A stretch of DNA of 63,827 bases, filler included, from Dirinaria sp. TL-2023a (Eukaryota), in the NCBI GenBank assembly GCA_051941275.1. It is 7 parts of 7 records of this genome, joined end to end, with 100 filler letters (N's around TTAATTAATTAA, not from the genome) between each part and the next. Parts side by side here need not be neighbours in the genome. Positions count along the whole stretch, not along the records: positions 54,817 to 63,827 come from JAVEBF010001105.1; 6 more parts are not named here. The stretch is one strand, 5' to 3'. A program made the position numbers and the translations under genes. Each line of letters begins with the position of its first letter. The first letter of the stretch is position 1. Below the pieces are notes generated by a model. That model ran no database searches. It was not told where the DNA came from and worked only from the letters and a program-made list of their open reading frames with translations. Positions 1-63,827 of the stretch are shown here, one piece after another.

Positions 1-1920
1 GCCTCCGGGGTCCGGACAAAGGATGAGGAGGATGAGGGGTTGGTCCAACGGACCGATTGTGGCGAGGAGAAGGGGTCTGAGCGGAGGGCGGGCTAAAGGG
101 TGAAGGAGAGGAATGGTGTGGAAATAGAGACAGCCGCCGTGTTCCGTGGGATGAACAAACTTGGTGAGCTTGTTTTGTTTGGTTTGGCTTGGGGTCAGCG
201 TCGCGTATCGGACTTCTGCAAGGACGTCGTGCAGAATAATATTACGGAGGACGCCGTGTTCGCGCAGATTTCTTTGCTTTTTCCCCTTTCGACCCTCGCA
301 GCATCGGTTAGTTCTGCAGGCTGGAGCTTCAACCTGGTGTCGCGTCTAGCTGGTCGGTTCGCAGTCTCGTTTTTTTTCGACGCTGGCAAGCCGCAAGCCA
401 CTGAACGTGGAGTCTGAAGGCGAAACGATCTACATTCGAGGCTAACCCGAAATTCCCTTATGCAGGATATGCAAGACGTGATGTGTATGTGCGTTGGGTG
501 CAAGATGAAGCAATCTAGATGGTGTGAAGAGAGATTGGTGTCGCCCTGCGTGTGGACCAGATCGCAGCTTGTGCGGCTATAGTGGGTTGGCAGGGTAGCC
601 AGATGCAGCAGTGATGGGCTTTTTTTTTGGGGTGTTGCTGATCAGGGTTCAATTAAGCTGATTCACGACTGAGGGTCTTTTCCTGAAAGATGGTTCGTAT
701 TCTTGGTGGGGCTTGTGGGGATGTGCTGGAACGTTGAAAAGTGTTTGCGGAGCGTGGAAAATCGTTGGCGCGGCAAAAGTTAAATGGTAGAAGGGCCGAA
801 AGAGGCAACAGGCGAGCGGGTGTAAATAGTAAAGTAAGGTAAGGATGGTAAGGTAGGTAGGTAGTAGTGTTAATGATGGGTGTTCGGTACGGGAGACGAA
901 TGTTCTAGTCCTTACTACTAAACCTCTTAGTCTTACCTCAAGTTCTCAACCTCGTCCAACCTATGAACATTGTTATTACTGCAAGTTGCAGCAAAACATC
1001 CGTGCGTCTGGCCTTTCTCGAGCTACTCCGTCCTTGGGCAAACTCCCCCTTCTCAATGGCTGAATATGTGTTCATGCTACTGCTGCATTAGCGTCATGTC
1101 GACCCCTTCATCAGATCCTGGTCTATAATATGACCGATGGTTCCAAAGGGGCGATCCGTCTCGCATCCCTCCAATAACCTACCCATCACCCTTAGCTCGT
1201 CGAAATATCACCCCATCAAAAAGGACCATGTCATCACTTCCTTCGTTGCTTTCACGCTCCTATCGGAGTCAGCGAAACCCCGTTGGATGCTCGAAATCGT
1301 CTTCTGCCATTGTTCATAGCGAGCTATCGAGGAACACTACACTACTACTGCTACGGAACTGCTATGTCGGACCAAGGAGAAGCGTCTCTGCGCATCATCA
1401 TTAGTGTCGCCATCCAGTGCACCCTCCCAGAAACCGTTGAATGCTTTTTTGTTGGCGCAAATGAACAACATGTACTACCAGGTCATAGTCTTGCTTTCGC
1501 TTGAATACCAATAATAGACTCGTAATCGTCACACCCCCCCTTTTTGGCCATCGCCTGAATAGGGGATGGAGTCGCTTGGAGAATCGAAACCTCGTGTCAT
1601 CAATCGTAACGTAATAATAATAATAGCCCCGGGACAAGTATTGAAAACATGGTTCGTGTAAGCCAAAGGCCTCGGAGCTGGACAGTATAGGAAAATTATA
1701 GTTGAAAGCGTGTTCCCGACTGCGGGTGCCGTTGTTGAGTAGCAATCCCACGCAAATTCGAGAAAGAAGTCGTACTCGCTATGGAAAACCAAGGGTATCC
1801 GCAATCCGCGAGCTCGTGACATGTAATCGTCGAATACAGAGGCAGCTAGAAAGTCATGAGATCTTCAGAATCGCACATCGTATGCTTGTGAAGCTTCAAG
1901 CCAGTAGGCCGAAAGAAAAA

Positions 1921-4064
1921 TCATCGCCGCTGTACAATGCTGCTCCGGGCACGGTTCATGGGTCGGCTGTCTCGGTCGTAGCTGCCGCTGCCGGGGAGCG
2001 CTCCGAAACTACCTTGACGGGCTATCCGTTGACGTTTCAACCCATCGTCGCCCTCAGCTCGGCTTTGCTCATCTTCATCTTCGCGCAGACGTTTGCTGGA
2101 GGGTGTTGCGCCATTGATGTGAGATGAAGCGGAGGCGTAGCTTGACGGCTGAGATAGAGAGCTGTAGCTATCTGCACCAGTAGTTCCGTTGGGCATGCTG
2201 CTGCGCGTGTCACTCATAACGTTGTAGAGATTGCTCGAGGGCGCAGCGCGAGGTGGAGTCTGATATCCAGCGCCCCACTGGGATTGGCTTCCCGTTGAAG
2301 TCCGAGGGGTCATGCGGCCAGACCCGTTCTGGTGTGGAGATCCACTCATCTCCGGAGAAATGTGAGCATGTTCTCCATGGAGGGATCCCAGGTTGGGGCC
2401 CGAGTTGTAGTTATAGGAACCACGACTCGCGCTATACGTCGCATTGCTATCGTGAGGATAGTCCGTATCGTGCTCATGATCAGCTTCTTCGTCGCCAGTC
2501 GCTTGGCCTACTTGCTCGGCTCCCTGGTTATGCGCATATGCACCAACCTTGGATTCAATATGCTCCGCTTGGGTCCCGGAACCAAGACGAGCCGAGGGAG
2601 GGCCCATTTCATGCTTCATGTAGTTGCTCGAAGGTGGCCGGGCAATATCGGCCTGATGCTGTACATTTTGATGTGAAGAATATTGTTCCGAAGGCGCTGC
2701 AGACGCTGAGTACAACGGTCGGGAGTTGTCATATGGCTGTTGATTTGGGTAATGATGCATTGACTGCATCGGTCCCCCTGGCGGTGTCGTCGCAGGAGTA
2801 TTAGGTGTCGACTGCGAATGACCGTCATTTGCTATTGGTAGCCCACCCTGAACTCCGCTTCCCATGTTTTGCCCATTCCATTCGTAGTTTCCCTGACCGC
2901 CCATTCCAATACCGCTTGAAGCACTCGTTGGGGGAGTTGGAAAAGTGTGTGCACGATCCAAGCTCGGTCTCGGAGCTGCGGGATGAGGGGCTATGGAATG
3001 AGGTGGTTGACTGCCGTGTAAAGTGCTAGAACTGTTCATCGAGTGATGATGGTGCAAGGACGGGGCTTGTGACCCGGGAGCACCAATCAATCCCGATTGC
3101 TGTTGCTTGTTTTCTAGTTTGCGGCGCTCGGCGGCTGCCATGACTGCATTTGTCCTGTTGGAATTGGTCGGATGATAGAGCAGTGCCCCGATGTTGTGCA
3201 CGAAGAGTGGATATAGCATTTCGGTGATTTTCTCTTTGTTGGCGAAATCAAGGGCGCGTTCAAACGGTATCCTAACTAATAATCAGCTCCTACACTTGCG
3301 AACGACTTGACTCTGAGCATTTACCAAACGCCCTTGAGGTGCATTGGCCCGATTTTTACAACGTGGCGCATTTTCTCACTCTTCAAGATCCCGTCACGGC
3401 GACCTCGAGTCATTCCCGCGACATTGAGTAGCTTGGTACCGTTAATCATGTGATTATCTGGATGAAGTCAGCACAAGTCTCGGATAACTCCAAATTAACC
3501 ATGAGGTGCATAAAAATCCTTTATGCAGCTGCATGCATGCAGTGAGCCGTACCATCTCGTCTCGCAACGCAGACTCCCTTCGCTTCTACCTGAAAGCACA
3601 TGCTGCCTTCGTCTTCCCACAATGTAGCTGTGACGCGGGGCTTCATGCCTGCAGGGGCGACTTGGCCTGTCGTATCATTCATTTGCGGGGGGTAGCCTGG
3701 AGCACCAACGCCATATCCATGCTGAGAAGGCCCACCTGGTGGCATTGCTGCAGCATGTTAGTTGTAAGGACTGAAAATTTGATTGGCCTTGCTCACCTGG
3801 CAACGGCAGCATTCCTGGATTCATCTGAGAGCCCATCGGAGGCGGTACTGGATGTCCGCTTCCCGGTGGAGAAGTAACACCGTTTGAATAGCCATAATGT
3901 TGGCCATAAGTTGGAGATGGCGCGTAGTTCCCAGGCCCTGGCTGGAGTACCGCTGGCTGGTTGTGGTATTGCGGATACTGGGATGTCGCTGGCTGACTTG
4001 GGTACGACTGCCCACCTGAAGAGTAGGACTGATGCGAGTCCATGTATTGGCTCGGCTGATTCAT
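1921..4064 (-). CDS. stuA: APSES transcription factor StuA/Asm-1. Four exons, approx. 4064-3797, 3747-3553, 3457-3325, 3271-1921.
   Basis: The spliced translation gives [11 protein letters not shown]...[109 protein letters not shown] (APSES domain) and [14 protein letters not shown]. Three GT-AG introns restore the frame. The frame stays open upstream to 4556 (see findings). Confidence 0.96.
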
Positions 4065-7000
4065 ACCGGCGCTATAAGCTTCTCCAATCTGGTTATAGGA
4101 TGCCAAGTTCTGGTGATGAGAAGGATATTCAGCTTGCTCTGACGAGTTCTCTGATAAGCCTATTGGGTGCGGGGTAGATGTATGCTGCGCTGTAGGGGAT
4201 GGTGAAGGTGTCTTCAGCCCAATTCCGTCGTTCGCGCTGTGATGTGATGATGAATTGTCTTGTGAAGGTGGGTAATTTGGCTCTGGCGGCACACTTCGGG
4301 GAATGGCCGCAGAGTACGAGGATGTCGCGGCGTACGATTGCGGAAGGTTCAAATGAGGCAATTGATTGCTTGAGAATAACGGTCGTTGTGAGTAATGTGG
4401 GTTATACCACGGCACGTCTGTCGGGGCTCGAGTATGGACTTGCGAAAGTGAAGGGAGCTCCAGCTTTTCGGTATTTGTATCTAAGCGCCGTGACTGGCTG
4501 ATCAAGTGAAGGAAGCTCCTTTTATAAGCACCACGAAGAAATTTTCGGGGCTTGAGTTAATCGCGGAGCGGAAACGTATGGAGTTCTCGCGCCAATTTGA
4601 ATGACTCGGACTGAGCGATTGCGTTGAATTTGGTTATTGCCGGATTCGTTCAACGCTTGCGCCCTTTCGACCTTGGTTCGCACCACAATCTAGAAGAACC
4701 GAGTATGGACTTGACACAGATCTGAAGGAGGGATTGGATTTCGTCGAGGACCAATGATGCAAGTCCTTGAGGCTGATGTACAATGGGCGGTGACAGATAC
4801 AGCAATGCTTGGACAGAGATGTAATGTACTGCAATGAGGTGATTATCCAGAAGTACAGCGACGTGTGGCTCGTTTCAGGTCGTTAGAAGGAATCGAAGTG
4901 GTGTTTGCTGGTTGTTATGCAGGTGGATCGCAGCGGGTACTGTGTTTTTCGCAAGTGCTTTATCGGTGGGGTGGACAAGTCAGTTGAGCGAGGACTTTTT
5001 TTTTGGGGGGATTGAATGAGTGCAATTGCTTCAAGGGCGCGTCTATCGAAAACCGGGGTGATTGAATTGGATTGGAAGGGAAGACCGTTAGAAATTATTT
5101 CATGAGTGTCGTAGCTCTGTTTTCGTGGGCGCGGTAGGGATAATGAGGAGTAAGGTGGATAGGGTCTTTGTAGAAGAGTAAGGTAGGTAGAGTGTGTAAG
5201 GTAAGGTGAGGTAGGGTAAGGTATGGGGTAGGGTGGTGGTTTGAAGGGCTGCAGCTGGATAAGTTAGCAGGGCAGTCATGCGCGGGCGGGTAGGCAAAGC
5301 TGATGATAAGCTTAGACTGCACCACACCAAACGCCGCACAGGTGAATGCGTGATCGACGACTGACCTTGGCTAAGATATTTCGTGCCCCCCCTCTGGATT
5401 TGGTCCAAATCAAACGATTATCGTGCGCTTCTTCCTTGCCGCTCGACTGCCAGGCCAGAACAGACCGGAAGTAAGGCTCATTCAATTTTCAGGAGGGGGA
5501 AGCGTAGATATGAAGAGAAATTAGAGAAAGAAGGCAGACACCGACAGGGTAGCGCGGAGAGAGGTAGGGAGGAGGAGGTTGGGTTGCTCTCGTTCTCTCG
5601 TTGGTGCTGGGCAAGTTTAGCGTAAGCCGTTGGCGCGAAATGACGGGCCTCTAATCGTCTAGATTCCACCCAAGTCGCTGATAGGGTCCGGCAGCCGAAA
5701 CGAACAAACAATCCGCCGCAAGACCCACTATTCCAAACCCTGCCTTCTTGAAAAAGGGCAGAATCTTAAGGGGAAAGAAAACCAGAAAACAAAAAACCAA
5801 AAACAAAAAATTAATTAAACGCTTCGAATGGGGATCAGATGGGGTGTTAATTAATGAACTTCTTTTCTCCAGTTCTACCCCCCTTTTGCACACACTGGTG
5901 GTCCGAAAAGAAGTCGCGAGGATTCCTATGGGGTTGAAGATCGTCAATCTTCTCCTCGCTTTCCAATTGGCTCGTCCGCGACACACAAGCGTGGGTTATG
6001 TTACGTGACGCAAGAGAGCGATACCAAACCGTGTGCCGCGAGATGGAGGGTGGTCTTTCAAAAACGGGCAGCTTGGAGAAAGAGAAGAGTAGCGAGATGG
6101 AGCACAGACAGGCTGGAAGTTGACCGACGGTGGAGTTCTGCAATGCGCTGCGCTGCGGGAGAACGGGCCCTTTTACAGCAGACGCAGATTGCGGGACGGC
6201 GCGCCAGGCAGGGAAGGGAGGATGATCAAATACTTTACCAGCGGGCATCTAGGTTTCTGAGGGCTGTTGGGCGATGGAAAGGACATTACAGATTATTTCG
6301 CTGCCCGTATCGTTTGCAAGGTCGGTAAGGTTACCATGCCCCGGACCATTCGTGTGGAGAGAGCTCGGCGGAATTGTGATGCCAGAGCGTTTCGCTGAAA
6401 GCCAATCAAGTGGCCGGTGTCAGATGAGAAAGAACTTGTTGAGGGATAGCTGGATGTCTTACAAGCGTCGGCGTACCGTCTGGGCTGCAGCGGAACCGTG
6501 AGTTAGTTCGATGCAGGCAAGCTGTCTCCGTTGCGCCTTAGTCGATCAGATCGAGCCTTGACCAGGTTTCGCCGAACAGAGCCAATCACTGCTTGCTGAG
6601 CGCTGCAGGGGGGCAGGGGGGGGAGGTGAACGCTTCCCTGCGTTTGCCAGAACTCAAAAAAATCTTTGAGGTGGTGGAGACAAGAGAAGATGCAAGATTT
6701 TGGGGCAATAATTATTTGAGCATAACTTTGGTAACTACCTACTGTACTGATTTCTGGTCGAGGAACAACTCTACACAACTCGGCCAACGATCCGACACCC
6801 ACACACGGTCGACAGATTTTCGCGGTACTTGCCCCAATGTATCCCGAAAACCGTTGAGTGACTCACATTCGTACTGTAAGGTAGATAATAAAGTATGTGG
6901 AAAATGCTCAGTGTGTCCTTGATCATTATTTACTGCTGTGTCTACTCTACCCAATTCAACGTGCGAGGTTCGCTTCCAGAGTACAGTAGTGAATAAAAAG

Positions 7001-9049
7001 TACTGAAGAGACGCCAGGGAAGCGGATGAAAATTCCTCCAGCTCTTGAGCCACAGCTCAAGTAACCATGGGCGTCAATCCTTACCTTGCTGGTGGGACGG
7101 GATGACTCTCTCAAAGCTTGCCTTCTCCGTCCCAGTTCCGAGAGCGATGATCAGCGAGCATCCCACGGCTGTCCTTTCAACTTCCATCATTCGTGATCCT
7201 TCCACACCCTGTCGAGCCCGTCCTTCGTCCTTTTACTATTTCGTAACATAAAATAATCAGGCTCTGCCGCAACGGGAATGAACTTTCTCCAACTTCCCCC
7301 ATTGCTCATCCTCCATGCCACCAAATGGGCAGTGTGGCTCTCGGGGAGGGAATGGCGTCCCGAGGAGATCTCGTGGCACAGCGCTTATGGTCCTTCACTG
7401 ATTGAGTCTTTGACACGGCGGTAGATGATAAGCAATGGGAACTGGAACTCCACCACGCCGATGACTAAGGACGCCAATTAGCCTGTCGCGATTACCGGAA
7501 CAGGGGAAGAGGCGTGATGCAAGCAGAGGCGCTAGACCCCAAACCGTGCTAGCTGTTGAAGGGTCTACCCGCCATTGCTGATCAATGAGAAGCGGTGATA
7601 GGCCAGAGCCGAGTGGGTGTGGAGGCGTGCGCTGGCACTTGGCAGCAAGCGTAGTCGAAAAGACCGGGGATCACGAGAATCAGACCGAGCGCAGAAGCGC
7701 CCATAGGCTCGCCTTGGCCCAAATTCACCCGTATTTCCAGTCACTTTGTGTGATGGTCGACAACGTGGCACGAAAACAGAGCTCCTTCTCTCTACCAGCT
7801 ACGTTGCCCCCCCTGAAAATGCAGATCGCGAGGGGAGGGGGCTGGTTCATGCCAATCGCCAACCCCCCTGCCCAGCACTCCGAATATCGGAGGGGCTCAT
7901 ATTTGGGAGTTGGGACAATTGCTGTACCCAGTTGACGCACAGTGCATGAATATTCCAAAGAAACTAGGCTGGGGAATTATCTGCCCTTGCGTAGCCTGAA
8001 GATGAGAGAGTCTCAGACAATCTCTCACACGATGACCTGCTGAGTTCCTGGCAATATCATGCAACGCAAGGCACGGTACAGGGACACGCACATCATCGTG
8101 TGGCGATACAATCCAGATTCCCACGGCATCTACCGCAAATCCGCAACAGGCTATTCACTGTTGCCTATCAAAGTCTAGAGGCGTGGAGGGAATGATATGC
8201 TCCGAATTAGACTTTCTATACGTATCTATTCATCCTGTTATGGAATTCTCGCGAGCCTTCCCAATCCCTGATTGCCATCCCAGCGGTAGCAGGACACTTT
8301 TTTTTTCAGGAGATTCTTGTCTTTGAACAGAGGCACAGTTGTTTCAACTCTGGTGCACGCCTCGCTAGATATGTGCAACCCTGGGGTGTATGTAGTGAAA
8401 ATGATCCGAGCGACTGTGTTGACAACCTCGAATATCGTCGAGGTACGCAGACAAGACCAGAGTCTCTTAATCGACGTCTCACGGAATCTGCATCCTTCCG
8501 ATGCCCATATATCACAAATTACCAGATTAGAGTTTCGGCTAGGCTAAGCAATGACGAAGGCAGCCCTTGAGTCAGCTACACAAGGGCTGATTGACCGCCC
8601 GGACAACTTTCACGCTCCTCCTATCACCACCCACCCAAGCCTTTCGTAGCGTGGTGCCTTCACAAGCCAGATAGCTGCAACGAAAATTCTAGTCGATTGG
8701 ATGGAGACGCCCCTCTGCAGCAACCCGCCCATGCATATGCGAGTGCTTTGAATGGTCCCGCCGGGGGATGCTTGCCGGAAAGAGGCGCGACTTGCAACTT
8801 CCATCCTGATCTAGCAAGCCAAGTCCAGCACCCCAGTTACGGCGGTCGCATATGCAGTGCGAGTATTGGAAGGTTTCAAGAGCTGGAAGAGGCGCAAAAG
8901 ATCGGTTCATCAAGTAAGATGAGGTGCTTTTTCGCCAAATGGGTGGTCGATCTCAGTGAAGATAGAAAGCTCTTCGCCAGATTGGCCTTTACTTTTTATT
9001 GCTGGGATCGGGGAAGAGCCCGACCAGTCATCAGCAACCACGTCTGTTT

Positions 9050-9149
9050 NNNNNNNNNNNNNNNNNNNNNNNNNNNNNNNNNNNNNNNNNNNNTTAATTA
9101 ATTAANNNNNNNNNNNNNNNNNNNNNNNNNNNNNNNNNNNNNNNNNNNN
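9050..9149. other. Artificial contig spacer N44-TTAATTAATTAA-N44
   Basis: 100-nt N block containing a six-frame stop linker. Confidence 0.99.
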
Positions 9150-10055
9150 CAGTCGCCCTATGAAAGTTCTTGCCCTCGGTCTATCCCGCTGCGGTACCGA
9201 ATCCCTAAAATTCGCTCTTGAGGAGTTAGGCTACAAAGGCGTATATCACGGATTTGAGACCACAGGCAGCCATTCCGTGAGCTGGTGTAAGCTTTTCGAT
9301 ACAAAATTCGCAGGGAAGGGAGCGCAGATTATGGCGGAGGACTTTGATAGGATCATTGGGGATTGCGAGGCTGTCACCGATGCGCCGACCTGTATGCTGG
9401 GAGAGGAGATTATAAGGGCTTATCCAGATGCTAAGGTGGGTGGTGTACAACTTGTTCTTTCCTCTTGCCATATGGAGACGTGAAGGAAAGCTCATTGCCA
9501 TTAGGTGATTCTCAACCGTCGAAATGACATCGATGCATGGGACTGCAGCTTTCGAAAAACGCTATGCAAAGGGATTCGTGATAGTTATTGGCTCAAAGCA
9601 ATAGCATGGCTCTCAGCGGACTATTTCTGGTTGCGTCAGATCTCTCTCCGTTATATGTACGATTTCTTTGATGGCAGCGTGGAGAAATATGGTAAGGCAA
9701 CCTATGAGAAGCATTACGAAAAGCTCGAAGATTTGCTGCAAAGTTCAAAGAGTGGGAAGTATTTGTCTTGGAATATTGAGGATGGATGGTCAGTTTCATA
9801 TTCGTTGGAGCATACATTGAAAAAAAAAAAAGCTTGTTGCCAATGCTGATTTCGAGAAGGGAACCGTTGTGCAAGTATCTGGGTAAAGAGATTCCAGAGA
9901 CGCCATTCCCTAGCGGAAATGCACCAGATGCGTTTATGTCGAGGATACGGAAGAGGAGAGAAACCCAAGTCAAGACGGCGAAATGGAACGCAGCGCTGCT
10001 TGTTGGGACTTTGTTCACTGTTACGCTTGGTTTCGTACTGAACCGTTGGAATTAA
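9150..10055 (+). CDS. Sulfotransferase-like P-loop protein (Sulfotransfer_4 type) with a C-terminal hydrophobic helix. The 5' end may be cut by the contig edge. Exons approx. 9150-9435, 9505-9788, 9860-10055.
   Basis: Motifs RPMKVLALGLSRCGTESLKFALEELGY, YHG, YPDAK/VILNRR and IEDGW/EPLCKYLGKEIPETPFPSGN. Two GT-AG introns restore the frame. Confidence 0.85.
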
Positions 10056-10924
10056 GGTCGATGGTCCATACTCGAGTGTATCCAGCTTGCACAGGATCTA
10101 CGAGTTCCACGTCGACACCACCCATGTGGCAAGGTCTACGTAGATCGCAAAATTGATCCCGCGAAACGAGGGCTGGATCAAAGCGAGAAGTCGCCCGTCA
10201 TCTTCTGAGAAACAGGTTTGAAGGCGGTCCGTACTCCTATTATGATTGATGTGGTGATTCGTTAAGGGCTTATAAATTTGGACCGGGCAACCGTCCTTTC
10301 ATACGGCTGTCCCACAGCGATAGCTAAAAATCTCGATCAGGATCAGCAGCTTTTCAGGGGATCTTTAGCATTAGTAAGCTCAGATCATGGGCTACTGATT
10401 GATGCAGATCCGACGAGCAACTGTTCCAGGAAATTTGGATGAGGGGAAAAAAATTATCAAAAATGCCTCATCCCCAATGCAAAGAATTATCGAATAGCGA
10501 ATGTGACAGTGATAACTCGCGGTCTATCTGAATCATAAAACAATCCATATGTAGAAATAAAGGAGCCTACTAAGGCTAATGCTACAAACTGGCTTCTTCC
10601 ATTGTAGCTGAACCATGAACATTGAGTATCTTGGTGGCTTCAACTCGTAGAAAGACATTCTCTATGATTATCGGATAAAATCAATTATCCGACATGCGTA
10701 CGGTACGCGGCAGAATCGATGCCAATCCGCCTTCTATGGTAGCGGCTTTGCTTGAATAAGGCTGTGCGCTGAAACGTGGATCACAGCCTATTCTGATTCC
10801 CTTTTGTCGATCACATAGGAAGTTCCCCAGCCCCATATCAATGAACTTGAGCTCCTTTGATCTTGTCTTCTACAAGCTCCCAGTAGCAAGGTAAGGTAAT
10901 TATCCAACTTGAGCGACGCCCGAT

Positions 10925-12608
10925 ATGCGTACCCAAAATTTACATTTGCCAACCCGCCCTTCGTTGCATTCCTTGGCTGGTGACAGCGTCTTCAATGAGT
11001 TCAATACGATCTCTAGTGCTCCGACGGTATTCACAGACGCCCCAATTGCAGGAGCTATTCGCAAGAGCTACCCGGAGCTCTACCTGAACATTAGCCCCAG
11101 TCACGAGTGTGACTACCTTGGCTACGCCGCCGCTGGTGGAGCCACTGCCACCCCAGTTGATAGTGAAGACTCGCTTCCGTCGAACTTGACATGGAAGTTC
11201 TATGCTCCACCAGCACGCCGCTTGGATGGTGGCTCTGGTGTGATAGCCAACCAAGTACAGTTCGGAAAATATCTGTATACTTGGGAGGGCCACGAATTCA
11301 TTCTCTACATCATTAGGGGCGCAGAAGGACTGTATCCGTTGCAGAACAGTTATTTGCTGGGCGAATCGAAGGAGATTACGGAGGCATGCATGCTTGCCGC
11401 TTGCCAGTACGAGAATGCCCTCCATGAAGAGATTTGGGTTTTCGATGGAGGCTACTGGCAGAAAAGTCAGGAGCTGTGGCAGAGTGTGCAGCATGCCTCC
11501 TGGGACGACGTCATCCTGGAAGAGTCCATGAAAAAGGCTATCATGGGTGAAGTCAATAAATTTTACAATTCAAGGGAAAAGTACGCCAGGCTGAAAGTGC
11601 CTTGGAAACGCGGCATGATCTATTACGGACCACCAGGTATGGCGTAAATCTATTACTTGATATGCGATTCAAAACAGGGGAATTATAAGCTCTGCAAACT
11701 TCCTCATCTGATCCTATTGTATAAACAAGAGACAATTTTTCAAGCCTATGGAAGCAGGCACCAATCTTCTCAAGCATTTCTCAAAGTGGCTATTGCACAG
11801 ATCATAATATTGACTACTTCGTACCCTATCTGCAGCTGTGGGGTTTGAAAAGCCGTGGAAGGGATACTGATTGATCATTCCCCTAGGCAACGGCAAAACA
11901 ATCTCGATCAAAGCGACCATACATGCCCTCTATGACAGGGCCGATTCAATACCAACGCTCTATGTCCGATCGCTTGAGTCGTTCCAAGGACCTGAGTACT
12001 CGATCTCTAAAATCTTTGGCCGCGCTCGCCAACTCGCACCCTGCTTCCTCGTGTTCGAAGACCTCGACAGCATTGTGACCGACAAAGTGCGGTCGTATTT
12101 TCTGAACGAGGTTGACGGTCTCGAATCAAATGATGGCATCCTGATGATCGGTTCGACAAACCATCTAGAGCGCCTTGATCCAGGTATCAAGAATCGTCCA
12201 AGCAGGTTCGATCGGAAGTACCTATTCCCTGAGCCTAATCTGGCTGAAAGGATTCAGTACTGTGAGTATTGGAGGAAGAAATTGACCAGCACCGAGGACG
12301 TGAAATTCCCACACAGATTGTGTAAAGCAATAGCCGACATTACAGATGGTTTCAGCTTCGCCTACATCCAAGAAGCATTCGTGGCTGCCTTGCTAGTGAT
12401 TGCAGGACAAGACGAGGAGTTCAGTTCTACAGTCCAGGATGATAACATCATCTTGTCGGTGGCTCAAGGTTACATTCGAGAACACGAAGATAAAGACCTC
12501 AACCAATATGTATTATGGAGGGAGATCAAGAAACAAGTGCGGATATTGCGACGGGAGCTCGAGCAAGACCGGCCAGCCAACTTGTTCAGTACACTTGCAG
12601 AGCAATGA
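10925..12608 (+). CDS. AAA+ ATPase with a single AAA module (fungal BCS1/YjoB-like). Intron 11637-11886 splits Walker A. Start codon uncertain.
   Basis: WDDVIL, VPWKRGMIYYGPPG|NGKT (Walker A), LVFEDLD (Walker B), STNHLERLDPGIKNRPSRFDRK (second region of homology). Confidence 0.9.
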
Positions 12609-12981
12609 TAAATAGCACGCAGACTTATAATTCATTGAGCTTTTGAATTTGAGGCTGGTAATGGCCGCAACTGTACTTTCTGTTTAATTTCAACACCCTC
12701 GGTCGGCGAGGTGTAAGGCCTTCCCAGCCAATTCTGGCAGCCATTGTCAGTTTGATGCAATTCCCACTGCAAACGAATTGCCAATTCTTACCAGTCGAGA
12801 TCCTCCATCAAGTAGTAGTAATAAACCAGGCACTTCGCGCTTGCCAGTATCAGAAACTCCGCACAAAGCGTATCGACGTCATCCAGTTGGGATAGAGCCT
12901 CGATGGTGTCTCTATGTGAAGTGTCTCGTAACATTCCTTCTCATAAAACCACACTAGCCATCAGCCTTGCCTTTCAAGCCT

Positions 12982-13587
12982 CTAATCATCATCATGAATG
13001 ACCACACCTGTTTCCTCCGGAACCTTCTGCGGCAATCCCGTTGCATCTTCGCGCATCTGCTCTGAGTCGCTATCGATGGCTTCCGAAGGCCGCGCAGGAA
13101 CCATAGGCCCCTTCTTGGCCCCAACCATCTTATTTTCAGTCCCCTCGTCGATTTCTTTCTTCCCTCCCTTCCCCTTTTTCTTCAGCCTTTTCTTCCGATT
13201 CTTCTCGGTGCGCTCTTCGTCCCTCTTCCTCTTCTCGTCCCTCTGCGTCTCGAACTCTCGATCGGCCTTTTCCTTCTCGACTTCCTCGTCCATCGCCTTC
13301 ACGCGCTCGTACTCCCTCCTTCGACTCGCCTTGTACACATGGAACTCGCCGCTACCTGCACCGGCGGAGGATCCTTGGACATTAGCGACGATCTCCGGCG
13401 GCGCTGGGAGTCTCGATTTGGTCGTAAGCGCCGAAGAGGGAATGGCTATTTCAGCATCGGGCTTAGAGAAGAGGGCGTTGACGGACGCGGCTTGAGCTGT
13501 GGTGGGCGTCAGGGCGCGCCGCTTGGTGGGACGGTGTGATCGAGGATCTGCAGAGGTGGGGATGGATTCGGGTATTGGTTCAGACAT
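12982..13587 (-). CDS. PRKRIP1: PRKR-interacting protein 1-like (DUF1168), spliceosome-associated
   Basis: Signature PPPEIVANVQGSSAGAGSGEFHVYKASRRREYER followed by a K/R/E-rich coiled coil. ATG at 13587 (MSEPIPESIPTSADPRS). Confidence 0.9.
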   Translation of the reverse strand: MSEPIPESIPTSADPRSHRPTKRRALTPTTAQAASVNALFSKPDAEIAIPSSALTTKSRLPAPPEIVANVQGSSAGAGSGEFHVYKASRRREYERVKAMDEEVEKEKADREFETQRDEKRKRDEERTEKNRKKRLKKKGKGGKKEIDEGTENKMVGAKKGPMVPARPSEAIDSDSEQMREDATGLPQKVPEETGVVIHDDD

Positions 13588-26803: not shown

Positions 26804-27324
26804 ACATTCTGGGTCTGGGCCAGCGATGGGGGGAGATTCTTCTTCTTGTATATTAACCTACCAAGGTACGGCGCAGTTCGAGGGACTCTACGTTCGTTCG
26901 TCTTCTCCCCCTCCCCCAACCTACCTTCCTCCCTCCCTTCCTTTCTTTAGGGGTAGGTAATTGATGGCGTTGGGTGAATGGAGCGTCTAGCAAGGTAAGC
27001 CATGGTTGGTTCACCAATCGAAGCGGGGCTTCATTGTTTCCGTGAATCGAATCGAATCGCTGTAATTACTTTACATACCCTACCTAAGGTACTTAGGTGT
27101 ATCTGAATTTAATCCATTGAGGAATCTCACGAGTTATCGATCTTTTTGTGAATGAGTGTGTGTGAGAGAGGGAGAACACAAGAACAGAAAATCTATGGGC
27201 TCCCAAAAAAGAAAAACCACCGCAGCAAAACCAAATTACCTTACGCAGAAATCCCCCCTTCCATATCCAGCATACCGGATTTAAGCTTTTCTTCCCTTAA
27301 AAAGAAAAAAAAAAAGGGGGGGGG

Positions 27325-27424
27325 NNNNNNNNNNNNNNNNNNNNNNNNNNNNNNNNNNNNNNNNNNNNTTAATTAATTAANNNNNNNNNNNNNNNNNNNN
27401 NNNNNNNNNNNNNNNNNNNNNNNN
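27325..27424. other. Artificial contig spacer
   Basis: N44-TTAATTAATTAA-N44. Confidence 0.99.
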
Positions 27425-29640
27425 ACATTGCTGTCTTTGGGGGTATGGTTTTTTGGGGGTTTCTACTTTAGGTTTTAAAAAAAAAAAAAGTATATCATCT
27501 ATCGATCGATACCCTCGGAATCCTGCGAAGTTGGGATTTAAAGTCAGGCGGAAAAGAAGGAGGAGAAAAGAAAAGAAGAGACATGAAACATAAAACAAAA
27601 AGCGATGTGTTTTTCTAAAAAGGGCTTCTTCTCGCAGATTTTCGGATTTGGAATAATAGGTTTTGGGGGGAGAGAGGATGTTGGTTGAAGAGTGGGATGG
27701 AGAAAAGTTTATTTTTCCGGCTATGTTTTATTTCGGGTGAGGACATATTTTTCTTTTAAGCTTTTTATTTCATTTTATCTCTTTAATTTCTTTAATAAGC
27801 TCGGGAAGGTGCTTCATAGTTAACTCACCCTTTCCCTTACAGACCCAAACAATCAATCCTTATAATTGGTCCTTTCTGTCTGTGTATTCCGGAAGGGGCT
27901 GTTGCTGGACCTCTTTCTTCTCTCCCCCCCCCCTTTTTTTTTCTAACTAGATCCAGATAGAGGATTTAAGCAGGGGCATCAAAAATACAGGGCCCAAAAG
28001 GTGCAGGCTATTGTTGCCCTTTGAGAGGGGAAAGAGAGAAAAATGGGGGCATGAGGTGAAGAAGAGGGATCTGAGTATTAAGGTTGCGATATGGGATGAA
28101 GGGCGTGATCAAATTGGAGGTTGAAGAAGCGAATTTCATGCCGCTAGAGGGACAAGAGAGGGATAGAATGGCTCATCCACTAGGGAGGGAGGCTTAGGTT
28201 TTCTAGAAGTTTGCGCTTTGCTTGTGCGAACTTAGGAATAAGTTTTGGTTTTTGGTTTTGGTTTTGTGAGTAAAGGTTTTGAGGTTTGGAAGAAGTGATG
28301 GAATGAGAGTGAGCAAGTTGATAGATGATTGTTATTTTGGAAGGAGTTTACGCGGGTGCAGGGGAAAAGGGGCTGTCGTTGTCGTTTGTTGGAGAGGAGA
28401 GGAGGTGGCTTTTCTTCTTCTTCTTCTGTGCGCCTGATTTATTTGAAATTTTGGAATGGATTCGATAGCTAGATAGTTTGAACGATGGTAGATTAGTTGA
28501 ATAGGTAAGATGATGCTTGAAAAAAATTCAAAGGTTGAATTTGGGTGTATTCTTTTCGGGTCTGGGCCTGGAGAACTTCTTTTTTCTTTTTCTTTCTTTT
28601 TCCTTTCTGAATTTTCTTGTCTCTTTTTGGAGGGTTTGATAATTGGCCTGTTATAGATCTATGGGGTATAGTGATCGAGGCCTTGATCAAAGACGAGATT
28701 GTTGGATGGTCATGCTTATTGGGCGGGTGCAGGGCCTGGGAGGCACTTTTTAGGGATTGGAATACATATCCCCAGCTCTTTCTCTTCTCTTTTTGCGGGA
28801 TCTCAAATTTTCAAGACCGGAATGCTCCAGAAATTACTCCATTCAAAGGCTGAAGTACCTCGGTTGGGGTCACTTGATGGCTGTTGGAGGAGGAAGGAAT
28901 GATGGTGATTCTCTTCGATCTCCTCCATAAACCCCCGTGCGCCCACAGGGAAAATTTTTGAAACAGGATGTATTGAACACTTTTGGATACGGCAGACGAA
29001 AAAGGGAGTTCAAAAAATGATACGATGATAGGTACTGCTGACTCACTCAGATATTTCACATGAGGAATTTTGGAACGGGACCGACGGCGCTTTCTAAATT
29101 CAATTATTGTTGAGGATGGATCAAAGGTTTGATCTTAGGTGTCAGTGTGCTTGCGTCATTAGAATCTGTATAGTGAATATGCGGAGGTGTTGCTTTGACT
29201 TTAAATGGAAATTAAACGTTGTGTTGAACGTTTCGTGAGGTCGAAACTTTATTTGATTACGAGCAGTGGGGTGCTGATCTTTTAGTAATTTCGTTCTTTG
29301 GAACTTCATACTGTCCATTGATCGTACAGTATTGAGTGGGGTTGTATCCTGCAGGTGACATATGAAACCAGGCAATGCAAGGCTGAGGATTCTTCAACCA
29401 GTCAAAACTCGTACATACACATTGCCCCTCCCCGCGCCGCTCCCTCACTCCCTTTTATCTTGCTGGATTACCTTCTTCGGAGGTTCTTGGACAATTTATA
29501 TATGCACGCCATGTCAAACATGGGGGTATATATGGTGGTTGGTACCTAAATCGCCGCCGTCAATGATGGCAACTATAATATGTATGCTTCATGTCGTTCA
29601 GTCGAGTAAATTTCTTCCTCTCTCTTTCCATTGCAGGAAA

Positions 29641-30664
29641 ATGGCTGCAGCTTTTCCATTCCAGATTATACTCCCGATTCTGTATGTACTGCAATCTCTA
29701 CCGCAGACCTCTGGAGCATGTTATTACCCAGACGGCTCTGAACCTCCGAAGTCTTATCAAGTCAGTACACCATGCGACGCCATCGCGCCAGTGAGCATGT
29801 GCTGTACTCTGGAGCCTGATGGCACCAACCATTGTCGCAATGATGGGCTGTGCTGGGACATGAACGACCAATTCCTGTGGAGGGGACTCTGCACAGACGC
29901 GTCATGGAGAAGTCCAGAATGTGTGAAATTGTGCATCGACTTTAAAGGTAAGCCGAGAATTGAGGTCCTGGAGGAAAAAGCAGCTGCCAGGTTGTTGCCT
30001 CAGACCAAGCTAACGTTGTGGTGGCTAAGGTCTTGGTACCGATGGCGCTCAAATCGAGGGAATGAACTACTCCATGGTGATAACAACCTGTGAGAATGGA
30101 AGTTTCTGCTGCGGTGTTGGAAGGAATGCATCCACATGCTGCCAAGAGCGACGAGGTGTATGGATCAAAGAAGGACGGGAGACAGACGTCAACCCCAATA
30201 ACACTGCTCAAGGACCAACTTCCACTGCTATACCATCTATTACTTCGAAGCCTGGTAAGGAATGTACACTTACTTTCTATTCGTGCCCTAATAAGTCCTC
30301 AGCATCTTCTAGCCCATCTAATCCAGTGCCTCGTCAGCCAATACATCATATAAAAACTTCGATAATTGCTGGATCGGCAACAGGCGGTGGCAGAGCCCTG
30401 ATCTCGATAGTCAGCCTCTTGTGCTGGAACATTCGCCTTAGGCGACGCTTCAAGAGATTTGCAACTCCTCAAAACCATAATAATTTTGTCCAGCCTGAAG
30501 GGCAGCCCAATACGTGGTTGGAAGAGTTGACTGCTGATGATAGACCTTATGAAACGGACGGCATGCATAGGTTCGAGGCCGCCGATAGTGACAAGCCCTA
30601 TGAGGCGGACGGTATGCAAAGACTCGAAATGACCGGTAACAATGATCAGACCAGACGAATATGA
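29641..30664 (+). CDS. Secreted or single-pass membrane protein with a Cys-rich ectodomain and S/T/P stalk (Mid2-like architecture). Intron 29948-30029.
   Basis: Signal peptide MAAAFPFQIILPILYVLQSLPQTSG. Cys pattern CYYPDG..PC..SMCC..C..GLC..WRGLCTDASWRSPECVKLC..ITTCENGSFCCG..CC. Hydrophobic IIAGSATGGGRALISIVSLLCW followed by RLRRR. Confidence 0.75.
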
Positions 30665-30981
30665 TAACTTCTTATGCAACCCTCCATAATGCCTTGAGGC
30701 TGGACATGGCTTTGTGAGTACATAGACCAAGGCCAAACCAGCGATGCTGCTATGATCAATACTGTCACTCTGTGAAGAACTGCTCGTACAGCTGCAACTT
30801 GCTGAGTGGTGCATCAAGAAGAAGTCTAAGCCGCAAAGAGGGTCCTCTAGATGTTGAACAAAGGAGCGAAGTCTAAATGGCCAGTGTGATGAGCTTTTTA
30901 GCCATGCGTCGCCCATTGTGAATGAGATAGATGTTGCACTTTGTGCTAGGCATAGCTCATGTCACTAGACCTTGTATTAGG

Positions 30982-31065
30982 GAAATCTCAAGATCGAGAG
31001 GCGACGCCGAGAAAATACTCGTCCAGATATATTTTCTCGGCGTCGCCTCTGCATCTTAAAATTTC
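30982..31065. repeat. Inverted repeat/hairpin: perfect 21-bp arms (30997-31017 and 31030-31050) with a 12-nt loop, extendable to about 36 bp
   Basis: agaggcgacgccgagaaaata ... tattttctcggcgtcgcctct; outer arms gaaatctcaagat / atcttaaaatttc. Confidence 0.92.
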
Positions 31066-31102
31066 AATATCACACATTGTGTCTTCTTGAAGTCATCATA
31101 TC

Positions 31103-31200
31103 CACCACTGCAACATCCATACCGCAACATCCATACTGCAACTGTCATACTGCAACTGCCATACTGCAACATCCACACTGCAAAATTTGTACTGCAATCT
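31103..31200. repeat. 14-bp minisatellite, consensus CCATACTGCAACAT, 7 copies
   Basis: Units start at 31103, 31117, 31131, 31145, 31159, 31173 and 31187. Confidence 0.9.
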
Positions 31201-31347
31201 CCACACAGAAAGACTACCATATCCAGCCTAGAATCACAACCTTAGATCATTAGGTAAGTCATCAGACCTGCAGAGGACAGAAGCTGAAGGTTACTCCATG
31301 AGGCCGTAGCTCTGACAGCTAATCATAGAGCAAATAGCGCCTAGAAA

Positions 31348-31841
31348 ATGGAAGGAGTCGCGTCCTCGAGCCATGGCACCTTAGCCATTCGAACTTCAAA
31401 ATCCCCGGGCGCAGAAGAACATAAACAGCTCCTGGCAGACCAAGGCAGTGAGTCGCCACTCCAAAATCAACTGACTGACTTGATACTGAGCATATAGTGC
31501 AAGGAGAAGCCGAGTCCAGTGGGCAGCCACTGGCTCAACCTCAGACCGGCGCCGATCGTGACGAATCCTTACATGCGAAGATCGTCATGGCCATGGCGGC
31601 ACTTGAAGAAATCTTGGGGGACGGAACCAAGATTGGGAAATTGCGAAAGGAAAAGTATGCTTACAAAGCAGAAATGGCGAAAGGCTGGATCATATATCTC
31701 CAAGGGCATCTAGACGCGGTGGTTGACGGGCTATCGAAAGATGAGGAGGTCGACATCCAAAACGCTGGGAAGCTCATTAAGAGTGTGAACGAGCGCTTGG
31801 ATAGAATTATTGAGAAGCACGGTCTTGAAGAGGAGGAGTAG
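31348..31841 (+). CDS. Small orphan, probably helical protein of about 147 aa. Intron 31448-31497.
   Basis: The ATG at 31348 joins in frame through a gtgagt...ctgac...tag intron to the 114-aa ORF. An amphipathic helical pattern is visible, and there is a putative 5'UTR intron near 31254. Confidence 0.55.
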
Positions 31842-32509
31842 GTGATACACCAGTCAATACGAGCACGGAGGTAGAATCGTAGATATGCAACGCAAAGTTT
31901 GTGAAGGAAATACTACCCTGGCCCACCATGCACGTGTCAATGGACATGATTAGAAGCAGGCAGCCAATAATCACCCAGCTATCAAATTGATGAATCTTGA
32001 ACACGCACCAAGAACGGTAGGCTGAAACGACGCGAAGGTCTATCAGCCAACAGCAGCGTTGCGATGAACTATTGAATACGACCGCAGCTAGTGTGGCAAA
32101 GATACTTTTCGATGCCCGCCTCTAGCTGCGAACTTTCGCCTGATAGCAAAACAGAACCATTCTGCCGGTATACCATTCAACAGGGTGGTCCATCGTCTCC
32201 GAATGCTTCTCTGTCAAGTCAATGTCTAATGAATTTGTAATCTTTTTGAGCATGAACATGGGGCGCCCACTGTCTGACATATTTGGAGCGACGATGCGTG
32301 TTACTGTGAGAAGTTACCAGACTGCTGGGAGAGGAGAACCCAACACTATTCAGATTATGACTTGATGGCTCTGTTCGGACTTTGTATTGATTCCCGGTCG
32401 CGTGCGAGCAGGCCACTTACTCTGTTCATCACATTGATCGACTCGACTTAGGACATCACGGTCCAGTAGGCTCATTCTTTCACTGCTCGGAGGAGCGCAA
32501 AATCCGAAC

Positions 32510-34208
32510 ATGCGACTAGCAACTCTTCGGCGGATGACTCTGTTTTCATGTGCAATCCTCTTACAAGTCAGATGTTTGCATACACGTGAAAGGCCTGACA
32601 TGGACATGCAGGAGCACTGTATTGCTTTGGAGGCCGATATGAGCAGAGCATCGAATCTCGAGTTGTACAAATCAAATGCTCTCGCACTTGATTAATTGTA
32701 TTCGCTGCAGCAACCACTTAGCCATCAGATATTCAGTCTCTAGGTTTCTGAGTATGTAATAGACTATAGATTCGATGCTTGATTAGTGAGCTAAAGGCAC
32801 TTTTAGGACCAAAAACTGAAATGAAGTATGTCTCTCGTCATGAATAACAAGCGCAGTGGTGCGACCTGTCAGCAAGAACTGCGCATGGGTTCCATTTCAA
32901 AAACCACAAATCCAAAGGTGTTCCTCAAACTCTCCTTAAGCGGGCATCGAACGCGAACCCCAAGTCGCAAGAATGGTATTCCAAGCCCCAGCAGTCGAAT
33001 AGCAGCAGGAGGCGGACCCGACTTTGTAGCTTCAGGCGTCCCAATCCGGCAGAACACCACTCCAAGGATGGATCGCTCGATGTACGCCGGAAGCATCGCT
33101 TCTGACTGCTCTCAAATGTCCGCCTCGCAAGGATTGGGCATGGATAGCCAGCAGAATCTTGGAAATGGATCTTCTGTGTTGTACAAGACAACTGGGTCCG
33201 ACGGAGCACAGACCATTCCCCCACCATTGGTGCCGTACCAGAGCCCAGCTCTAACAGGCCGTGTTGCTCTTGACTTCTGTAGCTTCTTGCAGTCCAATGT
33301 TTCCATGGATACAAGCATGCACGTCAACAACTGGGCAAATCAGCAGGAGAGCGAGGATTTGCTCAACAAAGCAGCCGTATGGTGGCTGGCAGTGAGTCCC
33401 CTTTAAGCCTCAAGAGGTAGACGCTAATAAGAAAAGTCGATCATGGAGCCTAGGACATGGAGCGCAATACGTGTTGACTTTGTAGACCAACACACTTGCG
33501 TCGCAGAACTCGAGAATGAGATCACAGAGCTGCTGCGCCGTGAAAAACAATCTCAGGCACCCAACGCATTCGACATTAATTATGCTAGTTCGGCATTGAG
33601 GAGCGTACTTGAAGCCGATATTAAAGCTTTGGTCGAGGAGCAGGCAAGGCTTAACAGCGAGTGGGAAGCTTTACAGACCGTTCGGCAGATGTAGAATGCC
33701 TGGAAGGTATATTCTGCGCCTAACAGCACTGCCGGCAAACCTGACCGTGATTCAGCCATGCGAAATAGATTTAGCGTCCACGCAAGTGACGAAAAGCTGC
33801 GAGCGTGATGACATAGGCGAAGGAGTGATCTAGGACCAAGAGTACAGAAGGATCGTCGTGTCGCTTTCAGAAGCTGTGAAAATGACGCAGACTATGTATC
33901 AGTACCTCGGTCCATGGATCAGAGTACACAGGCGGCACTAAATTCTAGCATTCCTAAGGACGATGGGTACGTTAAAGGCCTGTTTATCTTGCTGCTCGTG
34001 CTCAGTAATGTCTGGCTCATTCACCAACCGCTTTGAAAGCTCCTCCGAATGACAAACTCTTCAAATTGTAGTACCTGTAAAATTCCACAATTGATATGAT
34101 CTGGACAGCGCCCAAGGCTCACGGAACAATGTTAAAGATCGGCTGAATTACATTCCCAAGAATGCTCAGAAAGTGCGCGGGCTCAAAAGAACCCTGTTTG
34201 AGTGCTGA
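32510..34208 (+). pseudogene. Degraded multi-exon gene with coiled-coil-like segments; family unknown
   Basis: Protein-like pieces (32828-33390; ELENEITELLRREKQ..ALVEEQARLNSEWEAL) are flanked by GT-AG signals but interrupted by in-frame stops, e.g. TAA 32693 and TAG 33692. Confidence 0.4.
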
Positions 34209-35174
34209 AGTAGCAAAAAGACCGTCCACGGTAGAGAAATTGAAGCAGCCGAGGAACTATGCTGCTTACATAATCGAGTTTCATACGTGACACCCAACTG
34301 GGCTTAGTCCCTCAGGCTGGCCTTGGAAGTCGCATATTTGTGTGACGTTGATTTTACGACGTCCCTCGTTAAAAGATGTACACGCTAGGAGTCGTTGAAA
34401 TTGGCTGTTAGTTACATGTACTATAAGGTCCCTCTCACTGTCTCGTGAAATGTCCGCTGATACTGCTCCTTGACCGGCCCATTATTTCTCTCCTACTTCT
34501 TCTACAGTCTCACACGTAGCACCGGCACCTTGCTCGTTCGATGAAACGTTTCTCTTTCACTTTAGTTGAGATTTTGCGCTACTGACTAGGATGTAGGTAG
34601 TCAGACCTGTATTAATAGTCTCCTTTCTCTTTTGCAGCTGATCATCCTCTAATGCTACGAGAGTCCAGTAGAATACGGATCATGCTGGATGGTTGAGTTT
34701 CAAGATGTTTGGCAACAACGACAGAGCCACAATCAAAGGGTTTGAGGACGAAATGGAGCAAAGACAATGAGAGTCAGAGCTAGATAGCCAAGCGGGGACA
34801 GAATACCTGCTAACGGCCACATGACTAGCTGCTAGCTGAAGCCGCTCCGCCGCTAGAAAATATTGGCACGGAACTCGGTTCAGACTTTCCAATGCCCGCC
34901 AGAAGGGACTCTCCGATAGGTATTGAAACCTTATTTGTTCTCGCTATATACCTAGGTAGGTTTACTGCGAGAATATCTAGTGACGTCGAATTCAAGAATG
35001 CCCTCCATGCATACTAGAGACCACTAAGAGAGAAGATAAGGGATGCGTAATGACCTCACCGTGGAGAGTTTGTAGGTTCTTGAGTAAAGACCTAAGGTTC
35101 TCCACAAACTTGACCCAACCGCTTTTATTGTAAAGCGGCTTTGGCGAAGACACAAAGCTACACGCATCAGCAAG

Positions 35175-36119
35175 ATGACACAGCCGTCGTATCCTGGTCA
35201 GCAGCATACGGAATACAATCTCCCACGAAATGAGTGAGCACGCAAGAATACTGCTAAGTAAGATCTCTGGGATGGAGCTAAACGCAGTCTTAGACCTGTT
35301 GAACAGGCTCGTCTCGAAGAGCAAGCCAAGGGTCTCATGCAGCTGATGCACGGGAAAATTGTGCACGCACCGCTTGACAATCCCAAGAAACTGCTAGACG
35401 TAGGCTGTGGTACGGGTATTATCTGTCGTCATTTGGCTCAACAATATCCCTCTGCTACAATCTACGGCGTGGATATCTCCCCCGTTCCTGCGACCTCGGA
35501 GAAGCCAGAGAATGTCGAATATATTGTAGGGGATATTAAGCAGTTAGCAGATGCCACTGATGAACGGGTCAAGGACGGGGATATGGATTACATATATCAA
35601 AGACTGCTGATTTGTGGTATGACTGACTGGCCGGGATATGTGCGACAGATGACAAAATTGCTACGCTCCGGTGGATACATGGAAATCCATGATTATGCGG
35701 AAATAATGTACCAATGCTCCTCCTATCCTCAAGACGGCGATAAGATAATCAGCACCGAGGAGAAATGGCTACGCATCAAGCACCGCGGAGCTGCGCAACT
35801 GGGCCTCGATCTCCATATTGGACCCCACGCCGAGCAGTATATGAAGGATGCTGGGTTAGTGGATGTTCAGGTAACGAAGTACGCATCCCCTTTCGGAACT
35901 TGGTTGGCCGGCCAAAGACCGGAGACGGAAGTTATTGGGGAGCACAATGCCAAGCTTCTTGGGAAGGTCTTTGCCGAGACTGTTTTACCGGGCATCACAA
36001 GGGGTTTGGGTGTTGACAAAGAAGAAATGAGGACGTTGCAGGAAGAATGCAGGCAGAGTTTGGCGGCAGGAGAGGGGAAGTATTGGGTATTTTATGTTAC
36101 GACGGGGAGAAAGGTGTGA
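35175..36119 (+). CDS. Class I SAM-dependent methyltransferase (LaeA-like/Methyltransf_23 type). Intron 35234-35293.
   Basis: MTQPSYPGQQHTEYNLPRNE|PVEQARLEEQA..HAPLDNPKKLLDVGCGTG..IYGVDISP..DYIYQR..DWPGYV..LLRSGGYMEI. Confidence 0.88.
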
Positions 36120-36456
36120 GCAGTGTCAGACAGCTGTTAAGTCAATCGCAAAATTGGGTTTCGTGCTGTCATCAGATTGAAGCAGAAAATGTGCAAGCCA
36201 TAACATCAGAAACAGTCCCTTGAGTATGACCCACTCGTACGGTCACCGCCAAGAGCTGGTCATGTACAAAAGATTTCATATTCCAAGCATCTACCCGAGC
36301 AGACATGACCAGCCTCCCACCCTCTGCTTCCGATATCTGTCGACTTAATATGAAGACCCGACTTCCGTTCGCACGAACTTCTCTTCGAATTTCCTCATCA
36401 ACCTTCCTGCCACGGCGGACATTCGTGTCCACCAGCACCCGACCAGCCCCCAATCG

Positions 36457-36556
36457 NNNNNNNNNNNNNNNNNNNNNNNNNNNNNNNNNNNNNNNNNNNN
36501 TTAATTAATTAANNNNNNNNNNNNNNNNNNNNNNNNNNNNNNNNNNNNNNNNNNNN
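36457..36556. other. Artificial contig spacer
   Basis: N44-TTAATTAATTAA-N44. Confidence 0.99.
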
Positions 36557-38188
36557 CATCCATTTCAACATCCCTCATCATCCACCTCACAACGCCCCAC
36601 ACACCACGCATAGCTTGCGCCCTGCCCTCCGGCTTCAAAAGATCAAACCACTTGGAACGCCTCACATCAAGCCTAAACCAAGGCTGATCGGCGGGGATGA
36701 ACGTCTCGTCCTTCCCTCCTCCTCCTCCAGCAGGAGCGGGAGGAGGGGGCCCATTGGTTATGAAATCGAGATACGGGGCCGGGACGCGGACGCGCAGGAT
36801 GGAGAGGTGGTGCGCGACGGAGGAGACGAGGTAGATATCTTCTTCTTCGCCGTGGCCGTGGTGTTTTGGTTTCCCGATCTGCATGTATTCGACGTTCGGG
36901 TCCCAGTCGTTGGTGGGCGGGGTCAATTTCTTGTAGCGCTGGGCTTGTCGGAGGCGTTCTTTGCTCGGTCCGCCGTTTTTGCCTCGTGGGCCGTCTTCGA
37001 GGATGCCGATGTCGCCGCCTGGGTCGGAAGAATGTTAGATGAGTGGGATTGCAAGTTAACTGAAGAACATATGAAATGGATGGTGCTAGGAGAGATACCT
37101 TCGCCGCCGCCCCATCTCAGCTTCTCCGCCCACCACTTGCCTACCCAGGTCTTCTGCTCCACTTTTCCCTCCCGTCCTCTCTTCTGCGCAAGATTGAGCG
37201 CAAGGCCCACCTCTCTTACGACGTCCAGGCATTCCAACTTCCCTTCTCCAAGGCTCTCGCCCTCTTGCCGAAATTTCACCGCGTTCCTGGCGCTGACGCC
37301 CAGCAGCGGGCCTTGCACTTTACCCGCACGCCTCTTCTCTTTCTCCAGTGGGTAACGGTATACGACGCCACTGCAACTGGCCGGGACATCCATGCTCCGC
37401 ACCTGAAGCTTGGACTCGAAGAACGGTTTGCCCACCTTGCAGTCGAATTCCCAACACACCGGGTGCACGAATTGCTGGATTGCGTCCTCTCTATACTTGG
37501 CGGGCATGTTCGCGCCGTTACCCACACGGTTGCCGGTGTATGCCTGTTTGCCGTTTGCGCCAGGCGAGGGAGGGTCGTACTCATCTTTGCTGGTGTCCCA
37601 ATAGCCGGCCATCTGCTGAAGGTTCTCCCAGAACTTGCGGAAACTGGCAATGTTGACTTTTTGGTCTGTCTGTAGCAGCTGGCGGTCGAGAAAGCGGAAG
37701 GCGAGGTCATTGTCGTGGAGGAGTTCCTGAAGGCGCGTCCAAAACAGGACTTGGTCAGGCACCGCCTTGCCGTTGCCGAGATGTTCGGCTGGTTTGGTCG
37801 ATGAGTCGGCTGGAAAGGTTGAAGATGCAGCTGCAGGAATCGGTTCTAGGAGCCATGATGACGGGGGCAAATGTGGGGAGGGGACTAGATCCTCGAGAGC
37901 GGTGTTGGTGGTAAGATTGATGCCCAGCGCTTTCGCGTGCTCAGGCTTCGGCCCGTAGCGAGGAAAGGACGCGATGATTTTGAAGAGTTCATCGGCTGTG
38001 AGCTTAGGGGTGGAGGAAAAGTTCCTCAGGTTGATCGTCGGAAGTTGGACTGGCGTTGGTGGAGGTGGGGTGTTCTTCCGCTTGTTCTGAGGGAGGGAAG
38101 CTTTAATAGCTTCAGTCAGCTTACGCGTTATTGCCTTCATCTTCGATTTAGATTTACTCAGCCACTTGGAGTGTTGAAGGAAAGACAT
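36557..38188 (-). CDS. Conserved-looking Pezizomycotina hypothetical protein. One intron (approx. 37098-37019); 3' end cut by the contig edge.
   Basis: Long ORF with FWENL..MAGYWDTS, YTGNRVGNG..MP, GPLLGVSARN and KWWAEKLRWGGG, spliced to WDPNV.YMQIGK..DIYLVSSVAHHLSILRV..RSKWFDL. The start could instead be ATG 38140. Confidence 0.8.
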
Positions 38189-40198
38189 TGTGGCTGACAA
38201 AAAGTGCAATGCAGTGCCAGACAGAGGTGTTGTGGTGACAAAATATGCATGTCCTCCAAAGTGAGGCAAGTGAACTGTGGGTCACTGCACTAGTTGTGTA
38301 TTGCGGTAGAAGACGCCAATACAGGATTAGTCGATACAAGACGCCGAGAAGTACAACAAAAAATGTAATCAACTAGACAGCACAGCTCAAGAGTTCCTTC
38401 AGATCTTGCCAAAGTGCTGGTCTGATAGTCTTCTCGGCAGCCAGCTTCCAATCTTAATGCCGATGTTTCTCTGCTTTTGCTATGAAACATTTGCCATGAT
38501 TGATATCATAGTTCCAGGCATTGGCAAGGGCTAGAAAGGGTGAGATCCGTGAACGCAGAAGAGGACCCCATTGTTTCCTCATAAGCGAGCCTCGTAGAGA
38601 TGGCTCATGAGTGTCCTGAGACGGCCCCGAAGACGTCAAAAAGAAGTGTTGTGCCAAATCTCTTTCTCTGACTTAACGCATACAATGGGAGCAGCTTCAA
38701 TGATCTTATCGATGCTCAAGAGATGGGCTATCTTTTATAGCAGATGGACAATGCTCTGAGGTAGATTGGGCTTTTGGAACATGGAAAGGAAAACAGTACT
38801 GAATAGTAAGATAGGGAAACAAACAGTGTTGATGATTCACTGACATGAATAGAATGGGATAGTTTGGACGTACGTATTGATGCGAAGCTGCCAAACATGA
38901 TGGCTTTATTTTAGCAAACAACCAGATTCAGATTCAGGCACACATGATGAGGCAGGCATGTAGAGCTCAATACAAATATTTTTCGATGCCGATGAATAAC
39001 TCATACAATATAGTTTATGATCTTCACCAAGCTTCGGAAGGGTTCAAAAGAGTGTCAAAGCATGATGAAGACGGGGAAGCTTAAGGAATCCCAGTTAAGC
39101 GAATCTACCAAATTAGACGAATTCGCGGATACTAACGAGCCGTTCCGAAACAGGAGCTTTAACGTCTTTGGGGAAAACGTCTTGGCATTGCAGCCAAAGC
39201 ACGTGAGCCGTCATTCTTATTCTTCCACTTTATCCTGACATACATTGACCACTATTGGAGGCTTCGATTCTAAAGCCTACATGTACGTAACCAGAGGCCC
39301 TTCAGTGCATAACAATACGGTGGGTAGGAAACTCCAAGGTATGCACATAATCTTTAACCAGCACTGGAGCTACCAATTAGCGCTCTACGGGGCGAAAGCT
39401 TTGCAGAGCCATCATATTCTGTGGCAGCATCGCCTTATCCATCTACTTCTTGAGTAGCTGTGGTCGAAATATGTTGCAATCGCAGGCTTGAGCGTCGCAA
39501 AACCAGGGCGTTGAGGCTACCGATCGTCTGTAGAATTCATGAAAGAAGTAGCCCATGAAGTAAGAAAGGGTAAAAACAGCGAATGTCACTTTTCACTTGA
39601 TGAGCCATGTGATTGGAGCGAGCGGTGCGACAGCGTGTGCTTTCTTGATGTCTTGCGAGCTATAGCCACATGTTTCCGCCGATCGGGACCCCTCCGCCTT
39701 TCCCCCTCCTTAGCTGACGCAGCGCATTTTCCTTAGCGGTGATGAGCACGTCGCTCGGAGCGTGCTGGAAGGTATCGACACATCTATTCATCACTACGGG
39801 TTAGTCTAGCGCGGGGCAGTAAGATTGGCGCTTGCCCTACCAAACATACGAGCAGCATGATGAGGCACAGCACGTCGTATATGATCAACAGGGCCGTTAC
39901 CTGACCCACCCACGCCCGTTCGTACTAAGCCATGATTTAGAGCGCTGTTGAAGGCTCGAGTACACTGGTTTTCTGGCTAACAAGGTCAGCAGCAGCCACT
40001 TTGGTCTCTGCACAGGAGTAGCGAGAGAAAGGCTCTTACAAATGAAGAGAGCGCCTGTAGATGTAGAGTGTGAGGTTCGGTGGTTTATGGTTGTGTTATG
40101 TGGTGATTTAGTATATGTAAATGTGTGGGTGTGGGTGTATGGGAACCTAAATGGAGACCTGGGCCGTATCAATCGTATCGTATGTTAACAACCTGGGT

Positions 40199-42009
40199 TC
40201 AATTCTCCTTTGTGATCCATGGAAGGCTAAAGGTACTGATCCAAGCCTCCACCTCTCTTCTCAACTCCACAATCTCACGAATTTCATTACCGTCAGCAAC
40301 GTATCCCACAAAAGCGCCGACACTCGTTGGGTTCTTTCTGCCCTTGGCTTCGGATTCTTCTATTGCCTTCTTGCTGAGGTCCTGCGTTATGGTAACAGCC
40401 CGATCAACAATCTCAGCTACCCTTGAAAAGTCATCAGGTAAAAGACCACGCGTGGTCATTGCAGGCGTACCCATTCTTAGACCACCGGGCTTCATCGCTG
40501 ATTTGTCACCAGGCACGGTATTCTTGTTGCTAGCAACACCGACGAGCTCCAGCACTCGCTCAACTCTGGCACCGTCTATGCCTCGGTCTTTGAGATCAAC
40601 AAGCACGAGGTGGTTGTCAGTGCCTCCGCTGACTATATTGTAGCCCAAACCGCCTTTGTCTTTTGCATTGCCTAAGCGCTCGGCCAAAGCCTTGGCATTG
40701 AGAAGGACGGTCTTCTGATAGTCCTTGAACTCTGCAGACTGAGCCTGTCGAAGAGCTACAGCAAGAGCAGTGATGGTATGATTGTGTGGCCCACCCTGAT
40801 GGCCGGGGAACACTGAAGCGTTGATTGGATTCTCAAGGTCATATAATTCTTTGTTGCCTTTCTTGTCCACCCTTCGAACGCCTTTGCGGAAAAATATCAT
40901 AGCTCCACGAGGTCCACGAAGAGATTTATGAGTAGTCGTCGTAACGACATCCGAATGAGGGAAAGGCGAGGGAATGACGCCTCCGGCGACCAAGCCAGAG
41001 ATGTGTGCCATGTCGCTAAGAAGGTAGGCTCCAACTTTTTCTGCCGTCTCTCTCATCCTCTCGTACTCGATGAGTCTGCTGTACGCAGATGTGCCCGCTA
41101 TGATAATCTTCGGGCGGTATAAGATTGCCATTTCTTCAAGTTTTCGATAATCAATTAAACCTGTGGACTCATCCAATCGATATGGCAGTGTTTCGAAATA
41201 TTTCGAGATTGCTGAGATTTTCTTGGTAGGTGTTTGGTAACCATGGGACAGGTGTCCACCATGAGGAAGATCCAGACCCATGATCCGGTCGTGCGAGTTC
41301 AGAAGTGCAGAATAAGCGTAGAGATTGGCTGGCGATCCGGAAAGAGCTTTTCGATGTCGGTAAGTGTATACTATACAGGAAAGGAAAAACAAGCTACGTA
41401 CGCTGTACGTTGACGCCCCATTCTGCCTCATCCAAGCGGAACGTTTCCAATGCTCGCTTCTGACATAACCGCTCAGCTTCGTCGATATGTTCATTTCCCC
41501 CATAATAGCGAGCACCAGGATATCCTTCTGAGTACTTGTCTACAATCTTTCAGTACTGTTCTTCCTGGTATGGACAGAGACATACTCTGCATTACGCTAC
41601 CCAATGCGTCTAGGACCGCCTGAGAGGTGAAGTTCTCTGATGGTATTAAGTTGATGAAATGTTTTTGCCGTTTCTTCTCCTACGAGCGACACAACAAATT
41701 TCAGTTCCCGGAGTCGGATAAAGGAATCGCAGGGCAGGACTTGCAGCGTACCTTTTGGAGGATATCAAAGACCTCAGGATCTGCGGATTCCAGGTTGGCT
41801 GCTAGCAGCTACGCCATCATCAGCTTATACACCATCTCAAAAAAGCATACACCTACTTTTTGCTGGCCTTCTTGACTCATGGAGGCCAGCCATCGCCTTC
41901 CAATCCGCGGCTTCATGTCTAAGACTTGACTTGGACGACATTTGCGCAGGCTCCTCAAGCAAACGCTGCACAGACTGGCAGTAGGCCTCATATTCACCAA
42001 AGCAGCCAT
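40199..42009 (-). CDS. SHM1: Mitochondrial serine hydroxymethyltransferase (multi-exon)
   Basis: Arg-rich presequence, then [55 protein letters not shown] site [14 protein letters not shown] and [11 protein letters not shown]. Confidence 0.96.
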
Positions 42010-43157
42010 ATATACAGTTTCTTGTACTATATACCAGGCTTCGTGCCAACCGAAGGAATCCTGCAGGCCTGAGTCTAAGGTATGTTGATCTACTTCCGCC
42101 CCTCAAATGTCTCTTAGTGGTCCCGCTCTTATCACAACCGAAGTATTGCCGGCGCTTACGCTTAGCAATTGGTTCATATTCTTGAACACCTTGCGACTCT
42201 TTCCTCTTTACACAAACTAAATCCAAATTGATGAGATGCTTTGACGGCTTCTACAGCACTCACTTGAGAGCCTCGTGCTTATCGATGTGGGCGATGCTGA
42301 GATGTCTCGGACCAACACCACCTTTTCAAGGGGCAGTATGAGACCCTCTGATTGGATTTACCTGTGTTTATGTCACTGTGGTTGCGCTCTGATTCTTCCA
42401 CACGAGACCACTGTCTCAGCTGACATGAGGTGTAAGCCTCAGTGATAGCACGCGCGTAGCATACAAGTTGCTTTTGTTGAGGAGCATTGCTAATTCTCTC
42501 CTACAAAACGTAGATTATCTCGACCTTCAACACCATGAGTAGCCAATTCCATATTCTGCTTGACGTTTTGATGATCCTTAAGCCCGCGTCTACTCTATGC
42601 ATAGAATGATAAGACAGTGTGTCTGATTGTATCAAATTCATGAAACACACTTGCCATTGGCCTGTCTAAGAAGCTTGCGTCCAAGTTCTCCTGACTACAA
42701 ATATTAGGTACTCATCCGCCCAGTGAACTAAATAGACAGAGATTTCGGCCCCAACAAGGCGCGCTGAACACTCGATCCTTCCTCGCCACTACGGATTGTC
42801 ACAGATCAGACGTAACAAAGCAGCATCTCTACCTTACTTTTCTGCTCAAGGATCTATCAGCCTATTGCACTACGACGTCCAGCCGACACAGAAGGCAAGG
42901 CATCTTGTTCATAGCCAGAGCACATCTGAGCGGCGCTATCAAAGCGTCTTTAGGTTTTCCAGCTGTAGCCATCAGCCGTGCGTTGTGAATCCTTCAGAGC
43001 AATCTTCAACATTTCTCTAGTCTTTCGCTACAAGCCGAAGCTATTCTCAGTCTACCTAAGGTATGGTATCTGTGCTTGTGCATGTAGTCTTGTCTGCATC
43101 CTATGCTGACAGCTTGCCGCATGAAGCAGAGGCCATAAGCACTCCGAATACACAAGT

Positions 43158-44147
43158 ATGATTTATTCACAAACTCCAGCATGGGAGAAACCTAACAACA
43201 TTCCTAGGGATTTCCGTCAGAAGATCTACCTTGAGATGGCATCAATACCATTGAAACCAGCAGATGTCCGGGTGCCAGGGCAAGTGGGTTTCATCCAGAG
43301 AAGAGACAGCAAGTGTCTTACGCTCGCCCATGAAAGTATCAAATGGGCCAAGAACGAGGCAAAGAAAGAGATCGATGCCAAGGAGCAGAGACCCAAGGAC
43401 AAGGAGCAGGAAGACCTAGTCACCGGGAATGGCATTACATTCTTCACGCTCAACCGAGATATACGTAACATCGTCTACGAGTATCTCTTTGAAGGAGGTA
43501 TGATCGATTTCTAGACCCATAAGGGTTTCCAGCGCTCTGGCCAGATGCTACGTGTCTCAAAGGCCATCCACGACGAGACTCGCCCCATCTTGTACCAGCA
43601 GAACTTTTTCCGCTTTTGCTACGACCATACCAAAGTTGGAAAGTTCTACGAGAAGGCCGAGGAAATTGGGTATGCCGGAGGTGTAGAATTTTTGAGGATG
43701 ATTGGTCGCAACGTCTGTATGTGTTTTTCATCTTCAAAGTCGTATTCTCTAAGCTCTCGTTTCCCATGACTTGTTCAGAAGCCATCGACGACTGAGATCT
43801 TCACAGGCGACATCCGGTTTGTCCAGCTCTGGTTCTCACCTAGCTATTTTCCCGGCAACGAGAAGGATGTCCTCGCCATGCTCGGGCTGCTTCGTCAGGC
43901 CAACCTATGCACCGTCTCCCTCCGCTTCTTCGGCGGCATACCGCTGAGCGACTCTCACTCCGAATTTCTGGAGGCTCTCACGAAGCTACAGACCGATCAC
44001 CTGGAAATTGCGGATGGACTGCTTCCCCGTGGCCCCTTGATTACCTACAAGCATATCAAGAAACATATCAGCGCGAGGCTTCGTAGGGAAATGGTGAGGG
44101 ATGGTTGGCAGCTCTACAATGGCCTCTGCAGATTTCGTAATGGGTAG
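43158..44147 (+). CDS. Fungal F-box-like/DUF7730-type protein with one in-frame TAG (43512-43514). Intron approx. 43717-43806. Possible pseudogene.
   Basis: FFTLNRDIRNIVYEYLF...DF*THKGFQRSGQMLRVSKAIHDETRPILYQQNFFRF...EFLRMIGRNV|CDIRFVQLWF. The segments on either side of the TAG are in the same frame. Confidence 0.6.
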
Positions 44148-45430
44148 CGGAAGTGACGTCTTTGTATACGATCGTCCTTGCTCGAGCACTCGCCATGAAC
44201 AACGCGCGATTCCGGCAGGCAATCAAAGCGCCAGATTTGGGACGATACAGCAACGTCTCTTTCTATCCGCGAAGACCGTGATACGAATGTGAAGCGACTG
44301 GAGACGGAGATGGCTATGGGTCTAGCAGAGCAGAGCAGTATCCAGAATGTTAGATAATAATAACGGCGATGAAAGAATTCAAGTTCATTAATCCCTGCAA
44401 AGACAAGTCCGGTGGTATCGCACAAAACACGAACCCTTTCTTCGCTGTGTCTCGAAGTCTCGAAGCCCGACCCCTGCAAATTGTGGGAGATGAGCTGAAC
44501 CAAATAGGCAAATCGATAAAAGCAGCCTTGCAGCTGCTCGGCTCTCTCGCTTTGACAATTATTGGATCCCGACAAATGATTGGGTCCAACTAAGAATAGA
44601 TTCAGCGACCATCCATCCTTCGTGATCCCTTCAAGAAAGACCGAGTCCTTCTCCCTCCCTTACTCGTAGACACTGACTTGGGCAATAAGATAGTAGTATT
44701 AATGATGGCGAAAAGAACGGCGGCTTCCTCGGCCTGTTTTCTGGGTTCTGGGCGGAAATTGGGCCATGATAAGCTTCGCGTCTGCTGACACCAACAGGCC
44801 GATCACCGCGCTTCCACCGGCACCGATTGCCAATAACTAATATGTATGTATTGTATGTATGTACACGTAGAAGAGTAAAAAGGCTTTCCGAGTTCATGTC
44901 GTGAATTAGGTAATAATGCTTACCTTGCATCCAGGTCCAGATCCAAACCATGTGCATTTCGGCTGTACATACGAGGTGACACAAGTAATGGTCGCTGTAA
45001 TTGTAATTGTGGTGGCAGAGATGGAGCAGGACTCGACTTGGACATCGTTTCTCCCTCTGGCGCGCTCTCTACCCAATAATATTATTGATGACACCGGTTA
45101 TCTCACACCCTCACTCCCACTAAAGTAGTATCTCACTTTGAGCGTCCTTGCTTCGAACCATGATTAGCTGGCTTTGTGCACGGCAAGTAAGGCAGATTAG
45201 TACAGGCACCATCAGCGCTGTAAGGCTTGCGACCGCGCCAAAAAAAGTAGCGAAATTACATGTAGCTACGGAGTATACGAATCTCGACCTGCTGCTTTTA
45301 CGGATTTTTTCTCCTCGATGGAGGGCAGCAGCTGCGGGACTAATGCCAGGTACCAGGACGAGCCGTCCGCAGTGCGAGTCAAATACTCAATTACCACGGG
45401 TGATTGGGCGGATGGAACCAGGGGAGGGCG

Positions 45431-45470
45431 GATTTAGCTGGATTTAGCTGGATTTAGCTGGGTCTAGCTG
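45431..45470. repeat. 10-bp tandem repeat GATTTAGCTG, 4 copies (last degenerate)
   Basis: Read directly from the sequence. Confidence 0.9.
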
Positions 45471-45587
45471 CAGGCCTAAGGCACCTTAAGCAATCTTTCC
45501 GGCTTGGCGCAATAACAGCATGTCTTGGCTTAACGTGCCTTAGTCTCGAATTTCAGGGGATGTTGATGAACCGCGTCGCGTGGGCTC

Positions 45588-45687
45588 NNNNNNNNNNNNN
45601 NNNNNNNNNNNNNNNNNNNNNNNNNNNNNNNTTAATTAATTAANNNNNNNNNNNNNNNNNNNNNNNNNNNNNNNNNNNNNNNNNNNN
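45588..45687. other. Artificial contig spacer
   Basis: N44-TTAATTAATTAA-N44. Confidence 0.99.
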
Positions 45688-46134
45688 TTGGGACAGGGTT
45701 ATAGGTTTTTGTTGGTTTCTTGTGGGGTGGGAGGGGGGAATTCTGGAGTTTGGGAAATGATAAGGTAGAAAGAAGATTTGATAATCCTCGGCTCTACATA
45801 TGTACCTACTGTACAGTAGTTTAGGGAATGTGCAGGTATATGAAACAGATCATGCGTGTTCCTGCCTTTCCCAATCGCTATTATTACGGGATCTTATCTA
45901 CTAACTTCTGATTGCTGGCAATAGGGTCGGAGACTTTTTGTTTTGTTTTCTTTTTTTTTTTTGTGGCGACAATTCTATGAGTCTATGACTAACTTTTTCC
46001 CTACTACTTAACTACACATTGCAATTTAATAGAACATAATTCGTTCAAACCGGGGTATCTGTCCAATCTATCTCAAAACACTTTTTTGAAAAAAAAAAAA
46101 AAAAAAAAAAAAAAACACAGCTTTTCATCATTCC

Positions 46135-49100
46135 TCATTTTAACAACTCCTTCAAATGAAGATCGCGGAACACTTTCCGAAAAATCTCCCGGCTTTTGTA
46201 TAGATTCGAAATCCGGATTCGCTCGTTATCTAGGTGAGCGCTGTCGCTGGCTTGACCGCACGGCAGATGGGCCGCTGGGGCATTGAATTCCTTCTCCAAA
46301 AAACGGATAGCTGGGATCGAGCCTCCTTCGCGGATATACAGCGGCTTGCGCGGCGATGCCAGGGGCGCTTTCTGCTCGGGTAGGCTGGGGCTATCGAACT
46401 TGACAGCGATCGCTGGGTCGTTTGACGAACGCTCGCTTCCGTTTCCAAGTGTAGATGACGTTTTCGGTGGAGCTTTAGACTTGTCTCTCGTAAGCTCATT
46501 CATTGTAGCCCTTCCTACTAAGTCAGACTTCTGTTGTTCTTGCTCCCCAAGCCTCCAAGCTTCGATCACTGCCTCCTCGAGCGTCGTGAATATCTCGTTG
46601 CTCGGATCTCCAAGCCATGGGTCGGCTGTGTGGTCAAAGTCTATGAACACTTTGTTGGAGCTCTCGAGCTTGTCGAAAGCCTCGCGGATAACCCGATCTA
46701 AGGAATTTTGTATGGCCATGGCACTTTGATTCGGCACGAGCCGAACGGATAAAGCTGCGGTCGCGCTTCTCGGTATGATAGAAGATGTTGGAGCGCCTGA
46801 TGTCTTAGTATGATGGATGGTAAGCGATGGCTGAGTCCATCTGGCCTTGAAGGATTCCGTAAGCCTTCGTACGTCGCCAAGTTTTGGATTGTGCTCCAGA
46901 AGAGTTTTACTGATCGCATCGAAACGCTCGTTCTCCTCGGCAGTAACGGCCAATACGGAGTCGTAGAAGCCCGGTATCTGGACGCGGCCACGTGGACCAG
47001 ACAATGCTGCAATCACTGCTACCAAATCCTTTAGAGCCTCGTTCAAGAGGTAACTTCCATCCACTCCGCTGTGTAAGTCAGGCCGCTTGCTTTCAATACG
47101 CACTGTGGCGTGAACGACTCCTCTCAAGCCATACGTTAAACACGGAAAATAGTCGTCGAGCCAGTAGCTGTTGGCCAGTATGATCCAATCAACGCCACCT
47201 ATCAATTCTTTGTTCTTTTGGACCGCACGCTCAAAGCCTCGAGATCCGCTCTCTTCCTCGCCTTCAATTAGAAAGACAATATCAGAATTGAGTTGCTGCT
47301 TCGTTAAAAGGTCGGCTACAGCGTAGACGGCGGCTAGGACAGGGCCTTTATTATCCGACACACCTCTGCCATAAACGTATCCGTTGACGCTCTGCATATC
47401 GAATGGGTCTGCGTCCCACGTTTGCTGTTTGTTGTCCGCAGACACAATATCGTAATGACCGTAGAATAGGATTCGCTTGGCTTTGCCCTTAGGCATCTTC
47501 CCATGAAACCGCGCATATACGACAGGATTTCGATTGTCCTCGGTATTGAGCATTTCCGTGTCGGCGCCAAATCTTTTGAAGAGATTCCTGAGCCATGAAG
47601 CACCACGCCGACAGTCTTCAGTATACTCCGGCTTCGAAGAAACGGTCCGATAATATACAAACCTCTTCAAAGACTCCAGAAGCTCCTCTATGGTTCATTC
47701 AGCACGGTCACCTTCCACTCCATACTCTGCCTCTTACCGTTGCTCGATTCAGGGTGCTTGATTCGTGCTTGGGCGCAAACTCCAATATCCCAGATGGCAA
47801 TACTATTGTCGTTCCCTCCTGTAATGTATATGTCCATGCCCTTGTACGCTGCGGTTGCAGATGCAAGAATAAGCTGTTCATGGGCCTCCCAGCGACCAAC
47901 ACATTCGTACCGTGAATTAAATTTCTAAAAGACATTCAGTGATGTGCGCTCGATTGCGACCACAAGGCCAGTACCTTGGCAATTCCATTGGCCCCACCGC
48001 TGAGGATAAGGCCCTGGCCCACTGACAATGCAAGCACGTCTACGCTGTGGGCCTTGACCCGACGTATAAGTTGACGGGTGTCGAGATCCCAAACGTGGAT
48101 CTCGCCTTCTAGACGTCCGCCATACAGTATGGTACCATTGAGCGCTAACGCCAGTACAGAATCGTCGCCATTTTCCAATGATGCTAATGGTGTGATTGCA
48201 CCACAGTTCATCTGGTCCAGTTGCCACAACTTGATTGCCCCGTCTCCGCCTCCAGAGAGTAAGATCTCTTGATCTCCATACAGGCCGGATGCGAGCAGCA
48301 TGCAATAAACATAACCGTAGTGTGCGTACTGTAAGATATGGTCTTTATGGATTTCTAAAGTCTGACCTCCAGTTGCCAGTTGCTCGTCTTCCATTGATGA
48401 GCGGGGTGTGCGCACGCCGCCCGGCCCTTTGGAGTCAAAGAATCGATGGTTTCGCTGAGAAGGGTGCGAGGCCAGGTCAGGTAATGGTCTGGTGTCCTTT
48501 TGCGACAAATCGTACCACTGCAGTGAGTAGAGTCAGCACACTATCAGTTGAAGATCTCGCCATGAGACATGCCTGGATACTTGTATTTTGTGCACCAAGA
48601 TAGACGGTCTGCAAGGCACCGGAGAAAGCCACACAGAAGACATCGCCTACGTCGTAAGTGGAATAGAGAGAGTAAAGACGATTAAGTGTGGTAGTACTCC
48701 ATACCTAAGCACGATCAGCGATTAGAGGCGACACTCGGTGCTCGTAATAAAACCTACGTTGACAAGTGCGTCGCCACCACTTGAGAAAAGTAATTTTATG
48801 TTGGTGGGTATGAATAGACCAAGGACGCTGCCCCTGTGTGCAGGTATTGTATCACAGACTTGGTAAGTCTCCAAAGACCATACCTTGGAACACTGTCAAT
48901 AAAGGCATGATAAACTAATAGCTGTGCTGATACTGTACCAATATTTCGCCTCCTTGGGTGCCGGCATAAATCTTTGCATCGGCTACGGCAAGCGCAAGTA
49001 TGGATCTTTTATTCTTGACTTTGTGAAGAAGCTTGGGTTGCGGGGATTCGCCCACTGGATCTGAATGGCTGCCATTGGAGATGACTGGCTGGATGGGAGC

Positions 49101-49178
49101 TTCAGTGAAGCTGCCTTTCGCATCAGTCAAGACTTTTCTCTTTTTGCTGGCTGTGGTCGTGGAAGGTTGATCTGCCAT
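46135..49178 (-). CDS. DUG2: Glutathione degradosome subunit Dug2 (WD40 repeats plus M20 peptidase domain), multi-exon
   Basis: WD40 motifs (AHRGSVLGL, SSGGDALVNVW, YDVGDVFCVAFS, YAHYGYVYCM, LSGGGDGAIKLW). M20 motifs LFYGHYDIV, GRGVSDNKG, LIEGEEESGS, DLHSGVDG, IREGGSIP and DSAHLDNER. Confidence 0.94.
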
Positions 49179-49590
49179 TGCCCCATCGCAAGAGCTAGTC
49201 GGGCCAGTCAGCTAGTGACGTGAAATGGGCTTGGCGTACATACATGATTTAAACAAAATCCTTTTCGTAGGACGCGTCCTCTTCGAAAAGTTCATCTGTT
49301 CCATTATTAATCGGGTGTACTGTGAGACTGTGTATGTACTCATGCCTGCCATAGAAATTGGAAGGCCACTGAAGTCTAGTCGACATAGGGTGTAGATGTG
49401 GAAGGAAATTGCATGTGAAAGCGTCGATGGACGGAGAGTAATACATTTGAAATGTAGCGAGAGCAATTCAAAAAAATAACGAGTGCGAAGGTAAGGTACT
49501 TCAGAATATGAATTGCGGTTGCATAATCTCATAAACTATGCAAAGTAATTTAATGTTTATATTTTTGATTGTTAGCTCTAGAAATCATAG

Positions 49591-49730
49591 CGGGTATTGG
49601 CGCAGTGGTAACCGGTCCGGTTGTAAATCCCAGTCAAGAACACCCAAAAACCCCAATGAAGCCTGAACTCTGGCCTCTGCCCTTATAGTACAGGGTATAC
49701 CAGGAGGGGTTTGGTAAGGCCCGGTCCGCC
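49591..49730 (+). pseudogene. Degenerate tRNA-like relic, possibly derived from an intron-containing tRNA-Tyr(GTA)
   Basis: A-box TGGCGCAGTGGTA at the tRNA position-8 register, loop TTGTAAA and a later ACCAGGAGG. The D-stem, T-loop and acceptor stem do not pair properly. Confidence 0.25.
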
Positions 49731-50680
49731 AAAAAGGGGGGCCGGCCTGAGCTTTTGCCATTTTGAAAAAAAGTTCAAATATTTCATCATGTAGAGCCCT
49801 TGAAATAGATCTCAAGGAGGACAGCGGCGTGGTTCGAACTCTCGACATTCCATTTTGGGATAGTACGTGATGAGACAAAGGAACTTTAGGGCTATGGTTA
49901 AGGAAGGTAGTCTTAACCCTGGGTTATTAAGTGAGCAGCCTTCGCCGTATACCTTCATGACCGGCACTAATCAATTTTCCAATGCTGCTGTGACTTGGCT
50001 GGGCATCGGACCAAGCAGCATTCCTGTAGTCCGTATCTCCCTCAAAGATGGTCGTACACGGCTCTTTATTCCTGTGATCCCTGCATAACTGGAGGAATTC
50101 TGGTGTCATGCATATCATATGAAGTAAGGTCTTCTTCGTGGCACAAGTAGAAGAAACAGAAACAGTCTTAGACGTTATTCAAGCATATCTGTAAGCATTT
50201 GAATTTCCTCCATGGTGGAAGAGCCAGTATCTATCTTTAATTTCTTTAGAAAGGTATGAGCAAGCCTTGATAAATCTATCGTACTACTATCGTCACAGAT
50301 AGCGGCAGCAAGTCGTACAAAAAGAGCTGAGTCCAACTATGGATCGTTGTATCTGGATTTGATCAGCACACAAAGTTCTTGGTCAAGGTTTATAGAAACA
50401 CTCACTCGCCATGCCATTGAAGGTTTTCTGACACTTGAAGTGAAGAGTAAGATGGGAGACAGAGGAGCAAGAAGTCCTATGCATAGAAATTGATAAGCAT
50501 GTGGATATAAAGTCACATGCATATGGACTTACTGGTGCCCTGCGAGATCGCTGGAAGAGATCTTCGCTCTCAAGTCACCCGTTATTGTTGCTTCCGAGAC
50601 CGAAATTCTTGAGATCGATTCCCAACTCTTTAAGACTTCCGTGGCGAGACCAGATAGCAGCACGCAACTAGAAAGCATGC

Positions 50681-51019
50681 TCATTCAGCAGGATCGATGT
50701 CCATCTTCTGCTCCGCCGCCTCCGGCTCCTCTGCTAATTTCCTTCCTCCCTTCTTCCCTAAGTTATTTACGTCCTTCATCTCCACCTCTCCCATTGCTTC
50801 CATCTGCCTTCGCTTCGCAAACCCAATTTTCTTCTCCATTTTCCGAGTCTTTTTCTTAGATAGTGGCGCTGCTTGTCTGAGAGCTTGGCTGGTACGGGGC
50901 GTGGGCTTGGTGATTTTATTGCGGGCAAGGCGCTGAGTGTGTAGCCGCTTCGACTTCAGGGTGCTTGCGGTCTTGCGCTTTTGCGAGGACGGTGTATTTG
51001 GGTTTGAGCGGGAAGGCAT
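50681..51019 (-). CDS. ALB1: Ribosome biogenesis factor Alb1-like basic protein
   Basis: MPSRSNPNTP...LSKKKTRKMEKKIGFAKRR...KMDID resembles the yeast Alb1 pattern (MPSKNSINRP...LSKKRAKKIER...EMDID), from recall. Confidence 0.72.
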   Translation of the reverse strand: MPSRSNPNTPSSQKRKTASTLKSKRLHTQRLARNKITKPTPRTSQALRQAAPLSKKKTRKMEKKIGFAKRRQMEAMGEVEMKDVNNLGKKGGRKLAEEPEAAEQKMDIDPAE

Positions 51020-51472
51020 GGCTTTGCAATTTTTTACTACGACATTAGAAAGAAGCAAGGCGCTTTAAATTGACAATTGGGCTGGAGAAAGGTAAGGTTA
51101 ATGTTTTCGAACCTTGCCTAAATCCGAAGTTTATCCGGCGTCCTACTGAACCCTCGGCCTACCTATTGAGGGAGGGAGTGTCCCCCAGATTATTACGAAA
51201 CTCGACGATGACATTGTTGAGCAGCCTGTTGACATGAATCGTTGGCAGCAGTATGAAAGTAGCTTTCCTAGAAAATCTACTCAAATGCTCGAAATGGAAG
51301 GCCCAAAGGTATACCACAATGGCTACCCTTGTGGTGTACCGTTGGGCCAGCTCGCTAATAACCAGAGAACCTGCTTCGTATTACCCAAACACGCATATGC
51401 CTTGTTCCTCGTCCTTCCATAGCAACATGATTTTGCAGATCAGTGCTCACGTCTGCGACGCCCGTGCGGTGC

Positions 51473-51874
51473 TCAGCAGCAGCATTCGCAGCATTCGAAG
51501 CATGCGAGACCAGCGCATCTGTACCGTTTCCGTCAGCGGGCCCCGTCCACGATTCAGCGACACGGAGTATTCCAAAGACTCACATTCCACAGCAAACATC
51601 CTCTTTCTCACCACCACCGCGGAGGCTCATGGTCATGGGCTCTTGGGGCTTCTGTAGATCGCCTGTCAGCTAGTCTGCGGCAAGGCACAAAAACAAGCAT
51701 TTGCCAAGTGATATGATAGCAACAAACGATAGAAATGGGGCTAATGAAGACGGGCAATATCTCGGGAATAGGTTGTGAGAGACTTACAGGCTGTGCGTCG
51801 ACGACTTGAGGAGCGTCGTCAGCGGTTGCAGCGGTCATTTGGTGGGTAGGGAGGGGTTGCGTGATTTCAGGCAT
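51473..51874 (-). CDS. 66-aa Cys-rich tail microprotein (CYSTM-like). Exons 51874-51788, 51651-51584, 51518-51473.
   Basis: Spliced translation MPEITQPLPTHQMTAATADDAPQVVDAQP|KPQEPMTMSLRGGGEKEDVCCGI|CAGLACFECCECCC*. Both introns have gtaagt/gtgagt donors, ctgac branch sites and cag acceptors, and the phases match. Confidence 0.85.
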
Positions 51875-54716
51875 TGTTGCACAATCGCTTTGATGATAGT
51901 GGTGGTTGGATATGGATTTCAGGGATGTTGTTAGACTGAGTGGACTTGTTAAGAATGGAAACGGAGGCAGAAGAAGCTCAGTATTTGTATTTGGAGGCGA
52001 TGACAGATTTGATGAAGATACGAGTCAGGGGATGAACTGGCGTCCAATGAGTGAAAAGGCTCGCCAAGACCTCGGGAATAGGCTGTGCTGTGAGTGTTCC
52101 ATGTTTCCGGAGGCCTCCGAGGCAAAATTTGTGCATCAGAATCATGGCAGTGAAGCAACATAATTGTACACACAATCCGAAGATTAGGCTCTTCTTTTGT
52201 CACGCGGCGCTCTTGAATTCTGTGGGCGGGCGTCAAAGCACGAGCGTCTTGTCGCTGAAACAGCAACCAACTCTTTCGATATGCACTTGTTGGACGCCGG
52301 GTTGCAGGGGCGAATACCTAGTCAGAGCATAACAACGCAGCATCTAGGGAAAGAGCGTCTGACTATGGGTATACACGGCGTACAGAGGGAAGACTGTAAA
52401 GGGTTGCTGTGTATAAACTTTGAAGACGGAGTTCTTCGAATAGTATATTTATGAACTTAACTGGGATAGAAAGTAGGAAAAAGTTATGGCATCAGGAGCG
52501 AGGTCAAATAAGGACAGCGTTAAGAGGAGTAGTATGGGTATGTAGGCGCCAAATGCGAGCAACAAAGAAATGAATTATAGCACCCGCTCGAGGACATGAA
52601 TAGCAGGAAAGAGTAAAACATGTGCTGGCTATTAAGCGCTAGAAAATTTGAGCATCAGAGGATATCCAGTATTTTAAATTCTGTAGATTATATGACATGG
52701 ATTGGCTGCTTCTATAGTTTCGTATCAACCAACCCAAAACATCCTAGAGTTTTGTACTTTCTATTAGTAACAAAAATGCAATATTGCGGCTCCTTTTCAA
52801 AATGTCCAGCGTATAGCTCTCTGCATAGAATAGTCCCATTGGCGTGCAACTTAACTTATTCGTCAGGCATAAATGGCGAAGAGTCCTAAATCTGCGTTTC
52901 AGAGAAGTAGAGTAATTCGTGTACTTGTGACTTTGTAAATGAGTAAGGTTGTGATCCTGTACTGATTAAGAATTTTCTGCCCTTAAAACGCTTGCAATCG
53001 AACGCATTCCGCAATTGCAGCATCTGATGTGGTAGCATCTACGCCGTGGTCAAGCCCGTTTAGTTGATGTGTGAAGTAGGCCCTAGCATTTCTAAGGGGC
53101 TCGGAGGCTGTGCTACTGGACGTTATGATTAAGAAAATTCTGAGATCCTGATCTGGACAAAAATACCTTGACCTAGAAGCACGAAAGAGATTATAGAGGG
53201 CAAATTTCAAGGATCATAACGCATTAAGACCGACGAAAACAGCATACCACAAGTAGACAGATGTAGTGAAATCTATGCCTGAAGGGACGGCTTACGAGGC
53301 CACTGTCTCGCAATGGTGATAGAGCGGCAGACTGTATACGTATACACCAGCAAGCCAACGTATTGCATATGCTAATGAGATCAATGCTCCTAAGGAATAG
53401 ACGAAAATCGGGGTATTGTATCTAGATTTTAGCACATTGCAACCAACGCAAAAGCAATTCGTACAATGAGTAAGACGTGGCAGAATAGCACTGCATTTAC
53501 ATGAGAAATGCTCTTTGCTCTTCCTACCTAAGGGCAACGCAAAAGATCGGAGGTGAATGCTGGTGTGCTGTAGGATTTCTTGGAGTCAAAAGTCTCCATC
53601 GGGCTTGAGACATTGAACTATGATGATCCATATTCCTCTTGCAACGTGGAAACTTTCTCACAAAAGTGCGATTCCTTGACTTCAGCCGCTCCTCTATAGA
53701 TACGCATGACGCGAGCCTACAGGGAACATTCGCCATGAAACCTCTTTGTGTCCTCGTCAGAGGCCGAAGGGGCTGAGTTATCATGTTGCCCATTTGTTTT
53801 ATATACGATGAGGCAGAAGAGATGATCAACATTGAGCACTGAGCATCGAAACACAAGAGCGAATTAAGGAAAAATAAAATTCCGTAGTATGCATTTGAGC
53901 TCACCGGTCTCTCCATGAGTATGCCGCGCACGTGTGGACGATTTTATTCTGAGCGGGTGCTGTTATGATGAAAGTTTTCAGAACTGATAATCGGGCGCCC
54001 ACAGGTCTGTTCGAGCCAGCAGCGCCCCACACAGTGTCGTTGATGCAGAGAAAACTTTCCACCTTCATAGATATCTATGAGAAAGTTTGTAGGCTTCGAG
54101 AAGCGTTTAGTGGTACGCCTAGAAGATCCGTGAATGCCGAAGTATCACCTAAGATATCGCGTAGATCCTGAGCTTACCAAAAGCAGACGATGACGTTTCT
54201 CTTCATCGGATACACCTCCGTCTTGGAAGTTTTACACGGCCCCCATCTCTCAATTACCCGCTCACCTACATTATGTCACTTGAATTCTGATTTCTGACTT
54301 CGTCTTCAACCTCCACTCTTCAATTAACCCCAGGCTTCGTCAGAGGCACAGCAGTAATCCACGGGTAATCGACCCAGTCTTTCCAAAACCCCCCACATGT
54401 TGCAGAGTATCTATCTAACCACAACCTAGGCCGAGCCACAGAACTACCGCCGCAAAGCACGGCATCGAATCTAACTTCTGTAACCGGACCAAATAAAGGA
54501 ACGAAAGAAACAAAAAGAGAAAAAAAAAAACACCAACACAACTCCCATCCACCTCCTCAACCATGGCCCCCCTCAACCGCACCCTGACACACTATCTCCC
54601 CCTATCACTCACACCGCAAATCCCACCATCCAGACTCATCTCCACCTCATTATTACTAAAAGCCACTCACCACCCCCAACAACCACACCCACACCCACAA
54701 CAACAACAACAACAAC

Positions 54717-54816
54717 NNNNNNNNNNNNNNNNNNNNNNNNNNNNNNNNNNNNNNNNNNNNTTAATTAATTAANNNNNNNNNNNNNNNNNNNNNNNNNNNN
54801 NNNNNNNNNNNNNNNN
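54717..54816. other. Artificial contig spacer
   Basis: N44-TTAATTAATTAA-N44. Confidence 0.99.
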
Positions 54817-57800
54817 CCCATCACTCCGACCGATCCTGCTCCCTCGCTGTCGGGGTCGGGGGGTGTGGTGACCCCTTCTCCCGGCTCTCCCTCGCCCAGA
54901 GTGCCGGTTTTCGCCGCAGGTAGGTACACAAGGCATACGGAGAAGGAGCTGGGCTAACATGATGTGATAGCCGGCGAGGAACCCCTCGCCTGGTGCCGGC
55001 GGTGTGTGGGGAGGTTGGCGAATAGCTCCCAGACGCTATCATGCTCTGACATGACAATGCTGCACCTGTTGCTCCAGGCACGCGCCATCAGCTAAGTGTG
55101 CAATCCCGTGAATTATTGAGCGAGCTCATGAGTCGCCGAGCCAACAAGTATGTATCCGTTCTGTGGTATTACATATTTTACCTGGATTTTCTGACTTGGC
55201 ACTTTTTGCGCTCTTTTCGCCTCACCTTACCTGCGGAGCTTCTCATTCATGTTTCAAGTTGTTCCAAATCTTCGCTGTTTCGATCGAACGTCTGCGCGCT
55301 TCGATGTCTTGTTCTTACTGCGAAATTTTTTTCTTCTGGACGCTTCAGGCAAGAGTGGGTCATTGCAATTGGGAACTCCGAAGAAGAAAGTACATAAAGG
55401 ACGGATTATCAAGGACGAGCACTTCGAACAAGAAACCGAGGTTAGAATTCTGCTGTGAGCATCAAATGTACATAATGCTGACCATGACGGAAAACTTGTA
55501 TCAGATCCAAACTCCACCAAGGATCTTTACAATTCAAGACGAATCTTAGCAGTACGTCGAGATCTATACCAGGAAACAGGAAAAGGTTCAATAAGCGAGC
55601 AGTCGTTGATCGATGTTCAAATCTTTAGAATGGAAGTGAGCGAGATGAAGCTGGACTATTTGATCTTTCTTCACGGTACCAACCAACATGTGGTTGATGA
55701 AATGGTGCCAAATGACGGGGAAAGTATTGCACATCTTATACGGGCATCGCCAAATTGATCTCAAACCAGCCCAACAAAGGCGAACCTATTAGAGAATATC
55801 TTATATCAGAAGCTGTGTAAGAAAGCCGTGCGTGTAATGATTTGAGACATGCAGTGATGAGCTTAAGGCAAGAACTATATATTAAGAGAGGACTCCGCTG
55901 ACGCTTCACTGCATAGAGACATATCATGGATAGGAGAAGAAATGAAGCGAGTTTGCCAATGATGTTTGGCAAACCAGGCAATGACGTTCATTCCTCTCAC
56001 ATCTATCACAGAAACACCCACTGTTCTCCTGTCTGACAAAAGACGGTCCACTCTTACATCTACTGCAAGCACGCGTACTCATTCGACTGCTCAGGCCACA
56101 TCTACTGCAACAAGAGCAACTCAGAGCTTCTACTGCATCGATCTCATCTCAGGCTTTCGGCTGAACACCGATACACTCGTCGGAAGTTCAAGCGACGATC
56201 AAAGCCGCCACGCAAGCGGTGAGGGAAAATGGCGGCAAAGAGGCCACGTCTTCCAAGTATATCGGAGATTCTCAGGTCAATACCTTTAGGGATCATGAAT
56301 CGCGGGAGAGGGTCTACGTCTACGGGCCAACGCAAGGACCACAAAATTCTCTCGCCACCGAATGACTGACTCTAATTGCGTCGGAGTCGACAAAACCGTC
56401 CGTGTCAGGCACCTCACTGCTCTCATGTCCCAAGGATCCTATTAAATCGTACACAACGCTGGGCATATTGAAGAAGATGGAAAAAAGGTTAGCGGCACAA
56501 CAGCAGATCTCTGAGTAAGAGGAAAGGTAAGAATCAGAGCAAGAGCAGTCAGGTTCAAGACTCGCTAGATCCAGAATAACTCCTCATGCTATGTGCTATG
56601 ACATGCCGGTAGCAGCCAAGCCAGACCCCTGTAGGGGATATTGTGCACGGAAAATCAGACAATGATACAACATCGATTGAATCAAGGGTGGAAATCATAT
56701 AAGACAGGTTTGAAGCATGTTTCAGGTAACGACGTGCACTTATCAATAGGGAAAAGCACTGGGAATGCAGGGAGCTAATTTCATGATATGAAATGGAGAG
56801 GTAAATGACTCTTAGAAAGGAAATTCCTCTTTATGAGTCAAATACTTCCCATCTAGTTATTCAACGAATCTTATTGATGATAATGTTATAGCCAGACTTG
56901 ATAAAATACTCAGAGGAAACACTGCGCTTACGAAAATATTCTCAAGCTGATACGGTATGAGTCGAGTCAGTTGATGTAGAGTTTCTTCTAAAACGCTCTT
57001 TATCGATTCAAGCTTTTTGTTTTCGCTTTATCTCAAATTTCAATGAGTTTCAATGTCGATTTTCAATTTCGAAGCTGTGTTTCAAAGAGTCCGTCCGCTA
57101 ACGTTGGACTTTGTACAGCGGCAGTCAAGCGTCTAAAGAGTATGACCATGAGGAATGTGATACGCGAGACTCTCTCCAATCTATATTAAGTTCAACAGGA
57201 ATCGATACAGTGAGGGGGAGAAGGTGATCGGTTTTCTGAGAAGCTTCTGGTAATTAAACCTAACCTTCGAGCACTGAATGAAAGTCACGTTGTCAAGAAT
57301 CAAAATAAAAAGGTTATTGAGTCTCTCGAGGACAAAAGAATTGAAAATCGATCAATTCACATGAATGGAACTACGTGTTCTTTAAAAATCGACGCTGAGC
57401 AGTGTTTTCAATGGTATTGCCGATCCGGTCAGTATCATACTCAGTAGACTCTGATCTTCGTACGCTTTCTAAAACAACTCATTTCCCGGAGGCGATCAGG
57501 CTAGTCTGTTACACAATGATTACAATTGAATCATTCGATAACGGTTTACATCAGCTTGATTAAATATCGGATGGGAATCCACTGTCCAGCTCCTCGTCAT
57601 CCGATCTCGGGCGTGCTTAGTACAAGATGAGTGTAGAGACCGCGCGCTACAACACGTGCATGGCATGGGCTCTCATTCTTTTCCAGTCTACGCCCGGAAA
57701 AAGGTATAATTGAGTAGCTCTTGCGGAAATTGCAAGTTTCCGGACCATCGAATCGGATGCAGTTTGTACGGTCATGATCGCCTCAGTATGATCACTCAGG

Positions 57801-57963
57801 TTATCTGCTTTACGAGCCACGATCAATAAGCCCAAAGGCAATGAAAAGAATTATCGACAGAAGTCTTGAATCAGAAAGACCAACCACTGCTTTAAGCGAG
57901 CCAGTCCATTCTTTTCTGCTTACTGAAAAATTTTTCCAGATTCCCTGACTGTTTCCTACAGAA

Positions 57964-60010
57964 CATGTCGCCTATGGGAAATATGCGCTTCGCAAGATGC
58001 TGCGGACAAACAAAAGTCCTGATAAACGCCCGATATTATTTGTCAAATCGTCAAATATGTCAACATTGCAAGAGCTCAGTTGACTAAGTGGCGCGTGTAG
58101 AGACTGTGTCCTTTTCTCTTTACTAACACACTTCCTCAAATCTAACAGTGAATCTTCCATGCTATCAATCTTAACAAGATTGCAATGATAACATTATCAA
58201 ACAGCAATCTTAGCATTGCTGATATCACCAGCAGCTTTTTCGTATTACGAACAGTTTCAGCTACAACAGCTTGAGTGAAAACAACAACATTAGCAATTTC
58301 AACAGCAACATCATCAGTCAACCTACATACACCATACCTCTCACTTTCATCAGCCGCGTGGGATGCTTGACATTGCCAGATAGCAGGCAAATTTCCATTG
58401 ATATCCGATTTCGCTACTTTGTACACATCACTTCTATAACAACTCGTACTCATCACAGACCTGCATTGAAGGTTATTCAACTAACATCAACTTATCCCTT
58501 TTCAGCGTGTATGCGCTGCTGTATTTTTTAGCGCGCAATCGATCGCCGTCAACCCGGAGCTTGGTATTCTCAGAGCACGACTTCAAAGACGATATCGAAG
58601 TACGGAGGATCAAGTTGAGAACCTTGGGCAGAACAGTATTTCTTATAATAAACTCCTTCCAAATCAAAACATACACAAAATACATACAACAATTCAGAGA
58701 AACCTTGCAAGATATCAAATCCTTCCAAATCTTGCACGCTTCGAATATCGCGCCATTTGCGTTAGGATCAGATTCCACAAGAGAAATCTAGTAAAAAGAT
58801 TAGAGGGAAGGTATTTCGACTACGTTTCAAATTTCATTCAAAACATGACTCTTGAAAACATTGAGGGGAAAATCCCAATAATTTGAATTTCAAACTATCG
58901 GAGCAAACGAAAGCTGAAATGACGACATACGATAAAGGCCAGATTCAAAAGTCTGTGGAGCGAGCCTTCGACACTTTTCTTCAGATAATTGAGAAGATCG
59001 AAGTAAATTGTAAGTCTCAGTGTGGCGATGATGTATTAGTTTTTGAACGAAATAAGTTTTTCATTGCATGTGATGAGAGAATTTGCTAATATCTCAAGGA
59101 CAAGAATTTCCTGGGAAAGAGAGCGGCTTAAGAGATGAGCTTGACGTGGGAGCGGAGCAGTTGAGTTATTTTATATCAATGATGTGATTTCGTTCTCTCT
59201 CTTTGATCTCTTACACTCTTCAAATCTGATCTGGATTCATTGCCAGATCATTCATCACGAGGATCAAGTCTGAATGAATCACAAACTCTTTCATGCTTCT
59301 GAAAAAAAACTTAATTTCGAATCTCTCAATTTGAGTTTTCAAAAGAAGCTTTCATTAGAGAGGCTTTCAATTTTGTCTTGAAATTCGTGGATCGTGAGAA
59401 AAGAAGCAATCAAATAGAAGCGATGAAAGCTGCTGCGAATAGTCTAAATGATCTCATGAAGTGAACAAGTTTTTTTTATCGTGACGAGCGAGTGTTCGAA
59501 GAGATGAAAACGAAATATGACATCGCGTTTTAAAATCTGATTGCACAGCTAAAAGAGATCATCGATATCGTCTCCCATGACAACAAGAGTGTCGATCGTC
59601 TCATTTTCGTCTCATTTTGAGCGTCTCCGAGCATAAAAAGCTGATTTTAAAAATCAGCAAGAAAGTTGAAATCATCTGATCGAAAATTTAATGATGCATA
59701 ATACAGAAGAAATTCTGAGACGTATTGAAATCGTAATGAGATAGACGAATGACGTCGAATTTCGTTCTCTCGAACAAGCTCAGTACGACGTCGTTAAGTT
59801 CAAATCTCGATTTGAAATTTCTCTTTGATCAAAATCGAAATGCTTTTTGAGATATTCAGCAGCAGCTGAACTTCGTTATCGCTCGCATTCTCGAATATAT
59901 TAAAACATGTCAACAATCGAGTATGTCGAAAATACATTTTTTTTTTCTCGAGATCTCGTCTGACTCTCAGATCAAAAATTCGCACGCTCTCGATTTCAAA
60001 TCGCGATGTT
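57964..60010 (+). pseudogene. Heavily mutated gene or repeat relic with Q/H-rich and helical remnants
   Basis: Runs such as CAA CAA CAT TAG CAA TTT CAA CAG CAA CAT CAT CAG contain stops explicable as C>T or G>A changes. The AT-rich 3' part is almost free of CC/GG. Confidence 0.45.
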
Positions 60011-60180
60011 TGAAAACATGTTACGGTTGCATGATTTTGTGACCATTGGTGATAGTCAGATTCTGTAGTTGCCGGGTTGTGACCATTGACGGTGGTCATG
60101 GCAACCATTTTTATTTAGGCAACCGTTCGATAGTTAGAACGAGCCAACTTTTCTACCATCAAAGAACCGTGCCATAACAC

Positions 60181-61158
60181 ATGATAGCATCAACGGTCAT
60201 TCATCCGGCGGATTTTATCGTCGAGAGCAAACCAAGATGGTCACGGAAGAGCAAAGGAGAGGCGGCTAAAGTATTCATATCTGGTGTTTGGTACTATGCG
60301 ACACACGGCGAGTATATCTTCGTCGATGACGAAGGCGCGCGCTTGAGGAATAGACACCCAAGCATGGTAAGATGCATAGTGCAAGCATCATCATTTGCAA
60401 AGAAGACCACGGTGAAGATATCTGTACCACAAAAGGTATCACCATTTGCGTCCACGACACCGTCAGCGAAGACGCCAGTTCCTGTTACTGCACCATCAAA
60501 GGTGTCACCGTTTATCGCCTCCACGCCATCAAAAATGACACCAACCTCCAAACCACCACTCATCGATCCTACGATAGTGAGTGTCGAAGAGGACGAAGAT
60601 GAGAATGAAGACGAAGAGAACGATGACCAAGATGATAAAAGTATGCTGAGTGGACCGTTTTCCGCTACTTCATTCAACATCGTACCATCAACGATGCAAC
60701 AATCTTCCCAATTTCATATTTTGTTCACTACCACACCATTCGAAGTCCAACTACAGACGGTAAAGTCAATGATGTTTATATCGTCGCAAACCCCGAGATC
60801 ACCATCTACGGGTTCCGAATCTCCAAGAATCACATTATTCACGATCTCACACAAGTTCTTATCTGACGCACCATCATCATTCAAACGAACGCGTATTGAT
60901 CGTTAATTGTCATCTGCACCACTATCAAGAGCAGCAACGGCACTTCAGACGTAATTGATAGCGAAAGCGGCTCGCGCTTACGAGACCATCGCCCGAGACA
61001 CGCTCATTGATATTGTTGAGATAATGTCGTCGATTGGCGGCGAAGCGTACGACAAGTTGCTGAAACTTTACGAGGAGGCAAAGGCAAAGATGACGGACAC
61101 GGTTAGAATCATTGAGGATGGCGGATTGGACTCTTTTGTCTCCTCTCCAGTGACTTGA
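60181..61158 (+). pseudogene. Orphan reading frame interrupted by two TAA codons
   Basis: ORFs 60181-60906 and 60955-61158 share a frame, separated by TAA at 60904 and 60952. It contains an internal duplication KVSPF..TPS and an acidic run. Confidence 0.5.
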
Positions 61159-61219
61159 TTGCATGTAAGCTATCTGATAGAATCTCTAAGCTGTTAAATT
61201 GAAAATTCAATTTCTCCCT

Positions 61220-62314
61220 TTAGCTGTTCAATATGGTCTCGGGAAGCATATTCTCGCCGTCGATTGTGGCGATCCGTCGCCGCCTCAGGATATCATTAAT
61301 GTCTTCAAGGTGAGTAGTCATAGAACGCCAACCCCACTTGCCATGAGTCCTGATGCAGCTTTGAGACGGGCTACTCTATGTTGATTCTGTGGATTCCTCA
61401 GCTTTTCTTTGTCAGAATTTCTCTGATTCTATTTTATCGATACGTTTTCACTTCACATGTTCGGCGAGACAAAATCGCAACGTGGTTTGTGGGCGCCTGT
61501 ATCATGACTTGGGCAATTGCTTCGCTGATAGTTTTTATCCTTCAATGCTCCCCAATCCATTATTTTTGGGATCGCACCTAGTCACTGGTTGGATTCGAGC
61601 CACCCATCCACGACAAGTTCCTCCCTTCATTGAACCACTGAGCTGCTCCGATGTTGCTCAGCACCATTTCCGATTTTTAAGTCTTGCTACTTCTCGGGAT
61701 TGCCCTGTGACCTCTACGAATGCCTCGGTCCAAGAAAGTGGGTCTCTTTTTGTTGTTCTCGCTCGGTGCTTTGTAAGTGTCTGCTTTCGAAGACGCTACA
61801 TCCAAGTGGGTTGACAGGTGTGTGGCGCGAGCATTGTGAAAATCTATTATGTCTTCGCAGTCGATAACAGCTCGGACTCGACCTGTAAGATCAGCATTCT
61901 ACAGCGATGATTTCTGCTTGTACTAATCTTCTCTTAGGTTTCAATATAGAAATACCCTTGTGGATCATTGCCGAGTGTTGCATCCGCCTAGTTTGTGCAT
62001 GTATCCCATGCACGGCGCTTCTTGCTCGAATCGTAACGATGGGTCCTATCGCTGCATTCAGCTCAAAGAAACCCTCGTTAATCACCACCCCGAAGCAACT
62101 ACAAGCTTGACCTGGCGGCCACCGTTTGCACTCTGGGAAAAAGAGTCCAATTGATCTTTCTGAGACAAATACCGAGTTGCATGAATGGTCCCATGGCAGG
62201 AACGCGCAGAGCCACATATCCGGAGAAAGCTCCCCCTGGATGCAATCACATATTTCTGCAACGGCCGGGTTGATGATGTTGAAGACATCTGGTGATGGTC
62301 GGATTCAAGCTTAA
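61220..62314 (+). pseudogene. PTH11-like (fungal rhodopsin-domain) integral membrane protein pseudogene, 5'-truncated
   Basis: AVQYGLGKHI, RISLILFYRYVF, QCSPIHYFWDR, LSTISDF, L*PLRMPRSKKVGLFLLFSLG and WIIAECCIRLVCACIP are present, with four in-frame stops between 61579 and 61710. Confidence 0.8.
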
Positions 62315-62841
62315 GACCGGATTGCCGGAGGCGGGGAGGGAATGTTGGTCATCAGGGCTGTTATGCCTACCTAATACATTGGCATAAACCTCGTATCGGT
62401 ATGTGCATCTGTATCGGCGTATAGTAGCTGTGCAAAACGGCTTCGGGATGTTTCTAATCACCGAATGGCGAACAAAGAAAAGCTCAGCCCTCCACTGGGG
62501 CAAAGGAATCTATTTTAGCTTTAGGGCTTTGCACGGCATGTGACATCCATCTCATCCAGTGACAAATGAATCGCCACTCACATGTCAGATCCGGTTTCCT
62601 TCACTCCACATATTCCTAGATCATGATGTAAGCTATGGAGAAATCCAAGTCCTGTTCCCTTACTTACTTTACTCTCATCTCTGCCGAGAGGGACCCCATT
62701 ATCATTCCAGTTATCGTGCTTACCACTTTCTCGGCCTTGCTATCGACTCTGCCAGAAACCTGCCTTCAAAGTTCTCTATCAGATTCCGCTTTCCAAATCT
62801 ATTGATAGTCAGCTTCAAACCATAGTTCAACAGCACGAGCC

Positions 62842-63827
62842 ATGGATCATGTCTCGTCATCTGGCGAAGTAGCCGTAAAGATCTACAACTGTGACTCCTG
62901 GTACTATCATGACATCAAGCACCTCCCAGAGCCTACACGGCAGTTATTCGAAGAGTACAGCGGGATCCCTTCCGAGCAGGTGCTCGACCACATCCAGCAC
63001 ATGGTACGTATTTCCCCTCAAAGTTTTTTCTAACTTTTTTACTTTTCGCTTTTCACTTTATTCTTTTTCTTAATTTTTGGTCCACTGCGTGCAGTCTCTG
63101 TCCCTCTCTTCAGAAGCAAAAGTCGCCCGCGAAGATATGAAACTTGTCTCTGACATTCGTTCCAGAGATCTCGTGCCTTCGCGATATACCCGTACCCGTG
63201 CATTGGACAGCTACGGTTCCTGAATTTGAGCTTGAGCAACCACCCTCTCTACCCCGAAGTCATCTCGCGTCTTCGTCATCAGCACTTGACTGGGGAGCTT
63301 CAGAGCCTCAGTATCGATGGCCAGTATAGTGGTATATCTTACCAGCACCAGATACCACAGACTTTCCTCGACTTGGGTTGCTGTCTTGCGCAGGACTTGC
63401 GCAAACTCGTCTACGATGGAGCATCGCCCCACAACTTGTATGGATTGGATGTTGAAAGGAAGTTCATTGAGCTCAGTTATGAGCTGTTTCGGGATGCCGA
63501 TACGCTCAAGAGCCAGTTCGTGATCGACGATATGCTTCGCACAGACGCGGAGGAAGTCGACCTCCAGGTGCCACAAAATGCTAAACACAACGAGTCCGTA
63601 TCTCCGCCCAACGTAGTGCCTTTAGCTTCATTAGAGGGCAGAGTATCGATCATCGCCGCCAATTCTTTTCTCCATCTCTATGATTACTCGGATCAACTCA
63701 AGCTTGCCAAGCGAATCGAACGGCTCTTGTCTCCAGAACGTGGGTCTCTCATCCTTGGCCGCCAGATTGGTAGCAGTGTGCCTGGGGAATATAATGCTGT
63801 GGACAATAATGGAACACGCTTTTCGCA
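62842..63827 (+). CDS. SAM-dependent methyltransferase (AusD/Trt5-like family). Intron 63004-63165; runs off the window end.
   Basis: RQLFEEYSGIPSEQVLDHI|RSRAFAIYPYPCIGQLRFL..HPLYPEVISRL..FLDLGCCLAQDLRKLVYDGA..NLYGLD..ANSFLHLYDY..GSLILGRQIG. Confidence 0.88.

Follow-up and report, generated by a model that had tools for sequence, protein, structure and literature searches.

What could leave a stretch of almost 0.9 kb in the genome of a lichen fungus nearly devoid of CC and GG, while CG, CA and TG persist in numbers at or above expectation? The window analysed here, the whole 63,827-nt stretch of DNA, holds one such tract. Below, its CC/GG content is compared with chance and with related DNA, its dinucleotide counts are set against those expected from C-to-T conversion in different contexts, and the possible origins of the pattern are weighed.

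Genomic setting

The window consists of seven contigs of 9,049 down to 9,011 nt, joined via N44-TTAATTAATTAA-N44 spacers, and only the contig that bears the tract provides real genomic context for it. That contig and the gene nearest to the tract are:

54817..63827, no strand: contig bearing the tract, 9,011 nt
60364..61158, plus strand: orphan two-exon gene (exon 60364-60639, intron, exon ~60964-61158, TGA stop)

The ends of the contig are 4.3 kb and 3.8 kb away from the tract, which is thus mid-contig and has fungal sequence on both sides. The 3' end of the contig carries a methyltransferase fragment whose identity to proteins from a dozen Teloschistaceae assemblies is 58-68%, and the closest named match of a DUF6601 ORF on another contig is a protein from a lichen-fungus assembly (67% identical); the host is accordingly placed among the lichen-forming Lecanoromycetes. 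The orphan gene starts 338 nt downstream of the tract, which places the tract in its upstream intergenic region. Codon periodicity of the ORF at 60178-60906 is 6.5, and the ORF adjoining the tract has a single database match, 99% identical, in a metagenome-assembled lichen fungus, evidently the same contig. No RID or DIM-2 homologues were identified among the large ORFs scanned on the seven ~9-kb contigs. One contig of the window carries a poly-G run at its end, typical of a sequencing artefact.

Extent and rarity of the CC/GG loss

Within 59161-60020 (860 nt; A 278, T 275, C 155, G 152), CC and GG are each present only four times, compared to 27.9 and 26.9 expected from base composition. The original prediction had counted about eight such dinucleotides, which is exact, and had supposed that tens would be expected, for which the computed figure is ~55. 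TC (96 vs. 49.6 expected), GA (83 vs. 49.1) and CG (47 vs. 27.4) are all high; CA (52 vs. 50.1) and TG (52 vs. 48.6) are as expected, and CT (52) and AG (49) are near expectation. Both TA (31 vs. 88.9) and AC (27 vs. 50.1) are low. The statement that CG and CA had been kept is borne out.

The CC/GG dinucleotides in the tract start at 59233, 59243, 59261, 59362, 59389, 59574, 59575 and 59627, and the next one starts at 60025. Positions 59629-60024 contain none, in exact agreement with the earlier observation that they were absent from about 59630 to 60020. This 398-nt gap is the longest in the whole window, the runner-up (185 nt) also lies inside the tract, and the median gap in the window is 6 nt. 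Among 20,000 random sequences matched to the tract in base composition, the number of CC/GG was 54.8 ± 8.0 with a minimum of 28, and the probability that a given 398-nt stretch lacks CC/GG is 8e-11. When the window was scanned in segments of 300 nt, ten had a CC+GG observed/expected ratio below 0.5, and all ten are on the contig with the tract. Seven of the flagged segments cover the tract (ratios of 0.00-0.41); for six of these the ratio is 0.00-0.26, and the seventh, 59801-60100, crosses the right edge and reaches 0.41.

As an outside control we used 80 fungal loci around SHMT genes, taken from metagenome contigs and totaling 793,428 nt. They were found with the SHMT from another contig of the window, to which their own SHMTs are 57-92% identical (many 83-92%). 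These loci contain one CC/GG gap of at least 120 nt, which measures 128 nt at a GC content of 0.25, so the gap in the tract is three times as long as the longest control gap. The lowest CC+GG observed/expected ratio among 7,731 control segments of 300 nt was 0.36, and control segments matched for GC content (0.33-0.39) had ratios of 0.59-1.45, which indicates that low GC does not account for the tract. The loss of CC and GG is thus confirmed as a genuine and rare anomaly, far beyond chance.

Anatomy of the tract

The tract and its borders can be divided as follows:

58501..59155, no strand: left flank, mildly depleted in a graded manner; CC+GG 6.1 and TC+GA 16.1 per 100 nt
59156..59626, no strand: apparently less converted part, in which eight CC/GG in seven places are left; CC+GG 0.9-2.1 per 100 nt
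59627..60025, no strand: tract core, 398 nt between consecutive CC/GG; GC ~0.35, with CG retained or enriched
60025..60026, no strand: sharp right edge, where CC+GG rises from 0.0 to 9.1 per 100 nt

Against a value of 11.4 for the other contigs, CC+GG per 100 nt is 8.3 on the far left of this contig, falls to 6.1 in 58501-59160, passes through 2.1, 0.9, 0.5 and 0.0 across the tract, and is 9.1 from 60026 onward. In 59156..59626, TC+GA amounts to 20-22 per 100 nt vs. a reference value of 13.8 (the CC+GG reference, from the other contigs, being 11.4). A discrete tract with a sharp right border and a graded left side is a RIP-like trait. The left flank may owe its depletion to spill-over from whatever process acted on the tract, or just to being AT-rich non-coding DNA. 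CT+AG dips slightly, from 13.3 to 9.5, where CC+GG reaches zero, which agrees with a weaker contribution of CpT. A runs test shows the TC (96) and GA (83) sites to be interspersed (z = +0.45, vs. a mean of -0.82 and a standard deviation of 1.24 in the background), indicating that both strands are affected throughout, with no strand-coordinated blocks.

Composition as a possible signature of conversion

Conversion in different contexts was simulated on 273 background segments, and the resulting dinucleotide counts were compared with those of the tract. Saturating CpC>TpC conversion (with GpG>GpA on the other strand) predicts CG 45, GC 34, GA 89 and TC 84, where 47, 28, 83 and 96 were observed, and it predicts CA 57, TG 60, TA 42 and AT 80, where 52, 52, 31 and 90 were observed. 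Two counts do not fit a model with CpC alone, namely AC (27 vs. 45 ± 8) and AA (112 vs. 80 ± 17), and a CpT term takes up only part of these misfits. A CC>CT model predicts CT 83, AG 86 and TA 70 (observed 52, 49 and 31), and the counts simulated under CpA and CpG conversion are far from those observed. The CG count of 47 is unchanged relative to the background (45 ± 11). Because such counts are close to those of unconverted sequence while the base composition has shifted, CG “enrichment” and TA “depletion” relative to base composition are by-products.

Longer words agree with this picture. With strands pooled, ACC, CCC, CCG, CCT and GCC have counts of 0-2, and TCA/TCG/TCT (63/55/56) are close to the sums of TCN and CCN in the background (62/47/60). 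No effect of the 5' neighbor is apparent (ACC 0, CCC 1, GCC 2, TCC 5). The 4-mer spectrum fits that of mutated background except for TCTC/GAGA (28 vs. 12), GATC (24 vs. 12), and a few words containing CC or GG that were seen once or twice. The ratio (CpC+GpG)/(TpC+GpA) is 0.04 in the tract vs. 0.74-0.98 in the six other contigs.

A likelihood grid over the four CpN conversion fractions was best at 0.9 for CpC, 0.2-0.3 for CpT, and 0 for both CpA and CpG. Relative to no mutation, this combination gained +216 log units (dLL) when the six other contigs served as background and +142 when the flanks on the same contig did. Taken singly and in the same order of backgrounds, CpC gave +192/+127, CpA -66/-72, and CpG -55/-71. 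The tract therefore fits ordinary local DNA in which C before C has become T at ~90% of sites on both strands, C before T at ~20-30%, and C has stayed unchanged before A or G. The original prediction had proposed that the 5' C of CpC changes to T on either strand; composition fits this, and it is from composition that we infer the direction, CpC to TpC. The weaker CpT>TpT component goes beyond the earlier reading.

Comparison with known mutation types

Classical RIP (CpA>TpA) and methylation-driven CpG decay are known causes of GC-poor tracts in Pezizomycotina, and RIP has been reported in lichen fungi; published work describes lichen-fungus genomes that are positive on classical RIP indices, and RIP with sharp borders in lichen-forming fungi. 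The published thresholds for RIP are a TpA/ApT of at least 0.89 and a (CpA+TpG)/(ApC+GpT) of at most 1.03. At 0.34 and 1.65, respectively, the tract is on the wrong side of both. Not one 500-nt segment of the 63-kb window passed the stricter combination of TpA/ApT > 1.15 with a substrate index < 0.75. The best-fit fractions of zero show neither the CpA nor the CpA/CpG preference of RIP, and the signature of CpG decay (CpG down, TpG and CpA up) is absent as well (CG 47, CA 52, TG 52). With CA/TG and CG counts unchanged and lower likelihoods for the CpA-only and CpG-only models, these two causes are vanishingly improbable, and dinucleotide counts rule them out; the earlier claim that neither gives this pattern stands. 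The tract is not canonical RIP, and is at most RIP-like with another site preference.

What would be shared with RIP in Neurospora, if the composition is read as conversion, includes C>T and G>A changes on both strands, near-saturation of a favored dinucleotide, dependence on the 3' neighbor, and discrete tracts of ~1 kb with sharp borders and possible spill-over. The difference is in the favored site: Neurospora RIP favors CpA, whereas the tract favors CpC and then CpT, spares CpA and CpG, and is negative on the classical indices. Both the RID and DIM-2 pathways of Neurospora prefer CpA, as does Dim2 of Zymoseptoria, and the dominant types in species analysed with RIPCAL are CpA, CpG or CpT. 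CpC>TpC is one of the four formal dinucleotide types of RIPCAL, with (CpC+GpG)/(TpC+GpA) as its index, and is exactly the change that the composition of the tract suggests; in the portions of the RIPCAL literature available it is a bookkeeping category that is not reported as dominant. RIP-like hypermutation in Basidiomycota, described as targeting CpG (TpCpG in Pucciniomycotina), demonstrates that contexts other than CpA are possible. The basidiomycete process destroys TCG, whereas TCG in the tract is twice the background (55 vs. 27), and the host of the tract is an ascomycete. No account of a RIP-like process dominated by CpC turned up in the accessible parts of the literature on RIP and fungal cytosine mutagenesis, which is not proof that none exists.

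Other sources of context-dependent C>T and G>A change include APOBEC3G, which edits CC to CT and GG to AG, UV damage at dipyrimidines, and alkylating agents. The context fitted for the tract, which on the opposite strand reads as G>A behind a purine and more so at GG than at AG, resembles the spectra of SN1 alkylating agents, and AID/APOBEC and DddA-type enzymes have a preference for the 5' neighbor. CC>CT editing of the APOBEC3G type, which alters the 3' C and is strand-biased, would raise CT/AG and TA; the tract has no such excess, its counts misfit CC>CT, and its two strands are affected alike. Damage by UV would have lowered TC, a dinucleotide that is enriched in the tract. Alkylation shares the context of G after a purine, but chemical damage is not expected to saturate a single 0.9-kb segment.

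Non-coding character and search for relatives

The tract has stops in all six frames. Its 3-base periodicity is 0.45, compared to 4.7-12.6 for six real ORFs and the methyltransferase fragment. Real ORFs subjected to simulated conversion keep a periodicity of 3-13, and since conversion preserves a signal that the tract lacks, its ancestor was not an intact coding sequence. Frame +1 had been considered as a possible helical protein, and was rejected for want of 3-base periodicity (0.45). The read-through translation of this frame, with X at 19 stops, matched no Pfam families, had no similarity to the neighboring orphan protein, and, as the one frame searched, gave no matches at E ≤ 0.001 among 1.84 billion protein representatives. 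Six read-through frames of 54817-60218 likewise matched no Pfam families; the left 5.4 kb of the contig has no transposon domains.

A second copy of the tract was sought within the window by transition-tolerant Smith-Waterman alignment; the best scores of 60 and 58 are within the range of shuffled controls (50-62). In the 80 related loci (793 kb), like the window a small sample in which absence carries little weight, the best score was 65 vs. 71 for the shuffled query. Terminal and internal repeats were not apparent either, as comparisons of the tract halves and edges stayed within shuffled controls. In terms of a degraded transposon, then, the tract has no domains, terminal repeats or codon periodicity, and no copies in the window or the 793 kb. 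Rfam returned no family in the tract and one sub-threshold match outside it, and the only recurring motif or tandem repeat in the tract and its flanks is a 23-nt tandem array. Phage and plasmid collections contained no match to the tract, and a metagenome scan for an orthologous locus, using the methyltransferase of the contig, found no relative.

Possible origins

Judged from the composition of this one tract, it is probably a relic of hypermutation of a non-canonical kind. We infer mutation as the cause, and with it the direction of change, any link to repeats, and the enzyme. The repeat targeting and the unusual RID/Dnmt or deaminase specificity put forward in the original prediction stay conjectural. 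The proposed process would be a saturating, context-specific conversion of C to T on both strands of one discrete, non-coding segment of ~0.9 kb, with rates of ~90% for C before C and ~20-30% for C before T, and with C before A or G spared. In the RIP-type version, the mechanism that we favor, the process would be directed by homology or heterochromatin, would act on double-stranded DNA over several rounds, and would require an enzyme whose 3'-neighbor preference is reversed relative to RID and DIM-2 of Neurospora. The sharp right edge might then be the end of the recognized segment, or the product of a later rearrangement, and the graded left side could reflect lower intensity or spill-over. 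Dependence on the 3' neighbor, saturation, tract size and sharp borders are hallmarks of RIP-type processes, and favor such a process here; the interspersed TC and GA on both strands fit repeated action on duplex DNA. Given a single tract and compositional data, we regard the RIP-type version as a plausible but tentative reading, for which the chances are somewhat short of even.

Several observations weigh against a RIP-type origin. There is only one tract, and the searches of the window, the related loci, the protein representatives (one frame) and the phage and plasmid collections revealed neither another copy of it nor a sibling or ancestor. Since the ancestor lacked an intact coding sequence, nothing marks it as a mobile element. 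Finally, the preferences documented for RIP and Dim2 in the accessible portions of the literature are CpA, CpG or TCG.

The same scar could have been produced with no direction by repeats, if single-copy DNA was hypermutated locally by another cytosine deaminase or by guanine damage of the alkylation type; chromatin state or transient exposure could confine such damage to one segment. This reading draws on the same compositional evidence as the RIP-type one, is consistent with the failure to find a copy or repeat structure in the window, the tract or the 793 kb, and is helped by the resemblance of C>T before a pyrimidine to SN1 alkylation spectra. Saturation of ~90% within 0.9 kb beside a normal right flank is hard to reconcile with diffuse chemical damage, and the missing 5'-neighbor effect, unlike the behavior of AID/APOBEC or DddA-type enzymes, and the absence of strand-coordinated clustering also weigh against it; we consider it unlikely, though worth keeping in view. 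Less probable still is that the composition is native, i.e., that the tract is a non-coding element or foreign DNA kept free of GG and CC by selection (for example, motif avoidance) or by a bias of its source. Its promoter-proximal intergenic site, 338 nt upstream of a gene, would suit such an element, and neither an ancestor nor a copy is known. Avoidance by itself does not explain why the other di-, tri- and tetranucleotide counts should equal those predicted from conversion, and nothing comparable is present in 793 kb of fungal control DNA. The flanks on both sides are fungal, and the searches of phages, plasmids, Rfam and motifs yielded nothing beyond the 23-nt tandem repeat.

For a window made of ~9-kb contigs from metagenome assembly, one of which ends in a poly-G run, artefacts of assembly or sequencing must be considered, and so must a chimeric insert. 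The tract is mid-contig, and a graded left transition is not expected from a chimeric joint. To our knowledge, no sequencing error mode converts CC to TC on both strands, at ~90%, and in one place only, and we consider an artefact or chimera very improbable.

Implications of a probable hypermutation relic

If the tract is a relic of hypermutation, the lichen-forming ascomycetes of this lineage might have a second, hitherto undescribed genome-mutating pathway, one that acts on CpC far above CpT and spares CpA and CpG, as a mirror of Neurospora RIP. We offer this as a speculative and rather doubtful proposition. Its enzyme would have to be a deaminase or cytosine methyltransferase whose specificity for the 3' neighbor is new, and such an enzyme could be attractive for context-specific editing of cytosines. 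Surveys of RIP in fungi rely on indices tuned to CpA>TpA, to which removal of CpC yielding TpC would be invisible, and tracts of this kind would escape every RIP detector built on TpA/ApT. Should this turn out to be one tract among many, lichen-forming fungi would harbor a hypermutation system whose site preference is new, and its scars could offer a new marker to date or map silenced DNA in genomes for which laboratory crosses are not possible; should it be alone, it stays a curiosity.

Other features near the tract

Two further features of the same contig are listed here:

56801..57400, no strand: weaker patch, CC/GG-poor and TC/GA-rich
60037..60098, plus strand: two 22-nt direct repeats, 82% alike and 40 nt apart, just beyond the right edge

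The patch has a CC+GG observed/expected ratio of 0.44-0.49 and a longest CC/GG gap of 137 nt, with a probability for such a gap of 3.5e-4 per start position, and is not significant alone. The direct repeats fall between the tract and the orphan gene.

Composition and Gene Content Around the Tract

Depletion of CC and GG extends beyond the tract (the TC/GA-rich segment at about 59156-60025) as a mild, contig-wide shift: with the tract left out, its contig has an observed/expected ratio for CC + GG of 0.83-0.88, compared to 0.94-0.98 in the other six contigs. A second patch has a ratio of 0.44-0.49, with a gap of 137 nt. Features of this contig are:

56801-57400: second, weaker CC/GG-poor and TC/GA-rich patch, on the tract's own contig
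60037-60098: two 22-nt direct repeats, TTGTGACCATTG...GTCA, 82% alike and 40 nt apart
60364-61158: two-exon gene, product of 157 aa

On its left side, the contig is gene-poor for 5 kb (54817-60025): no ORF with a Pfam family was found there, and codon periodicity is low (1.3-2.0). The direct repeats are located between the sharp right edge of the tract and the two-exon gene, and each contains a short inverted pair, TGACCA/TGGTCA; they may be a pair of binding sites. The 157-aa protein has an acidic, low-complexity middle part. Its sole database match was itself, and no Pfam family was found for it.

Contig Structure of the Window

Six identical spacers, each 44 N + TTAATTAATTAA + 44 N, separate the seven contigs of the window, whose lengths fall in order from 9,049 to 9,011 nt. 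Features on separate contigs are not neighbors in the genome.

9050-9149, 18193-18292, 27325-27424, 36457-36556, 45588-45687, 54717-54816: spacers

At the end of the third contig (27295-27324), an A-rich run gives way to nine G; this poly-G end looks like a sequencing tail rather than biology. The sixth ends in a (CAA)n microsatellite (54687-54716), which is probably why the assembly stopped there.

Control Loci

Among the fungal loci used as composition controls, seven from different metagenome assemblies (L005-L011) are near-identical around SHMT and have equal index values in the same local window, at about position 7001 of each locus, which suggests that they represent one lichen fungus, sampled repeatedly.
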